Shown here in pieces: positions 1 to 64,000 of a DNA stretch of 64,000 bases. This DNA is from a virus, in IMG/VR virus record IMGVR_UViG_3300026484_000095, positions 45,820 to 109,819 of that record, one strand, 5' to 3'. A program made the position numbers and the translations under genes. The notes beneath the pieces are model-generated. The model worked only from the letters and a program-made list of their open reading frames with translations, ran no database searches and was not told the origin of the DNA. Every line of letters starts with the position of its first letter. The stretch's first letter is position 1.

Positions 1-1854
1 TCAGGTAAATCAACTACAATGGTATCAAAGGCTTACAGGTTTATAAAAATGGGACTGAAGCCACATAACATCTTATTAACTACATTCAGTAATAAGAGTG
101 CTAAGGATTTAAGAACTAAATTCCGAAATACATTTGGCGATAAGGTTCAAGGCACTCCTATGATTACAACTCTCCATAGTTTCGGTATAGAGATATTAAA
201 AACATTTTTCAAGATAAAGACACCTATCATTCTTACAGAGTGGAAATCTCTAATGGTTATACGAGAGATATGTGATAATATGGGTCTATTTGTTAATGAA
301 GATACTGGAATGAAATGGAACAAGAAAGACCAAACAGCTTTTGTAAGACAAGTGTATGATGGACTTGATTATCTTAAAAGTAATATGATAATCAATGATA
401 TAAGAGATATATCAACTGGTAAAGTTCTTATCAATGAGTTCAAGGATAAATCTAACTGGTTCTCCTCTGAACTGTTTGCTCAAATCGTAGTGCAATATGA
501 AAATGTTAAAAGAGAACGGGGTTTCTATGATTACAATGACCTGATATTCAGAGTATATTATGAGTTACTAAATCATAAGAAAATTCTAGCTAAGGTTAGA
601 AAAAAGTATAAAGTGGCTATAATTGATGAAGCACAAGACTTAGACGCTTCTCAATGGGCTTTTATCTTATTGCTAAGTATGGGTCAAAGACTTATAGCAG
701 TTGGAGATAAAATGCAAAACATATATAACTTTCGGTACTCTGTTCCTGCGAATTTTAGCACAACTTTCTTATATAAGTTCTTTGGTAAAGTCATAGAGCT
801 ATCATTGGAGAATAATTATAGAAGCACCAAGAATATCGTAGATATTGGAAACATTGTACGATACATAGGTAAAGATAAATTGGTTTCTAAATCTTTTAGA
901 CCTAAGGTGCAAGGTTCAGTTAAATTCATCACAGTTAAAAACAACCTACAAGAGGGAACAGCTATTGCTGACCAAGTTAAAAAAGCATTAGAGCAAGGTT
1001 ATTCATTAGGCGATATAACTATCATCTGTCGTAGTAATATGTATATCAAAACAAATGTAGAACCTGCATTAGTTCGTAATGATATTCCTTATATGCTACT
1101 ATCTAAACAAATCGGTAAGAAGCTAACAGATAAACCTGCTAATCAAATTTATTTCAATATCTTATCATTATTGATTAATCCCAATGACATTACTTCGCTA
1201 TCAGATTTAACTGTATATATAAAAGGGTGTGGAGAGAAGTTTGCAGATGAACTTGGTAAGCAGTTGCTAAGAACTGGGGATATTAGAAGTGTCTCCGTGT
1301 CAAGTAATAACAAAACTAAATTAGATAATGTAAAAGTTCTTTACAATGAAATCTATAAACTGAGAAATAGTATTAGCAGTATTAAGCTAATAACTAAAAT
1401 GCTTGATGTAATAGGGTATCTTATAAATGTTTATCTTAAACCCGAAATTGTATCTAACAAAGAGAGGGAAACAATCGAGCAAGTTATATTAAACTGGGTT
1501 AATTATTACAAAGGCGAGGGTATAACTGATGTATGGGAAAACATCAATCAAGTTCTATTTGAGATAGACTCATTTGATGCAGATGATAGCGAAGATAAAG
1601 TAAGAGTAGGAACTATACATTCGCAGAAGGGACTAGAGCAACCTATATCAATATGTGCAGGGTTTGTAGGGTATAAGCAAAGACCTGATGTAGATAATGA
1701 TAATGTTAATATGTTGTATGTTCAACTATCAAGAGCTATGGATAAATTGGTGGTTATTAACTCAATCGATTATGTTCTAAAGAGTGGCGACACAGTAAAA
1801 GGTGCTATGTTATCACAAATGAAAATTTTATTAAGTATATTAAAGGGGGAGTAA
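1..1854 (+). CDS. UvrD/PcrA-family SF1 helicase, 5'-truncated by the window
   Basis: Window opens in frame with SGKSTT (end of Walker A); motifs TFSNK, IIDEAQD, VGDKMQNIY, NYRS, TIHSQKGLE, YVQLSRA. Confidence 0.9.
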   Translation, partial: SGKSTTMVSKAYRFIKMGLKPHNILLTTFSNKSAKDLRTKFRNTFGDKVQGTPMITTLHSFGIEILKTFFKIKTPIILTEWKSLMVIREICDNMGLFVNEDTGMKWNKKDQTAFVRQVYDGLDYLKSNMIINDIRDISTGKVLINEFKDKSNWFSSELFAQIVVQYENVKRERGFYDYNDLIFRVYYELLNHKKILAKVRKKYKVAIIDEAQDLDASQWAFILLLSMGQRLIAVGDKMQNIYNFRYSVPANFSTTFLYKFFGKVIELSLENNYRSTKNIVDIGNIVRYIGKDKLVSKSFRPKVQGSVKFITVKNNLQEGTAIADQVKKALEQGYSLGDITIICRSNMYIKTNVEPALVRNDIPYMLLSKQIGKKLTDKPANQIYFNILSLLINPNDITSLSDLTVYIKGCGEKFADELGKQLLRTGDIRSVSVSSNNKTKLDNVKVLYNEIYKLRNSISSIKLITKMLDVIGYLINVYLKPEIVSNKERETIEQVILNWVNYYKGEGITDVWENINQVLFEIDSFDADDSEDKVRVGTIHSQKGLEQPISICAGFVGYKQRPDVDNDNVNMLYVQLSRAMDKLVVINSIDYVLKSGDTVKGAMLSQMKILLSILKGE

Positions 1855-2594
1855 ATGAGACCTAAAAGAAAAAAGAGAAAGCTCATTAAACCTAATAACA
1901 TTTACAATATGGACGCTAGGAAGCTGTTAAGACTTATCCCCAGCAATTCTGTAGATTTAATTGTAACAGACCCTCCTTATCCCGTTATAAGTGGTGGTAG
2001 GAATGGAAAAAACAGTAAAGACCCAAAAGGTGTATTGTTAGCTAATGATGGTAAGATATTCAAACATAATGATATTTCAATTCACGAATGGTTACCTGAA
2101 TGTTATAGAGTATTGAAAGAAGATACACATATCTATATTATGACCAATATGCTTAATTTAGTAGAGTATCTTAATGCAGTAGAGAAATACGGGTTCAAGA
2201 TACATAATCTTTTAGTATGAGTTAAGAATAATGCAACTCCTAACAAGTGGTATATGAAAATGTTGAGTATACTATCTTTGCTAGAAAGGGTAAGGCTAAA
2301 TATATAAATAACCCTAGCTCTCTAACAGCCCAGAACCATAAGAATAAAGATAGAGGTAGAGTGAATGAATCATATCACCCAACAGAAAAGCCTCTAACTT
2401 TAATGAGAGAGTATGTAAGTAATTCTGCTAAGACAGGAGATTTAGTTTTAGACCCGTTTATGGGTGGTGGGGCTGTACCCATAGTATGTCAAGAGCTTAA
2501 TATAGATTATATAGCAAATGATATAGATGAAGCTTATTACAAAGTAGTTCAAGACCGTTTAGAATTGGAAAGAACTGATAATTGGTTTCAATAG
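1855..2594 (+). pseudogene. N6A/N4C DNA methyltransferase (DPPY...F-x-G-x-G order) interrupted by a stop and a frameshift
   Basis: DPPY in 1855-2220; HPTEKP and DPFMGGG in 2247-2594. TGA at 2218-2220 sits at the expected Trp of LLVW-K. One more A at 2257-2260 would restore WYMKNVEY. Confidence 0.8.
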
Positions 2595-2943
2595 ATAGTT
2601 AATAAATAGTTAATAAAGTTCTATATATTGTAAAAAGTTCTTATAGTTATAAAGAGCTTCATATTTGGCTTATATGGGTTTAAAATAGTTTATTAAGGGT
2701 AAAGTGTATCTTAGAGAGAAAAAGGCTTAAAAGGGCTTAGAATTAAATTTTAAAATTTATAGTAAAAAATCTCTTCTTTAAGGTATATTTAAGCTATATT
2801 TTTATATCATTTTTTATCTAAAAAGTTAAAGAGCTTTTTAGGGTTATTTAAAATCATATTGTTAAGCTTTAATAGTTTATTTTTATAGCTTCCGAATCTT
2901 TATTATAATTTAGTATAAATAAGAAAAAATAAGGATATTAAAA
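2595..2943. promoter_or_regulatory. Long, very AT-rich non-coding region (promoter region or possible origin)
   Basis: Largest intergenic gap in the window; tandem TAGTTAATAAA at 2596-2617; TATAAT at 2904-2909 ahead of ORF 2944. Confidence 0.4.
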
Positions 2944-3753
2944 ATGGAAAATGTAAAATTAACTAAGGGTTCTAAAGTAAAGTTAGCAGGTAAAGAGTAT
3001 GAAGTAACTGTTGTTGGTTCAAATCAAGTTACATTAAAAAATGTAAAAGATGGTAAGACTAGAAGAGTTGCTTTTAGTAGTTCTGCCTATGCTAAGATTG
3101 AAGTCCTAGAACTTGTTGAAAGCAAAGAAACAGAAGCAAAAGAAGAGAAGACTTCTAAAAAAGCTCCTAAAAAGAGAGAGGGTAAGAAACTTCAAGAGAA
3201 AGAAGATATTAAACCTCTTAACATTGAAGAGTTTGAGATGGAATCTTGGAAAGAACTTGTAGGGGAAGTGGAAACAGTAGAAGAAGCACCTCATTTCAAG
3301 TTTGAAGCTGAAACATTCACTTCTGCTTGGATATATTCAATCCAAAGAGCAAATAAAGCTCAAAGACTAGAGTATATCTTGAAAAAGTTAGAGATGGAGG
3401 GAGAGGACAGTTTCTTTGGGTTGCTGTTAGCTATCTATAAAGTTAGACAAAATTACAAGTTTAACTTTAACAAGTTTGAGCAACGAGTTCTTCAAGATAA
3501 AGTTCATCAAGGTAAAAGAGCTAAAAAGATAAAAATCGCAGATATTTTAGAGGCAATGAAACCTGCATTACATAAATCTCAAAATAAAATCACAATGGAG
3601 ATGTATGACGCTGTTATCAAAACAATACCTGATGATGGTGTTGATGGTAAGCAAAGTTGGATTTTCTATGCAATAGATGGTCTATGGACTGATGTTGGTT
3701 CTCTAAAATTATCTCAACAAGATTTAGCAAATATCAAGATACCTATGTCATAG
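2944..3753 (+). CDS. Hypothetical protein
   Basis: 269-aa ORF with AAGGA RBS. Confidence 0.7.
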   Translation: MENVKLTKGSKVKLAGKEYEVTVVGSNQVTLKNVKDGKTRRVAFSSSAYAKIEVLELVESKETEAKEEKTSKKAPKKREGKKLQEKEDIKPLNIEEFEMESWKELVGEVETVEEAPHFKFEAETFTSAWIYSIQRANKAQRLEYILKKLEMEGEDSFFGLLLAIYKVRQNYKFNFNKFEQRVLQDKVHQGKRAKKIKIADILEAMKPALHKSQNKITMEMYDAVIKTIPDDGVDGKQSWIFYAIDGLWTDVGSLKLSQQDLANIKIPMS

Positions 3754-3848
3754 TAGGTGTCTTGACGGTCATTGGTTTTGCGGTGGGTTCGTTTGCTATA
3801 AAAATAAGCTATTAAGCTGAAACAATAAAATAATGTTAAAGGAAAGTT

Positions 3849-4202
3849 ATGACTGAGATTAGTGTAAAAACTGAGCAAGAGCTTGATGATGTTGTAAAGA
3901 GTAATGATTTTACTATGATTCGTTTCTCTGCTCAATGGTGCAACCCTTGTAAGATGTTAAATGAAACTATGGAGCAAAATGTATTGACTTCTGATGAGAT
4001 TGACAGTAGCAAGATTGCTTTTGTTAAAATAGATGTAGATACACCAGAGCTTCAAACTTCCGTAGTACCCAAGTTTGATGTCCGTTCAATTCCTTATGTA
4101 GTCTTTGTAGATAAGCAAGGCACGAAGATAGAGGGTCTCAGTTTTGTTGGGTATAGAACTCCCGAAGATATACTAGAAATAATTAAGGGTTTATATTCTT
4201 AA
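3849..4202 (+). CDS. Thioredoxin
   Basis: FSAQWCNPCK, KIDVD, VRSIP. Confidence 0.9.
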   Translation: MTEISVKTEQELDDVVKSNDFTMIRFSAQWCNPCKMLNETMEQNVLTSDEIDSSKIAFVKIDVDTPELQTSVVPKFDVRSIPYVVFVDKQGTKIEGLSFVGYRTPEDILEIIKGLYS

Positions 4203-4289
4203 TTATCCCTTAGAGAAGCTATTTTTGTTAGAGGTTAAAATTTAATCCCTAACTTCGTATTTGGGTTAATCCTATTAAGGAGGTAAAAT

Positions 4290-5645
4290 TTGAAAATAAT
4301 CAAGGTAGGTGCAGAAGTTAATTACTTGGGTCGCAATCATATCATTACAGATGTGACGGAACAAGGAGTTACAATAAAGCGAGTTGAAGCACTCCCTAAT
4401 GAGTATTCTATTTATATCCGAAATGGCTCTGAACGATTTTTTAAAATCTTTCAAAAGGAGTTCAATGTAGAGGACATAGAAGTTACTGATGATGGAGGAA
4501 CCGATGTTACATTGGTAAAGTCTAATCAACAAGATGAAGATGATGAGGAATACGAAGATGAGTATTTGTCATTGAACGATTTTATCGTTAATCTTACAAA
4601 AGCTCACACTGGTTATGCAAACAAAGAGGGAGTACTCGAATTTCTTGAGTCGGAAATCTTTGATTTTGACGACCCGTATAATGAGCTGAAAAGGTTTACT
4701 GTATCTTGTTGGCTTAATAGAAGACTGTTGGTTAAATTTCAAACTGACAAAATTCAAGAAAGTTTAGACAAAATTCAAAACAGACAGGAGGTTTATTCTA
4801 ATGAGTTAAGATTATTCATTGAAAGTGCAGTAGGTGATTTAACGGAACCTTCGGCTAAGGAGTTAAAGAGTTTAGCTCAATTAATTCCTTTGGAAGACGA
4901 AGAGTTAATTGTTAATATCATTAGAGGTTTTGATATACCAACACTATGGTTAAATCAAATGGAAGTTAAAGAGCTGTTAGAAGAAGCAGACTCTCAATTT
5001 TTAAACAATTCAAACAAGGAAAAAATTATGGCAACAATCAAAGGTTTAAGCGACAACACAGTTAAAGAGATGTTAGATTTATTTTCAGCAGAAGCAAACG
5101 CAAGAGGGCTTGTTGGTGCAGAGGTAGAAGATACTGAGGAAGATGAAGAAGAAGAGCTAGACTTGGAAGCTATGTCTATCAAAGAGCTAAGAGCTTATTG
5201 TAAAGAAGAGGGTATCGACATCAAAGGTCTAAAGACAAAAGATGATATTCTTGATGCAATCTACGGCGAAGATGAAGAGGAAGCTGATGACGAAGAGGAA
5301 GAAGCTGATGAAGATGAAATCGACGAAGAAGAGGCAGAAGATATTGCTGATGAAGAGGCAGAAGATGAAGAATATACTGAGGAAGAGCTTGAAGAGTATT
5401 CTTTGAAAGACCTTAGAGAAATCGCTGATGAAGACTTCGGTATCGAGGGTGTTAAAAAGATGAAAAAACCTGCCCTTATTGAGGCTATCCTTGAAGCACA
5501 AGCAGAAGATGAAGATAACGATATGCCCGATTTTGAATCAATGACTCTAAAAGAGCTTAGAGATTTTGCAAAAGATGAGGGTATCGACACAAAAGGTCTT
5601 AAAAAGCAAGAGCTTATCGACGAGCTTGAAGCATTATATGAGTAA
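4290..5645 (+). CDS. Acidic protein with three C-terminal helix-extension-helix (Rho-N/SAP/LEM-like) repeats; probable internal start at 5028
   Basis: TTG start after AAGGAGG; repeats LEAMSIKELRAYCKEEGI, LEEYSLKDLREIADEDFGI and FESMTLKELRDFAKDEGI separated by D/E tracts. Confidence 0.7.
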   Translation: MKIIKVGAEVNYLGRNHIITDVTEQGVTIKRVEALPNEYSIYIRNGSERFFKIFQKEFNVEDIEVTDDGGTDVTLVKSNQQDEDDEEYEDEYLSLNDFIVNLTKAHTGYANKEGVLEFLESEIFDFDDPYNELKRFTVSCWLNRRLLVKFQTDKIQESLDKIQNRQEVYSNELRLFIESAVGDLTEPSAKELKSLAQLIPLEDEELIVNIIRGFDIPTLWLNQMEVKELLEEADSQFLNNSNKEKIMATIKGLSDNTVKEMLDLFSAEANARGLVGAEVEDTEEDEEEELDLEAMSIKELRAYCKEEGIDIKGLKTKDDILDAIYGEDEEEADDEEEEADEDEIDEEEAEDIADEEAEDEEYTEEELEEYSLKDLREIADEDFGIEGVKKMKKPALIEAILEAQAEDEDNDMPDFESMTLKELRDFAKDEGIDTKGLKKQELIDELEALYE

Positions 5646-5661
5646 GAAGTTGGTGCAAAGG

Positions 5662-5683
5662 TAAGGGGTTTAATTACCCCTTA
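5662..5683 (+). terminator. Hairpin, putative terminator
   Basis: TAAGGGGT-ttaatt-ACCCCTTA inverted repeat after the stop codon. Confidence 0.55.
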
Positions 5684-5764
5684 TGCTTTTATATATGTGT
5701 ATCTATTATGTATATATGAGAGCATAAAAGTATAGGCATAAAATGATTATAAAGGTGGTTTACG

Positions 5765-6481
5765 GTGGCTAAAATAGATGTTAATCAATTAAAAGAGTTA
5801 AGGGAAGAGTGGAGCGAAATAGCACAAGATACGGCTGAAACATTGGAAACAATAAAGCAAAGAAGCGATAAAATAAAAAATGAAGCTAAGAAGCTGATAG
5901 AAGATTTTACTAAGAGTAAGTATTCACTATCTAAGGTTACAGATAGAGTTATTAATAAACATACTTCGGCTATTGCAGGATTAAAAGATATTCATAATTC
6001 ATTGCATAAAGCACAAGAACTATCAGAGCATTTTAGAGCTATCTTGTTACCTAATGATGTAGAGTGCTTATCAGATGGTAAAGCTATTTGGGACGAAAAG
6101 TATGCAGAGTTCACTGGCGATATTGATGTTATAGCATTGTTACAAACAAATACAGATAAAGAGCGAGAGCATTATTATATCTTTAAAGATGGGCTTACTG
6201 CTTGGTCTTATATTAGAGCTAATTCGCAACAGATGGAGAGCTATGAAAAGTTCTTAACTAATCAAATCTTTGGCTTTAATAGGTTAGATAATCTAGTGCA
6301 AAAGTTAGAAAATATCAAGGCAAATGAGCTATTTACTGATATGAATGATGATAGCAGAATGAATAAAGATGAAGATGATAAAATCTTCAATAATGATGAT
6401 ATAGACGAAGATGGTGTAGAAGCTATGCCTAAAAGACGAAAAAGAAAATCTTTAGGTAAAAGATTAAATAAAGTTAAGTAG
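5765..6481 (+). CDS. Hypothetical coiled-coil protein with basic C-terminus
   Basis: ORF ending PKRRKRKSLGKRLNKVK. Confidence 0.65.
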   Translation: MAKIDVNQLKELREEWSEIAQDTAETLETIKQRSDKIKNEAKKLIEDFTKSKYSLSKVTDRVINKHTSAIAGLKDIHNSLHKAQELSEHFRAILLPNDVECLSDGKAIWDEKYAEFTGDIDVIALLQTNTDKEREHYYIFKDGLTAWSYIRANSQQMESYEKFLTNQIFGFNRLDNLVQKLENIKANELFTDMNDDSRMNKDEDDKIFNNDDIDEDGVEAMPKRRKRKSLGKRLNKVK

Positions 6482-6488
6482 GTCTATT

Positions 6489-7856
6489 ATGTTCACCTTA
6501 AATCCTAATATCAAACCTAGTCCTCTAGCTAGTAAAGTTCTTAAAAAGTTGTTAGAGGGTAGAAATGTTTTTCTAACTGGTGCAGGAGGTATGGGTAAAT
6601 CACACCTAACAAGGGAATTGATAAGTTTTTTTCCTAACCCATTGGTCTTAGGTTCTACAAATCTTGCCGCAACTATTTTAGGTGGCTCAACGGTTCATTC
6701 AGCATTTTGTCTTTATAATAGTAAAAATATAAGAGAGTTACAAGCTAAAGACCGAGATAGAATCAAAAGAATATCTATGTCAAAAGGTGTTAATATAAAT
6801 ACAGCAAAACATATTTACTTCTCTAAGATAAAAAAGGTTATACAAGCTACCAATGTAATTTTTATAGACGAAATATCTATGTTATCAGCAGAAGTATTTG
6901 ATGCAATGCACTATCGTATTCATTCATTGATGGGGGACGATTATAATATTCCTATGATAGTGATAGGGGATTTTTTCCAATTACCACCTGTTAAAAGTTC
7001 AATGTGCTATACCTCAAAGAATTGGGATTTCTTTATTATAGAGTTAGCAGAGATGAAAAGGAGTTCTAATAAGTCGTTTACGGCAATGCTATCTGATTTA
7101 AGAAAGGGTTATTATTCTAAAAGAGTTAAAAATTTTATTGATAATCATTCAGTAGATTATGAAGAACCTCCTCTTGATATGTTAAGAGTATACCCTAAAA
7201 ATGATGCTTGTGCTGACCATCATAAATTAGCTTTACATTCATTAAAAGGTAAAACATACAAGTTTAGAGCACGAATTAATAATATAGCAAATTTAAGTCC
7301 TGATAAGGTTCAAGACTTTATGGAAAAAGGCTGTCCTGCTGAACCTCTTGTTCAATTAAAAGTGGGTGCTAAAATCATCTTTGTAGTGAATTATCAATCC
7401 GACCAAGATGATGGGTATTATAATGGGGAAACTGGGAAAGTATTAGCTATAAATAAAGCCGATAGAACTATATTGGTTCAAAAAGGTAATGGAAAAAAGA
7501 TAACCGTAGGAGAGTTCATATTTACTAAGGAGAGGTATGATACTATATCAAGTAATCAGTTGAGATTAGTTAAAGAGTTAGAGGTAACTCAAATCCCTTT
7601 GAAATTGGCTTATGCTATGACTGTTCATAAAACACAAGGTATGAGTATCAAAGAACCCCTTTATGTTAATTGTTCTAAGATGTGGAAGAGGAATCAAGGA
7701 CTTGTCTATGTTGCATTAAGTCGTGTAACATCACCTGACTTAATATATATTTCTGATTTTCAAAAGAAAGTTCATTTGAACATACGAAGAGATATAGCTG
7801 AATTTTATAAGGAGGAAAAGAGAAAGGGTAACTTGGTTAGGTATAAAGGTTATTAA
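6489..7856 (+). CDS. Pif1/RecD-like SF1B helicase
   Basis: GAGGMGKS, IDEISM, GDFFQLPPV, AYAMTVHKTQG, YVALSR. Confidence 0.9.
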   Translation: MFTLNPNIKPSPLASKVLKKLLEGRNVFLTGAGGMGKSHLTRELISFFPNPLVLGSTNLAATILGGSTVHSAFCLYNSKNIRELQAKDRDRIKRISMSKGVNINTAKHIYFSKIKKVIQATNVIFIDEISMLSAEVFDAMHYRIHSLMGDDYNIPMIVIGDFFQLPPVKSSMCYTSKNWDFFIIELAEMKRSSNKSFTAMLSDLRKGYYSKRVKNFIDNHSVDYEEPPLDMLRVYPKNDACADHHKLALHSLKGKTYKFRARINNIANLSPDKVQDFMEKGCPAEPLVQLKVGAKIIFVVNYQSDQDDGYYNGETGKVLAINKADRTILVQKGNGKKITVGEFIFTKERYDTISSNQLRLVKELEVTQIPLKLAYAMTVHKTQGMSIKEPLYVNCSKMWKRNQGLVYVALSRVTSPDLIYISDFQKKVHLNIRRDIAEFYKEEKRKGNLVRYKGY

Positions 7857-7886
7857 GTTAAAAAGTGGTATACTGTGAGAGTATAT
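7857..7886 (+). promoter_or_regulatory. Promoter-like motif GTTAAAAA-N16-GTATAT
   Basis: Same spacing as copies at 22731, 25757, 37268, 42879 and 45912. Confidence 0.55.
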
Positions 7887-7919
7887 TAAGTATTCTAAAA
7901 TTAAATCAAAGGAAAAGTT

Positions 7920-8801
7920 ATGGCAACTACAAGAAGAAGAGCCTCAAGTAAAAGTGCAGAGAGTAAAGCTCCAACTAAAAGAGTTAAAAAGACAGCAAAC
8001 AAAAAGGAAGCTCCAACTAAATCAAGAAGAGCCTCTAAGGTTGAAGATACAGAAGATGAAGATGATTACGAGAGTATCAGAGATGCAAAACCTGAGGGAG
8101 AGAAAGCTGAAACATTTAAGCTAGATGACAAAAAGCAGAAAAAGAGAATCGGCTTCCCACTGGTAACAAAAGCAGGTACTGTAGGTATGGTCAAAGTGCA
8201 TTATTTCAAAGCTAAGTTTAACACAACATTGGCAGATGGTAAATGGCACGCATTTCAAGCTCCAACAGACCCTGATTTATTGCAGATGTGTAAAGACCAC
8301 CCAAATCTCGATGAGAAAACAGAGAGAGCTACTATCGTTATCGTTTATGATACAGATAGTAAAGGCAAGGTTTATGGCAAAGGTGACGATATAGGTTATG
8401 AGCTTCTAGCTATGAAAATCAACAATCCAAAACTTATCGAGCTACAAGATATTGATGAAGATGATGATTTAACTCAGGTAGATGTGATGGTTAGATTGGA
8501 CGCTTCAAAAGATGTCAAGTTCCAAGATATGAGATTTAAAACAGCAGGTGACGCCCTTTGGCTTAATGATATGGATTCAGAGGAAATCCAAGAGGAGGCT
8601 AAGGCTCTAACTAAGAAGCTAAAAGATGTTATAGCTTTTAAATATGATGATGAAAAAATCGAGGCTCTTATCGGTGATGGTGATGTAGATGACGATGATT
8701 ATGACGATGATTATGATGATGATTATGATGACGATGAGATAGAAGATGATGAAGAGGAGGAAGAGAAACCTGCTCCAAAGAGAAGAGCTAGAAGAAGATA
8801 A
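7920..8801 (+). CDS. Putative single-stranded DNA-binding protein
   Basis: Beta-rich core, long acidic C-terminal tract, lies between helicase and resolvase. Confidence 0.55.
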   Translation: MATTRRRASSKSAESKAPTKRVKKTANKKEAPTKSRRASKVEDTEDEDDYESIRDAKPEGEKAETFKLDDKKQKKRIGFPLVTKAGTVGMVKVHYFKAKFNTTLADGKWHAFQAPTDPDLLQMCKDHPNLDEKTERATIVIVYDTDSKGKVYGKGDDIGYELLAMKINNPKLIELQDIDEDDDLTQVDVMVRLDASKDVKFQDMRFKTAGDALWLNDMDSEEIQEEAKALTKKLKDVIAFKYDDEKIEALIGDGDVDDDDYDDDYDDDYDDDEIEDDEEEEEKPAPKRRARRR

Positions 8802-8809
8802 ACTCTTAA

Positions 8810-8839
8810 AGTGCTAATAGTTAAAACTCTATTAGCACT
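8810..8839 (+). terminator. Hairpin, putative terminator
   Basis: AGTGCTAATAG...CTATTAGCACT 11-bp stem. Confidence 0.6.
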
Positions 8840-8878
8840 CTTCCTATTTCTCATAATATATAAATAAAGAGGTATATT

Positions 8879-9478
8879 ATGAGAAATGCGAAGAGAAGAA
8901 GACGGAAAAAGAAAGTATCTTTAATTCAGTTAGAACATAGAGATATAACTGAGTTCAGAGAAATAGTCCACGATAGTCAAGATAGGATTTGTCCTATATG
9001 TAATCTTGAAATAGATTATAAAGATACAACATTAGACCATCAGCACCCATTAAACAAAAGTGAGCCTATTGGTCATAATGGCTCAGGACTCGTGAGAGGA
9101 ACTATATGTCGTATCTGTAATTCAGCAGAGGGTAAGATTTGGAACAACTTTAAGAGGTCAGGTCTTATGAATAAGCAGATGGATAAGAACCATATAAAAG
9201 CTAGAGCTAAATGGTTGCGAAACCTAGCAGATTATTATGAGAGTGGAGTAATCAAGAATGAAGATGGCGAAGCATTTGTGCACCCAACAGAGAAACCTCC
9301 TATGGCTACAATGGGTAAGCAGTTATTTAACAAACTGAACAAATTGTATAAAGCTAAGTATCCTAACAGAAAGCCTTTGGAAGTGCCTAAGAGTATTGGT
9401 AAAAGAGGTAAGAATAAAGGTAAATGGAAGATAACTGCAAAGTGGGAAGCTCTTTTAGATGAGTTTCAATTAAGTTAA
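8879..9478 (+). CDS. Endonuclease VII-like Holliday junction resolvase
   Basis: CPIC...LDHQH...VRGTICRICNSAEG. Confidence 0.85.
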   Translation: MRNAKRRRRKKKVSLIQLEHRDITEFREIVHDSQDRICPICNLEIDYKDTTLDHQHPLNKSEPIGHNGSGLVRGTICRICNSAEGKIWNNFKRSGLMNKQMDKNHIKARAKWLRNLADYYESGVIKNEDGEAFVHPTEKPPMATMGKQLFNKLNKLYKAKYPNRKPLEVPKSIGKRGKNKGKWKITAKWEALLDEFQLS

Positions 9479-9525
9479 TAAGTAAGTGCCACACTGCTGT
9501 ATATAGGGTATATAAGGAGCATAAA

Positions 9526-9897
9526 ATGAATTTAGGTAAATCACATTTAACACACTATAAAAAGATAAAGTTGAATAAGGATATTTCATTGAGATATTTC
9601 TTTACCTTTGAGGATAGACTTAACCTGAATGGTAAGTGGGTTATTAAATCCCACAGCACAAAAGAGTACGGTATTATAGATGAGAGAACTGCAAGACTTA
9701 TTGCCACAGCTCATAACAAGACCTTAGATGATTATAAAGAGATTATGGGTCGCTATGTAGCTAATATGTCAGGGACTGGTTCTGTATATAGAAAAGTGAT
9801 TATATCTAACAATGAGAAAAAAGATAAAGCTAAGTTTACTTATGAACCTAATGTAAAGGTTACAGAGATTGATAAATCACAAAAAACAAAGGAGTAA
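9526..9897 (+). CDS. Hypothetical protein
   Basis: ORF with AAGGAG RBS. Confidence 0.6.
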   Translation: MNLGKSHLTHYKKIKLNKDISLRYFFTFEDRLNLNGKWVIKSHSTKEYGIIDERTARLIATAHNKTLDDYKEIMGRYVANMSGTGSVYRKVIISNNEKKDKAKFTYEPNVKVTEIDKSQKTKE

Positions 9898-9899
9898 AA

Positions 9900-10181
9900 A
9901 TGGCATTTGATGAAAAGACCTTAAAGGCACTTAGCTCAAAGTATGCAAAAAAGAATGAAGATTTTATCTATAACCCTAACAGAGTTTTAGAGGGGGCTTC
10001 AACTGGTTCAGTTATTGCTGATACAGTTATAGGGCAAGAGGGTATGCTTTTAAAAGGCAGAATGACAGAGGTGTTTGGACCTGAGAGTTGTGTTACAGCA
10101 GATACAATGGTTGAGGTTAGAATTGATGGTGTGGAAAGACTTATCCCTATTATAGAATTACAAGGCTTATTAAATGGGTAA
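9900..10181 (+). CDS. recA: RecA/UvsX N-extein (63 aa) fused to a 30-aa split-intein N fragment
   Basis: STGS...GRMTEVFGPES followed by CVTADTMVEV (intein block A) starting at 10089. Confidence 0.9.
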   Translation: MAFDEKTLKALSSKYAKKNEDFIYNPNRVLEGASTGSVIADTVIGQEGMLLKGRMTEVFGPESCVTADTMVEVRIDGVERLIPIIELQGLLNG

Positions 10182-11345
10182 AAGACTTTCGGATTTAGAT
10201 ATTATAGACGAGTGTAGAAGCTTAGGTCTTAAAGATATAGTTATCTATAGAGAGGAGTATAAGCCTCCGAGAGTGAGTTATATATGTACTTGTGGAGCTA
10301 AAGTCCAAAACAAAAATTGGTATAAAATAAAACACGAAAATCAATTTTTGTGTAAGGCTTGTTCTGACGACATAAGAAGTCAGGCTCAAATTAAATACTC
10401 TAAAAAAGTGATAAAAGGTAGGTTAAGTGAAGTTTCTAATGATAAACCCATAAAGATAAATGAGGGTATAAAGTCTGTTAGCGAGATACATTGTGAGTCT
10501 TGCAGTACTGTATACTATATTAGAAATGAGGAAATCTTTGCTTCTTACTTTAAAGGTCATCCTGATTGTTCTTATAAGCTGAAAATTAAATCTAAAGGAG
10601 AGTACTTCATAAAGGAATTATTGGATTCTTATAATATTAATTACTTACACAATAAATCTTTTAAGTCTTTAGGAATAGATAGTTTATTGAGATTTGATTT
10701 TTACCTACCTAATTTCAATTTAATAATTGAGTTTGATGGTATTCAACACTTCTCAAAAAAAGAATTAAAGAGGGTCGGTTATAACATAAATTCTAGTAAA
10801 TTTACAAGTAGAAAAGATTTATTCAAAGACCAAAGGCTAAGGGATTTCACTAAAAATCATCTTTGTTTAGATAATGATATTAATATACTTAGAATCCCTG
10901 CTTGGCATTTAGGTAAATTAAAAGAGATTCTACTTCCTATATTCACAAGAGAAGATGTAATTGAGGGCTTATATTACACTGATGATAGTTTCTATAAAAA
11001 AGGTTCAAGGAGATTAATATGAAGATAGAAATAAACACACCTGATGGGTGGCAAGAGGTAAGAAACTTCCAAGATAAAGGATTTCAACATAGTATAAGAG
11101 TGGGTTTCTTCCGACCTGATAATCGTGAGATTATTTATGTTACCTGCTCTATTATGCACAGATTCCTATTATCAACTGGAGAGTGGATAGAGGCTGATTT
11201 ACTCACAGAAGGTCATTTTATCCAATCTAAATGGGGTAATCTAAAATTTATGGCAAGAACAGATATGGGAGAACAACCTGTATATGACATAGAGGTAAAG
11301 CACCCTAATCATAGATATTATACAAATGGTATTGTTTCTCACAAT
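10089..11345 (+). mobile_element. Split intein with a free-standing endonuclease, inserted in the RecA P-loop
   Basis: IntN 10089-10178 (Cys1); IntC 11019-11345 (SIMH block B, VYDIEV block F, IVSHN|S); removal restores GPES|SGKTT. Confidence 0.9.
10174..11022 (+). CDS. Putative homing endonuclease (Zn-ribbon repeats plus PD-(D/E)xK / Vsr-DUF559-like domain)
   Basis: CxC/CxxC pairs; SKGE, LRFDFYLP, IIEFDGIQH, ILRIP; overlaps both recA halves. Confidence 0.8.
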   Translation: MGKRLSDLDIIDECRSLGLKDIVIYREEYKPPRVSYICTCGAKVQNKNWYKIKHENQFLCKACSDDIRSQAQIKYSKKVIKGRLSEVSNDKPIKINEGIKSVSEIHCESCSTVYYIRNEEIFASYFKGHPDCSYKLKIKSKGEYFIKELLDSYNINYLHNKSFKSLGIDSLLRFDFYLPNFNLIIEFDGIQHFSKKELKRVGYNINSSKFTSRKDLFKDQRLRDFTKNHLCLDNDINILRIPAWHLGKLKEILLPIFTREDVIEGLYYTDDSFYKKGSRRLI

Positions 11346-12521
11346 TCGGGAAAAACAACAATATGTTATCAGTCGATAGCAAGTGCACTGCAAAAGGGTT
11401 GGGTCGGTTGTATGTTCGATAATGAGCAGACTTTTGATAGTGATTATGCTCGTGCTTTAGGTGTAGAGATAGGAGAGAATTTTCAAGTGTTCCAACCTGA
11501 TGATGCCGAAGAAGCAGAAGCTATATTCAATGAACTAGTCGGTATTGGTAAAGATGGTAAAACAAAAACACCTCTTCTCCCTGATATGGATTTTATAATT
11601 ATTGATAGTATCACAGCTTGGGCACCTCGTAAATTGATGGCTATTGAAAATTCAACTGGTGAAGGTCAAACAAAAGGATTGCACGCCGCTTATTGGACTA
11701 ATTTCAGTCGTAAGTTACAGATAGCTATTAAAAAGAGAAAGATTGCTTGTCTATGCACTAATCAGGTTCGTAACAAGTTGCAGATGGGTGGCTCGTTTCA
11801 AGCACAAGCTATGAAAGACACTGGTATCGGTGCAGGTTTCAGTCAAGATGCAGGGTGGACTACAACTGGTGGTAATGCTCTTAGATTTTATATGTCTGTG
11901 AGAACTCTAATGTATCAAGCTAAGAAGCTGAAAGAGACGAGAGTTATTAGAGGTGTAGAAACAGATGTAGACGAAGCACATTGGGTGGAGTTCAAAAATG
12001 TTAAAAACAAAGTATCAGCACCTTTTAGAAAAGCTAGATTGGTTCTTAGATATGGTGTAGGAACTGATGATATTCCTCCTATGATGGAGTATCTTAAATT
12101 GAATGGTATCATAACAAATGCAGGTGCTAACTTGATGTATAAGTCAAGTGACGGTAGTTGTGATGTTAAAGAGTTCGGAGCTAAGAAGTTCGATAAGGCT
12201 ATGAAAGACCCTACTGTTGTTAAAGATATGAGAAAACAATATATAGCATTGAAAAGAGAAGAAGACCCTTATGCAGATGAAGATGAGGACATAGCAGTAT
12301 TCTCTGACGATGAAGATGGAGTGGAGTTCGACGAAGAAGAGGTTGATTTTGATGAAGTAGAAACTGATAATGAAATCGAAGATGAGGAAGAGGACAGTGG
12401 CTCTATAAAAGATTGGTCGTTAGCTGATTTAAAACAACTTGCAAAAGATGAAAAAATCAAAATCGTTGGTAAAGTAACTAAAGAGAAGTTGCTTAAAAAA
12501 TTGTTAAAAATATATGATTAG
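11019..12521 (+). CDS. recA: Split-intein C fragment (109 aa) fused to RecA C-extein with acidic tail and HEH-like domain
   Basis: HN|SGKTT, FDNEQ, IIIDS, TNQVR, TTGGNALRFY, VKNKVSAPF. Confidence 0.9.
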   Translation: MKIEINTPDGWQEVRNFQDKGFQHSIRVGFFRPDNREIIYVTCSIMHRFLLSTGEWIEADLLTEGHFIQSKWGNLKFMARTDMGEQPVYDIEVKHPNHRYYTNGIVSHNSGKTTICYQSIASALQKGWVGCMFDNEQTFDSDYARALGVEIGENFQVFQPDDAEEAEAIFNELVGIGKDGKTKTPLLPDMDFIIIDSITAWAPRKLMAIENSTGEGQTKGLHAAYWTNFSRKLQIAIKKRKIACLCTNQVRNKLQMGGSFQAQAMKDTGIGAGFSQDAGWTTTGGNALRFYMSVRTLMYQAKKLKETRVIRGVETDVDEAHWVEFKNVKNKVSAPFRKARLVLRYGVGTDDIPPMMEYLKLNGIITNAGANLMYKSSDGSCDVKEFGAKKFDKAMKDPTVVKDMRKQYIALKREEDPYADEDEDIAVFSDDEDGVEFDEEEVDFDEVETDNEIEDEEEDSGSIKDWSLADLKQLAKDEKIKIVGKVTKEKLLKKLLKIYD

Positions 12522-12741
12522 GGGGTATAAAATGAGAAAAGGTTACCATAAGAAAATTGGTTTAGATGGGTTGAAGCACCGTAAGGATATTATGCGATTG
12601 GAGAGCATAATCATACGATTAGGTTATAGTCATAATGATTATCGTATTAACTATTTCAATGAAAAAGCTGAGATGGTTATAACTAATCAAGAGCTACATA
12701 GAGATTTTAAAACAATTCGTAGAACATCTTACGGAGAGTAA
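12514..12741 (+). CDS. Hypothetical protein
   Basis: Short ORF in operon. Confidence 0.5.
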   Translation: MIRGYKMRKGYHKKIGLDGLKHRKDIMRLESIIIRLGYSHNDYRINYFNEKAEMVITNQELHRDFKTIRRTSYGE

Positions 12742-12742
12742 G

Positions 12743-13195
12743 ATGTCTTTATTTAGCTATGATGAAGTAAAGCAAAAGGAAGCTATTGAATCCTTTTATA
12801 ATGCTATTACGGCGGTCTTTAAACAAGCAATCATAGTTCCGAAATACAGAGAGGGTTTGTATGTTATACCCCTCTCAAAAAACAAATATGAAATCCCTGA
12901 AATAGATACTGTTGAGTTAATGAATGGGAACTATGATGAGTATATATCTCTTTTTATGGAGTTCAACTCTCCTATAAATATAAGTAATATATCTTATATC
13001 AACTCCCTATCTGATAATATATTAAATGATTCTAATTATCTACTAATTAAACAGCAAGTAGAAGCTAAGGTTGATGTTTTGGTAAGAGCTATCAGTTCCT
13101 CTTTTAAAGCAACTGCTACCGCCTCTATTATTGATATAATAGATAATGGCGAGATTCTTTGGCAATTAGAATTAACTATAAGGGTGGGAAGATGA
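12743..13195 (+). CDS. Hypothetical protein
   Basis: ORF with GGAG RBS. Confidence 0.6.
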   Translation: MSLFSYDEVKQKEAIESFYNAITAVFKQAIIVPKYREGLYVIPLSKNKYEIPEIDTVELMNGNYDEYISLFMEFNSPINISNISYINSLSDNILNDSNYLLIKQQVEAKVDVLVRAISSSFKATATASIIDIIDNGEILWQLELTIRVGR

Positions 13196-13923
13196 GTACA
13201 GTAAGGAAAAGACGAAAAAAGCTACAAATAACAAAAAATAATGTATATAATGGCGATTCTTTAAAGCTAGTAAAGTATATAAAGGATAATTCTATAGATT
13301 TAATTATAACAGACCCTCCTTATGAGCTTGATATAAAGGACGGTGTCAAAGAGTGTTCTATACATTCCATACAAAAGCATAATGACAAAGAGTTTTTAGC
13401 AATGTGTAGTGGGTTTGACATAGATGTCTACCTTAAGGAATGGAGTCGTGTCCTTAAAAAGATTAATATGTTTATATTTTGCAGTAGTCAGCAAATATCC
13501 TCACTTATGAAATGGGGCGAAGATAGAAATTATCTTGTTACCCTATTAACTTGGTGGAAATACAATTCTGTCCCTTTCTCCAATGGTGTTTATAGACCTG
13601 ATACAGAATACATAGTTCATATTAGAGAGCGAGGGGCAACCTTTCAAGGTAGTGCTAAAATCAAATCTAAAGTATTCAGAATCCCAACTGAAGTATCTAG
13701 GTTTAATCACCCAACTGAGAAGCCTATATTCTTTTATAAGAGATTCTTAGAGCTTTGTTCTAATGAGGGGGATTTAGTTTTAGACCCCTTTGGGGGTAGT
13801 GGCACATTAGCATCTGCTTGTATTGATATGGGTCGTGATTATATTCTGTTTGAGAAAAACAAGAAGCACTTTGAAACAATAAAAGAACGAATAGAGTTAT
13901 GTAGTTCTACTTGGGAGTATTAG
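13192..13923 (+). CDS. N6A/N4C DNA methyltransferase, intact paralogue of the 1855 gene
   Basis: TDPPY, HPTEKP, LDPFGGSGT; start placed at the ATGA overlap (MSTVRKRRKK). Confidence 0.9.
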   Translation: MSTVRKRRKKLQITKNNVYNGDSLKLVKYIKDNSIDLIITDPPYELDIKDGVKECSIHSIQKHNDKEFLAMCSGFDIDVYLKEWSRVLKKINMFIFCSSQQISSLMKWGEDRNYLVTLLTWWKYNSVPFSNGVYRPDTEYIVHIRERGATFQGSAKIKSKVFRIPTEVSRFNHPTEKPIFFYKRFLELCSNEGDLVLDPFGGSGTLASACIDMGRDYILFEKNKKHFETIKERIELCSSTWEY

Positions 13924-13924
13924 A

Positions 13925-15130
13925 ATGTATACTTTAAGAGCTAAGAATTTCCAAAGATATAAAAATGTTCAGATGGGTATAGATAATTTTACTGTTTTGG
14001 AAGGACCTTCATCATTGGGCAAATCAGCTATTGTTAGAGCTATTGAAGTAGCAACTAAAAATAGTTGGTCGGCTAGTTATGTAACACAAGGTCAGAAATC
14101 TACTTCTATTCAATTAACATCAGATGACTTCGATATTCAAGTAGCTAAGGGTAACAAGAACTCTTTTATCATTAAAACAGATAAAGGTTTAAAAGAATAC
14201 TCTAAGGCAGGTAAAGATGTTCCATCTGAAATTTTAGACTTAGGCTTCTCTCCTTTGGTAACTGGTTCAGATAATAAAATTGATTTAATGCTTTCAGGTC
14301 AATATGACCCTCTGTTTATGGTTAGCTATTCAGATATGTTGAATACCAACATATTAAATAGTGTTTTTGGTATATCAAAACTGGAAAAAGCTAATAGCTT
14401 AGTTATTAAAGATATTAGTGTAGCAAAGAAAGAACTTCAAAGAAATGTCAAGGATATTGAATATAAGAACAAAGAGCTTAACCGTAACAAAGAGTTACAA
14501 GAGCAGTTTTTAGTTATCAAAGATAAATACAGTAATGCAGAAGATATAGGGAGCTATCACGGGCTTAAAAATGATTATATCAAGGTAAAAGGTAGTCTAA
14601 GTGATTTAAAGAGCTTACAAGCTAATTATGATAAGTTACGAGAGCTAAGAGATAGTATTCATCTTATTAGTGATTTTATAGATGTATGCAGAGATATTGA
14701 TAATTTGAAACCTAAATTAGATAAAGCAACTAATAAAGTTAAAGCTATTGAAATTTTAGATGGTTTATACTCCATCTTAGATTACAATGATGTAGACCTA
14801 GATATTATCAGAGTAGGTATGGATTTAGATAGTTTAAAAAGTAAAACTGCACATTATAAACAGTCTGATGATTTACTACAAGATATATATCTTGTTAGCG
14901 ATTTTGTAGCTATAAATGAAGATATATATAAGATGACCACAAGCATATCGTTGAAAAAGGCAACTCTTGATTTAGCATTATTACAAGATTATCTATTGAA
15001 ATCAGATTTATTAAAAGTAAAAAGAAATGCTATAACTGGCATATATGGTAGTGTTAAGCAGATAGAGAGTGAAATATCCAATATAGGATACTGTCCTTGC
15101 TGTAATCAAAAAATAGGAGTTCATAAATGA
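13925..15130 (+). CDS. SbcC/Rad50 (gp46-like) N-terminal half
   Basis: KNFQ, Walker A GPSSLGKS, Q-loop region, coiled coil, ends at CPCC zinc hook; no Walker B. Confidence 0.8.
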   Translation: MYTLRAKNFQRYKNVQMGIDNFTVLEGPSSLGKSAIVRAIEVATKNSWSASYVTQGQKSTSIQLTSDDFDIQVAKGNKNSFIIKTDKGLKEYSKAGKDVPSEILDLGFSPLVTGSDNKIDLMLSGQYDPLFMVSYSDMLNTNILNSVFGISKLEKANSLVIKDISVAKKELQRNVKDIEYKNKELNRNKELQEQFLVIKDKYSNAEDIGSYHGLKNDYIKVKGSLSDLKSLQANYDKLRELRDSIHLISDFIDVCRDIDNLKPKLDKATNKVKAIEILDGLYSILDYNDVDLDIIRVGMDLDSLKSKTAHYKQSDDLLQDIYLVSDFVAINEDIYKMTTSISLKKATLDLALLQDYLLKSDLLKVKRNAITGIYGSVKQIESEISNIGYCPCCNQKIGVHK

Positions 15131-15621
15131 GTGAGAATACTAAGGTCGCTATTGAAGAAGTGAAAAAGCTACTTAGAAAGCAAGAGAAAATTCAAAAATG
15201 GCTGAAAAAGAATGGTAAACCTAAAAATCAAAACATTCAACATAAGATAGCTTTTGCTTATGCTGTTTTAGATTTTCTATACCATAATGAGTGCAGAACA
15301 CACAAAGCATTGCTACCTAACAGTATGTTCTTTAAAGACGGAAGTGTCGTAGCAAAAGGTATTGAAGATGTACTAAATAGAGATGTTCAATCTTTCGTGA
15401 AAAAGGTTAGAAGTGTAGCATTTAGAAACCCTGCACATTGGTTTCTTTTTAGAGTAGCACCTTCAAGAAGAGGTCAAGTTCTAGGGTTGGAGTCAAAGTA
15501 TGAAACCATCTCTAAGTTAGTAGGGAGACTATCTAAATCGGAGCTAGAGGATTTAGAAGACCTGATTCAAAATCGTTATGCAGTAGAGCTAACAGAAGAG
15601 GAGAAAAACTGTGAGAGTTGA
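15127..15621 (+). CDS. Hypothetical protein
   Basis: Translationally coupled ORF. Confidence 0.6.
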   Translation: MSENTKVAIEEVKKLLRKQEKIQKWLKKNGKPKNQNIQHKIAFAYAVLDFLYHNECRTHKALLPNSMFFKDGSVVAKGIEDVLNRDVQSFVKKVRSVAFRNPAHWFLFRVAPSRRGQVLGLESKYETISKLVGRLSKSELEDLEDLIQNRYAVELTEEEKNCES

Positions 15622-16672
15622 TATTTATAAAGATGGTATAGGTTATGTGACTGATGAGGTGTCTGAAATCCCAACTTATCTAGCAAATGCTAGTGAGGGA
15701 AATAGACAAAAGTTTGTTACAGACCTCGCCGCAGTAAGTCGTGGTAAGAGTTCAAGTAACAACCCTGCTCTGAGATACAAGAAGCTATTGAAAGAAGCCG
15801 CACCTAAGTTCAAAGGGCTAGATGGTTACAAAATTGCTATGGAGTGTATTAACGATAAAGTTTCAATGGGTAAAAGCCCAAGTAGACCTTTGGAGTTCTT
15901 ACCTATCATAGTCCATATATTCCTTGATGCAGGTGCAGTAACTATGTGGAAAACTAATTATAGTGATTCAGATGACCCTATCTTTGAGTTCAAAGATTTA
16001 GCAGAATTTAACAATAGCTTAGGTAATCACTCTTATTTAGAGAAAATCCCTGATGAAGATAACTTATATAGATGTTATACAAATATGAGAGCTATGTTAA
16101 ATGCAGGTGTTCCTTATGATAGTGTACCTTATGCGAGAGAGAGCGATTTACCTTTTTATAAAGAGTTCAAAGCACTTAAAGCAAGAGTTCCTATGTTTGC
16201 ATTTAATCATCTAATCACTCATACAGCATTATCAAAAGAAGCTCAAAGTGATAGAGTAACTAAAGATGGTGAGTATTGGTTACCTTCTGATTTAAGAAAA
16301 AGAGCCTATGAATATAATGATGTAGAGGATACCTCTTATAGAGAAGTCTATACTGAATGGACTGAAGTATCAGCTAGTATTTTATCTTTTGAAGATAGAA
16401 ATAAATTAGTTAGTAAATTACTGAGTTTATCTCAAAATGTAGTACAAGCTTATTTGAAAGCTCTTGGTTATGAGCAAGAGATATACCAAAGAGCTATGTT
16501 GGAGTTCAGATATAAAGAAGTTGTTATGACTGGTTGGTATAACAATCCAAAAACATTTAGACACTTTATGATTGAAAGAGAAGCATATCCTACTTTACAC
16601 GAGAGTTGGGTGCAAAATGAAACAAGATTGTTAGCAAACGGTGTTAGAGAAGTGTTAGAGGTTTCTTTTTAA
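15611..16672 (+). CDS. Divergent ThyX-like flavin-dependent thymidylate synthase
   Basis: AAVSR, SRPLEF, and THT-x7-S-DR in place of RHR-x7-S-xR; dTTP-pathway genes nearby. Confidence 0.6.
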   Translation: MRVDIYKDGIGYVTDEVSEIPTYLANASEGNRQKFVTDLAAVSRGKSSSNNPALRYKKLLKEAAPKFKGLDGYKIAMECINDKVSMGKSPSRPLEFLPIIVHIFLDAGAVTMWKTNYSDSDDPIFEFKDLAEFNNSLGNHSYLEKIPDEDNLYRCYTNMRAMLNAGVPYDSVPYARESDLPFYKEFKALKARVPMFAFNHLITHTALSKEAQSDRVTKDGEYWLPSDLRKRAYEYNDVEDTSYREVYTEWTEVSASILSFEDRNKLVSKLLSLSQNVVQAYLKALGYEQEIYQRAMLEFRYKEVVMTGWYNNPKTFRHFMIEREAYPTLHESWVQNETRLLANGVREVLEVSF

Positions 16673-16678
16673 AACATA

Positions 16679-16882
16679 TTGAGGTGTGTTAATATGAATG
16701 AGAAACTGTATAAGGATTATGTGAGGGTGTGTATAGAGAAAAATCTAACATACCCTCCTCTACAGGACTGGTTAAAAAGAATGGAGCATAAAGAGGTTAA
16801 AAAAGTGCGATATAAATCTGTTGAGACTTCTTTAGAGCAAGAGTTAGATGTAGCAAGGGAGTTACATAACTTATATAGATGA
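16679..16882 (+). CDS. Hypothetical protein, paralogous to the N-terminus of the next gene
   Basis: DYVRVCIEKNLTYPPLQDW vs DYLRICEEKGFTPTPEQEW. Confidence 0.55.
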   Translation: MRCVNMNEKLYKDYVRVCIEKNLTYPPLQDWLKRMEHKEVKKVRYKSVETSLEQELDVARELHNLYR

Positions 16883-16892
16883 GGATTTTGAT

Positions 16893-18188
16893 ATGGAAGA
16901 TAAGTTACACAAACTGTGGTTAGATTATTTAAGAATTTGTGAGGAAAAAGGTTTCACTCCCACTCCTGAACAAGAGTGGAAAGAGAGTAACAGACATAGC
17001 TTAAAAGGTGTCAAGGTTGCTAAAACAAATAAAGATGATTTGCTAGAAGAACCATTAGAAGATATAGAACAAGATGAGCCTTTAGTTATTTCTGAGTCTA
17101 AACCTACTGGTAGTAGAGTAGATTTATACATAGCTAAAGTAAATGAAATACCTGAGCATAAGTTGATGGAAGTTGCTAAGTATCTTAATGTTACTGTTCA
17201 GTATTTTAGAGATAATGCTATATCTATCTTTGGAACTAATTCTAGTATAAGAAATGCTATCATTAAGGCTTATCACTCTTGTGATAATATCTTTTGTGCT
17301 AAAAACATCAATGAGAGAATACAGCTAAGATTGAGTAACCAACATTTAAAAGCTGATAAGGTAGTAGAGCATAAACCTGAACAGCGAGAAGTAGAGGTTA
17401 GAGAAGATAGTAAACCGTTACCAAAAGAAGATGTTAAAAGAGAGGTCAAAGCTGATATTGTAGATGAGTATTACTCTATACAAGAAGCTATAGATAAGCT
17501 ACAAATTCAGAGAGCTACTTTATTGTTATATATCCGAAGAGAAGATATAAAAGGTTCTGTTAAGGACGATAAAGTTCTTAAAGCTGATATTGACAAACGA
17601 TATAATGATTTAGTAGCCAAAGGTAAGCTAGGTAAATTAGGTCGTAAGAAATTTACTAAACAATCTTCTGATAGTGTTCCAACTAAAAAAACAAAAGAGC
17701 AGATAGAAGAGCCAAAAAAAGTAGAGGTTAGAGAAGAACCAACAGTGCAGAGAACTATTTTAGATAGTGAAACAGTAGAACTGGTTTATAAGTCTGTTCC
17801 TTTTTCAGTAGCACTTAAAGTGTTAGGTGTAACAATGTTCACCTTAGTAGCTCAAATTGAAAAAGGTATAATCAGAGCTGACTATGATTTAGGTTTAGTT
17901 TCTTATCAAGATATATTGAGTAAAGCCAAATATAATCTAACTAGAAAGAATTGTAAAGTTAATCCTGACTTTCAAAAGATGCTTGATGGAGCTAGTATAT
18001 CTCATTTAGAAGATAAAAAATATATAGTTAAAGATGTCCATACTGTTGTTGAGGAAGTCCATACTGAGAAAGTAGTGTATAAAGATAAGGTCGTAGTTGA
18101 TAAGAAGTTTACTAAGGCTTATAAAAAGTTAAGTAAGAGAAAACAGAGATATTTCTACCATAAGATAATGGCTGAAGTATTAAAGTGA
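16893..18188 (+). CDS. Multi-domain protein with MerR/excisionase-like HTH segments
   Basis: YYSIQEAIDKLQIQRATLLLYIR; FSVALKVLGVTMFTL. Confidence 0.5.
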   Translation: MEDKLHKLWLDYLRICEEKGFTPTPEQEWKESNRHSLKGVKVAKTNKDDLLEEPLEDIEQDEPLVISESKPTGSRVDLYIAKVNEIPEHKLMEVAKYLNVTVQYFRDNAISIFGTNSSIRNAIIKAYHSCDNIFCAKNINERIQLRLSNQHLKADKVVEHKPEQREVEVREDSKPLPKEDVKREVKADIVDEYYSIQEAIDKLQIQRATLLLYIRREDIKGSVKDDKVLKADIDKRYNDLVAKGKLGKLGRKKFTKQSSDSVPTKKTKEQIEEPKKVEVREEPTVQRTILDSETVELVYKSVPFSVALKVLGVTMFTLVAQIEKGIIRADYDLGLVSYQDILSKAKYNLTRKNCKVNPDFQKMLDGASISHLEDKKYIVKDVHTVVEEVHTEKVVYKDKVVVDKKFTKAYKKLSKRKQRYFYHKIMAEVLK

Positions 18189-18201
18189 AAGGAGGTCAAA
18201 A

Positions 18202-18384
18202 ATGCAACGAGAACAACCTGATACCTCATTCTTAACAGCTTGGGGTCAAGTTACAATGTCTAAAGAAGATAGTAAATTAGCTCAAGCGAACTTCACTAAA
18301 ACATTAGAAAAATGTACTCCAAAGTTCATTGCTAAAATGAAAAGCCATAATATGCAATGCACTAAAATTAAAGTAAAAAATTAA
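18202..18384 (+). CDS. Hypothetical protein
   Basis: AGGAGG RBS. Confidence 0.55.
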   Translation: MQREQPDTSFLTAWGQVTMSKEDSKLAQANFTKTLEKCTPKFIAKMKSHNMQCTKIKVKN

Positions 18385-18429
18385 TCCTCTTACTCTTATA
18401 TAGCTATATGATATTAAAAAGGTATAGCT

Positions 18430-18699
18430 ATGAGAGAATGGATTAGAAATCTACTATTTATAAATAAAACTTCAACAAATATTATCTTTATGGGTCAGTT
18501 TATCAAAGGTGGTCTTACAAAGAACTCTGATAAATTTAAAATAGATGAAATCAACCGTCTTAAAGATTTGATAAAAGATTGTTCATCTAACTTCAATGTA
18601 ATCCATAAAGTTTATAACTACATACAAAATAAATCTTATTATAAGGGCTGTCCTGTGTCTATCGTTGATGGTATAGTAATAGTGCAAAAGGCTGTCTAA
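18430..18699 (+). CDS. Hypothetical protein
   Basis: ORF with RBS. Confidence 0.5.
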   Translation: MREWIRNLLFINKTSTNIIFMGQFIKGGLTKNSDKFKIDEINRLKDLIKDCSSNFNVIHKVYNYIQNKSYYKGCPVSIVDGIVIVQKAV

Positions 18700-18700
18700 T

Positions 18701-19717
18701 ATGGCAATTCGTAAAAAGGGATTGAAAGCAGACCTTAATGTAGGTGCTATATTTTTAAAAGACACTCATTTTAGATATGGCTTTAATGCTCCTAGTGGTA
18801 GAAAAGAAACATATTTTGAAGAGATAGACGATAAGGTAGATGATGTTATAGTTATCGGCAAAAAACAAAAATGTAAGACCTTAATTATATTGGGAGATGT
18901 ATTTGATATAAAACAACCTAGCCTATGGAGTTCTAAGGCTGTAAGAAAGACTCATAAAGTTTTAGCAAGGTTGAAATCTTGGTATGATAATATCTATACC
19001 ATAGCAGGTAATCACGATTTAATAGGTTCAGCAAGGAGTAATAAGAAAGATAGTATGTACTCTTATTTTGTTGAAGCAGGTCTGTTAAATGATATACACG
19101 GTAAATATATCAATCTTAGTGATAATGTTTATCTGACGGGATTAGATTTTAATAGTGATATTAAAGCTCTTAAAAGAGAGTTGAAACGAGTAAGTGCTGA
19201 AGCCAAGAAGTTAAAAATGAGGAACCCAAAAGCCAAGGTAATATGTGTATTTCACGAACATCTGATAGCACCTGAAGAGAGAGACAAAGTTTGGGGAGAC
19301 TCTTTTAATTATCGTTATGCAGTAGCAAATTATAAATATATAGATGTATTTTGTGCAGGTCATTACCATAAAGGGTATGCTACACAAATATACAGAGGTA
19401 AGATATTTATTAACCCATTTAATTTCAGTAGGTTAGCAAGAAGTCATTATACATTAGATGGTAGCCATATCCCTACTGCTGTTTATCTTAATATAAAAAC
19501 ATTTAAATATAAAGATATTCCTATTAAACATCTTCCATTTAACGATAGCATTAACATTGAGGAAATGCTACAAGAGGTAAGAGAGACTTTGGATATATCA
19601 AATTTTATAGATAATCTTGAGGATATAAACACTGATAGTGAGGTTAGCATTGATAATGTTTCAGACGAAGTTAAAGAAAAGATAAGCTATTACCTAGATA
19701 TAGCAAATAATAAATAA
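18701..19717 (+). CDS. SbcD/Mre11 (gp47-like) metallophosphoesterase nuclease
   Basis: DTH, LGDVFD, GNHD, FHEH, GHYH. Confidence 0.85.
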   Translation: MAIRKKGLKADLNVGAIFLKDTHFRYGFNAPSGRKETYFEEIDDKVDDVIVIGKKQKCKTLIILGDVFDIKQPSLWSSKAVRKTHKVLARLKSWYDNIYTIAGNHDLIGSARSNKKDSMYSYFVEAGLLNDIHGKYINLSDNVYLTGLDFNSDIKALKRELKRVSAEAKKLKMRNPKAKVICVFHEHLIAPEERDKVWGDSFNYRYAVANYKYIDVFCAGHYHKGYATQIYRGKIFINPFNFSRLARSHYTLDGSHIPTAVYLNIKTFKYKDIPIKHLPFNDSINIEEMLQEVRETLDISNFIDNLEDINTDSEVSIDNVSDEVKEKISYYLDIANNK

Positions 19718-19727
19718 AGGTGTAATA

Positions 19728-20633
19728 ATGCGACAAACAATAAAAAGAAAAGTAGAACCAAAGTTATATGTATCTTATAGCTCTTTTAAAACTTTTAAGA
19801 ACTGTCCTGAGATGTATAATCAGCTTTTTATATTACCGAGAGAAGATACAGAGGATAAAGTTCCTTTCGACTCTTATGATGCAAGTGTAGGGACTGCCAT
19901 ACAGGCTATATTTGAGCATATAATCAATAAGAACATTGAATACACTGATACAGATAAGTTTCATAAGAAGATACAAGATGATATATTCACTCTATCAGAT
20001 ATGCTTATCCCTATTGATAGATATTCTTTTGAGAACTCAAAGGTTTATGTTGATGATAATCATATAGTTACAAAGTTTAGTAAATTTGCAGTAGATACCT
20101 CTGAGAAGTCTTTAAAAGCTGTAAGGCAAAGATTTATATTAGATGTGCTTAAAATGTATCACAAACCTCTTAAAAAGATGTCTAGCTTATATGATTTATC
20201 TAAAATGAGTTCAGAAATTAAAATGAAAAAAGAGTATAAAGATTTTACCCTTATAGGTACATTAGATTTCGTTTACTTCAATGAAAAAGGCTCTATTGAT
20301 ATAATAGATGGTAAAAAGCAGTATAACCCTGCTTGGATAGATGATGAGCAATTAAGAATATATACTTTGTTAGCTAAACATCATTATAAATTAAAGGTTA
20401 GAAAGACTGGCTTTTGGGATTGGAGTTCAAACAAATTGATAAACAGACCTTTTACAGAAAAAGAATTATTAAACACTTTAGAATCTCTTTTAGACTTTAA
20501 AGTTAAATTAGATAAAGCTAAGGTTACCAATAAATTTCGCAGAAAAGTGGGCTTCCATTGTAGATGGTGTCCTATTCAAGAGCAATGTCCTAATAACAAG
20601 AAAGAGACTGTTGATGGTCTTGTATCTTTTTAA
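19728..20633 (+). CDS. PD-(D/E)xK RecB/Cas4-like exonuclease
   Basis: SYSSFKTFKNCP, GTLD, IIDGK, QLRIY, CRWCPIQEQC. Confidence 0.8.
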   Translation: MRQTIKRKVEPKLYVSYSSFKTFKNCPEMYNQLFILPREDTEDKVPFDSYDASVGTAIQAIFEHIINKNIEYTDTDKFHKKIQDDIFTLSDMLIPIDRYSFENSKVYVDDNHIVTKFSKFAVDTSEKSLKAVRQRFILDVLKMYHKPLKKMSSLYDLSKMSSEIKMKKEYKDFTLIGTLDFVYFNEKGSIDIIDGKKQYNPAWIDDEQLRIYTLLAKHHYKLKVRKTGFWDWSSNKLINRPFTEKELLNTLESLLDFKVKLDKAKVTNKFRRKVGFHCRWCPIQEQCPNNKKETVDGLVSF

Positions 20634-20885
20634 ATGGATTTAATTATGACTATTAGATATGAGGGAAGTCTGAGATACACTCTGTGCTTCCTATCAGGAT
20701 TAGAGGTAGAAGTATCTGAGCAAGACTTGGATGATTTTAGAGATGATATAATCAGTAATGAGATAGAGAATTATGCTTCTTTACTAGATTTATATGAGGA
20801 TACGAAAATTAAGTTAGCCAAAGTTAGAAAGGCTAATAGGAGACTTCGTAGATTATGTAAGTCTAAAAAGAAGAAAGGAAGTTAA
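20634..20885 (+). CDS. Hypothetical protein
   Basis: ORF in operon. Confidence 0.5.
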   Translation: MDLIMTIRYEGSLRYTLCFLSGLEVEVSEQDLDDFRDDIISNEIENYASLLDLYEDTKIKLAKVRKANRRLRRLCKSKKKKGS

Positions 20886-20886
20886 T

Positions 20887-21192
20887 ATGCCACCTATTAG
20901 AAAAAAAGTCAAGAGAAAAGCACCCTCTAGTCAAGCTACAAAAGATGTAAAAATTGATGAAGAAGATATAATCTCAAAACTGGAAAAGCTCTCCAAAAAG
21001 AAAGACTCTCTCGTTAAAGAGATTTCTAAGATGGAAGTAGAGTATGAGAACCTACAAGCTGAGTATGACGAGATTGGTGCTGTGATGGAAGAGAAGTTCG
21101 GAACAACTGATTTAGACAAGCTCCAAAAGATTAAAGAGAAAATGCTAAGGGACGCTGATAAACTTTTAAAGGAGGTAGAAGATGAAAGCTAA
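20887..21192 (+). CDS. Hypothetical coiled-coil protein with basic N-terminus
   Basis: MPPIRKKVKRK; heptad pattern. Confidence 0.6.
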   Translation: MPPIRKKVKRKAPSSQATKDVKIDEEDIISKLEKLSKKKDSLVKEISKMEVEYENLQAEYDEIGAVMEEKFGTTDLDKLQKIKEKMLRDADKLLKEVEDES

Positions 21193-21325
21193 GGAACTAA
21201 TCCAAGCATTACAAGAGCTAGATGAAGATACTGAAATTGAAGTAATGGTTGATGGCGAAATAGTAGGAATAGTGGTCGGTTGTTTAGATGACCCTGATGG
21301 ACCTTATATTGAAGTAGGAGAGTAG
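21182..21325 (+). CDS. Small acidic protein (47 aa, not in the ORF track)
   Basis: AGGAGG RBS; MKAKELIQALQELDEDTEIEV... Confidence 0.6.
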   Translation: MKAKELIQALQELDEDTEIEVMVDGEIVGIVVGCLDDPDGPYIEVGE

Positions 21326-21329
21326 TTTT

Positions 21330-21485
21330 ATGGCAAAATATCTAAAAGAACACGGAGAAAGAGTGTCTTTTCAAGGTGACGAAGTAAGAGTTGATACTAA
21401 GGGTCGTCTATACATCTTTGTAGATGGTAAAAAGACTTATGTTAAAAAAGTAAATGGAATTATACATTTTAAAGGAGAGTCATAA
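21330..21485 (+). CDS. Small protein (51 aa, not in the ORF track)
   Basis: MAKYLKEHGERVSF...; stop overlaps the next ATG. Confidence 0.55.
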   Translation: MAKYLKEHGERVSFQGDEVRVDTKGRLYIFVDGKKTYVKKVNGIIHFKGES

Positions 21486-22696
21486 TGGCAAACAATGAAC
21501 CAAGAAGAAGAAAAAGAAGAGTACCTAAATCAAGTGCTACAAAAACAAGTCAAGCAGGAACAGATTTAAGAGAAACACCTGCTAATGTAAATACAGATGG
21601 TGCAGAAGCAACTCATACAGTTTCAGTTAATAAAGATTATGGAGATAGTGCGATATTCACTCTTTCTAAAAATCAGTTAGCTCAAATTGTAAAAGCAATG
21701 AAACCTGTTGTAAGAGAAGATAAGTTCAGATTTGAGATTGGAACTGATGGTGATATTACTGTTTCAGTAGATGAGCAAGGCTTTATCTTATGTATCAAAT
21801 TGGGAACAACTGATGTTCAGGCTGATAAACCTTTCGTGTTCTATATGGATAAGTCAGTTCTCAGTCGTATCACTTCTGTTGTTGCAGATGAGATTAAATT
21901 CAATATGACAAAAGAGACTATGTCTATTGAGGTTGGTGGAACTGATATTAATCTAGGTCTATCTATTGAAGATGTAGAACCTGATATTTCATATTCAGCA
22001 GGTGTAACGGAAACAAAGTCAAGTGAGTGGTTACTGGATATTTTAAATAGAATATCTGTATCAAAAACAGCAAATGCACCATTAGCAAGTGTAATGTATT
22101 TTGGTGAAAACATCAAATACGGTTCTAAGAAAAATACATCTCTTATTAAAGATGGTCTATCTAAGACTAAAGCAGGGCTAGTACCTGAGTTCGTGCTGTA
22201 TCTGAAAAATATTGCTTCACTAGGCGATAATGTAGATTTCATTCTTGATGAAAAAGGTGGCAACTTTGTAGTTAAAGCTGATAATGTTTTCTATAAGACA
22301 AAACTGGTTAAAAACAAATTCCCCGTAGATATTAAGAAAGACCTCATTGATAATATGGAAGTTGAAGCAAACGGGGAGTTCAGCTCAAGTCCAATCCTTA
22401 TAAGTTTAGATAAACTGTCAATCCCTCTTATCGGTGCAGATAATGCCGAGTTAAATATGACTTTTAGTGAAGATGACCAAGAGGTTGAAGTCTTTGTTAA
22501 TAGTATAGGAAATCAAGCAAGTAAAGATACTTGGACGGCAGGTGTATTAGAGGGCGATGCAAGTGGTGTCCTTGATTTATACCACCTGATGAGTTCGTTA
22601 AGTGTAATGGACGATGATATTAAAATATCTATGTATAAATCTTTCGTATTGTTAGAGGACTCTAAACAGTATCTTCTGTTAAGTAAATATCTCTAA
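21485..22696 (+). CDS. Putative DnaN-like sliding clamp
   Basis: About 350-aa acidic alpha/beta repeat architecture after a basic leader; C-terminal YLLL; DnaX also in window. Confidence 0.55.
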   Translation: MANNEPRRRKRRVPKSSATKTSQAGTDLRETPANVNTDGAEATHTVSVNKDYGDSAIFTLSKNQLAQIVKAMKPVVREDKFRFEIGTDGDITVSVDEQGFILCIKLGTTDVQADKPFVFYMDKSVLSRITSVVADEIKFNMTKETMSIEVGGTDINLGLSIEDVEPDISYSAGVTETKSSEWLLDILNRISVSKTANAPLASVMYFGENIKYGSKKNTSLIKDGLSKTKAGLVPEFVLYLKNIASLGDNVDFILDEKGGNFVVKADNVFYKTKLVKNKFPVDIKKDLIDNMEVEANGEFSSSPILISLDKLSIPLIGADNAELNMTFSEDDQEVEVFVNSIGNQASKDTWTAGVLEGDASGVLDLYHLMSSLSVMDDDIKISMYKSFVLLEDSKQYLLLSKYL

Positions 22697-22730
22697 CCTC
22701 CTTATAAGAGTGGGATTACCCCTGCTCTTA

Positions 22731-22760
22731 GTTAATAATTTCCCCTACTAAAAGGTATAT
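22731..22760 (+). promoter_or_regulatory. Promoter-like motif GTTAATAA-N16-GTATAT
   Basis: Follows hairpin 22705-22730; fixed spacing shared with other copies. Confidence 0.6.
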
Positions 22761-22788
22761 CTTTTAGATTAGATTAAAAAGGTATATT

Positions 22789-23229
22789 ATGAATAATCCA
22801 ATAATTCCACAAACTGCAAGTGTTAATTCTCCATCTATTGATAATCAAAGAGCTTTATCGTTATCTATGAACCATAGTGTCAATATAGCCAAGGACAATG
22901 ATACAACTGTGGTCTTTGTTTCAAATTTTGATATGCTTAATAGAATAAAAGAGCTAGATGGTGAACTCAACAAATACAGAGGTCAAGTGTTCGGTAAAGA
23001 CTGGGTAAAAGAAAAGCCCTCTAAGTATCAAACAGATGAGCTAACCTTACAATTAAAAGCTTTACAATCTTTTGAAATACCCGTAGTATTGAAAGCTATA
23101 CCAAATCCTGAAAAAGATATTGTTGAAGCTCTTATTGTACCCGAAGATGGCTATAAAATATCTTATTATGAAGACGCCTCTCGTCTTGGTATGGTTTATC
23201 AATTTAAAAGGATAGACAATGCAAGTTAA
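22789..23229 (+). CDS. Hypothetical protein
   Basis: ORF with RBS. Confidence 0.6.
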   Translation: MNNPIIPQTASVNSPSIDNQRALSLSMNHSVNIAKDNDTTVVFVSNFDMLNRIKELDGELNKYRGQVFGKDWVKEKPSKYQTDELTLQLKALQSFEIPVVLKAIPNPEKDIVEALIVPEDGYKISYYEDASRLGMVYQFKRIDNAS

Positions 23230-23452
23230 TATATTAAGAAAGATATTATCTGCTGTTTGTCCTATTATCTTTGTAGATAAGTTAAAAGGGGGATGTTTAA
23301 TACGAAAGAGGTTATTACATAAAGGCTACCAAGTGTCAAAGATTGATTATTTAGATAATGGGAAAACAATAATGGTAACTTGGATAGATGATTGTCCTAA
23401 TTGGGATTCGGTGTTAGAAACTATTAATATAGGAGGTAAATATGAAGTATGA
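23219..23452 (+). CDS. Hypothetical protein
   Basis: Coupled ORF. Confidence 0.5.
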   Translation: MQVNILRKILSAVCPIIFVDKLKGGCLIRKRLLHKGYQVSKIDYLDNGKTIMVTWIDDCPNWDSVLETINIGGKYEV

Positions 23453-24041
23453 TAAAGTGATGATAGAGACTGCTCGTATATGGGCTGAACAAAGTTATTG
23501 TAAAAGACGAAAAGTGGGTGCTGTTGTAGGTAAAGAGGGTCGTATCTTAGCAACTGGTTATAATGGAACTATATCAGGTTTAAAAAATGAGTGCGAAGAT
23601 GTTTTTTACAAGTGTCCAAACTGTGGTAATAGTGCCGATGAAAGACAACATTTAATAGCCAACCCTATTATAGACCATTATAAAATCCCTTTCGGTCAAA
23701 AGGTATCTTTAAATTGTAGTAAATGTAATGAACCTCTAATAGTAGGGCAAGGCAACTATCATTACAGTATTGATGTTATTGAGGATAAAATCGTAAAGGA
23801 ATCTATAACAAATGATTTTACAGTCCACGCAGAGCAGAATGTTATATCTTATTGTGCCAAACAAGGGATACCTCTAAATGGTGCTACAATGTATATAACT
23901 ACAAGTCCTTGTAAGCAATGTGCTAAACTGATAGCTCAAAGTGGTATCACAAGAGTTGCTTATATTGAGAAGTATAAGGACACATCAGGTTTGGATTTTT
24001 TAGGTGAGTTGGGAATAGAGACTAAACAAATAAAGGTTTGA
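23442..24041 (+). CDS. dCMP deaminase with zinc-ribbon insertion
   Basis: SYCKRRKVGA, TGYNG, HAEQN, SPCKQC; inserted CPNC...CSKC. Confidence 0.92.
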   Translation: MKYDKVMIETARIWAEQSYCKRRKVGAVVGKEGRILATGYNGTISGLKNECEDVFYKCPNCGNSADERQHLIANPIIDHYKIPFGQKVSLNCSKCNEPLIVGQGNYHYSIDVIEDKIVKESITNDFTVHAEQNVISYCAKQGIPLNGATMYITTSPCKQCAKLIAQSGITRVAYIEKYKDTSGLDFLGELGIETKQIKV

Positions 24042-24042
24042 T

Positions 24043-24651
24043 ATGAGTTCAGAATATGTTAATAAGCAGTTGGATATGCTCACTGCAAAACAATCGGTAT
24101 TAAAAGATGATATTGTAAGGCTAGAAGATGAGAATAAGTCCTTAACTAATGATATTGTTATATTAGAACAAGTCAATACTTTCTTCTCTTCACAAGTAGA
24201 ACAGAAGATAAGTTCCATTAAGAGTAAAATAGAGACCTTAGTTAATTCAGGGTTGGAGCATATCTTCGGTGATGATATAAAACTGGAAATAACAAGCTCT
24301 ATTAAGTATTCTAAGACTACATTCTCTCTTAGGATAAATAACAATGGTGTTATAGGGTTAGGTAAGACACACGGTGGTGGTGTGTTGTCAGTAGTTGCAT
24401 TTATATTAAAAGTAGTCATAACTCTGCTTACAGATAAAAGAAAGTTTTTAATATTTGATGAGAGCTTATCAATGGTATCAGTTCATTATCAACCCAAAGT
24501 TTCATCATTTATAAGGCAATTATGTGATGATTTAGGCTTTACAATTTTGCTTATATCTCATCAACCTATTTTAGGAGAGAAAGCAAAACATATCTACCAA
24601 GTAGGTAAAAAAGGTTCTTACACTTCCTTAAAGGAAATTAGAAATGATTGA
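24043..24651 (+). CDS. SbcC/Rad50 C-terminal half
   Basis: Coiled coil, signature-like HGGG, Walker B LIFDES, H-loop ISH; no Walker A. Confidence 0.8.
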   Translation: MSSEYVNKQLDMLTAKQSVLKDDIVRLEDENKSLTNDIVILEQVNTFFSSQVEQKISSIKSKIETLVNSGLEHIFGDDIKLEITSSIKYSKTTFSLRINNNGVIGLGKTHGGGVLSVVAFILKVVITLLTDKRKFLIFDESLSMVSVHYQPKVSSFIRQLCDDLGFTILLISHQPILGEKAKHIYQVGKKGSYTSLKEIRND

Positions 24652-24730
24652 GTTCTTATAACCTAATCAAAGGTTATAAGGGAATCAGGTACTTCCTATA
24701 TAATGTATCATAATTAAAGGTTAATAAGAG

Positions 24731-25114
24731 ATGATAGAAGTAATACAACGAAATGACAAAATAGACAAGTTTGATGAGTTAGATATTCTAACAGAATACC
24801 ATAACACTGATTATGGATTTACAATAGAAACCAGAGCTAATCTAATAGATAAAGACTTTACAAAATCTATTGCTATTTTGAACAATGCTGTAACTTTGCT
24901 TATAGATTCAATAGCAAAAGATGACGAGGATTTTCTAAATAAGATTATATACACTTACAATGATAAAGCTATGTTTATGTATATTGATACAAACAAAGAC
25001 AACCCTAAATTGCCAATCTTCTTAGGTAAGAAATACTCTAATATAGGGTTCATCAGGAAATTAGCTGTAAACTTATCAGGTCAGTTTGGGAAATCAATTA
25101 AAGTGTATGTTTAG
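24731..25114 (+). CDS. Hypothetical protein
   Basis: ORF. Confidence 0.55.
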   Translation: MIEVIQRNDKIDKFDELDILTEYHNTDYGFTIETRANLIDKDFTKSIAILNNAVTLLIDSIAKDDEDFLNKIIYTYNDKAMFMYIDTNKDNPKLPIFLGKKYSNIGFIRKLAVNLSGQFGKSIKVYV

Positions 25115-25128
25115 AGGTCATTTAAGCT

Positions 25129-25761
25129 ATGAACATATCATTAATCAAAAAAGCTTATAGACTATCTCAAAAGCATAAAAAAATCGTTAATACCTATCTT
25201 AAATCGAGAGGGTTGAAGAACTCTAAGATTAAGCCAATAGGTTATCTTCCATATTTTGAGATGAACAACTTTAAGATAGTGGATAGTATTCTTATCCCTA
25301 TATTAGATATTGAAGCTAACATAATGGGCTTTGAGACTAGAAGCTTAAAAACAGATGCAAAGGTTAGATATAATAAGGTCTTTACAGATGAAGAGCTTTT
25401 TATACCTCAATATGGGTTAAGAAATCCTAACTTCACAAGTGAGTATGTTATATTAACAGAGGGAGCTTTTGATACAGAGACCCTTATCCAATTAGGTTAT
25501 AATAGTGTAAGTGGTTTAAGAGCTTCAATGCCTAGTGCATTACTTCACTTCTTAGCTGTATTCTTTGATAAAATCATCATAGCATTAGATAATGATAAAT
25601 CGGGTATTAACAATACTAGGAGGATTATTCAGTTTTATAGTCGTTATTACCCTGATTTAGATATAGAAGTTTTGGAGTATAAAGGTAAGGATATTAACCT
25701 TGCAAAGCAGAAGTATATAAAAACATTGAGAAGTAGCTTAAAGAAAATTATCGTAAGTTGA
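25129..25761 (+). CDS. DnaG-like primase catalytic/TOPRIM domain without a zinc-binding domain
   Basis: YLKSRGL, ILIPI, GFETR, TEGAFD, ALDNDKSG, KDIN. Confidence 0.8.
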   Translation: MNISLIKKAYRLSQKHKKIVNTYLKSRGLKNSKIKPIGYLPYFEMNNFKIVDSILIPILDIEANIMGFETRSLKTDAKVRYNKVFTDEELFIPQYGLRNPNFTSEYVILTEGAFDTETLIQLGYNSVSGLRASMPSALLHFLAVFFDKIIIALDNDKSGINNTRRIIQFYSRYYPDLDIEVLEYKGKDINLAKQKYIKTLRSSLKKIIVS

Positions 25762-25786
25762 TAAATGGTTGCACTCATTGGTATAT
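25757..25786 (+). promoter_or_regulatory. Promoter-like motif GTTGATAA-N16-GTATAT
   Basis: Fixed-spacing copy upstream of AGGAG RBS and ATG at 25809. Confidence 0.55.
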
Positions 25787-25808
25787 AAAAATTAAAAGGA
25801 GATATGGT

Positions 25809-26534
25809 ATGAAAGTAACTGCAAATGGAGATGGTTCAGAACTATCTAGTGAAGTGGTAGAAGAGAGTGATGTTCAGCAAACAACTGTTTCTAAATCAAA
25901 CACTGTTAGCTTAATGTTTGGCTTAATTGATGTTAATGTCAATATAGCAAGTGCAAATTATGATGACGGTAAGTTTGAAGCTAAAATCAATGTTAAGGTA
26001 GGTTCAAATCTTCCAAGCTTTGATATAGCATTAGATGACCCTGCTGTTGCACAAGCATTATTTGTAGAGAGTAAAAATGCTGATTTCAATAGAAACGGTA
26101 TTAAGTCTTTTATAGTTGCAGGTATAGAGAACGCATTAAAAAGTGCATTTGATGAAGATAAATTTAACAGAGCTTTGGAATTAGCAGATGAGAAACTAAA
26201 AAGTAAAGTAAATGAGATTTATCAGATAGAAAATCACAACGGTTCTATTAAAGCAAGTTCAGAGGTCGTGGATTTAGTTACAAGTGCAACTGATGTTTCT
26301 GCTGTATCTAGTGAGCAAGAACAGATGGAAGATATATCCACTGACTTAAAGGCACAAGGGTATTCAGAACATTCTATTTTGGAAGATGACGATAATGATG
26401 ACCTCCCTGCAAATTATAAGCCGTTATCAGATGGTACTTCATCTATTGTATTGAGAGATGAGAAAGAAGATGTATCAGATGACGATGAAGAAGATGAGGG
26501 GTCTATCGTATCAGTAGCTAAATTAAAGTATTAA
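25809..26534 (+). CDS. Hypothetical acidic protein
   Basis: Start moved to MKVTANG after the AGGAG RBS. Confidence 0.6.
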   Translation: MKVTANGDGSELSSEVVEESDVQQTTVSKSNTVSLMFGLIDVNVNIASANYDDGKFEAKINVKVGSNLPSFDIALDDPAVAQALFVESKNADFNRNGIKSFIVAGIENALKSAFDEDKFNRALELADEKLKSKVNEIYQIENHNGSIKASSEVVDLVTSATDVSAVSSEQEQMEDISTDLKAQGYSEHSILEDDDNDDLPANYKPLSDGTSSIVLRDEKEDVSDDDEEDEGSIVSVAKLKY

Positions 26535-26536
26535 TT

Positions 26537-27094
26537 ATGATAGTCAATTTAACTAAGATAGTTAGATACAGACCTTTAACAAAGTCAGCTAAGGGTATTG
26601 ATAGATTGAAAGAGTTGGCAGAGTATTACGGATTAGAAGAGGTGGAGTTCAGAAGAGAATTTACTCTCTTCTTAGCTTATTTAGTTCGTAGGCATATACA
26701 AAATGCTGTAAAGACTCAAAAAATAGGTGGAGTTCCTATGAAGTTGAAATATAGACCTCTAAACAAAAAATACAATAAAAGCAAACCTAAAAGCAGTCAG
26801 GATAAATTTTGGGTTAATACTGATTTTCTTATTAAGAATTTGAAAGTATGGCAGTTAAAAAACGGAGATGTATATATTGGTTATAGGTTTAACAATGTTC
26901 ATAAGAACTTTAAAAAAGGTAAAAATGGTCGTAGGGTTAAAGCACGGGATATTATGGTTTGGTTGGAAAAAGGAACAAAGAAAATCCCTCCAAGACCTTT
27001 ATTTAGTGTTATAGTTAGGAACATAGCAAAGAACATATCATTTTACTTAGATATGTTTCATAGAAATATACAGAAAGGAATAATAAAACTATGA
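26537..27094 (+). CDS. Putative neck/tail-completion-like protein
   Basis: LEKGTKKIPPRPLF resembles the ExGTxxxPPRPF motif of phage morphogenesis proteins. Confidence 0.45.
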   Translation: MIVNLTKIVRYRPLTKSAKGIDRLKELAEYYGLEEVEFRREFTLFLAYLVRRHIQNAVKTQKIGGVPMKLKYRPLNKKYNKSKPKSSQDKFWVNTDFLIKNLKVWQLKNGDVYIGYRFNNVHKNFKKGKNGRRVKARDIMVWLEKGTKKIPPRPLFSVIVRNIAKNISFYLDMFHRNIQKGIIKL

Positions 27095-27720
27095 ATAAGT
27101 TTATATGTATAGAGGGCATTGATGGGAGTGGTAAGACTACAATCGTAGATAGTCTAGCTAAACAAGGTTATACAGTAATGAAAGAGTTACCTGATGTCGA
27201 TAGTTTTGATAAAGTAGATGCTAAATCTACTGCATTTCAAATTAGAGCATTGTTATCAAGCACTGATGAGCTTAAAGATAACACAGATATAGCAATGTTT
27301 CAAAGCCTGATGGTCGCTTTATTCACTAAGAATAGAAAAGAATATCAACCCAAGCTGTTAGATATGCTGAAAGAAACTGATGTTATAATGGATAGAGGTA
27401 TCTTATCAACTTTGGTGTATGGTTACAATGAGTTCAACAAAGATGAGAATAGAGCTATCTTTGATGAAAATATGAAAACAAGAACACCTGATAAAGTTAT
27501 ATATCTAGCTATTGATATAGAAACAGCCTTAAATCGTATCGGTGCAAGAGAAGACCAAAGAGAGTTTTATGAGGGTAAAGAGAAGTTAGTTAAACTGCTA
27601 TATATTTACAATCAGTTGATAGAGAAATACAAAGACCTATTGAACATTGTTGTTATAGATGGTACTCAGGATAAAGATACAGTATTAACACAAGTGCAAG
27701 AAGTCTTGAAAACTATATAA
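27091..27720 (+). CDS. tmk: Thymidylate (dNMP) kinase
   Basis: IEGIDGSGKTT, MDRGILSTLVY, PDKVIYL. Confidence 0.9.
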   Translation: MNKFICIEGIDGSGKTTIVDSLAKQGYTVMKELPDVDSFDKVDAKSTAFQIRALLSSTDELKDNTDIAMFQSLMVALFTKNRKEYQPKLLDMLKETDVIMDRGILSTLVYGYNEFNKDENRAIFDENMKTRTPDKVIYLAIDIETALNRIGAREDQREFYEGKEKLVKLLYIYNQLIEKYKDLLNIVVIDGTQDKDTVLTQVQEVLKTI

Positions 27721-27731
27721 AGGTGTAAAGT

Positions 27732-29291
27732 ATGGCAAAAGAGTTAGCAGATATATTTGATATTGAAGCAACTGGTGGTGAATCAGTTGAAGCTAAATTG
27801 TCTAAGAAAAGATTACACACTTTAAGAGATATGGTTATCTATAAAGGTAGCCCACTCTTAAATGAAAAGTCTTTCAAAGAAGCATATAACAAATATAAAA
27901 AGTATCTAAAAACAAGATACACGATTTTATTACAAGAAGATAATGAAATTCTTTCAGGTATAGCAATGGCAGCCGCCTATGATTACTATCGCCAAAGAGA
28001 TTATTTCATTAAGTCGAGAGATACTTATGATATTAAAGATTTAACACATTTCTTAAACACTAATCTAAAAAGAATGTTCGATAGAAAAGGTAAGTATGTA
28101 CTTCAAAATAAAGTAGGTATCAATTTCTTAAACTCTTTTGTCAAAACATACATTACATCAACTAGTGTAGATGGTAGAGAGGGTAAAAATCTAAATAAAA
28201 CAGCAGGTAACTGGAAACAGATGTATAGAAGTGCTTTAAAGTCTATGTATCTAGGTGATGATATGACAGCACAAAATGTTTTCAGCACTATTCGTTTTAG
28301 TGATGGTTCTCAAATCCCATCGAATTTTAGACCATTAGCCGCCGCTTTTATCTTTAATAGATATGGTATCGAACCTAACAAAGATGAAAAAGATATTTAT
28401 ATACATTGTAGTTCAGAGGGATTTCTAGGTAGAACATTGGCTACTTATTATTTGGCTTATAACAACCCTGATAAGAATATCCATTATTATACAATAGACC
28501 CTAATCTACAAGTTATAGATGCCTTCGGTAAATTGGAAAAGTGGCTACGAGAAAATATAGCTGATTTAGATAATTGGAAACCTAAGATATTCAATATAGG
28601 TTCAGAGGTCGAGGAAGCTAATTTCTATAAACTGTATGGTAAGAAGTTCCATTGTAGTTTCACAAGCCCACCATATTTTGATTTAGAGAAGTATGCAGAA
28701 ACTTATATTATCTATTCTGTAATGGACTTAGATAACAAGGGTAAGGTTCTTAACTTTAAAGTGAATGGCAAATTGCTTAAAATGAAATATATTGAAGCAG
28801 TTAAAAAATTCAAGGCTGACCCAAGTATATCTATTGAGCTTGATGGGGAGAGTTTCATTAAGACTGAAAAGCTAAGTGAAGATTTAGAAATAGAAACTTC
28901 TAAGGGTAAATGCAAAGTTAAAGATTTAAAATTGGGAGATGTACTTTCTAAATATAGAGTAGTTAAAATTGGTAATGTAGGTCAATCTCATCAATACAAG
29001 ACTTTCAATAGTTGGAATGAGAACTTCCTATCGCCAACTGTTGTCAATATCCGTAATAGTATGGATAAAGGGAGCTATTTAGTTCTTAATGTTGTTGATA
29101 TTAAAACCCATCAAACATTAGAAGCTGATACAGTTAAAATCGCAGAAAGACACTCGTATATGTTAGAAGATACATTGAAGTTGAAACTAAGTCGAGTGCC
29201 TGGTATCGTTTATTTGAAAGATGGCACTAAAATGCTGTTAAGGGAATTTAAAAAGAATTGGGAACCAATTTTCGTTTTCAAAGCTATTTAA
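27732..29291 (+). CDS. Amino-DNA methyltransferase (SPPY type) with an insertion of about 95 aa
   Basis: NFRP, degenerate SAM motif CSSEGFLGR, IDPN, FTSPPYFDLEKY, EPIFVF. Confidence 0.7.
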   Translation: MAKELADIFDIEATGGESVEAKLSKKRLHTLRDMVIYKGSPLLNEKSFKEAYNKYKKYLKTRYTILLQEDNEILSGIAMAAAYDYYRQRDYFIKSRDTYDIKDLTHFLNTNLKRMFDRKGKYVLQNKVGINFLNSFVKTYITSTSVDGREGKNLNKTAGNWKQMYRSALKSMYLGDDMTAQNVFSTIRFSDGSQIPSNFRPLAAAFIFNRYGIEPNKDEKDIYIHCSSEGFLGRTLATYYLAYNNPDKNIHYYTIDPNLQVIDAFGKLEKWLRENIADLDNWKPKIFNIGSEVEEANFYKLYGKKFHCSFTSPPYFDLEKYAETYIIYSVMDLDNKGKVLNFKVNGKLLKMKYIEAVKKFKADPSISIELDGESFIKTEKLSEDLEIETSKGKCKVKDLKLGDVLSKYRVVKIGNVGQSHQYKTFNSWNENFLSPTVVNIRNSMDKGSYLVLNVVDIKTHQTLEADTVKIAERHSYMLEDTLKLKLSRVPGIVYLKDGTKMLLREFKKNWEPIFVFKAI

Positions 29292-29513
29292 AAATTCTAA
29301 GAGTTCATTAAATACAAGTTGTTAAGTTCTAAGGTTCTATCTATGGTGAGTAGCATTGAAGAGATACTGAGTAGAGTGATGTAAATTGATTACATCACCT
29401 CATTCTTTATCTTTGAAATGGGGGAATGGGTGGCAGGAATCAAAGTGGACGATGTTTCAAGCATATCGCAGTAAGAGTTACTGTTGAAGTGTCGCACTCA
29501 TAAAGGATTTGAT

Positions 29514-29822
29514 ATGAAAAAAGTAATCACATTACTAATGGGATTTGTTGCTTCTCTATTAGGAGCATTCGGTGGAGGTGGTTCAGCTTCTGACATCAAA
29601 AGCAAAATTGCATCAGGTAAGGCATTACCTCTAAACATTAACCAAAAAACAGGTGTAATGAAAAAAGGTATAGGGACTGGCAAAAATTTAGTTCACGGTA
29701 ACAAAAAGTTATCAGTTGGTAAAGGCTTTGGAGCACCAAAAGCCACTAAGAAAGCTGCCGCAGAAGCTAGAAAAGCTGGACCTAGACCAATAAGAACAAC
29801 TCCAAAGAAAAAAAGAGGTTAG
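29514..29822 (+). CDS. Small Lys/Gly-rich protein with a signal-peptide-like N-terminus
   Basis: AAGGA RBS; MKKVITLLMGFVASLLGAF; followed by a terminator. Confidence 0.65.
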   Translation: MKKVITLLMGFVASLLGAFGGGGSASDIKSKIASGKALPLNINQKTGVMKKGIGTGKNLVHGNKKLSVGKGFGAPKATKKAAAEARKAGPRPIRTTPKKKRG

Positions 29823-29853
29823 GCTTTAAGTCTTAAATCTTAACTGATTTTTT

Positions 29854-29893
29854 AAGGTAGGTAGGGTTTATCCTTATCTACCTTTTTTTTTTT
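29854..29893 (+). terminator. Rho-independent terminator
   Basis: AAGGTAGGTAGGG...CCTTATCTACCTT stem followed by a T-run. Confidence 0.8.
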
Positions 29894-30026
29894 CTTCATT
29901 TTATATTCTTCAATTCAATTACAGTCATTTAACTCCTTATATATGTATATCAGTATTTTAGTAATCTATTTACTGAGTTGTAGTTAAGCATAATTCTACA
30001 AACATTTTAAATCAAAGGAAAAAGTT

Positions 30027-32435
30027 ATGACTAGAGTTCGTAAGAGAGATGGTAGTTTAGAACCGATAGATATATCTAAGATTCATAAGCAAACGGATAT
30101 ATGTAAAAAGTTCCCTGACACAAATCAAAGTGAATTAGAAGTTGATTCACAGATACAATTTTATAATGGTATTACCACTGAACAAATACAAGAGACTTTA
30201 ATTAAAGTAGCGATAGATAAGGTAGATATAGATTGTCCTAATTGGACTTTTGTAGCAAGTAATCTATTTCTGAATGATGTTTATCATAAAGTTGGTAAAA
30301 AGTATAACGGGAACAAAGGTAACCCATATTCCATCCACTTAAAATCAATCATTGATATAGGTATCGCTAATGGACTTTATGTAGATAGTTTCAAGTATAA
30401 CCTTAGTGAAGAAGATATTAACATCTTGAATGATTATATCAAACCTGAAAGAGATGAGCAGTTCACTTATCTTAGTGTCAAAACATTGTATGATAGATAT
30501 TTGGTTAAAGATAAAGAGGGTATTCCTATCGAACTTCCTCAACAGATGTTTATGTTAATCGCTATCTTTTTAACATATCACGAAGAGGATAGGGTGTATT
30601 GGTCTAAAAAATTCTATGATGTAATATCTACATTTGAAGTTATGTTAGCAACTCCTACATTATCTAATGCTCGTAGAACAAGACACCAATTAAGTAGCTG
30701 TTATGTTGGTTCAAGCCCTGATAATATAGAGGGTATTTTCGGTGACTATAGTGAAATGGCACTTCTATCTAAATTTGGTGGTGGTATCGGTTGGGACTAC
30801 TCTATGGTTAGAAGTATAGCAGGTTCAATAGATGGACACCAAAATATTGCAGGTGGGGTAACTCCATTTATCAAAATTGATAATGATATTGCTTTGGCAG
30901 TTGACCAGTTAGGCACAAGAAAAGGTGCAATAGCAGTTTACTCTACTATCTACACAAAAGATTTATATGATTTCATTGACCTTAAAAAGAACAATGGTGA
31001 TGATAGAAGAAGAACACACGATATTTTCCCTGCTCTATTGATTAATGATTTATTTATGGAAGCAGTAATGAAAGATGAAGACTGGGTGATGGTAGACCCT
31101 AATGAGGTTCTAGTTGAGCTAGGTATAAATTTAGCAGAACTTTGGGGCGAGGACTTTGATAAAGCTTGGCAAGAAGTACTGTATAGTGATGTATCAAGAA
31201 ACACTTTACCTGCAATGCAAATATGGAAGTTTATCATCACTTCTTATTTTGAAACTGGTTCTCCATTCTTAATGTTCAAAGATACAGCAAACAAAAGAAA
31301 TCCAAACAAACACGCAGGGATAATCAGAAGTTCAAATTTATGTACTGAAATCTTCCAAAACACAAAACCAAGTTATTATTTAGTTCAAGTTACATTAGAA
31401 GATGGGACAGTTATTGAGAAACCTGAGGATATTGTTATTAAGACTGATAATGGTTCTAAGTTAATCACGGCAGTTACCCAACTAGATTATATAGATGGTT
31501 CAAGAGTTGTAACAATAGAGAAAGTTCGTAAAGGGGGAGAGACGGCAGTTTGTAATCTAGGTTCAGTTAATCTATCTAAGGTAAATACAAAAGAGGATTT
31601 TGAAAGAGTTATACCTATCTTAGTTCGTATGCTTGACAATGTAATCACATTGAACTATTATCCTAATGCAAAAACATATCATACAGTTAAACAAACTCGT
31701 GCTATCGGTTGTGGTGTAATGGGTGAAGCTCAGATGTTAGCAGACCAACAAATTATGTGGGGTTCAAAAGAACACTTCTTCAAGCTAGACGAAATTATGG
31801 AAATGTTTAGTTTTAATGTTATTAAATCAAGTATGCAGTTAGCAATAGAAAGAGAACCTTACCCACAGTTCAAAGGCTCTGATTGGTCTAAGGGTATTCT
31901 ACCTGCATTTGATTTAGATAATATGTCAAGTGGTGCTAAGAGTTTCTTTGTTCAAAGACCATTGACTTATGGTGATAAGTGGGAAGAGCTGAAAGCTATG
32001 GTATCTACTTGTGGTGTTAGAAATGGATATATGATGTCAATAGCACCTACAAGTTCTATATCTATTCTAACGGGAACAAGTCAGTCTATCGAACCTATCT
32101 ATAAGAAAAAATGGTTTGAAGAGAATTTAAGCGGATTGGTACCTGTTGTAGCTCCTAATCTAAACCTTGATAATATTAATTATTATCCAAGTGCTTATGA
32201 TGTAGACCAAATGACAATTATTGAAGCTGGTGCAATTAGACAAAGATGGATAGACCAAGGTCAAAGTCTAAATATCTTTGCTAGACTTGATAAGATAAAT
32301 GGCAGATTGTTATCTAGTTTATATATTAGAGGTTGGCAGTTAGGTCTGAAATCTAACTATTATCTTAGAAGTCAATCACCTGAGGTAGATAATAGTGTAG
32401 AGGACAGAAGTATGGAGTGTGTAGGGTGTCAATAG
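30027..32435 (+). CDS. nrdA: Ribonucleotide reductase class Ia alpha subunit
   Basis: ATP cone VRKRDG, ATPT, LSSC, SNLCTEI, VCNLGS, IAPT, C-terminal CVGCQ. Confidence 0.97.
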   Translation: MTRVRKRDGSLEPIDISKIHKQTDICKKFPDTNQSELEVDSQIQFYNGITTEQIQETLIKVAIDKVDIDCPNWTFVASNLFLNDVYHKVGKKYNGNKGNPYSIHLKSIIDIGIANGLYVDSFKYNLSEEDINILNDYIKPERDEQFTYLSVKTLYDRYLVKDKEGIPIELPQQMFMLIAIFLTYHEEDRVYWSKKFYDVISTFEVMLATPTLSNARRTRHQLSSCYVGSSPDNIEGIFGDYSEMALLSKFGGGIGWDYSMVRSIAGSIDGHQNIAGGVTPFIKIDNDIALAVDQLGTRKGAIAVYSTIYTKDLYDFIDLKKNNGDDRRRTHDIFPALLINDLFMEAVMKDEDWVMVDPNEVLVELGINLAELWGEDFDKAWQEVLYSDVSRNTLPAMQIWKFIITSYFETGSPFLMFKDTANKRNPNKHAGIIRSSNLCTEIFQNTKPSYYLVQVTLEDGTVIEKPEDIVIKTDNGSKLITAVTQLDYIDGSRVVTIEKVRKGGETAVCNLGSVNLSKVNTKEDFERVIPILVRMLDNVITLNYYPNAKTYHTVKQTRAIGCGVMGEAQMLADQQIMWGSKEHFFKLDEIMEMFSFNVIKSSMQLAIEREPYPQFKGSDWSKGILPAFDLDNMSSGAKSFFVQRPLTYGDKWEELKAMVSTCGVRNGYMMSIAPTSSISILTGTSQSIEPIYKKKWFEENLSGLVPVVAPNLNLDNINYYPSAYDVDQMTIIEAGAIRQRWIDQGQSLNIFARLDKINGRLLSSLYIRGWQLGLKSNYYLRSQSPEVDNSVEDRSMECVGCQ

Positions 32436-32474
32436 CCCTACACTAAATCTTTAAATAAAAAAGAAAGGAATAGT

Positions 32475-33551
32475 ATGAAAGACGATATTAACAAATCAAT
32501 TCATAAGAAAATTAAAAAAGTTCGCAAATTGATTGAGAGAAAGAAAATCTATAACCCTGATAGCTCTGAGACTATCAACAATAGACAAGTCTTTGGTGGA
32601 GAACCTAATGGTATCTTTGAAGTAGCTAAGGTAAAATACAAATGGGCTGATAATCTTTGGACTGTAATGGAGAACAATACTTGGTTTCCAAAAGAGGTTA
32701 ATCTAACAGAAGATAAAAGGGATTATCTACGATTATCCAATTCAGAAAAGAATATGTATGATTTAGTGTTATCTCAACTTATCTTTATGGATAGCTTACA
32801 AACTAACAATCTGATAGATAATGTTAATCCATATATAACAGCACCTGAGATAAATCTAGTGTTGGTAAGACAAGCTTATGAGGAAGCTAACCATAGTAAG
32901 TCTTATGCAGTTATGGTAGATGGGATAGCTATTGATAGTGACTCTATTTATGAGATGCCTAAGTTGGTTCCTGAACTAAGAGCTAAAAATGATTACATTG
33001 CTAAGGTGTTTATGGATTTATCAAAAGACCCAACTGAGGAAAATCTAATCTTGTCTATGTTCGCTAATCAGATATTAGAGGGTATCTATTTCTATGCAGG
33101 ATTTACTTGTCTTTATGTGTTAGCACGAGGTGGTAAAATGCTGGGGTCGGCTGATATGATTAGATTTATACAAAGAGATGAAGTAACTCATTTAATCTTA
33201 TTCCAAAATATGATTAATAGTGTTAAGAAAGGTAGACCTGAGTTCTTTACAGATGAACTAAAAGAGAAAGTTTATGATATGTTCAGAGGTGCAGTTAAAC
33301 TAGAAATCGAGTGGGGTCAATTCCTTATAAAAGATGGTGGTGTTCTAGGTCTAACTGATGATATATTTGATAGCTATATTAAATATCTAGCTAATGATAG
33401 ACTTACAGCAGTTGGATTTGAACCTTTATACCCTGAGATAACAAAACACCCTCTTAAATGGGTAGATGATTTCAGTAAGTTCAATGACCAAAGAACAAAT
33501 TTCTTTGAGGGAACAGTTAAGAACTATTCCAAAGGGTCGTTAGATTGGTAA
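32475..33551 (+). CDS. nrdB: Ribonucleotide reductase beta subunit
   Basis: WFPKEV, EEANHSKSY, LEGIYF, RDEVTH, NFFE. Confidence 0.97.
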   Translation: MKDDINKSIHKKIKKVRKLIERKKIYNPDSSETINNRQVFGGEPNGIFEVAKVKYKWADNLWTVMENNTWFPKEVNLTEDKRDYLRLSNSEKNMYDLVLSQLIFMDSLQTNNLIDNVNPYITAPEINLVLVRQAYEEANHSKSYAVMVDGIAIDSDSIYEMPKLVPELRAKNDYIAKVFMDLSKDPTEENLILSMFANQILEGIYFYAGFTCLYVLARGGKMLGSADMIRFIQRDEVTHLILFQNMINSVKKGRPEFFTDELKEKVYDMFRGAVKLEIEWGQFLIKDGGVLGLTDDIFDSYIKYLANDRLTAVGFEPLYPEITKHPLKWVDDFSKFNDQRTNFFEGTVKNYSKGSLDW

Positions 33552-33619
33552 ATATCAATTAAAAATAAAATTGTCTACTGTCTATATGGTATTAAATTAT
33601 TATATAGAGGTAGGCAAAT

Positions 33620-35086
33620 ATGCAAGTTCATACTAAACAAAAAGATGGTTCAACAACTGTAAGAGAGTTCGATTATATATCTATATGGGATATTATAGAT
33701 GAGCTTAGACAGGAGCCAAAAACTACATTAAAACAACAAATCCTTAAAGACAACAAAGATAACTTCCTCTGGTTGAGAGTTCTACAATACACTTATGATA
33801 CATCAAAAAATTATGGTATAAGAGATTTAGACCAAGAGTGCTTCCAAAGGCACAATAAATACAATGCTGAACCCCTTTCTGATGAGTATATGTTTAGTCT
33901 TTTAGATAAGTTAGAGAAAAGAGAGCTGACTGGGAATAAAGCAAAAAGTGAAATTCTTAACTTCTGTCGTAATTGTAATGATGGACTACAAGATTTGTTA
34001 CAGCTCATTTTGTGGAGAGACTTAGATGTTGGTGCTTCTGTAAAATCTTTCAATAAAGCCTACGGAAAAAACTTTATCTATGAATTTAAAACGATGGCCG
34101 CACGGGGTAAGAAAATCGAATATCCTTGCTATGTTGAAACAAAAATGAATGGACAGAGATTAGTTATCGAAAAAGAAGATGGTGTTATCACTTTTAAAAG
34201 TCGTAATGGTAAAAGTTATTCTCCACCCTATCTGATAGCACAAGCTGATTTCCTATTGGCAGAACACGATAATGTTATGTTGGATTGTGAGATAGATGGA
34301 ATACCGAGTGAGTATGGCGAAACTTCATTATACAATTCAGATGCAGTTCGCACTGCTGTTAATGGACACATTAATCAGTTCATCAGAGGAACAGCACCTG
34401 CTGAGTTGGATTTAAAATTTAGAGTAAATGTCTTTGATATGCTGACATTAGATGAGTTCAGAGGTAAGGTAACTTCTGTAATACAAGAGGATAGGTATCA
34501 TAGACTTGAAGATTTGTTTGATGGTATAGAGCTTCATAATTTTAGATGGGAAGAACCTAAGCTAGTTATTTCTATCCCCAAGATTAGAGAGATATACTTA
34601 AATGTTGTATCAAACAAAGGCGAGGGGATTATCATTAAGAAAAAAGGTAAACCTTATCAATTAGGAGATAGCCAACACTGGATTAAAGCAAAGCAAGAAG
34701 TAGAGGTAGACTTAGAGATAGTTGATTTCTACAAAGGCAATAAAAGTGGAAAAAGAGCCGATACTGTTGGTGGTGTGATGTTAAAGACTTCTGATGGCTT
34801 ATTAGAGGTAAATTGTGGGAGTGGTCTAAAAGATGTTGATATGGACTTCATTATGGATAACCAAGATGAATTAATTGGTAGAATTGTTAGAGTAAAATTC
34901 AATACTATTGTAGATAAGAAGACTAGCTCAATCAAATCTCTTTTCTTACCTAGATTTACAGGTGGTAACAAGACTGTAAGCAACTTTGTAGCAAGTCTTA
35001 GAGATGATAAAGATATAGCAAACTCTTTGGAAGAAGTGATACTAGAAGAACAATTAGCACAAGAAAATCTTTTTAAGGAAAAATAA
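33620..35086 (+). CDS. ATP-dependent DNA ligase
   Basis: ETKMNGQR (motif I variant), SRNG, LDCE, FD, EGIIIK, WIKAK, GSG, LFLPRF. Confidence 0.9.
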   Translation: MQVHTKQKDGSTTVREFDYISIWDIIDELRQEPKTTLKQQILKDNKDNFLWLRVLQYTYDTSKNYGIRDLDQECFQRHNKYNAEPLSDEYMFSLLDKLEKRELTGNKAKSEILNFCRNCNDGLQDLLQLILWRDLDVGASVKSFNKAYGKNFIYEFKTMAARGKKIEYPCYVETKMNGQRLVIEKEDGVITFKSRNGKSYSPPYLIAQADFLLAEHDNVMLDCEIDGIPSEYGETSLYNSDAVRTAVNGHINQFIRGTAPAELDLKFRVNVFDMLTLDEFRGKVTSVIQEDRYHRLEDLFDGIELHNFRWEEPKLVISIPKIREIYLNVVSNKGEGIIIKKKGKPYQLGDSQHWIKAKQEVEVDLEIVDFYKGNKSGKRADTVGGVMLKTSDGLLEVNCGSGLKDVDMDFIMDNQDELIGRIVRVKFNTIVDKKTSSIKSLFLPRFTGGNKTVSNFVASLRDDKDIANSLEEVILEEQLAQENLFKEK

Positions 35087-35137
35087 AGGCTTTCTATGTT
35101 AGAATGTTTATAGTTAAAAGATTTAAAGGGTTTTAAA

Positions 35138-35743
35138 ATGTTTAAATATAAACAATTCTTTGATTTTGTCATATTTAGAAAGGCTTATTTTTTAAATATA
35201 CAGAGAAACACTGATAGTCATATAAAATCCTTAGAGGTAGAAAATAATAAGCTATTGGAAGAGCTGAGGGCTTTAAAAAGTGGTTTAAGTGCTAATGTGA
35301 GAGGTAATGAGGATATAGAGCTTATAGGCGATTTACGGGGTCGTATTCAAACATTGCAAAGTATCATTAAAGATGATAGGGCTATCTATAAAAAGAAGCT
35401 GAAACATCTTGAAGATGAGCTAAAAGTCGAAAGGGCTACTGTCAAGAGATTGGAAGTGTCTGTGAAGTCTAGTAATCTACTTATTAAAGATTTATGGTTA
35501 GGGTTAAAGAGAAGTTTATCCAAAGCCCAAAGAACTGATTTTTATAAGAGAGAGTTAGAACAATGCAAAAAAGAGAAAGCAGGGCTTTATACAACTCATA
35601 ATAAGCAGGAGACCCAAATTGAGGGTTTAGAGAGTAGGATAAAAGCAACTATCGGAGAGATAGGTAAATTTGTTAGAAAACAAAAAGAGCTACCTAAAGA
35701 AGTTGTCAATAAACGAAATCTATCAATAGATTTATATACATAG
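35138..35743 (+). CDS. Hypothetical coiled-coil protein
   Basis: ORF. Confidence 0.55.
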   Translation: MFKYKQFFDFVIFRKAYFLNIQRNTDSHIKSLEVENNKLLEELRALKSGLSANVRGNEDIELIGDLRGRIQTLQSIIKDDRAIYKKKLKHLEDELKVERATVKRLEVSVKSSNLLIKDLWLGLKRSLSKAQRTDFYKRELEQCKKEKAGLYTTHNKQETQIEGLESRIKATIGEIGKFVRKQKELPKEVVNKRNLSIDLYT

Positions 35744-35756
35744 TAAAGGAGATACT

Positions 35757-36470
35757 GTGAGTGATAAAAAAATACAGAACTTGTTGAAGTTACAAGATAA
35801 GTTAAATAAAATGTATGCAGATAGAGAAGAGAAAGGCTATAAGTCCGACTATCTCATATCTGATATGAAGGACTTAGAGATAAGGATTTCTAAAATAGAA
35901 AAGGAGTTACTAAAAGAAGAGTATGATAAGGATTTCACTTATTCTATTCTGAAGGATGTTAGAGCTACCTTAGAAGACGATATTCAGTTAGAGAAAGAGT
36001 TATTTTCTAAACTGGAGAGGGTTCGTGCTAACATTAGAAAGAATAAACTGAAACAAGCTAATCTTGAATCAATTCTAAAAGAGCAAGAGGGAGCAAACTA
36101 TATTAGCGAGATGGATTACAAATCCCTTGTTGATAGTTTCGACCACAAAAACTTTGATGTTGATTTGTTCTGTAAGACTTATGAATTGGATTTAACAGAT
36201 AAAGTTAAACATAAGCCATCTTTTGTTATGACGATGTTTTCCTTTTTGAAGTCAAGTGAGGCTTTTGAGGGGTACCTCGAAAATGACTTGATGATTATAT
36301 TCTATCGTGAGATTATGGAGGACGGTAAGAGACTGTCTTTCTCTGAAATCAAGCAAAGGTATTATGCGAATGATGATAAGTCTGACACTTCTTTCGCTAA
36401 ATTGCACAAGAAGATTAAAGATAAACTAAAGAAATATATTAAAGTCCATAAGGATAGTTTACCTTTTTAA
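35757..36470 (+). CDS. Hypothetical coiled-coil protein
   Basis: GTG start with AGGAG RBS. Confidence 0.6.
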   Translation: MSDKKIQNLLKLQDKLNKMYADREEKGYKSDYLISDMKDLEIRISKIEKELLKEEYDKDFTYSILKDVRATLEDDIQLEKELFSKLERVRANIRKNKLKQANLESILKEQEGANYISEMDYKSLVDSFDHKNFDVDLFCKTYELDLTDKVKHKPSFVMTMFSFLKSSEAFEGYLENDLMIIFYREIMEDGKRLSFSEIKQRYYANDDKSDTSFAKLHKKIKDKLKKYIKVHKDSLPF

Positions 36471-36500
36471 AAGCCTCAAAATTCTTATAAAGGTTGAGCT

Positions 36501-36731
36501 ATGGTTGTAAGATTAGGAAATAATAGCTCTACTCCGTTTATAGTGTATGAAGATACTCCTATTTTTGTATCTAAGAGAGATATAACAAAGATACAAGGTT
36601 GTTTAGATGTTCGTACTGTAATAGTCTTTGAGAAAGATGGTTATGTATTTGAGGGTAGAGTTTTTAATGGAATACCTAATGTGGTCTTTAACATTGTTAA
36701 GGGTGTAAAGGTTGCCAAGTCTATTATATAA
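36501..36731 (+). CDS. Hypothetical protein
   Basis: ORF followed by a terminator. Confidence 0.55.
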   Translation: MVVRLGNNSSTPFIVYEDTPIFVSKRDITKIQGCLDVRTVIVFEKDGYVFEGRVFNGIPNVVFNIVKGVKVAKSII

Positions 36732-36751
36732 GCTTGGTGACCTTTTTTTTT
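36710..36751 (+). terminator. Rho-independent terminator
   Basis: GGTTGCCAAG...CTTGGTGACC stem (G-U pairs) followed by a T-run. Confidence 0.6.
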
Positions 36752-36816
36752 ATTTATCCATAAGTTAAAATATACTATGCAAATTTACATATATAATACT
36801 ATTAAGGAGAACTTAG

Positions 36817-37236
36817 ATGAAATTAAAATTTGTATATTATATTTTACCAACTATCATCATTCCTATAAAATCTTGGAACGGGAAGAACCTAAATGCAGTT
36901 GAATTAGGGAATGTAATCCTAATAGCAGAGAACGAGATGGATGATAGAAATGGGTTATTAACTCACGAATTAACACACGCAAAACAGTTTTACAGAACTT
37001 TCGGATTAGCTTGGATATTGTCCAAGGTCAGCAAGAAGTATAGATTGAAATACGAGATAGAAGCTTATGTAGAGCAAATTAAAAAGCAGAACCTAAGCAT
37101 AGAAAACAATTATTTTCATATAGTAAGATATGCAGATTTATTGTATAAGCATTATGACTTAGGGTTATCACAAGTTGATATATTGGCAACCCTGATAGCT
37201 CAATTAGAGGTTAGTTATAAGGTAAAAAAGAAATAG
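36817..37236 (+). CDS. HExxH zinc metallopeptidase-like protein
   Basis: LLTHELTHAKQ...YEIEAY. Confidence 0.6.
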   Translation: MKLKFVYYILPTIIIPIKSWNGKNLNAVELGNVILIAENEMDDRNGLLTHELTHAKQFYRTFGLAWILSKVSKKYRLKYEIEAYVEQIKKQNLSIENNYFHIVRYADLLYKHYDLGLSQVDILATLIAQLEVSYKVKKK

Positions 37237-37267
37237 ACCAAGAAAATTGGGCTACTGCAAAAGTAAG

Positions 37268-37297
37268 GTTAATAAATAGGTTCTTAATTCCTTATAT
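37268..37297 (+). promoter_or_regulatory. Promoter-like motif GTTAATAA-N16-TTATAT
   Basis: Fixed-spacing copy. Confidence 0.5.
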
Positions 37298-37334
37298 GTA
37301 TTATCTTTAAAAGATAAATCAAAAACATTAAGGA

Positions 37335-37721
37335 ATGAGAATGAAAAAGTTACAAATAGTAGGACTATTGGCAAGTGTTGTGTATGAAGAGATTAAGGCT
37401 TCAACTGTTATGGGCGATACAGCAAACAAAGTTAATGCAGGGCATATCCATACTATTGGTTACAAATGTCCAGCTAGAGTTCAACTAGATACAAGTGCAA
37501 GTGTTAAAATCAAAAAAGGTCAAAGTTTAATTCATATCCCATCAGCCGATGCAATTAAGCATAATATTACTGTTAAATTCTTACCAATGAGTAAAGAGGA
37601 TAGAAAGCAACTAAATGTAGAAGTTGTTATATGTGTAGATGGTCAGCTTACAAATGAAACTGGTAAAAGATTGAATGTTATACCAAACAAGTTTGATTTA
37701 GGTGCAGTTGTTATTGTTTAA
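37335..37721 (+). CDS. Hypothetical protein
   Basis: ORF. Confidence 0.55.
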   Translation: MRMKKLQIVGLLASVVYEEIKASTVMGDTANKVNAGHIHTIGYKCPARVQLDTSASVKIKKGQSLIHIPSADAIKHNITVKFLPMSKEDRKQLNVEVVICVDGQLTNETGKRLNVIPNKFDLGAVVIV

Positions 37722-37781
37722 AGCTGTAGAGGTGCAAATAAGCCCTTTACTGGGCTTTAAAAGGTAAGAGGGTAAGAAGTT

Positions 37782-38273
37782 ATGGAAGCTATGAAAGATG
37801 GGTTATATATCGCTAAATGTGATATATATGATGAAGAGCTAAGTGCAACGAAAGATAAGTTATTTTCAGAGGGCTTAGTCTATACAGTAAAAGACGGTGT
37901 AGTGAAAGATAACAACTATAATGATGTAGATGTATCTAGTTGGGACGAAAGCTTCAGAGGTAAATTTGAGTATCAAGAAAATCAAGGGACTGATACAGCA
38001 AACACTGAGGAAGATAGTCTAGTTGGTAGTATGTTTAGCATAATTGAAAAATTATCTAACCCAAAATTCGAGGTGGATATTGTTGAGATACCTTATGGAA
38101 ATAATATCAAGCTAAAAGAGTATCTAAAAGAGGGTTATCAACCTTTAGCTAGTCTAAATGGAAAGGTTAAGCTATTTAATCGTAAAGTAAGTAACGATAT
38201 TGGTGTAGAGTGTCCTTGCCCTAAGTGCAAAGAGAAACGAGAAAATGCAAAGGAGAATGGGAATGCAAAGTAA
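37782..38273 (+). CDS. Hypothetical protein with C-terminal CPCPKC
   Basis: ORF. Confidence 0.55.
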   Translation: MEAMKDGLYIAKCDIYDEELSATKDKLFSEGLVYTVKDGVVKDNNYNDVDVSSWDESFRGKFEYQENQGTDTANTEEDSLVGSMFSIIEKLSNPKFEVDIVEIPYGNNIKLKEYLKEGYQPLASLNGKVKLFNRKVSNDIGVECPCPKCKEKRENAKENGNAK

Positions 38274-38394
38274 AAACAAAAAAGCAAAAATCGGGTTATC
38301 AATACCTGCCTGTGTTGCTATTGATGATATGAAAAAGAGAAACTTTATTAAACAAAATACTGCTGGGTCAAAAGCCACTTCGAGAGGTGTTTAG
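38263..38394 (+). CDS. Small basic protein (43 aa, not in the ORF track)
   Basis: AGGAG RBS; MQSKNKKAKIG...; fills the gap before dUTPase. Confidence 0.45.
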   Translation: MQSKNKKAKIGLSIPACVAIDDMKKRNFIKQNTAGSKATSRGV

Positions 38395-38395
38395 T

Positions 38396-39352
38396 ATGGT
38401 AAGAACAACTGTTAAATGCAAATTGGAAAATGCTGAAATCCCTAGATATGCAACTCTTGAAAGTGCAGGAGCAGATGCAGTAGCAAACGAAGATGTAATG
38501 TGGCAACCTATTTATAGTGAGCCTATTGAAATCTTTGATAGATTAAACATACCTGCAATCAATGATTCAAATGTTAAAGGTTTATCTGAAACAGTAAGAG
38601 GTATTAACCCACTGTATAAATCTATGCAAATCATTGTAGGTTGGAAAGCTATTGTTAGCACTGGTCTATTCTTAGAAATCCCAAAAGGTTATGAGATACA
38701 AGTAAGACCTAGAAGTGGTCTAGCATTTAAGCATAATGTAACAGTTATCAATGCACCTGGCACTGTTGATAGTGATTACAGAGGGGAAGTAAAAGTAGCC
38801 ATTATGGTAGCTGGTGCTTTGGATAAAGAGTTAGCTGTTACTGACAACAATGGTAATTTCATTTATTCAGATGACCCTGAAACAGTAGCAATGGAGACTT
38901 ATCCTATTCTACCAAAGGGGACAAAGATTGCTCAACTGGTTCTAGCGAGAGTAGAACAAGCAAGATATGTATTGTCTGAAAAGCTGAACTCAACAAGTCG
39001 TGGTGCAAATGGCTTTGGCTCAACTGGTCTTAAAGCAGAGGGTTCAACTAAGGTTGAAGTGGAGTTTAAAGTTGGCGATATAAATGTGCTTAATGCAACT
39101 GAAACAACTATCGCAAAGTTCATTCAGAGTTTAGAGCAGTATAACAAAGATATAAAAGGTTTAGACTTCATCTATGATAACAATGTAGCAGATGATAGAA
39201 TGTTGTTTGTTACTTATGATGTCTATGAGTTCGATTACTCTAAGCAAGATTTAGTAGATATTCTTAAAAGCACTATTGATTTGCTTGGTGGTCGTGATGT
39301 AGTAGAGAGAGCTTATCAAGAGCTACCTCCAATAAAAAAGCCTAGCTATTAA
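38396..39352 (+). CDS. dut: Trimeric dUTPase with insertions and a C-terminal extension
   Basis: SAGAD, RPRSGLA, GTVDSDYRGE, IAQLV, RGANGFGSTG. Confidence 0.92.
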   Translation: MVRTTVKCKLENAEIPRYATLESAGADAVANEDVMWQPIYSEPIEIFDRLNIPAINDSNVKGLSETVRGINPLYKSMQIIVGWKAIVSTGLFLEIPKGYEIQVRPRSGLAFKHNVTVINAPGTVDSDYRGEVKVAIMVAGALDKELAVTDNNGNFIYSDDPETVAMETYPILPKGTKIAQLVLARVEQARYVLSEKLNSTSRGANGFGSTGLKAEGSTKVEVEFKVGDINVLNATETTIAKFIQSLEQYNKDIKGLDFIYDNNVADDRMLFVTYDVYEFDYSKQDLVDILKSTIDLLGGRDVVERAYQELPPIKKPSY

Positions 39353-39535
39353 AAGATAGCATATCCATTGCAGTAAGGTGTTTTATCTCCTTACTGTGGT
39401 TTCTAAGAGCTTCTATAAACAAAAATCCTAAACATTATATATAATCTATTAATAAATTGCTTAAAAATGCAAATAGTAGGTTATATATAGTGCTTGACTA
39501 CAAGTATATATAGTATATCAAATAAAGAGGAAAAT

Positions 39536-39979
39536 ATGGAAAAGTTAAGTAGTTTTAAGGCTAATAAATTAGCCGAAGAAGAATTGATATTTCAAAATCA
39601 GATACCTATCCAAAACATTAAGTATCTAAAAGAAGATATTGAAAATCTAAAAGAACCCAAATCTTTTGTTTATAAAGATTATCAGATTATATTGCTTAAT
39701 CGTTCAACTGTTACAAGTGTAGTGGCTTCATTTAAAGAAGTATCTTTTAGACTGTTCGCAAATAAGTATGAGAAAGTTCTAATGTTCTCACCTATCGCTC
39801 CTTATCATCAGAATTTGGATTTAGAGGATTATTGTCGTAAGGCAACTGATTACATTGCAGACTACTTTGAGGGCTTAGATAAAGGTGTTAAATATGATAC
39901 GGGGGATAAGATAACAGAACCTATCAAGAAGTTTCAGCTATGGAATTTCTATAACTATAAAGTTTATATATCGGCATAG
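39536..39979 (+). CDS. Hypothetical protein
   Basis: Start moved to the ATG after GAGG. Confidence 0.55.
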   Translation: MEKLSSFKANKLAEEELIFQNQIPIQNIKYLKEDIENLKEPKSFVYKDYQIILLNRSTVTSVVASFKEVSFRLFANKYEKVLMFSPIAPYHQNLDLEDYCRKATDYIADYFEGLDKGVKYDTGDKITEPIKKFQLWNFYNYKVYISA

Positions 39980-40000
39980 TAAAAAAAAAAGAGGGTTAGT

Positions 40001-40210
40001 ATGAAAAATTTTATATTGAGACTAAAAGCTCTTTATTGGTGGTATATTGTTCTAGGTAAAAATGAGTTCCACCCATCTCTTGATTTTAGTTTCAACTCTA
40101 CATCTAAGATATTGGTAATATATCGTAGAGAGTTGGCTCATCATTTAGATAACGATACATCATTGTTTGCAGATGGAATGGTGGAACTTATAGAGAAATG
40201 TGAATTATAA
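40001..40210 (+). CDS. Hypothetical protein
   Basis: ORF. Confidence 0.5.
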   Translation: MKNFILRLKALYWWYIVLGKNEFHPSLDFSFNSTSKILVIYRRELAHHLDNDTSLFADGMVELIEKCEL

Positions 40211-40221
40211 AAGGTTCTAAT

Positions 40222-40410
40222 ATGTCTAAAAATGACTCATCTAAAGAAGTATTTAAGATTAAAGCTAATGCTAAGGCTTCAAAGTTGGTACTAGCATATA
40301 AGGTTCAGAAATCTAAACATTTTAATCACTTAAAAAATGTTATATCGAAGATTGAATCAATCACGGGGGTAGAAACTGATATTCCTAGTGAATACAAAAA
40401 CAAAAAGTAA
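40222..40410 (+). CDS. Hypothetical protein
   Basis: ORF. Confidence 0.5.
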   Translation: MSKNDSSKEVFKIKANAKASKLVLAYKVQKSKHFNHLKNVISKIESITGVETDIPSEYKNKK

Positions 40411-40422
40411 AGGTAGAAGAGA

Positions 40423-41508
40423 ATGAATTACTGGTTATTATCAGCAAGTAGTGTGATACTGTTTTTAGTATCGGCTTCTTTAAACATAGATGGCTATATC
40501 CATTTATTCCCTAACTCTGTTTATATGGCAGGAACTATATTAGCAGGATTGGAGTTAGCTAAATTCACTATCGTAGGTGTTGTCTATAATATAGAACATC
40601 ACATATCCACTTTCGTTAAGGTTATTCTAAGTGCTTTCTTAGGACTGTTGATTTTAATATCTGTCATAGGTCATTATGCAATCCTAACTTCTTTCTATAC
40701 AAGCAATCAGAGTTCATCTATCATTATAAAAGATAACACTGCTTTCTATAAAAACAGAATGGAAGAGATAAAAACAGAGATAGCTGACTTACAAGCATTG
40801 TATAAGAATTATCCAAAAGGTTATGCTAGTAAAAGGTTAAAAGTTTATAATAGTGTCAGACCTCAAATAGATGAGCTACAAAGCGAATATAAAGAGTTAT
40901 TTGCTAAGTTATCCAAAGAGCGAGAAAAAGGTCATACGGAGCTTAAAAACAATTCTAATATATTTGAAGCGAGTGCCAAGTTGATGGGAGTTACAACTGA
41001 TAAGTTTGCTTTGTATATTATTATGCTAGTAAGTCTTATATTAGACCCCTTAGCTTTATTGATGGTCTATACAGCTCACTCATTTAAAAGCAATTTCCAA
41101 AAAGCAGAAGAAAAGAACCTCAACATTGATACAATCGAAGTTCAAAAAGAAACTCCTCTCCCTAACTTAGAAGAAAAAACACAAGATAAAGTTCTTGAGT
41201 CCAACGAAGTAGATGGTGTAAATAATGAGGTAAGGGATATTCAAAATTCTAAAAACTCTTTATATCAGAAGCTGATTGATATTCAAAACATTAAGCTATA
41301 TGGTAGCACTGTAAGAGATGTAATGTCTTGGAATGACTATGAAGTTAAAAGTTATAAAGCTAGTTTCTTGAAAACAAAGTTAGATAGGTACTGGTTCAAA
41401 TTGGCTCTTGTATGGAGAGAAGTTGGCACAATAGATAACGGTGTAATGGTTTTAGATGAAAGTGTAGTAGATACAATTAATCCTAATGAGATATACGGGA
41501 GATTTTAA
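40423..41508 (+). CDS. Membrane protein (three N-terminal TM segments, coiled coil, fourth TM)
   Basis: Hydrophobic segments; ELAK and DPLALL motifs. Confidence 0.7.
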   Translation: MNYWLLSASSVILFLVSASLNIDGYIHLFPNSVYMAGTILAGLELAKFTIVGVVYNIEHHISTFVKVILSAFLGLLILISVIGHYAILTSFYTSNQSSSIIIKDNTAFYKNRMEEIKTEIADLQALYKNYPKGYASKRLKVYNSVRPQIDELQSEYKELFAKLSKEREKGHTELKNNSNIFEASAKLMGVTTDKFALYIIMLVSLILDPLALLMVYTAHSFKSNFQKAEEKNLNIDTIEVQKETPLPNLEEKTQDKVLESNEVDGVNNEVRDIQNSKNSLYQKLIDIQNIKLYGSTVRDVMSWNDYEVKSYKASFLKTKLDRYWFKLALVWREVGTIDNGVMVLDESVVDTINPNEIYGRF

Positions 41509-41510
41509 AA

Positions 41511-42317
41511 ATGGGTTTAAAAGAGAAAAGACTTAAAAATAAGGCTAAAAAATCTAAAAAGTCAGAAAGGCAACCTTTTAAAGGTTTCCAAACAGCAACT
41601 AATTATTCTATTATAGGTAAATCTGATTTCTTAGTGAACCTTATCTTAGGTCATATAGTTCATATAAATATGGAAGAGGACTGGGATTTTGAAGCTAGTA
41701 TATTTGGTAAATATATGGAGATTTCAGATGAAGCAGAACCAATAGAAGATGAGAAGATTATCTTTTCTAAGAAAGAACGAAATGGATTTACAACAATCAA
41801 TATAGATGAGGATTTTATTGATATATACTATTCTCTGCTAATTGAAGATGAGTTACCTGAGTTTTTAGATTATTGTAAGAAGTTCTTATCAAGGAAAAAT
41901 CCTGAACTGGCTCTTTATTATATGTTCGCTGTCTGTGAGGTAGCTATTGATGAAGACTTAGAGTTCAATTATAAAAAGGCTGATTATGTCTTAGATAATT
42001 TCAAATATAAAGGAACTCACACATATTTAGATAAAGTGAAAACAGTTATTACATTTGTAAAAAATCCTAGCGAGAAACACTTATCAGATATGCTATTGAT
42101 TATGAATGAAGAGGAAGACCCTTATCATAATATAATCAACATTATAGGTGCTATATCTAATGAAACATTACCCAAATATATAGCAGATAAATATAGCTCT
42201 ACTATTGAAGATTACAATTTTCAGAAAGGGCTACTTAAAATCTCTATTGCTATCTTACAAGCAGAGACCATAGAAGATTTTATCTTAACATTAATAAAAG
42301 GGGTTATCTATGCTTAG
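41511..42317 (+). CDS. Hypothetical protein with basic N-terminus
   Basis: ORF. Confidence 0.6.
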   Translation: MGLKEKRLKNKAKKSKKSERQPFKGFQTATNYSIIGKSDFLVNLILGHIVHINMEEDWDFEASIFGKYMEISDEAEPIEDEKIIFSKKERNGFTTINIDEDFIDIYYSLLIEDELPEFLDYCKKFLSRKNPELALYYMFAVCEVAIDEDLEFNYKKADYVLDNFKYKGTHTYLDKVKTVITFVKNPSEKHLSDMLLIMNEEEDPYHNIINIIGAISNETLPKYIADKYSSTIEDYNFQKGLLKISIAILQAETIEDFILTLIKGVIYA

Positions 42318-42882
42318 AAAAGGTGCTATCATATTATCGCTTACGGTGGGTCTATTAGGCTCTCCGTTAGTTATATCGGTGGAAGATAATATAAAGAGTT
42401 TAAGGAGCTTTACTGACAAACAAAAAGGTATCTTGATACAATCTTATCTTTATGCTGAGAGAGATGACCTCGGATTAACAATGTCTGCAATAGCTTGGCA
42501 CGAAAGTAATGCAGGTAAAAATCTAGTAAATTTAGGTGACCCTAGTTTTGGTATATACCATAATTTAGTTGGTTCTGTTATAAATAGATTAGGGTTACCC
42601 AACACTCTTTATTATAGAAATAAGATAGCTAATAGATTAGTTCAAGACCCCAACTTCGCAAGAAGTCAAGCTCTTAGCGAGTTGCTATATTGGAAAAGTC
42701 ATTACCTAAGAACAAGTGGAAAGCGATTACTATGGCAGAAGACTATCAGAAGCTATAATGGTGGAACAATGTGGAGAAATAAAGACACTGAGATTTATTT
42801 CAACAATATAAGAAATAAAATTAAGGCATTAAGAAAAGCTCCTTTTTTCAAGAACTTCCTACGAGGTAGAGGTGTAAAGTAA
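42310..42882 (+). CDS. SLT-like lytic transglycosylase with N-terminal signal/anchor (candidate endolysin)
   Basis: AIAWHES, SFGIYH, SYNGG; hydrophobic N-terminus. Confidence 0.75.
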   Translation: MLRKGAIILSLTVGLLGSPLVISVEDNIKSLRSFTDKQKGILIQSYLYAERDDLGLTMSAIAWHESNAGKNLVNLGDPSFGIYHNLVGSVINRLGLPNTLYYRNKIANRLVQDPNFARSQALSELLYWKSHYLRTSGKRLLWQKTIRSYNGGTMWRNKDTEIYFNNIRNKIKALRKAPFFKNFLRGRGVK

Positions 42883-42908
42883 AAAAATCTCTATACTGTA
42901 AGGTATAT
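42879..42908 (+). promoter_or_regulatory. Promoter-like motif GTAAAAAA-N16-GTATAT
   Basis: Fixed-spacing copy with central TACT. Confidence 0.5.
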
Positions 42909-42935
42909 AGATAAAATTGAAATAAAGGTGTAAAA

Positions 42936-43664
42936 ATGTCAGATACAAAAAATAAAAAGCTACTGCAAAGTCTTGGTGGCAAAGGTGAAAAGAAAGAACT
43001 ATTTGCTGTTAATTATGAGTATTTAGCGGATGAAAGTAAAACTATCGCTGATGCAATAAAAGAGCAAAGTAGCTTTAACGAAGTGTTCTATATCAAGTAT
43101 AACACTCTTGCTGAGTATCAGCTACAAACAACTATCAAAAGTTGGCTATATGGTCTAATGCTTCACTCTCAAATCGCAACATCAGATGAACACGGTCTAA
43201 GTCCTCTATGTGTATTGGAGAAAGCTCTAAGAGTTCTACCCGTGAAAGCTAAGTTCCTATTTGAAGCAACTGAACATACAAGCTCGGTTTATCCTGCAAT
43301 CAAAGAGGGAACCCCACTGGTTAATAATACAAAGAGTGGTTATATGCCAATCATTAGTTTATACACTAAGGCTCTTAATGGAGAGAACAACAAAAATGAT
43401 TATGTTGAAATCACTCCTGATTTAGCTATGTCGGTGCAAATCTTAGATAAACATTCATTAGAGATGACAACAGATTTTGCAGTAGAGTTTAGTAAAATGT
43501 TGAAGTTCGCATTTACAAGCGACGGTATGGACTTAGTTGGTGGAACAATCAGCTTAGGTATCGATTCAGGTAACCTTATGAGACTGTTCGATTTTGATTT
43601 AATCGTAAAAGATTTAGAGGGCAACAAGTTAAGCACTGAGCAGATAGTCGATAAACTATCTTAG
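42936..43664 (+). CDS. Hypothetical protein
   Basis: ORF. Confidence 0.6.
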   Translation: MSDTKNKKLLQSLGGKGEKKELFAVNYEYLADESKTIADAIKEQSSFNEVFYIKYNTLAEYQLQTTIKSWLYGLMLHSQIATSDEHGLSPLCVLEKALRVLPVKAKFLFEATEHTSSVYPAIKEGTPLVNNTKSGYMPIISLYTKALNGENNKNDYVEITPDLAMSVQILDKHSLEMTTDFAVEFSKMLKFAFTSDGMDLVGGTISLGIDSGNLMRLFDFDLIVKDLEGNKLSTEQIVDKLS

Positions 43665-43700
43665 AGGTTTTATCCTTACATCTCTAAAAAGAGGTGTAAG

Positions 43701-44018
43701 ATGGCAAAGAACTGGCGAAAAACAAGAGATTATAGAGTTTGGAGAGTGTCTGTAATAAGACGAGATAAAGTTTGTCAATGTTGTGGGTCACCTAAAAAAA
43801 GACAAGCTCATCATATAGAAGATGGCAGTCATAACAAAGAACTTAGGTTCAATGTAAAGAATGGTATTACATTATGTAAAGATTGTCATATACAACTTCA
43901 TACAAATTTCAAAAACAGTTATAGAGAAAAAACAACTAAAAAGGATTTAGATAATTTTCTAGCACTTAGAGATTATTTCTTTAAGAAAGTAGAAGAGGAT
44001 TTAAGTCGTTCATTGTAG
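43701..44018 (+). CDS. Small HNH endonuclease
   Basis: RD..CQCCG...AHHI...NGITLCKDCHIQLH. Confidence 0.85.
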   Translation: MAKNWRKTRDYRVWRVSVIRRDKVCQCCGSPKKRQAHHIEDGSHNKELRFNVKNGITLCKDCHIQLHTNFKNSYREKTTKKDLDNFLALRDYFFKKVEEDLSRSL

Positions 44019-44038
44019 ATTATTATAAAGGATTAAAT

Positions 44039-44293
44039 ATGAGTTATAGAGAGACTGTGGAAAGTATTAGAAATGAGTTTCTTAGTATAATAGAAGAGAA
44101 GAACTCTTGGGGAAAGAGGGAGCTAGAATTGGTAATCGAGAAAGCTATATCTAATCACTTTATTTCTATGCAAGATAATGCTAGTAGGATTAAAGACACT
44201 AGCTTGAAAGTTATATCTAGTAAAAAGGTAAAAAATCAAAATGAAAATGATGTTAGACCAAAAGCATTAAAGAGGAGACGAAGAAATGTCTAG
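44039..44293 (+). CDS. Hypothetical protein
   Basis: ORF ending KRRRRNV. Confidence 0.55.
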   Translation: MSYRETVESIRNEFLSIIEEKNSWGKRELELVIEKAISNHFISMQDNASRIKDTSLKVISSKKVKNQNENDVRPKALKRRRRNV

Positions 44294-44666
44294 TAGAGTA
44301 AAACATATCCTATTGGTGGACAGTAAAGAGCAGGGCTTATTGCATAATGTAAAATGTATGCAAGACCTTGAAGCTAGTTTTGATTATCTTCAAGATGATA
44401 AAATCAAAAAGAGAGAAGTTAAACCTCAAAAAGGTTTCGCAGGTATGGTGGATTATGAACCTGCAGAGTATGTTTATATGAGTTATAAACACTTTCTAAA
44501 AGAGTTCCTAAAACAAAAGCAAACTGGTATCTTGGTAGCAAATGTCGATAAGTATAGCTATATGTTATCTAAATATAAGCCTAAGATGTATATACTAGGG
44601 GGAGATTTTGATAAGTATTTAGATAAGCTACCTAAGTCAGCTATACATCATATAATGGTAATATAA
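44286..44666 (+). CDS. Hypothetical protein
   Basis: Coupled ORF. Confidence 0.55.
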   Translation: MSSRVKHILLVDSKEQGLLHNVKCMQDLEASFDYLQDDKIKKREVKPQKGFAGMVDYEPAEYVYMSYKHFLKEFLKQKQTGILVANVDKYSYMLSKYKPKMYILGGDFDKYLDKLPKSAIHHIMVI

Positions 44667-44677
44667 AGGCTTTAAAA

Positions 44678-45910
44678 GTGAAAGTAGAAACTGTCTCTAA
44701 AGCTCATAGGCTATTTACAAAATACAGACCTATGTCTTGGTCTGATGTAAGAGGTCAAGACCATATCATTTCTATTATGAAAGGTTTGTTAGAAAGGGAA
44801 ACATATAAGTATATCAATGGAATTATACTCGGAGGAGCTGCCGGTGGTGGAAAAACTACACTAAGTCGTTTGTTCGCTAAGGCTATAAATTGTCAGTCTG
44901 ATAATAAACCTTGTAACAAGTGTGATAACTGTAAGAGGTTCAATGCTAATGAATATCCTGACTACATTGAGGAAGATGGAGCTGAATACAATAAGAAAGA
45001 GGACATAGCAGTTCTTAAAGATTTAGCTAATCAATATGCTAGTGTACCTGATGGGTTTAGAATAATCTACATTGATGAAGCCCACGCTTTAAGTAATGCC
45101 GCTTGGGATATTCTATTGAAACAGTTAGAAGAGGGAGAGACTAGAACAATATGGGTCTTTGCTACAACGGAACCTGATAAGATTAGAAGTGCTATTGTAT
45201 CAAGATGTATGCCTTTTAAAGTTAAACCTCTTGGTTCAAAAGAGATAAAAGCTGAACTCGTTAATATCTGTGAAAAGGAGGGTATAGAGTACGATGACAT
45301 AAGTATAGAAAAATTAGCTATTGCTTATCGTGGTAGGACTAGAGATGCTATTAAAATTCTTAATATGTATTATGATAGTCAAGGTAACTTCAAAAACATT
45401 GATTTATTATCTATCGAGGAACAAATGATAGATATAATTAAACTAGCTTTATTTAACAAGATGGAAGAGTGTTATAAAAAGTTAGAAGAGCTTATAACAG
45501 TAGAGGAACACGAGTATGCTACAGCTATGAGTAATCTTTTGACAACCACATTCCTATATCCGTCTGTGCCTCCTATGGGTATTCAAGAGCAGTTAATATC
45601 TGATTTCAAAGATATTATAGGTAAGGACATAAAAGATTTAATTGATTTATATATGAAGTATAAACCTTCAAATTTTGATGAGATGAAAATCTTTTTACTC
45701 ACAGTTGCAGAGCTAGGTATTAATTTCAATAATGTAGAAGTCGTAGAAGCCAACTCACAAACAAAGAAGAGACGATTTGTTGAGGGTGCAGATAATCATT
45801 TAGGAGTTAAGAAAATAGCTAAGAAAGATACTAAAGTCAAGAAGACTGTGGTCAATGCAAAACAGAGAGCTAAGAAAAAGTTTGAGAACTTAGGATTTAG
45901 TTCTAAGTGA
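44678..45910 (+). CDS. dnaX: DnaX-like clamp loader AAA+ subunit
   Basis: KYRP...VRGQ, GAAGGGKTT, four-Cys zinc site, IDEAH, LLKQLEE, SRC, RDA. Confidence 0.9.
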   Translation: MKVETVSKAHRLFTKYRPMSWSDVRGQDHIISIMKGLLERETYKYINGIILGGAAGGGKTTLSRLFAKAINCQSDNKPCNKCDNCKRFNANEYPDYIEEDGAEYNKKEDIAVLKDLANQYASVPDGFRIIYIDEAHALSNAAWDILLKQLEEGETRTIWVFATTEPDKIRSAIVSRCMPFKVKPLGSKEIKAELVNICEKEGIEYDDISIEKLAIAYRGRTRDAIKILNMYYDSQGNFKNIDLLSIEEQMIDIIKLALFNKMEECYKKLEELITVEEHEYATAMSNLLTTTFLYPSVPPMGIQEQLISDFKDIIGKDIKDLIDLYMKYKPSNFDEMKIFLLTVAELGINFNNVEVVEANSQTKKRRFVEGADNHLGVKKIAKKDTKVKKTVVNAKQRAKKKFENLGFSSK

Positions 45911-45911
45911 G

Positions 45912-45941
45912 GTTAATAAATTCCTATACCAAGGAGTATAT
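45912..45941 (+). promoter_or_regulatory. Promoter-like motif GTTAATAA-N16-GTATAT
   Basis: Fixed-spacing copy upstream of the HU gene. Confidence 0.6.
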
Positions 45942-45991
45942 GAGTTATTAAAAGGGTGGTAGGTTGGTAAATAAAATTTAAAGGAAAAGTT

Positions 45992-46540
45992 ATGGCAAAG
46001 GGTAAAACAGCACCTAAGGGTAAATTTGTTAAACAAAACAATGCAGTTAAAAAATCAGAGGAAAACATCTCAGCAAAAGATGACCTGCTAAAAAGAATCG
46101 GTGCGAGACTAGATACAACAAAAATGCAAAGTGATGTAATCTTGAATGTGGTTCTATCTTCTATTGAAGAAACTACAGTTGCAAAAGGTGCATTGAATCT
46201 AACTGGTTTTGCTAAGTTGGAGGTGGTTGATAAACCTGCTTCTGAGGGAACAATCCAATTCGGTGAGAGAAAAGGTGAAAAATGGACTAAACCTGCTCAT
46301 AAAGCCGTTAAAATCTCTAACATTTCAGCATTTTGGAATGAAATTGCAAATGACGAGCAAGAGCTTGTTGCTATTGATAGCTTGGAAAATGTTTGGGCTG
46401 AAGCTAACGAGGAAGTTGAAGATGCAGATGATATAGAAGATACTGAGGAAGAAGCAGAAGAGGAAGAAGAGGAAGCACCTGCTCCTAAAAAAGCTCCTGC
46501 TAAAAAAACACCTGCAAAAAAAGCTCCTGCTAAAAAATAG
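45992..46540 (+). CDS. HU/IHF-like DNA-binding protein with acidic linker and PAKK tail
   Basis: KDDLLKRI...LTGFAKLEV...KPAHKAVKI; APAPKKAPAKKTPAKKAPAKK. Confidence 0.8.
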   Translation: MAKGKTAPKGKFVKQNNAVKKSEENISAKDDLLKRIGARLDTTKMQSDVILNVVLSSIEETTVAKGALNLTGFAKLEVVDKPASEGTIQFGERKGEKWTKPAHKAVKISNISAFWNEIANDEQELVAIDSLENVWAEANEEVEDADDIEDTEEEAEEEEEEAPAPKKAPAKKTPAKKAPAKK

Positions 46541-46555
46541 GGTAGGAGGGTCAAT

Positions 46556-47671
46556 ATGTTTTATAAAGTCTTAATGTCTTATGAACCAATAGAATATAAA
46601 GCATATAAGGAACTAGAAGATTTAGGTCTAAAAGTTCCTTATGACCCTAAAAATCCTGATATAAATGTTTATGCTTATCAATTAGAGACTTCTAATGTTT
46701 CAATTCAAAAGATAAAATCAATAGTACCTTCATTGAGTTATGCTGTATTTGGTGGAGAAGACTCTAAGCAGTATATGTTGGCTTCTGAGTACGAAGTTAA
46801 TAAAAACATTGATAAGGTGCAAATAGTTAATAAGCCTACTATTGGTGATAATGTTACTTATAGTGAATATAAAAAGCTAGTATTTACTTTAATTAACATA
46901 GATAATGATATTGCTACAATAAAGCACGAGCTTAGAAACATAGATTTATTGCTAGATGTTCCCTTAGATGATATTGCTATATTTAAAGGCGATTTGGTGC
47001 ATTATAAGTCTATTACCTTTCCTGAATTAAATAGTAACATTTATATAGATTGTGATTATTTAGGTAGCGATTACTCAGATATATTTTCATTGATTTTAAG
47101 ATTAAAGATTATGTATCAAGGTTATAATCTGGTATTTCTAAACCCTGATATTGATTTAGCTAATTTTCTAAGTGTTCTAAAACTATCTTCAATATATGGA
47201 AACATAGATTTATTGATACCTTATCTAAATGCAGAAGATAAATTATATACTAATAATTTCAGATATCTGAAATTTATCCCAACTATATTAGTGAGAGAAA
47301 CAAATAAATTTTATAGCTTCGTGAGTGAAGTCAATATCAATGACTTAGGATTTAAAGATATTGAATCATTCTCATTTTTCTACTCAGTTAAAGCACTATA
47401 TAACAAAGGTGTAATAGATAATGAGATAGACTTTTCTATTCTTAAAAACAAAATCAATCAATCATTGACTTTTGCTAAGGGTCTATATGGCTCGTATAAA
47501 AAAGAGATAAAAGAACTAAGTGATAAAGGGTTAGAAGTGGATGGCGAACTATTTATATCTAAAAAAGAGGGTAATATAGATATAGAAGAGCTTATCAAAA
47601 TGTTTAACTTCTATAAGCTTCAATACTATATAGATAATTTGGAGTATTATATTTACCTTATAAAAAGCTAA
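46556..47671 (+). CDS. Hypothetical protein
   Basis: 371-aa ORF with AGGAGG RBS. Confidence 0.65.
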   Translation: MFYKVLMSYEPIEYKAYKELEDLGLKVPYDPKNPDINVYAYQLETSNVSIQKIKSIVPSLSYAVFGGEDSKQYMLASEYEVNKNIDKVQIVNKPTIGDNVTYSEYKKLVFTLINIDNDIATIKHELRNIDLLLDVPLDDIAIFKGDLVHYKSITFPELNSNIYIDCDYLGSDYSDIFSLILRLKIMYQGYNLVFLNPDIDLANFLSVLKLSSIYGNIDLLIPYLNAEDKLYTNNFRYLKFIPTILVRETNKFYSFVSEVNINDLGFKDIESFSFFYSVKALYNKGVIDNEIDFSILKNKINQSLTFAKGLYGSYKKEIKELSDKGLEVDGELFISKKEGNIDIEELIKMFNFYKLQYYIDNLEYYIYLIKS

Positions 47672-47686
47672 CAGAGGTATTTATCA

Positions 47687-48364
47687 ATGGAAGAGAACAA
47701 CGGGTATTGGGATTATATATCTACATTAGATAGTAAAGATATTGAAGAACCCTTAAAAGAGTTAATTAAAGACTCTTTCGTATTTTTCAATCCCTATCTA
47801 AATGAGCTATTTTATATCGAAGCCAATTATATTTACTTAAATTATGTTTGGGATATTCCACAAGCAAAGATAGGTGACTTATTTGGTGTTAGTCAGTATG
47901 GAGTATCTAAGAGGATTAAAAGTGGACTTAAAAAGATAAATACAATTTTTAAAAGACCTGAGAATGATAGAAATATAGTTCGCAATGATTTTGCTTCTAT
48001 CTTACCAAAAGATTTAGTTGAAATATCTGTATTATATTACTTCTTAAAAACATTTAGCTTAGTTTCAAACATTGTAGATATTAGCTACGGAAATATGCGA
48101 AATAAGATTAATTATGTCTTGCAGATATTAGAGAAGTATAAGGGCTGTAACCAACAAGAGTATAAGAAGTATTATAAGGAGTTGCTAGGTTCAAAAGCTG
48201 ATGAGTTATATATCAATCTGTTAGAGGACGAGCATTTTTATAAGAATGAGTTAGTTAAGGTTGAAAGATATTATGACTATATGAAAGAGCTAAGTGAATC
48301 TTACAATTATGGTGACTATCTTTTTAAAAGAGATGACAACAAAAGACTAGAGAGATTTGAGTAA
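47687..48364 (+). CDS. HTH protein (sigma region 4-like), possible transcription factor
   Basis: IPQAKIGDLFGVSQYGVSKRIKSGLKKI. Confidence 0.55.
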   Translation: MEENNGYWDYISTLDSKDIEEPLKELIKDSFVFFNPYLNELFYIEANYIYLNYVWDIPQAKIGDLFGVSQYGVSKRIKSGLKKINTIFKRPENDRNIVRNDFASILPKDLVEISVLYYFLKTFSLVSNIVDISYGNMRNKINYVLQILEKYKGCNQQEYKKYYKELLGSKADELYINLLEDEHFYKNELVKVERYYDYMKELSESYNYGDYLFKRDDNKRLERFE

Positions 48365-49005
48365 TGCTTAGTAAATTAGTTAAACAAAACACTGGTTCTA
48401 TTTCTAATTTAATCAAATTGCAGATTAAAAATCCTACAAAGAGATACGATAAAATTTATATTGATATATGGTATGATAAATATACGATAAAATCTACATT
48501 TAGTGGTGTAGAAGATTGTGACCATAAGTACATAGACGAAAACAATAGATGTGTATGTGGTGCTTGGGTCGGTAATATAGCAAGTGAAACAGACCCTATT
48601 GAGTTCTATAAGCATATCTTTAATTTAGCTAACAATTTGTATGCTAATGAGCTTTATATAAGAACCCCTAAATACTATCCTCCTGAATACAGATATTATA
48701 TATTTGAAAAGGAAATCAATCTCAACTTCAAATATGTAGAAACATATACTATATTTGATAGATTGGTAAGTTTTAATGAGAGGGGGGAAAGACTAAAACA
48801 GAAATCTTTTTATTTGATACATTTTTCAAAAAAGAAATCTCACTTGTGGAAATCTAAGGTCGTTACATATAAAGGTTTTAATCCTTTATTTTTGTTAAAC
48901 TCAAATTCGTTATGGGTTAATCCTTATTACAATGAGGTAAAATTTGATATAGATATTGAGTTTTACTTTTGTAATACAAATGTTTTAAAAACAATAACAA
49001 ATTAA
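48364..49005 (+). CDS. Hypothetical protein
   Basis: Coupled ORF. Confidence 0.55.
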   Translation: MLSKLVKQNTGSISNLIKLQIKNPTKRYDKIYIDIWYDKYTIKSTFSGVEDCDHKYIDENNRCVCGAWVGNIASETDPIEFYKHIFNLANNLYANELYIRTPKYYPPEYRYYIFEKEINLNFKYVETYTIFDRLVSFNERGERLKQKSFYLIHFSKKKSHLWKSKVVTYKGFNPLFLLNSNSLWVNPYYNEVKFDIDIEFYFCNTNVLKTITN

Positions 49006-49020
49006 AAATAGGAGTACTTT

Positions 49021-49362
49021 ATGGGTATTATAGGAATGAAAAAGAGCAATCAAGTTGACTCAATGATGAGAATTACAGCAGGTGTTCAAACTGCTTCTAG
49101 TCAAGTGTCAAAAGAGCTATCTCTTGGGAGAGTAAGACAACACGGTGGGCAAGTTTTTAGAAATCAAGATGGATACTCAATTAAAGGTATACCTTCTTTA
49201 TCTTCACAAGCTATGCTGGATATGATTAAAAGAGATAACGGTAGTGTTCAAGTGAAATACAAAGATGAGATATTGGATAATGACCAAATCTCTAAAACAG
49301 AAGAACCATTATGGGTTTTAGATAGAAATGGTGATACATTCAATCTAAAACGAAATTTTTAA
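49021..49362 (+). CDS. Hypothetical protein, possibly head-associated
   Basis: Starts MGIIG; contains RITA and VQTA. Confidence 0.55.
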   Translation: MGIIGMKKSNQVDSMMRITAGVQTASSQVSKELSLGRVRQHGGQVFRNQDGYSIKGIPSLSSQAMLDMIKRDNGSVQVKYKDEILDNDQISKTEEPLWVLDRNGDTFNLKRNF

Positions 49363-49377
49363 GAGAGGGGTTTAAAT

Positions 49378-50220
49378 ATGTCAAATTCATTCGATAGATT
49401 ACTTTCTAAAAGTAAAGGTCAGCAGGGAGCTTCTTTTGAAGCACAAACTAATGTTGAAAGACGAGGTCAAGATTTTCCTATATTTGCTAGTTACAATGAT
49501 AATTTAGCAATGAGCACTAAGGCTAGTGCAACAGAAGTTCAAGGTGAGATAACAGTACCAGAAGCTATGGTAAATTCAATCACTGCTCTTAGAAATCAGC
49601 CAAACATCATTAAGGCTATGTCTTTGGATATGGTGGGTAGTCTAAGCTCTTTAGCTAGTGTTTACGAAGCTACAAATAAGCATAAAATAGATGTAGAAAG
49701 TCTATATAATACAAATGATGATTATAAGCATTTTTTAAATGCAATCGCAAGTGGTTTTGTAGTCACGGCAGGTATTGAGAAGGTTATATCTAATCCTATC
49801 AAACTGTATTTTCTTACATCTTTTGATGGTAATGTAGATATGAGTATTAAAGCAGGTTATCTGTTTATGGGAGTTTACCCAACTATTACATCTTTTGATA
49901 GTAATTCAGTTAATAAGGTGCAATCTCTTGTAAGAACTGTAAATAATCTTGTTTCTACACAAGGTTCAGGATTAAACCTAATGAACTTTATCATTAAAAA
50001 GGGTTTAGAGGCTAATAAAAGCACGATAAAAAATACGGATTTAGTGAGTGATAAAGTTCTTGTTAGAAATATGGATACTAAACAGTTAGCAGAGCTTATC
50101 ATAGGTAAATTTTCAAATGTAAATGACGGTATAAAGTTCGCAAAAGAGAATGGTGTAAATGATGAGAAACTTCAAAAGGTTTCTATGTTGATAAAAGCAT
50201 TAAAGGACTTTAGCCATTAA
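49378..50220 (+). CDS. Hypothetical protein, possibly head-associated
   Basis: ORF upstream of the terminase genes. Confidence 0.55.
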   Translation: MSNSFDRLLSKSKGQQGASFEAQTNVERRGQDFPIFASYNDNLAMSTKASATEVQGEITVPEAMVNSITALRNQPNIIKAMSLDMVGSLSSLASVYEATNKHKIDVESLYNTNDDYKHFLNAIASGFVVTAGIEKVISNPIKLYFLTSFDGNVDMSIKAGYLFMGVYPTITSFDSNSVNKVQSLVRTVNNLVSTQGSGLNLMNFIIKKGLEANKSTIKNTDLVSDKVLVRNMDTKQLAELIIGKFSNVNDGIKFAKENGVNDEKLQKVSMLIKALKDFSH

Positions 50221-50239
50221 AAAATAAAAAGAGGGAATT

Positions 50240-51109
50240 ATGGTTAATAGTGCAGAAAGACCAAGAAAGAGAATCAAAAAAAGAGTAAGGGCAAAAACAA
50301 ATGAATCCTCTATTAATCCAACTCCTAAAAAGAAGAGGATTAAAAAGAGGATTAAAAAAGTAGCAGAGCCTAAACAACACGATATTATAGAAGATGAGAT
50401 AGATGATATTAACTCTCCCATTGAGTTGGATTTAGGTTCTAATATCCCTAATCTTGAAGACTTATCTAATTTTGGAGATGATAAAAGAACTGGTTTCAAT
50501 GTAGAGAATATGCTGAAAGAAGCCCAGAACACTATGGGTCATATCTTCGATAATCTTACAAATGATAACAAGACCTTTGGTTCAAAAATGGATAGTATTT
50601 TATCTTTACAAATGTTAGCATTGCTACCCACTATTCAGAATTTGGATGATACAATGTTTGATGAACGAAAAGCACAAGCCGCCGTTAAATTAAACGAGAC
50701 GATAAATCATTTAAAAAGTAGTTTAGTACAAAAGCAACAGTTTGAGATTAAAGAGGAAGTTGATTTACAACACCCTAAAATTCAGAAAGCACTTACATTC
50801 TTAACAGAGGCATTTTTCTATGTCCTTACAGAAGTTGGAGTAGACCCTAGTGTTAAATCTCTTATCATTAACTCATTAAGTTTAAAAATGATGGGGTTCG
50901 AGGAAGAGCTTAACAAGCGATTTAAAGGAGTCGCTTTTAGTTTATTAGAGCAAGTAGAAAATCCTCTACTTGAAAGCCTACCTAATGTAAAACAATTAGA
51001 AGCCTTACAAGAGCATAAAAACAAACAACTAGAAGAAGCTCAAAATAAGGGTGATGATTACGAAGAAGAGGGTAACAATGTAATAGATATTATCCCTGAA
51101 AGGTCTTAA
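50240..51109 (+). CDS. Putative terminase small subunit
   Basis: Helical protein upstream of TerL, separated only by an endonuclease gene; positional inference. Confidence 0.4.
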   Translation: MVNSAERPRKRIKKRVRAKTNESSINPTPKKKRIKKRIKKVAEPKQHDIIEDEIDDINSPIELDLGSNIPNLEDLSNFGDDKRTGFNVENMLKEAQNTMGHIFDNLTNDNKTFGSKMDSILSLQMLALLPTIQNLDDTMFDERKAQAAVKLNETINHLKSSLVQKQQFEIKEEVDLQHPKIQKALTFLTEAFFYVLTEVGVDPSVKSLIINSLSLKMMGFEEELNKRFKGVAFSLLEQVENPLLESLPNVKQLEALQEHKNKQLEEAQNKGDDYEEEGNNVIDIIPERS

Positions 51110-52660
51110 ATGAAGAAAGAAGCTTTTGTAGAACGAGCCAATAAAATTCATAATGGATTATATAAATATGACAATTTACCTCAAATTGTAAAAGTAAAAA
51201 ATAAATATGATATATTATGTCATTCTTGTAATTCCTTATTTAATCAACAACTACAGTCCCACTTGGCTGGTAGAGGCTGCCCTAATTGTAGAGGGGGGAT
51301 AAAACTACCCTTACAATTCTATATAGATAAATGCAGGGAAAATAATAAAGACTATTCCAAAATTGCTTTTAAAGATAATGGTATTGAAGCTAAGTGTAAT
51401 AAATGTGGCAACTTGATATTCAAGAAAAATAAAAATCATATCTATACTAAGGGTTGTAAATTTTGTGCCAATATGAAAATGAAGCAATTTAAAACCAAGA
51501 CCTTAGAGGACCTATCAATACCAAAAGGAACTAAGTTACTAGATTATAAAGGTCATTCACAAAAAGCTGTCCTTTATTGTATAAAGCATAAATGCACCTA
51601 TGAGCAACTTCCTAGTTATATAGGTAAGAAACAAGGCTGTAAATATTGTAATTCCAAACTAAAAGATTTAGATTATTTTGAAAGTAGAGTTGATTTAGAT
51701 TTATGGGATACAACTGATTCAGTTTATAAAGGTGCTAAGTCTTACATAACTGTTAAATGTAAAAAGTGTAATCATATTCAGATTAAAGAAGCTGGTAGTT
51801 TAATGCAAAGAACTGCAGGGTGTTCTAAATGCTCTAACTCATTCAATTCTTCTAAAGAGCAGAAAGAGTTATCAGATTGGTTATCTTCTTATACAGATGT
51901 ACAATTAAGCTACAGACCTAAATGGATGAAAGGTAAGGAGCTAGATATTTACCTCCCTAAGTTTAATTTTGCTATAGAGTACAACGGAGTATACTGGCAT
52001 AGCTCTCATTTTAAGAGCAGAAATTATCATAAAAGAAAAACTGATTTATGCAATGCAAATAATGTAAATCTATTTCATATTTGGAGTGACCTTTGGTTCA
52101 AAAAGAAAAGTCTTATAAAATCTATGCTATTGAATAAATTGGGTATTACTCCTTTTGTAATAGGTGCTAGAAAGTGTAATATAAGGAAAGTAACTATGCA
52201 GGATTCATTTGATTTCTTAAACTTAAATCATCTCCAAGGTGGTAATAAAGGTAGCATAATCAGTTATGGTTTATTTTATGATAATGAACTATTATCTATA
52301 ATGACCTTTAGACATAGAAAGGATTGGGAGCTAGTTAAGTTTGCTACCAAGACCTATACATTAGTTCAAGGTGGTTTTTCCAAATTGTTAAAGTATTTCA
52401 TAAAAGAACATTCTTGCAAAACCTTATACTCCTTTATAGATAGGTCTTGGTCTTTAGGTAATGTTTATTATAGAAATGGTTTCAAGACTATAAAAACCAT
52501 ACGACCTGATTATGTTTATATTAGTCCTAATAAAATAAATAGATTTCATAAGTCTATTTTAAGACAGGAAGAAAAGAATAGACAACTAAATTCTTATTTA
52601 AAAATCTATAATTCAGGTTTAATAAAAGTTATATGGAGGGACTCCTATGGCTTTAGTTGA
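51110..52660 (+). CDS. Hef-like homing endonuclease
   Basis: Multiple CxxC repeats; ELDIYLP..AIEYNGVYWHS, NHLQG, GGFSKLL. Confidence 0.8.
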   Translation: MKKEAFVERANKIHNGLYKYDNLPQIVKVKNKYDILCHSCNSLFNQQLQSHLAGRGCPNCRGGIKLPLQFYIDKCRENNKDYSKIAFKDNGIEAKCNKCGNLIFKKNKNHIYTKGCKFCANMKMKQFKTKTLEDLSIPKGTKLLDYKGHSQKAVLYCIKHKCTYEQLPSYIGKKQGCKYCNSKLKDLDYFESRVDLDLWDTTDSVYKGAKSYITVKCKKCNHIQIKEAGSLMQRTAGCSKCSNSFNSSKEQKELSDWLSSYTDVQLSYRPKWMKGKELDIYLPKFNFAIEYNGVYWHSSHFKSRNYHKRKTDLCNANNVNLFHIWSDLWFKKKSLIKSMLLNKLGITPFVIGARKCNIRKVTMQDSFDFLNLNHLQGGNKGSIISYGLFYDNELLSIMTFRHRKDWELVKFATKTYTLVQGGFSKLLKYFIKEHSCKTLYSFIDRSWSLGNVYYRNGFKTIKTIRPDYVYISPNKINRFHKSILRQEEKNRQLNSYLKIYNSGLIKVIWRDSYGFS

Positions 52661-54485
52661 TTATTTAAGACAATTAACGAAACAAATCGAAAGTGAAGCT
52701 CGTTTCAAACCACTAACAATCTTGGAATTTGCTACAAGTTCTAGTGGTTTAAATCTTAAACTGTTCCCTGCACAGATATTCATCTTCAAGGTATTCTACG
52801 GTATCCCATTGTCTAATAGTAAAGCAGAAAATAAGATAACTATCAAAGATAATTTCAATGAGCATATATTGTATGAGTTCAGCGAGGTAGAATTTTTTGA
52901 ATTTCTTTACCAAGAGGGTAGAATTAATTTATCTCCAACTGAATGGCAAGAGATGGTGGAGCTTGAAGAGACCATAGATGAGATAGTCTTTATTATAGGT
53001 CGTAGGGGTTCTAAAACAACAATGACTTCAATCATTTCAGCTTATACAGTATATCTATTGTTATTGATGGAAGACCCTCATAGTTTCTTTGGTGTAGCTC
53101 ATTCAGAGCCTATAGGTATCGCTTTATGTTCTAATAGTTCAGAGGGTGCAGAAAGACAGCTTAGAAATCTTATCCAATTAATGCACCCATCTAAATTCTT
53201 CATTCCTTATGTTTATGGGACTAAAGGTGGTAAGTATTGGCTAAGAACACCTATGTTTAAAGAGAGAGAAGAGATAGGTGCAACTACATCGCCGGGTGAT
53301 ATTTTGATAGAAGCTTACGCCGCTAGTCCATCTGTTAGAGGTGCAAGTAATATCGTTGTGGTAATGGACGAGTATGGACACTTCAATGATGCAGATGTAA
53401 GTAATAAAAAGAAACCCTTAGATATTAAATTATATGAAGCATTAACTCCATCAGTTGCAGGTTTCTCAGATGAAGACGGAAAGGCTTATGGTAAATCGTT
53501 TGTTATGAGTTCACCTAATGGTAAAAAAGGTGAACTGTATAAAATGTATAAAGATGGTAGATTAAACAAAGATACATATCTAGTATTGAATATGCCATCG
53601 CACTGGGTTAATAACAGTATCGCTTCAAAAAGGCTTAGAAATGCTTACAATAAATCGGAGCTATCTTATAGACAAGAGTACTTAGGGGAGTTCGTTGATA
53701 ATATCAATGGTTGGATAAGTAACCCTAATAAAGTTCGTGCTATGGTTAATAAGCTATGGACTAATAATATAGATAATGGTGTAAGAGCTAAGAAGTATTA
53801 TTTAGGAATTGACTTGGCAATGAGTGGAGATGGGTTCGCTTTATGTATCGCTCATAAAGAGTTAAAAAGACCAATGGGTGAATATGAAGAACCTGAGTTC
53901 GAGCTTTCTTTACATCAAGGCGAGTGTTATGTAATTGATTATATGGAATGTCATACACCTGAATTAGGAGAGGTATTAGAACACGAGTTCATAATCGATA
54001 GAATTAAATATATGTATTCTAAATTTAGTATAGTTAAAGGTGTATATGACCAATGGGCAGGTCAGGTATTTACCCAATTATTCGCTAAGGCGAAAATTCC
54101 TAGATTGGAGATGAAACCTTCTACACAAGCTGTTAATAGTGAGACTGCTAAACAGTTTAGACAGCTTTTAATGGAGGGTAAAATAATGGCACCTGATTAT
54201 GAGCCTTTAGTTACAGAGCTTTTAAATTTACAAGAAACAACTGGTAGAAATGGTTATGTAAAAGTAGAAGCATTATCAGGGGGACACGATGACTTGTTTG
54301 ATGCTGTTAGCAGAGCTGTATACCTATCTTTTGAGTATGGTGATATTAACCCTTATACAGTTGGTATAGAGAATGGTAAAAAACCCAAATTATCTGGGAA
54401 ATCTAAGGAAGAGTTACTCAAGATGAAGAAGTTGTTATTAAAAAGAAACAAAGAAACAGTTTATGGTGGAGCAATAACTAGATAA
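52647..54485 (+). CDS. terL: Terminase large subunit
   Basis: GRRGSKT, VVVMDEYGH, SSPNG, QEYLGEF, LGIDLA, HDDLFDA. Confidence 0.92.
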   Translation: MALVDYLRQLTKQIESEARFKPLTILEFATSSSGLNLKLFPAQIFIFKVFYGIPLSNSKAENKITIKDNFNEHILYEFSEVEFFEFLYQEGRINLSPTEWQEMVELEETIDEIVFIIGRRGSKTTMTSIISAYTVYLLLLMEDPHSFFGVAHSEPIGIALCSNSSEGAERQLRNLIQLMHPSKFFIPYVYGTKGGKYWLRTPMFKEREEIGATTSPGDILIEAYAASPSVRGASNIVVVMDEYGHFNDADVSNKKKPLDIKLYEALTPSVAGFSDEDGKAYGKSFVMSSPNGKKGELYKMYKDGRLNKDTYLVLNMPSHWVNNSIASKRLRNAYNKSELSYRQEYLGEFVDNINGWISNPNKVRAMVNKLWTNNIDNGVRAKKYYLGIDLAMSGDGFALCIAHKELKRPMGEYEEPEFELSLHQGECYVIDYMECHTPELGEVLEHEFIIDRIKYMYSKFSIVKGVYDQWAGQVFTQLFAKAKIPRLEMKPSTQAVNSETAKQFRQLLMEGKIMAPDYEPLVTELLNLQETTGRNGYVKVEALSGGHDDLFDAVSRAVYLSFEYGDINPYTVGIENGKKPKLSGKSKEELLKMKKLLLKRNKETVYGGAITR

Positions 54486-54498
54486 GGAGCAAGTAATA

Positions 54499-56496
54499 AT
54501 GATAAGAGTAAAAAAGAATAATGTAGCCAATTCAACTATGGCTATCAACAAGATGAGAGCAACAGCAGGTGACCAAAATGCACAAAGATTTCTTAATGTA
54601 GTGGGTAGCACTTCTTCTTTAAGAACACAAGCATTTGGTAAATCAACTATTGCTCATTCATTTTCAAGTTTAAAAAATTCAATAGATGATATGACTGTTA
54701 CAGATGATTATATGTATGTAAGAGCAGAACTATTGATTGAGTTGTTAGCTAATGGTAGCTTAATAATTAGTAGGCTAACTTTGGAACAGAAGATAATCCT
54801 ATTCTCATATTTTTATAAATACGATAAAAAGATGGGTAGAATTATTGACCTATTCGTTGAGCTACCTTTATCTTCTATGCGATTACAAAAACCTGCAAAT
54901 GCTACAAATGATATATTACAAGATTATATTTTTGACTTCTTTAAAAGAATGTGGGATAGTAAAGATTTTAAGAATAAACTAAAAGGGTTATTCTTAAATA
55001 CTAAGTTATTCGGTGTCGGTGCTATTCTAATATCAGATGATTATAATTTAGATAGCGATACTATCTTAGATTTTAACAATCTTGATTCCATAGTTCAAGA
55101 CGAAGTAGAGGAAGAAGAGTGGGAGTTCATAAAAGAAACTACATCTTTGTATAATGATAAACCTAATGAAGTTCCTTATAAAGATAAAAGCAAGGTTATA
55201 TCTAAACTTATAAAATCTATTAACAAAGATTACAAGGGTGTAAAATTTACTAAAATAATAGACCCGTTTATCGTAGCTAAAAGATTGTCAAATTTAGATA
55301 TTGATTATCACTCATATTCTTTAAAACCTAATGCTAATATATCAAAATTTCTAACTTCCCCTATGGCTAAGGGTAAAAACACAGATGAAATAGTAACTAT
55401 GTTGGCTAATCTAGGGTATTCAAAAAGTTATGTAAAATTGTTTGTTGATAGTAAAATCTCTAATGTAACTATTGATAGTAATCCTTTTTATAACAACGGT
55501 TGTTACATTATAGCTATGGAGGGTTCAGGTTTAAGTATAAACGATAAATCATCTTTTAATAGGGTTCTACAATCTGCTATTGATTTGAAAGTGATTAGAG
55601 ATAGAGAACGATTTAAAGCACAACAAGCCTATAAGGTTAATAGAATAGTATCTGTTGCAGATGGTTCTATCGGAACTGAGGAGATGGATAGTTTAGAAGC
55701 TAAAATTATATCATCTGTTAGTAACCCAGAGGGTACTCTTTTAGTAACAAATTATGATGTTCAATGGCAAGAGTTCTCAATGGACGCAAGGGAACAAGTT
55801 GAGTTAAGTGGTTATGAAGAGAAAGCAGAGAGAGATATTTACTCTTCATTCGGTATGCCTGATGCTCTTATTGGTGGGGATGACAGTTATGCAAATTCCT
55901 TTATGAAAATGGAGATGATGACTAATGAGTTCCAATCAACAAGGATGCAACTTAAACAGTTCGTAGAAGATAAATTGTTTAAACCTATTGCTATTAAAAA
56001 AGGGTTCGTTATTACAGATGACTGGGGTAACCCGAGTGTAGTATTCCCTAGTTTGAAATTCGATAGAATAACTATTGCTAGAGGCACAGAAGATTTTAGT
56101 CTATTACAAGATTTAGCTATGAGTAATAAGATACCTTGGAAAACATTGATTGAAGCATTGAATTTTGATTTTGAGGAAGTTCAATCTGAACTTAAAAGAG
56201 AAAAACTATCTATGGTTAATGATAATATGGGTGCAGTTATTGATAATGCACTAGGGGAAATGTCAGATAAGCTATTGGAGAGTGAAGACTTTACTAAGAA
56301 AGTGGCAGATGTATTAGGAATTAAAGAAGTGGAGGAGATAGCAGATGAGCCTAAAGATGAGGGAGAAGAAGAGACCCCTAACGAGAATAATGAAGAAACA
56401 TCAAGCAATGAAGACGAAGTTGAAGCTGAGAATGAAAATGAGTCAAATCCAATCCAAACTAAAGAGTCTGTTGAAGTAGAGGAGGAAGAGAACTAA
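54499..56496 (+). CDS. Portal protein
   Basis: 665 aa directly after TerL; FGMPDALIGG..SYA; acidic tail. Confidence 0.75.
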   Translation: MIRVKKNNVANSTMAINKMRATAGDQNAQRFLNVVGSTSSLRTQAFGKSTIAHSFSSLKNSIDDMTVTDDYMYVRAELLIELLANGSLIISRLTLEQKIILFSYFYKYDKKMGRIIDLFVELPLSSMRLQKPANATNDILQDYIFDFFKRMWDSKDFKNKLKGLFLNTKLFGVGAILISDDYNLDSDTILDFNNLDSIVQDEVEEEEWEFIKETTSLYNDKPNEVPYKDKSKVISKLIKSINKDYKGVKFTKIIDPFIVAKRLSNLDIDYHSYSLKPNANISKFLTSPMAKGKNTDEIVTMLANLGYSKSYVKLFVDSKISNVTIDSNPFYNNGCYIIAMEGSGLSINDKSSFNRVLQSAIDLKVIRDRERFKAQQAYKVNRIVSVADGSIGTEEMDSLEAKIISSVSNPEGTLLVTNYDVQWQEFSMDAREQVELSGYEEKAERDIYSSFGMPDALIGGDDSYANSFMKMEMMTNEFQSTRMQLKQFVEDKLFKPIAIKKGFVITDDWGNPSVVFPSLKFDRITIARGTEDFSLLQDLAMSNKIPWKTLIEALNFDFEEVQSELKREKLSMVNDNMGAVIDNALGEMSDKLLESEDFTKKVADVLGIKEVEEIADEPKDEGEEETPNENNEETSSNEDEVEAENENESNPIQTKESVEVEEEEN

Positions 56497-56538
56497 GTTT
56501 AGTTCTTTTAAGTAAAAATTTTAAATAAGGAATTAAGA

Positions 56539-57192
56539 ATGAGAATCATAGCTGAAATAACTAAGGATTTTTTAAACAGAAATCTAAATCTCCCTGAGGA
56601 AGAGATATATAAAACCCCCGCTGTAAATGGTGGTAAAAAATTCCTAACTGTAATCCGTAGGGGGGATAGTCCTGCAAATTATTATTACTTTTCACAAAGA
56701 CTAGGCATAAATAGTATACGGTTTATTTTATATGATAAAAGCAGACCTAAACCTTTTTGTTTGTTAGAGCAGTTAGAAGCTAGTCATAATAAACTAAAGA
56801 TAGGTGCTTATAGTGGGAGCTTAGATAAGAAAGGTTATACACCTTTACAGGTATGTAGAGAAGAGGTAAACGAAGAAAGTATGTTCAACATTGAAGAAGA
56901 TGATATTGGTCGTATTACCTTAGTATCCGTTCGTAGTGTAGGCTCACAATCCAACGAAAATGCTTATCTCTATTTAGTAGATGTAGAGGGGTTACCTGAA
57001 GTAGGAACTAATCCTGAAAATGAGTGGGAAGAGAATACAAACCACCATTGGCTAAGTCTTGAAGAGGTTAAAACAAAAGGTGACTGGGCTTCTTACATTA
57101 TAGCTGATAGTGTAAGAGTTCTAAATACAGATAAAACACAAAACGGTCAGATTATTGCAAGTGAGGGTTTAAATAGTAGGAGGAGAAGCTAA
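56539..57192 (+). CDS. Nudix hydrolase with MRIIA leader
   Basis: Nudix-box-like GSLDKKGYTPLQVCREEVNEES. Confidence 0.75.
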   Translation: MRIIAEITKDFLNRNLNLPEEEIYKTPAVNGGKKFLTVIRRGDSPANYYYFSQRLGINSIRFILYDKSRPKPFCLLEQLEASHNKLKIGAYSGSLDKKGYTPLQVCREEVNEESMFNIEEDDIGRITLVSVRSVGSQSNENAYLYLVDVEGLPEVGTNPENEWEENTNHHWLSLEEVKTKGDWASYIIADSVRVLNTDKTQNGQIIASEGLNSRRRS

Positions 57193-57752
57193 TGAGAATA
57201 ATTGCAAGTAACAATAAGTTAACTGTATATCACGGAGATGATTTCAACACATCTAAGATAGATTATAGATATATGAACAATGGGAACAACGAGCTAGGCA
57301 TTGGTATATATTTTGGCAATCTACAAACTGCACAAGCTTATGGGAAAGATATAGTATCTACAGAAATTGACCCTAAGAAATTTGTAGAAGCTAGGGGTTA
57401 TGCCTCAGACTATATTAAGACTTCTGTTTTAGCTAAGTTCTTGAAAGAGTTACATAAGTTGGATAATGAACCGTTATATTATTATATAACAGATTTTGGG
57501 GTAGAGGCTAATGAACCTGAGGATATTGAAGATTATATGTTAGAAGAACTAGCAGAGAATATAATCGACGAAGAGATTAGAAATCTGCAAATAGATTTAG
57601 CACAAAAGTTTGACCATCATCTAAAAGAGTTCGTTCATCTTTGGAACAAGATTATCAAAATAGATGGGACTAAGATGGATAGAGGTGGTGTAATAGGACA
57701 CTGGTTCTGTATCATAAATCCCAAATATAAATTAACTAAGGTAAAGGTTTAA
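57192..57752 (+). CDS. ADP-ribosyltransferase-like protein (H-Y clade) with MRIIA leader
   Basis: LTVYHG...LGIGIYF...AQAYG; C-terminal IDG...CIINP. Confidence 0.6.
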   Translation: MRIIASNNKLTVYHGDDFNTSKIDYRYMNNGNNELGIGIYFGNLQTAQAYGKDIVSTEIDPKKFVEARGYASDYIKTSVLAKFLKELHKLDNEPLYYYITDFGVEANEPEDIEDYMLEELAENIIDEEIRNLQIDLAQKFDHHLKEFVHLWNKIIKIDGTKMDRGGVIGHWFCIINPKYKLTKVKV

Positions 57753-57754
57753 TT

Positions 57755-58150
57755 ATGAAAATTATCGCAATGGCAGTAAAAGCTGAATATAATCCTGATA
57801 GAAAAAGCTACATAAGGTATCATAGAACCAAGGGTCTATTTAATAAGAGAGCAATGAAACTTATTAAAAGAAATAGGAAAAATCATAAAAGAACTCCTCT
57901 ACAAAAGTTATGTAACGGTAAATTAGATGATAGCTGTATAATGAGAGCTATGAAATCAAACAACCCACATCTAAGAAAGTCTGCTAATTTTGTTCAAACT
58001 ATGAGAAAAATTGCAGGTCGTAGAGTTGGCAAGAAAGATAAATACAATATGTCAAAACGAAAAAAGAAAGACAAAATGTATAATCTACAACATAGACAAG
58101 ATTTAAGAAGAGTTGAGAGATGGAGAAAACTTGGAGGTAGAAAGAGATGA
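57755..58150 (+). CDS. Highly basic protein with MKIIA leader
   Basis: K/R-rich 131 aa. Confidence 0.65.
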   Translation: MKIIAMAVKAEYNPDRKSYIRYHRTKGLFNKRAMKLIKRNRKNHKRTPLQKLCNGKLDDSCIMRAMKSNNPHLRKSANFVQTMRKIAGRRVGKKDKYNMSKRKKKDKMYNLQHRQDLRRVERWRKLGGRKR

Positions 58151-58554
58151 GGATTATAGCAAATATCAAAGAAGATATAAACCCTAGATTGTTTTCTAAG
58201 GCTTTAACAGATGGTCAAAAAGAGGACAAGGGTGTTATTGGTATAGATTTTGACGGTGTTATTCATAGATATTCTAAGGGTTGGCAAGATGGCTCTATCT
58301 ATGATAAACCCATCGAGGGAACAGATAAAGCTCTAACAGAACTGCTTGATAAAGGTTATAAGCTTTTTATCTTTACAGCTAGACCTCTAAAAGGTATTAG
58401 AGAGTGGTTAAAATCTAATTTTGAAGATGAGAGAATACATAACATAAACCTAACAAATAAAAAGCTCCCTGCTCAATTATATATAGACGATAGAGGTTAT
58501 CGTTTCAAAGGTTGGGGTGGTGCAATGAACTTTGTAGAAAAAGGTTTAGTATGA
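58147..58554 (+). CDS. HAD-superfamily phosphatase/nucleotidase with MRIIA leader
   Basis: IGIDFDGVI, IFTAR, KLPA..YIDDR. Confidence 0.85.
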   Translation: MRIIANIKEDINPRLFSKALTDGQKEDKGVIGIDFDGVIHRYSKGWQDGSIYDKPIEGTDKALTELLDKGYKLFIFTARPLKGIREWLKSNFEDERIHNINLTNKKLPAQLYIDDRGYRFKGWGGAMNFVEKGLV

Positions 58555-58895
58555 AAATTATAGCTATTAGAGTAAGTCCTATTATAAACATCACAAAAGA
58601 TATAATAGGGCGACGCAAATCTCAAAAAGAGGTAATAGAAGAGATAGAAGCTCTGTCTAAGAGATACCCTCGTAATAGCTTATTTAAAGGGCTTAGAAGA
58701 GAATACGGAGAAAGAGAGGTAAGGGATTTTGAGGAAGTATTGAAAAAAGTGAAAAAGCAATATGAACGAAATCTATTTATGAAGTCTATCTATTCTCAAA
58801 TTAAAGAAAACACTCCTTTGGGTATCTACCAAAGAAATCAATTAGGTAATAACTCTCCCATCTTTTCTATATATGCTGAAAAGAAAAACAGTTAA
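58551..58895 (+). CDS. Hypothetical protein with MKIIA leader
   Basis: Start placed at the ATGA overlap at 58551 rather than the TTG at 58512. Confidence 0.65.
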   Translation: MKIIAIRVSPIINITKDIIGRRKSQKEVIEEIEALSKRYPRNSLFKGLRREYGEREVRDFEEVLKKVKKQYERNLFMKSIYSQIKENTPLGIYQRNQLGNNSPIFSIYAEKKNS

Positions 58896-58932
58896 GTTTT
58901 GACTTAATTGTTTAAAAATAGGAGAAATAAAA

Positions 58933-60063
58933 ATGAGTATAATTGCATTTGATAAGAATACTGTTGATAACAGTAAAGCTCATAAAAAAGATGTTAGTAA
59001 GGTCAGAGCACCTAATCTAGCTACAAGAAACAAAAAAAGAACTTCGAGAACAAGTATCAAAGCCCCAAGTATTCCTAATAAAATCAAAACCCCTACATTA
59101 CCATCTGTCGGTTTATCTGACCCCAATGAAGATGTTGGTAGTATTTTAAGACCAACAGAAATCGACCCTAAGGATAAGATGAAAAAGGTTAAGTGTGACC
59201 AATTTAATTGTTACATTAATGAAGATGGAACAGAAGCCCACATTAGACACAACTCTAATCCTAGTTTAACAAAGATAGATGATAATGGAGAAACTGTTGA
59301 AGTGCTATTCAATAGTAATGATTGGGTGTTTTCTCAAACAACTGCTGTTGCAAGTGTCGATATTATAGAGGGGTTTAGAATTAAACCTGAAACAGCTAAG
59401 TTCGTTAATAACAACGGAAATGCTTTTAGTGATAGAATCGTTCAAAAGTATTATAAAACATTTATCGGTGCACACAATTATAAAAATCATCTACAAGACC
59501 CTGCACAAAGTTATGGTATCATTCTTGATGCAGTATTGAGAGAAGTACCTATCCCTGAAACAGAAACATCTATTTTCTACATAGACTGTTTAATAGCTAC
59601 AAATAGACATAAAGACGATAAATGGGCTAAGGCTATTGAAAATGGTGTCGTTAAATTTGTTAGTATGGGTGCAGAGAGTTCTAGTTTTAGATGTACTAAT
59701 TGTGGTAACATTGCTACAAGGGTTCAGGATTTTTGTGACCATTTTAAATATCATAAAGGTAAGTATTATATAGACTCAAAGGGTAGAAAGCTTAGAATAG
59801 CTCATTTAGTAGAGGACTATAAGAATGCACAAGGTCAAGGTTATGTTGAGTTTATAGAGTTAAGCTATTTAGATATTAACCCCGCTTTTCAAGGTGCATC
59901 TCAAGCTCATATACTACGAGTTCCTACAAACACTGATGTAGCGATGAATCTTCCTATTGGCTATCTAAGTAAAAGTGCATTTAGAACTTGGGTTGATTCT
60001 TATAAAATCAAAAAAGAGGGTCAAGAGGTAGATTATAATACCCTTATAGATAAGGTATTATAA
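58933..60063 (+). CDS. Putative prohead protease with MSIIA leader
   Basis: NGNAF, NH...GIILDA, VSMG..CTNCG..CDH, FIELS..PAF; lies after the portal. Confidence 0.7.
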   Translation: MSIIAFDKNTVDNSKAHKKDVSKVRAPNLATRNKKRTSRTSIKAPSIPNKIKTPTLPSVGLSDPNEDVGSILRPTEIDPKDKMKKVKCDQFNCYINEDGTEAHIRHNSNPSLTKIDDNGETVEVLFNSNDWVFSQTTAVASVDIIEGFRIKPETAKFVNNNGNAFSDRIVQKYYKTFIGAHNYKNHLQDPAQSYGIILDAVLREVPIPETETSIFYIDCLIATNRHKDDKWAKAIENGVVKFVSMGAESSSFRCTNCGNIATRVQDFCDHFKYHKGKYYIDSKGRKLRIAHLVEDYKNAQGQGYVEFIELSYLDINPAFQGASQAHILRVPTNTDVAMNLPIGYLSKSAFRTWVDSYKIKKEGQEVDYNTLIDKVL

Positions 60064-60078
60064 TAAAAGAGGGTTACA

Positions 60079-61326
60079 ATGAACAGAGGTAATGAAACTC
60101 AAAAGAGAAATTCTTTAGAGAAATTTATGAAGTGGGTTGAAGATAATTCAGACTACACTTCAAATTTTGTATATCATTATGATACTTATATTAATGCTAC
60201 AAAGGGTTTAGAAGTAACTTGTTTAAAACATAATGAGAAATTTAGAAATAGTTTAGCTAGACTAAAAGAGGGTAGAAGCTGTAAAAGATGTTACTACGAA
60301 AAGTTATCTAAAGCCCAATTTAATAACCGTTCTTACAGTATAGAGGAATTGGAAAAAAGATTCCCTACTATATCTTTTGATGAAGCTGAATACATTAATG
60401 CAGTAACTCCTATGAAGCTTTACTGTAAAATACATAAAGAGTATTTTTATAAAGATTATGACCATCTTATAAGGGGTCAGGGCTGTAAAAAGTGTTCAAA
60501 TAAAGGGGTATCTAAGGCTGAGAAAGACTTAGCAGAATGGATAAATTATTATACTCCTATTATAGAGAATTATAAACCTAAATGGTTACAAGGTATGGAG
60601 TTAGATATATTCATACCTGAATTTAATCTAGCGATTGAATATAACGGTCTTTATTGGCATAGTGAAGATTTTTTAGATAAGAATTATCATAAAAGAAAGA
60701 CTGATTTATGTAATGCAAATAATGTAAATCTATTTCATATTTGGGAAGATGAACTTCGAGATAAGACTGATATAATTTTATCAATGTTATTACATAAAAT
60801 GAAATTAACTCCTTTTACCATAGGTGCTAGAGAATGTACTGTAAAAGTTGTTCCTCTTAAAGAAGCTAATGAGTTTTTAGAGAATAATCACTTATTAGGT
60901 GGAAATAGGGCTGTTACCATAAAAGGTCTTTATTATGATAATGAGCTATTGAGTGTTATGACTATGCGAAAAGATGGTGATTATTATAACCTAACAAAGT
61001 TTGCTAACAAAACTTATACAAATGTTCAAGGTGGATTTAGTAAGCTATTAAAGTCTTTTGAGTTAGACCGACCTATAATCTCTTATGCAGAAGATAGATG
61101 GAGTTTGGGTAACTTATATTCTCAAAATGGGTTTAACTTCTCCCATAAATCTCCTCCTAATTATTTTTATGTAAAAGATGGAATTTCTTATAATAAAAAA
61201 TTATTCACTAAGAAGAGATTAAAGAAGCTATATAATTGTAAGGTAGATAATGAGAGGGACTTTATGTATATGCAAGGGTATAGAAGAGTTTATGAGAGTG
61301 GACTCTCTTGTTATATAAAGGATTGA
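60079..61326 (+). CDS. Hef-like homing endonuclease, paralogue of 51110
   Basis: ELDIFIP..AIEYNGLYWHS, NHLLG, GGFSKLL. Confidence 0.8.
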   Translation: MNRGNETQKRNSLEKFMKWVEDNSDYTSNFVYHYDTYINATKGLEVTCLKHNEKFRNSLARLKEGRSCKRCYYEKLSKAQFNNRSYSIEELEKRFPTISFDEAEYINAVTPMKLYCKIHKEYFYKDYDHLIRGQGCKKCSNKGVSKAEKDLAEWINYYTPIIENYKPKWLQGMELDIFIPEFNLAIEYNGLYWHSEDFLDKNYHKRKTDLCNANNVNLFHIWEDELRDKTDIILSMLLHKMKLTPFTIGARECTVKVVPLKEANEFLENNHLLGGNRAVTIKGLYYDNELLSVMTMRKDGDYYNLTKFANKTYTNVQGGFSKLLKSFELDRPIISYAEDRWSLGNLYSQNGFNFSHKSPPNYFYVKDGISYNKKLFTKKRLKKLYNCKVDNERDFMYMQGYRRVYESGLSCYIKD

Positions 61327-61327
61327 T

Positions 61328-62080
61328 ATGTCAGATATTTTAGATAAGATAAAAAATTATGATGATAATGAAAAACCTCATTTCCCCCCAATCGGCGATT
61401 GGCACGGAATCAATGCTACAGCATTTTTCGGCTTCGATAAACTAAAACAATTATATCTTAGTAGTAAAGATGGTATATTGGAGTATGAAAAGAAATACCG
61501 TAAGAAAGCTAAGGGGATGGGTCTAGGTCTGAACTATGGGGGTACTTATAAGGTTCTTCAATCTATTCTAGGAGGTTCAGAAGCAGAAAGTATCAAATTG
61601 TTTTCTAACTATTTCAAACATCTTAAATACTTTAAAGCTCACTTAGATAAGCTAGTAAAAGAAGCTAATAAGGTGTTATATGTTAAAACATTCTTAGGTC
61701 GTAGATTATACCTACCCTCATTAGGAAGTGAAAATTGGCGAGAGAAAGCTAAGGGTCGTAATAAGATATATAACTCTCCTATCCAAGCATTTGGTGCCGA
61801 GACAATTAAACTTATTTTAAATGCTGTCGGTAACTGGGTAGAGAGTAATGATTTAAGTCAACTGCATAATAACAATATATGTAAGAATTATTATCAAAGA
61901 ATTGTATCAATCGACATCAAAGAATGTGATGAGTTCTTAGAGTCATATTTGGAAACAATACCTAATGGCAATGTTAAGCTATTGGTAAAAGATGGTAACA
62001 AGGTAGTTAAAGAGTTCGACAGAAATCTAAAATTATCTATGAGAGATATAAACAATTTTAATATGAACTTGGAGTGGTAA
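61328..62080 (+). CDS. Family A DNA polymerase fragment (fingers/motif B)
   Basis: DWH..A, RKKAKGMGLGLNYG, TFLGRR, NSPIQ..AE..K. Confidence 0.85.
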   Translation: MSDILDKIKNYDDNEKPHFPPIGDWHGINATAFFGFDKLKQLYLSSKDGILEYEKKYRKKAKGMGLGLNYGGTYKVLQSILGGSEAESIKLFSNYFKHLKYFKAHLDKLVKEANKVLYVKTFLGRRLYLPSLGSENWREKAKGRNKIYNSPIQAFGAETIKLILNAVGNWVESNDLSQLHNNNICKNYYQRIVSIDIKECDEFLESYLETIPNGNVKLLVKDGNKVVKEFDRNLKLSMRDINNFNMNLEW

Positions 62081-62081
62081 T

Positions 62082-62639
62082 ATGGGTTTCAAGAGGTCTA
62101 AATATAAAACTGTTGATGATTATAAAAAATCAGTTCAGCAAGATATGGTAGTGTTAGTTAATACAGTCCACGATGAGATAGATTATTTGATAGATGGTAA
62201 ATTGTTAAAACCTATTCTGAAAAAAGTGTCAAATATTTCTACATTGAAAAAGACTATTAATAAGTTAGGGCTACCATATCTCAACTTCTTATTTGATATA
62301 GAGTTCGATAAGTATAATAGTTGGACTTCAAAAGAAGCTCTAAATGTTTATGAGGTTGCAGGTTCTAAGTATGAGCTAGAAGCAATGAATAAACTTAAAT
62401 CTATAAAGGGGAGGGATAGTGATGATAGGTTGTTAGATTCAGATAATTCGGGTAACTCTGATGAAGATACAATAGAAGAGGTTATCATAGACGGTGGGTT
62501 TGAAAAGCTTGATGAGTTAATTAACGCAATTCAAAATTCCGTAGATAAGGGCGAAGTTCGTTTCGGTATCGAAGTGGACGGGGAAGTGATGTATTATAAA
62601 AATCTAGTTAGCAAAAAAGTAATAACTAAGTTTTTGTAA
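62082..62639 (+). CDS. Family A DNA polymerase fragment (motif C)
   Basis: LVNTVHDEI; own GGAG RBS and ATG. Confidence 0.75.
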   Translation: MGFKRSKYKTVDDYKKSVQQDMVVLVNTVHDEIDYLIDGKLLKPILKKVSNISTLKKTINKLGLPYLNFLFDIEFDKYNSWTSKEALNVYEVAGSKYELEAMNKLKSIKGRDSDDRLLDSDNSGNSDEDTIEEVIIDGGFEKLDELINAIQNSVDKGEVRFGIEVDGEVMYYKNLVSKKVITKFL

Positions 62640-62721
62640 ATCTATATTGCTTGGATTTTGTAATAAATCTGATAATTTTGAAATTACTAAATTCTAAAGA
62701 TAAAATAAATAGGAGAATACT

Positions 62722-63987
62722 ATGGACAAAAATGTTCAAATTTTAGATACAATGTCTAGTCTATCTAACTCATTAGATGCGATAGCACAAAAGACTATTG
62801 CAGGTGAGTATGATGTTGACTCTTTACAAAGTAAGCTAGTATCAGTTGCTAATGCTTTGGAAACAACTGCTAATGCAGAGGGTTATATGTTGGGTCAAAT
62901 TTCTGACGCAGATTCATTTTTTACAATGGCTTCAACAACTGATTTTGATGATGCTTATTCAAAAGTTCTTGCCGTTTCTGCACAAGCTACTTTGGTAGGT
63001 CAAATGATACAAGGTGAGCTACAAAAACTTGGTGTAGTTGCTGATGATACAGAAGAAGAAGATAAAGGTGCAGAAGATTCGGATAAAACTGTCGAGGATT
63101 CAGTAGATGATGTTGAAGACTTTGATGAAGATGATACACCTATGGATTCTACTAGTGCTGATATTGAAGATTTAAGAAGTCAAGCAATGGAGTATTTAGA
63201 GGAGGGTCTTTTAACTGAAGCACAAGATACTTTAGAAATTATAGCTGAACTTCAAGCAGAGGCTAAAATTGGTGATGGCAAAGACAAATCAATCAATCAA
63301 AGATTAGATGATATAGCTAAATCGGCCGTTAGTCGAACTTTAAAGAAAACTGGAAATGGTGATAAAGCAAAAGGCGATAAAGCTGCCGCTAGAAAAGCAC
63401 TGGGTGATGCCAACTCAAAGACAGAACATCTTAGACAATACGATGGAGTAACTTCTGGTCGTAAAGGTGGTAATGTTAGAGTTGAAAAAAAGGAAAACGG
63501 TAAGGTAGGTTTAAGTGATGGGAGACCTTCTGCCTTAGGGAAAATGAAAGTCGGAATGAAAACAGGTAAAGCTAGTCCCCTTAACATTAACCATAAAGGT
63601 GGGATGGTAAAAAGTAATAAAGTTAACCGAAAACCTATAGGAGCAGCCCCCTCAGCAACTAAAATGGGAGCTAAAAGAGTAATGAGAACAAGAGCAGATG
63701 AGCTAAAAGCACAAGCTATGGAACTTCTAGCAGATGGATTCACTGTTGAGGCACAAGAGCTTATGACTATCGCTAAAAGATTGGGTGTAGGTAATACACA
63801 CGGGGAAATTAATCCACAAGTGAAAACCGTTGAAAAAGAGGGTGTTAATGATATTATCAACACAGGTAGTAAAGATACAAATCCACCTGCTGTAAAAACA
63901 ACAGCTTCAACAACTGAGGATGCAAGTGCTACTGCTCTAAGTTCAGAAGCAAGTACCCAACCAATGGTTAATTGGAATTTTAATTAA
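62722..63987 (+). CDS. Putative scaffold/head protein with an internal repeat
   Basis: Ala-rich, acidic and basic blocks; two QAME..EAQ repeats; lies after the protease. Confidence 0.5.
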   Translation: MDKNVQILDTMSSLSNSLDAIAQKTIAGEYDVDSLQSKLVSVANALETTANAEGYMLGQISDADSFFTMASTTDFDDAYSKVLAVSAQATLVGQMIQGELQKLGVVADDTEEEDKGAEDSDKTVEDSVDDVEDFDEDDTPMDSTSADIEDLRSQAMEYLEEGLLTEAQDTLEIIAELQAEAKIGDGKDKSINQRLDDIAKSAVSRTLKKTGNGDKAKGDKAAARKALGDANSKTEHLRQYDGVTSGRKGGNVRVEKKENGKVGLSDGRPSALGKMKVGMKTGKASPLNINHKGGMVKSNKVNRKPIGAAPSATKMGAKRVMRTRADELKAQAMELLADGFTVEAQELMTIAKRLGVGNTHGEINPQVKTVEKEGVNDIINTGSKDTNPPAVKTTASTTEDASATALSSEASTQPMVNWNFN

Positions 63988-64000
63988 AAAAAAAAAGGAT

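What the first reader, a model, noticed from the sequence alone, without database searches (positions are those of the whole stretch)
56539..60063. Six consecutive head-module genes share an N-terminal M-[RKS]-I-I-A tag: candidate capsid-targeting/propeptide system
Seen: ORFs at 56539 (MRIIAE), 57192 (MRIIAS), 57755 (MKIIAM), 58147 (MRIIAN), 58551 (MKIIAI) and 58933 (MSIIAF) are unrelated proteins sharing only this pentapeptide. The codons differ (atg aga atc ata gct / aga ata att gca / aaa att atc gca / agg att ata gca / aaa att ata gct / agt ata att gca), so conservation is at peptide level. The genes start right after the portal and end with the prohead protease. No replication gene has the tag; the nearest variants are MGIIG (49021) and MKIIK (4290). 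Known: T4 internal proteins share a short N-terminal capsid-targeting sequence removed by the gp21 protease. Inference: this is an analogous, much shorter packaging tag or cleavage site (after I-I-A) that loads diverse enzymes into the head for injection.
Basis: partly seen in the sequence, partly recalled or inferred. Interest (0 to 1): 0.9.

Follow-up and report, generated by a model that had tools for sequence, protein, structure and literature searches.

The report
Five-residue head-loading tag on phage proteins
An uncultured ~110-140 kb phage puts the same five amino acids (M-K/R-I-I-A) at the start of its head-maturation protease and of seven unrelated small proteins. Comparison with relatives suggests this is a very short address label that loads proteins into the virus head, like the 10-residue capsid-targeting sequence of phage T4, but packaging has not been shown.

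Summary
Six consecutive genes between the portal and scaffold genes start M-[R/K/S]-I-I-A, and two more do elsewhere in the 109.8-kb contig: 8 of ~160 genes, against about 0.01 expected. Conservation is at peptide level: wobble bases vary and it stops at codon 6.

The tag is kept in relatives and changes as a set. G000 has 8 IIA-type and 0 IF-type starts; another lineage (G001) has 0 and 13. In each lineage the gp21-like prohead protease carries the local version.

The tag is modular:
- It is lost when a cargo domain lies inside a fusion protein.
- It is separated from the domain by indels.
- It is absent from more than 100 outside homologues of the HAD-like cargo.
- It is disordered in AlphaFold models.

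The strongest result concerns the ADP-ribosyltransferase cargo (ART-PolyVal family). In T4-like phages the same family carries a T4-type capsid-targeting sequence (e.g. MKTYKEFLEE) in arrays beside gp21/gp22/gp23-type genes. The two leaders are swapped on one cargo.

Best reading (~0.6): an N-terminal procapsid-targeting tag, a new, much shorter variant of the T4 CTS idea. Packaging, the receptor and any cleavage after I-I-A remain untested.

This scan has noted similar shared tags, with other sequences, in other uncultured phages.

The parts
52647..54485 (+). Large terminase (context: start of the head/packaging operon)
   Evidence: PHROG phrog_2 E 1.9e-23 and Pfam TerL_nuclease; 80% identical orthologue in L001
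54499..56496 (+). Portal protein; untagged (starts MIRVKK)
   Evidence: tblastn match to the annotated portal of Tunturiibacter phage Tunturi_5, E 4e-20; conserved position after TerL in all relatives
56539..57192 (+). Tagged cargo 1 (MRIIAE), 217 aa, weakly Nudix-like; tag codons 56539-56553
   Evidence: Pfam NUDIX E 0.0029, below cut-off. Family of 120 representatives; distant members start MKIVS/MRFVN/MKLLS/MRLFS followed by a variable linker. In L006 the domain is internal to a 423-aa protein and has no tag
57192..57752 (+). Tagged cargo 2 (MRIIAS), 186 aa, ADP-ribosyltransferase fold (ART-PolyVal family); tag codons 57192-57206
   Evidence: 24 of 38 family members match PF18760 ART-PolyVal. 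AF2 pLDDT 91, with residues 1-6 below 50. Fold matches AcrIF11 (6kyf, Foldseek E 2.5e-4), a cyanophage A4 pre-ejectosome chain (Z 7.2), PARPs and diphtheria toxin. Homologues in T4-like phages carry a T4-type CTS instead
57755..58150 (+). Tagged cargo 3 (MKIIAM), 131 aa, very basic (pI 11.5, 34% K+R); tag codons 57755-57769
   Evidence: In L006 it is fused N-terminally to the ART domain as one 477-aa protein with a single tag
58147..58554 (+). Tagged cargo 4 (MRIIAN), 135 aa, HAD-like phosphatase; tag codons 58147-58161
   Evidence: phrog_1238 E 3.8e-19 over residues 25-126. A 14-aa insertion lies directly after MRIIA relative to the orthologues. More than 110 outside homologues start 3-6 residues before the IAIDFDG strand and have no leader
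58551..58895 (+). Tagged cargo 5 (MKIIAI), 114 aa, basic (pI 10.0), function unknown; tag codons 58551-58565
   Evidence: no family, PDB or Atlas match
58933..60063 (+). Tagged prohead protease (MSIIAF), 376 aa: tag (58933-58947), disordered basic/Pro-rich N-terminal region of about 105 aa, then a gp21/assemblin-fold domain (residues ~121-376)
   Evidence: phrog_18299 head maturation protease. Homologues in Tunturi_5, Bacillus phage G gp19 and Mycobacterium phage Catera gp94 align only from residue ~107. AF2 shows residues 1-107 below pLDDT 50. Best structural match is T4 gp21 (5jbl, Z 8.4, rmsd 3.0 A, 128 residues), followed by about 35 herpesvirus proteases
62722..63987 (+). Scaffold-like acidic protein, untagged; candidate docking partner (inferred only). 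The contig ends 13 bp later, before the 152-aa protein and the major capsid protein that relatives have
   Evidence: Homologous to L002:15678-16502 and L006:13296-14180, which are followed there by a 152-aa protein and a 307-aa capsid protein

Best explanation
M-[K/R]-I-I-A is a minimal N-terminal procapsid-targeting (cargo-loading) leader.

Proposed mechanism:
1. The tagged proteins are encoded mostly inside the head operon, between portal and scaffold, and are made with an exposed, disordered N-terminal pentapeptide: a basic residue, two bulky hydrophobic residues, then a small residue.
2. During procapsid assembly this peptide docks onto a multi-copy internal component, most likely the scaffold core or the inner face of the shell. 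The receptor is unknown.
3. The gp21-like maturation protease and a changing set of small, mostly basic cargo proteins (an ADP-ribosyltransferase, a HAD-like phosphatase, a Nudix-like protein, a highly basic protein and others) are thereby enclosed.
4. After maturation the cargo stays in the head and is presumably ejected with the DNA to act early in the next host.

Shown here: the tag exists, is selected as peptide, is modular and N-terminal, co-varies genome-wide with the protease's own N-terminus, and replaces a T4-type CTS on the same cargo family.

Inferred: docking, encapsidation, ejection, and whether the tag is cut off.
For: 1. Non-random, peptide-level motif. 8 of ~160 genes carry it against 0.013 expected. 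Codon positions 1-2 of residues 3-5 are invariant in 20 tagged genes of three genomes, wobble positions carry 1-1.5 bits, and conservation ends at codon 6.

2. Conserved in relatives on a changing gene set.
- L001/L002 have seven consecutive MRI[IV]A/MNIIA genes after the portal.
- The complete 118-kb genome G007 has about 10.
- Non-homologous tagged genes occupy the same slots in G000 and G007.

3. Lineage-wide co-variation that includes the protease.
- G000: 8 IIA-type, 0 IF-type starts. G001: 0 IIA-type, 13 IF-type starts, with protease MFAFG.
- G006/L003: protease MKIFSN plus MKIFSS, MKLFTS and MKLFSR.
- L017: protease MKFFT, next gene MKIFS.
- L005 and Tunturi_5: the protease has no tag and no tagged neighbours were seen.
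- Distant protease homologues start MKFFS, MKLFS, MRFFS or MGIIYS.

4. Modularity.
- In L006 fusion proteins the internal ART and Nudix-like domains lack the tag; the basic+ART fusion keeps a single tag at its N-terminus, while the Nudix-containing fusion (MVKVKRR) has none.
- A 14-aa indel lies right after the tag in the HAD gene.
- Outside HAD homologues have no leader.
- The tag is disordered in AF2 models.

5. Leader swap. About 30 homologues of the ART cargo start MKTFKEYITE, MKTYKEFLEE, MKSFSEYLNE and similar, directly before the same first strand. These leaders resemble the T4 CTS MKTYQEFIAE and end in [L/I]-x-E. They are shared with unrelated neighbouring genes in loci that hold gp21-type protease, gp22-type scaffold, gp23-type capsid or gp20-type portal genes. 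Homology between the two ART types begins only after the leader.

6. T4 parallels, from the literature.
- The T4 prohead core holds gp21, gp22, gp67, gp68, Alt (an ART) and the basic internal proteins (IPs).
- The IPs co-purify with gp22.
- gp21 propeptides have been proposed to act like a CTS (PMC9026906).

7. Protein properties. Tagged proteins are more basic (median pI 9.25, 9.5 and 7.7 in G000, G007 and G001, against 6.2-6.7 for untagged; p 0.017) and poorer in cysteine (p 0.0002) than untagged ones.
Against: - There is no virion proteome, no cultured relative and no experiment; packaging is inferred throughout.
- The receptor is unidentified.
- The tag shows no sequence similarity to the T4 CTS, and no conserved gp21-type cleavage motif follows it.
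- Some cassette genes in relatives are untagged: L006 5482 and 8559. The latter is homologous to a tagged gene of L002.
- One tagged gene in G000 and one in G007 sit next to a UvrD helicase gene in the replication region.
- In a few proteases the motif is 2-4 residues from the annotated start (MKENKIIS, MEFKFFS, MIRIFT).
- The generalised pattern M-basic-hydrophobic-hydrophobic-small is common at bacterial N-termini, so single cases in distant lineages (L017, G006) weigh little on their own.
Confidence: 0.6

Rival explanations
1. The tag is a recognition or processing signal for the prohead protease, or for another phage enzyme. It would be a shared leader that is cut or modified, for example to activate the proteins. 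It would not address them to the capsid.
For: The protease is the one enzyme that co-occurs with the tag in every lineage, and it carries the tag itself. In T4 the CTS is also a gp21 substrate. Earlier notes of this scan show that a shared phage leader can belong to a modifying enzyme rather than to capsid sorting (e1-127136; not tested here).
Against: No conserved cleavage motif follows the tag. In the ART only 9 residues precede the fold. A gp21-type protease acts inside the procapsid, so being its substrate already implies encapsidation. The swap with a leader that in T4 is sufficient for targeting points to targeting.
Confidence: 0.12
2. The tag is an N-terminal degron read by a host AAA+ protease, for example a ClpX N-motif-2-like signal (Met-basic-hydrophobic-hydrophobic-hydrophobic). 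It would give the proteins a short, co-ordinated lifetime.
For: The pattern Met-basic-hydrophobic-hydrophobic fits my recollection of ClpX N-motif 2 (Flynn et al. 2003; own knowledge). That N-terminal ClpX degron classes exist is confirmed in PMC12723719. The tag is exposed and disordered.
Against: A host-read degron would not be expected to shift as a set between phage lineages (II to IF, and K to F at position 2). Nor would it be expected to mark the phage's own essential maturation protease. It also does not explain the exchange with a T4-type CTS on the ART. The host is unknown.
Confidence: 0.07
3. The tag docks the proteins onto some other shared partner unrelated to the capsid, such as a phage chaperone, a membrane or secretion site, or a condensate formed by the tags themselves.
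For: Some tagged genes lie outside the head module (genome 28148 next to UvrD; G007 19600). The receptor is unidentified.
Against: Most tagged genes lie between portal and scaffold or in the neck region. The protease of the procapsid carries the tag. The ART family is CTS-tagged in T4-like phages.
Confidence: 0.1
4. The conserved start is an RNA- or DNA-level feature: a translation-initiation enhancer, an operator for a translational repressor, or a recombination junction for swapping gene cassettes. Alternatively it is a compositional accident of an AT-rich genome.
For: AT-rich codons after AUG favour initiation (own knowledge). Four of the eight G000 tagged genes also share the SD context AAAGGTTTA. 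The genes in the tagged slots turn over quickly.
Against: Variation has a strict period of three, with variable wobble bases and an abrupt end at codon 6. The conserved fifth codon is GC-rich GCN. Upstream, only the SD is conserved. The most highly expressed head genes (portal, scaffold, capsid protein) lack the tag. The chance expectation is 0.013 per genome.
Confidence: 0.04

Closest known systems
[quoted passage not shown]
   Same: It is a short N-terminal leader shared by otherwise unrelated, mostly basic proteins. The phage has a gp21-fold prohead protease, and the genes cluster around portal, protease and scaffold. One cargo family (ART-PolyVal-type ADP-ribosyltransferase) carries a T4-type CTS in T4-like phages and the M-x-I-I-A tag here.
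   Different: The tag is 5 residues, not about 10, with no sequence similarity (no aromatic residues at positions 4 and 7). No [L/I]-x-E cleavage motif follows it, so it may not be removed. The protease itself carries the tag, whereas how T4 gp21 is targeted is unknown. The phage is not T4-like: its capsid protein is about 290-307 aa, related to that of Tunturi_5. Function is untested.
N-terminal packaging signal of phage P1 DarB
   Same: An N-terminal segment is sufficient to direct a heterologous protein into the capsid, and it belongs to an anti-defence cargo system (PMC9024508).
   Different: The DarB signal needs more than 9 and at most 30 residues, and it is not shared as a common motif by many unrelated proteins.
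Polyvalent proteins and MuF- or portal-fused effectors of phages (Iyer et al. 2017, PMC5512222)
   Same: Effector domains, including ARTs of the ART-PolyVal family, are encoded next to portal and head genes and are predicted to be packaged and injected. In relative L006 two cargo domains are fused into one tagged polypeptide.
   Different: Here the domains are mostly separate small proteins, each with its own pentapeptide, rather than being linked covalently to a MuF or portal domain. No MuF domain was found in the six proteins.
Propeptide-bearing head and ejection proteins of giant phages (phiKZ, SPN3US) processed by a gp21-like protease
   Same: Many head-internal proteins are matured by one prohead protease of the same fold class (abstracts of PMC7411985 and PMC10052503). 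The nearest homologues of the protease here are in large and jumbo phages.
   Different: Those propeptides are long and not a shared pentapeptide. The jumbo-phage homologues of this protease lack the tagged N-terminal extension.
Cargo-loading peptides of encapsulins (own knowledge, not tested here)
   Same: A short terminal peptide docks unrelated cargo enzymes to the inside of an HK97-fold shell.
   Different: They are usually C-terminal, belong to a cellular nanocompartment rather than a virus, and involve no protease.

Membership tests
T4-type capsid targeting sequence (CTS) system | A short N-terminal leader shared by otherwise unrelated proteins of one phage | tested here: met
   8 genes in G000, with no mutual BLAST similarity
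T4-type capsid targeting sequence (CTS) system | Leader resembles MKTYQEFIAE, with aromatic/hydrophobic residues at positions 4 and 7 | tested here: not met
   The tag is M-[K/R]-I-I-A and conservation ends at residue 5. The T4 CTS sequence comes and its key residues
T4-type capsid targeting sequence (CTS) system | Leader ends in the gp21 cleavage motif [L/I]-x-E and is removed | tested here: not met
   Only 56539 (I-A-E) and 58147 (I-K-E) have such a motif within 10 residues. The ART and the protease have none. Actual cleavage cannot be tested here
T4-type capsid targeting sequence (CTS) system | The phage encodes a gp21/assemblin-fold prohead protease next to the scaffold and capsid genes | tested here: met
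   Best structural match is T4 gp21 (5jbl, Z 8.4, rmsd 3.0 A, 128 aa), then herpesvirus proteases at Z 5.3-7.7; gene order
T4-type capsid targeting sequence (CTS) system | The leader is sufficient to target a protein into the prohead core | not testable with these tools
   Needs reporter fusions and virion or procapsid analysis
gp21/assemblin-type prohead serine protease (gene 58933) | Conserved catalytic His and Ser | tested here: inconclusive
   His186 and Ser244 are invariant in 18 homologues, but they were not mapped residue by residue onto the gp21 catalytic residues
ART-PolyVal ADP-ribosyltransferase, PF18760 (gene 57192) | Match to the Pfam model | tested here: inconclusive
   The window's copy gives no Pfam hit at E<=1, but 24 of 38 homologues (35-66% identical to it) match PF18760, best E 9.3e-6
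ART-PolyVal ADP-ribosyltransferase, PF18760 (gene 57192) | ART fold with the N-terminal His and the Tyr of the H-Y-E class | tested here: met
   All top-50 VIA structural matches have an ART fold or hold an ART-like part: PARPs, diphtheria and cholix toxins, AcrIF11 and a cyanophage A4 pre-ejectosome chain, Z 5.8-7.2. H14 and Y40 are invariant. The catalytic Glu was not identified
Polyvalent / MuF-fused packaged effectors | Effector covalently fused to a MuF or portal domain, or a multi-domain protein | tested here: not met
   No MuF or portal domain in the six proteins. Only relative L006 has two-domain fusions
ClpX N-motif-2 degron | N-terminal Met-basic-hydrophobic-hydrophobic-hydrophobic pattern, read by the host ClpX | not testable with these tools
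   The pattern fits 7 of 8 tags, but the host and its ClpX are unknown. The consensus is recalled from Flynn et al. 2003; the degron classes are confirmed

The most novel reading that the evidence does not exclude
A widespread uncultured phage clade uses a portable five-residue N-terminal address that is probably not cleaved. A component of the assembling procapsid reads it. The address loads the maturation protease itself and a fast-changing library of up to about 13 effector proteins. It drifts between lineages as a code (IIA, IFS, FFS, IFA/FIFG) and is functionally interchangeable with the T4 CTS. If so, injected effectors could be predicted from gene starts alone, and this would be the shortest known packaging tag.
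Probability: 0.45. Interest if true: 0.8.

Novelty: new variant of a known kind. Interest (0 to 1): 0.7.

Why it matters
If the tag is a loading signal, three things follow.

1. The T4 capsid-targeting idea extends to an unrelated, uncultured phage group, which suggests that address leaders are a general and repeatedly reinvented feature of large phages.
2. It gives a concrete answer, for this clade, to the open T4 question of how the prohead protease is brought into the core: by the same tag as the cargo.
3. Injected host-takeover or anti-defence proteins become predictable from sequence. Here they are an AcrIF11/PARP-like ADP-ribosyltransferase, a HAD-like phosphatase, a Nudix-like protein and basic DNA-binding-like proteins.

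A five-residue tag would also be a convenient tool for packaging foreign proteins into phage heads.

Tried and rejected
The long contigs holding the more distant protease homologues (P0010-P0016) could not be inspected. This limits the co-variation test to 6-8 lineages.
- **No cultured relatives.** blastn of the region and tblastn of the ART against cultured phages found nothing. The search for related loci with the protease alone also found nothing.
- **Complex prediction** (capsid protein + scaffold + 152-aa protein + tagged HAD cargo from L002, with small alignments) returned 'no answer', score 0.00. This is neither support nor evidence against binding.
- **PDB sequence searches** gave no meaningful hits for the protease profile or the ART, and only spurious designed-ankyrin hits for the Nudix-like protein.
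- **ESM Atlas** gave nothing usable for 58551.
- **The promoter/terminator scan** was uninformative: 58 promoter-like sites against 53 in shuffles.
- **Ideas rejected:**
  - Hidden paralogy of the tagged genes.
  - A DNA-level repeat or recombination junction.
  - The tag being part of the folds.
  - MGIIG at 49021 as a member: its G007 orthologue starts MKANIK.
  - The Nudix assignment as established: it is below the Pfam cut-off.
  - A universal cleavage site after I-I-A: no conserved following residue or Glu motif.

Full report
**1. The observation**

- They are tightly packed, with overlapping stop/start at three junctions, and each has an SD-like sequence upstream.
- The window is bases 45820-109819 of a single 109,819-bp contig of 32% G+C, with nearly all genes on one strand.
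- Two further genes of that contig start MKIIAG: genome 8161 (70 aa) and genome 28148 (169 aa).
- Position-specific residue frequencies of the untagged genes predict 8e-5 per gene, about 0.013 per genome, against 8 observed, six of them adjacent.
- The tagged proteins have no detectable similarity to each other.

**2. Peptide, not nucleic acid**

I compared 20 tagged genes from three genomes (G000, L002, L006).
- The first two bases of codons 3-5 are almost invariant (0-0.29 bits).
- Each wobble base carries 1-1.5 bits.
- All three positions of codon 6 are variable.
- Upstream, only the SD is conserved.

The selected unit is therefore the pentapeptide.

**3. What the genes are**

| Window position | Start | Assignment |
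|---|---|---|
| 52647 | – | large terminase |
| 54499 | MIRVKK | portal |
| 56539 | MRIIAE | weakly Nudix-like, below the Pfam cut-off |
| 57192 | MRIIAS | ADP-ribosyltransferase fold |
| 57755 | MKIIAM | extremely basic, pI 11.5 |
| 58147 | MRIIAN | HAD-like phosphatase |
| 58551 | MKIIAI | unknown |
| 58933 | MSIIAF | prohead protease |

- ART details: 24 of 38 family members match Pfam ART-PolyVal. The AlphaFold model has pLDDT 91. Structural matches are AcrIF11, a cyanophage A4 pre-ejectosome protein, PARPs and diphtheria toxin.
- Protease details: residues 121-376 fold like T4 gp21 (Z 8.4), with herpesvirus proteases next. Residues 1-107 are predicted disordered. That region is missing from the jumbo-phage homologues.
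- Downstream lie a homing endonuclease, two PolA fragments and a scaffold-like protein. The contig then ends before the 152-aa protein and capsid protein that relatives have.

**4. Relatives**

No cultured phage is close. Metagenomic relatives were found through the terminase, the protease profile and the ART profile.

| Lineage | Protease start | Other tagged genes |
|---|---|---|
| G000 (this contig) | MSIIAF | 7 × M[R/K]IIA |
| L001/L002 (terminase 80% identical) | MNIIAN | 6 × MRI[IV]A, partly different genes |
| G007 (complete, 118 kb, terminal repeats) | MKENKIISL | about 10 × M[K/R][I/V]I[A/S] |
| G006/L003 | MKIFSN | MKIFSS, MKLFTS, MKLFSR |
| L017 | MKFFT | adjacent gene MKIFS |
| G001 (62 kb) | MFAFGN | 12 × M[K/F][I/V]F |
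| L005 (28.7-kb fragment) | no tag | none seen |
| Tunturi_5 | no extension | none among neighbours |

- In G007 the tagged genes lie in the portal-protease block, after the capsid gene, in the neck region and upstream of the UvrD helicase gene.
- In G001, five of the twelve directly follow the protease and seven lie elsewhere (six at the other end of the contig, two further in).
- The counts are reciprocal: G000 has 8 IIA-type and 0 IF-type starts; G001 has 0 and 13.
- More distant protease homologues start MKFFS, MKLFS, MRFFS or MGIIYS.
- G000 and G007 have non-homologous tagged genes at the same two positions: between the homologues of genome 7751 and 8375, and upstream of the UvrD helicase gene.

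**5. Modularity**

- In L006 the basic protein and the ART are one 477-aa protein with a single N-terminal tag; the internal ART domain has none.
- The Nudix-like domain is the C-terminal half of an untagged 423-aa protein.
- The window's HAD gene has a 14-residue insertion directly after MRIIA relative to its orthologues.
- All six clade members of that family carry the leader. More than 110 outside homologues start 3-6 residues before the first strand.
- Distant members of the Nudix-like family carry MKIVS-, MRFVN-, MKLLS- or MRLFS-type starts, separated by linkers of varying length from the conserved first helix. Others have no such start.
- In both AlphaFold models the tag is disordered.

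**6. Leader swap (the strongest result)**

- The ART family has 38 members in the protein search. Those of the present clade start MRIIAS, MRIVAN, MEIIAG or MKIIAG, and in G001 MKIFAN.
- About 30 others start MKTFKEYITE, MKTFREWLRE, MKFRKFLNE, MTFRELIVE and similar, directly before the same [V/I]-[Y/F]-H-G-D strand.
- These leaders resemble the T4 capsid-targeting sequence MKTYQEFIAE (bioRxiv 10.1101/2021.01.19.427310) and end in the gp21 motif [L/I]-x-E.
- In the fetched loci the same leader heads several unrelated neighbouring genes: four in L019, four in L027.
- Those genes lie beside gp21-type protease, gp22-type scaffold and gp23-type capsid genes in L027, or a gp20-type portal in L019 and L044.
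- Homology between the two ART types starts only after the leader, at about residue 10 against residue 14-18.

One cargo family therefore carries a T4-type CTS in T4-like phages and the pentapeptide in this clade.

**7. Properties of the tagged proteins**

They are more basic than untagged ones in G000, G007 and G001 (median pI 9.25, 9.5 and 7.7 against 6.2-6.7; pooled p 0.017). They are also poorer in cysteine (p 0.0002). T4 internal proteins are likewise highly basic.

**8. Mechanism**

The best-supported reading is a procapsid-targeting leader. An exposed N-terminal strand-forming peptide docks on a multi-copy internal component of the assembling procapsid, bringing in the protease and the cargo. 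The cargo is later ejected into the next host.

The T4 literature gives the parallel:
- The core contains gp21, gp22, gp67, gp68, the ART Alt and the IPs.
- The IPs co-purify with gp22.
- The first 10 residues of IPIII suffice for targeting.
- gp21 propeptides have been suggested to act like a CTS (PMC9026906; PMC3012670).

Nothing about docking, packaging, ejection or cleavage is shown here. The absence of a conserved Glu motif, and the closeness of the tag to the ART fold, suggest the tag may stay on. This is an inference.

**9. Rivals**

- A processing- or modification-only leader.
- A host-protease degron of ClpX N-motif-2 type (plus own knowledge).
- Docking to a non-virion partner.
- An RNA- or DNA-level element.

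Each explains less. A host-read degron should not change as a set between phage lineages. An RNA element should not show period-three variation. A substrate of a gp21-type protease must be inside the procapsid anyway.

Caveats:
- Some cassette genes in relatives are untagged.
- One tagged gene per genome sits in the replication region.
- In a few proteases the motif is offset by 2-4 residues.
- The relaxed pattern is common at bacterial N-termini, so the two-gene cases weigh little.

**10. Comparison with what is known**

- It works like the T4 CTS but is not a member of that sequence family. Its length, sequence and cleavage motif differ, and the phage is not T4-like.
- It resembles the P1 DarB N-terminal signal in principle (PMC9024508).
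- It can be seen as an unlinked counterpart of polyvalent and MuF-fused effectors (PMC5512222).
- I found no description of this pentapeptide in the searched literature.
- Earlier notes of this scan report other shared N-terminal tags, with different sequences, in other uncultured large phages. The phenomenon appears recurrent.

**11. What did not work**

- The complex prediction gave no answer.
- Several database searches were empty.

**12. Verdict**

This is a new variant of a known kind; interest 0.7.

Noticed in passing
window 60079-62639; also L003:11720-13532, L008:11032-12329, L017:14261-15525, G001 (reverse-complement coordinates 55037-60071): Two family-A DNA polymerase fragments (250 and 185 aa) lie between the protease and scaffold genes. 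They are conserved at that position in every relative examined. In this window an HNH homing endonuclease (60079-61326) precedes them. Paralogous endonucleases sit at window 51110-52660 and at several sites in the relatives.
   Followed up: partly
window 63987-64000 (contig end); L002:16514-17907: The G000 contig stops 13 bp after the scaffold gene. It lacks the 152-aa protein and the 307-aa major capsid protein that follow in relatives. The protein database lists the same protease on a 139,849-bp contig, so the phage genome is probably about 140 kb and G000 is incomplete.
   Followed up: partly
L002:16514-16972, L006:14190-14648, L003:15039-15485, L017:16583-17032, L048:1174-1632 (-): A conserved ~150-aa Gly-rich protein of unknown function lies between scaffold and capsid protein in all lineages. 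It starts M(L)KILY, MLNILY or MLKLMY. This is tag-like, but it does not co-vary with the lineage's tag.
   Followed up: no
L006:7124-8557 and L006:5482-6753: Domain fusions in a relative. The basic protein and the ART form one 477-aa protein, in the opposite order to the two separate genes in the window. An unknown 226-aa N-terminal part and the Nudix-like domain form one 423-aa untagged protein.
   Followed up: partly
L019:895-5566, L027:9489-12034, L024/L026, L044: Uncultured T4-like phages carry arrays of unrelated small genes around the portal and gp21 genes. The genes share T4-type CTS leaders (MKTFREWLRE four times in L019; MKSF-E-[FY]-[LIM]-x-E four times in L027). One of them is the ART-PolyVal-type ADP-ribosyltransferase.
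   Followed up: partly
   Followed up: yes
window 62722-63987: The scaffold-like protein is 421 aa, against 274-294 aa in relatives. A central insertion of about 150 residues, rich in charged residues, lies between the conserved N- and C-terminal parts.
   Followed up: no
window 57192-57752 (model ma3907079896a): The best VIA structural match of the ART model is a chain of the cyanophage A4 pre-ejectosome (9k3a_B, Z 7.2, 151 residues aligned). That would be an ART-like domain in a solved, capsid-internal ejection protein.
   Followed up: no
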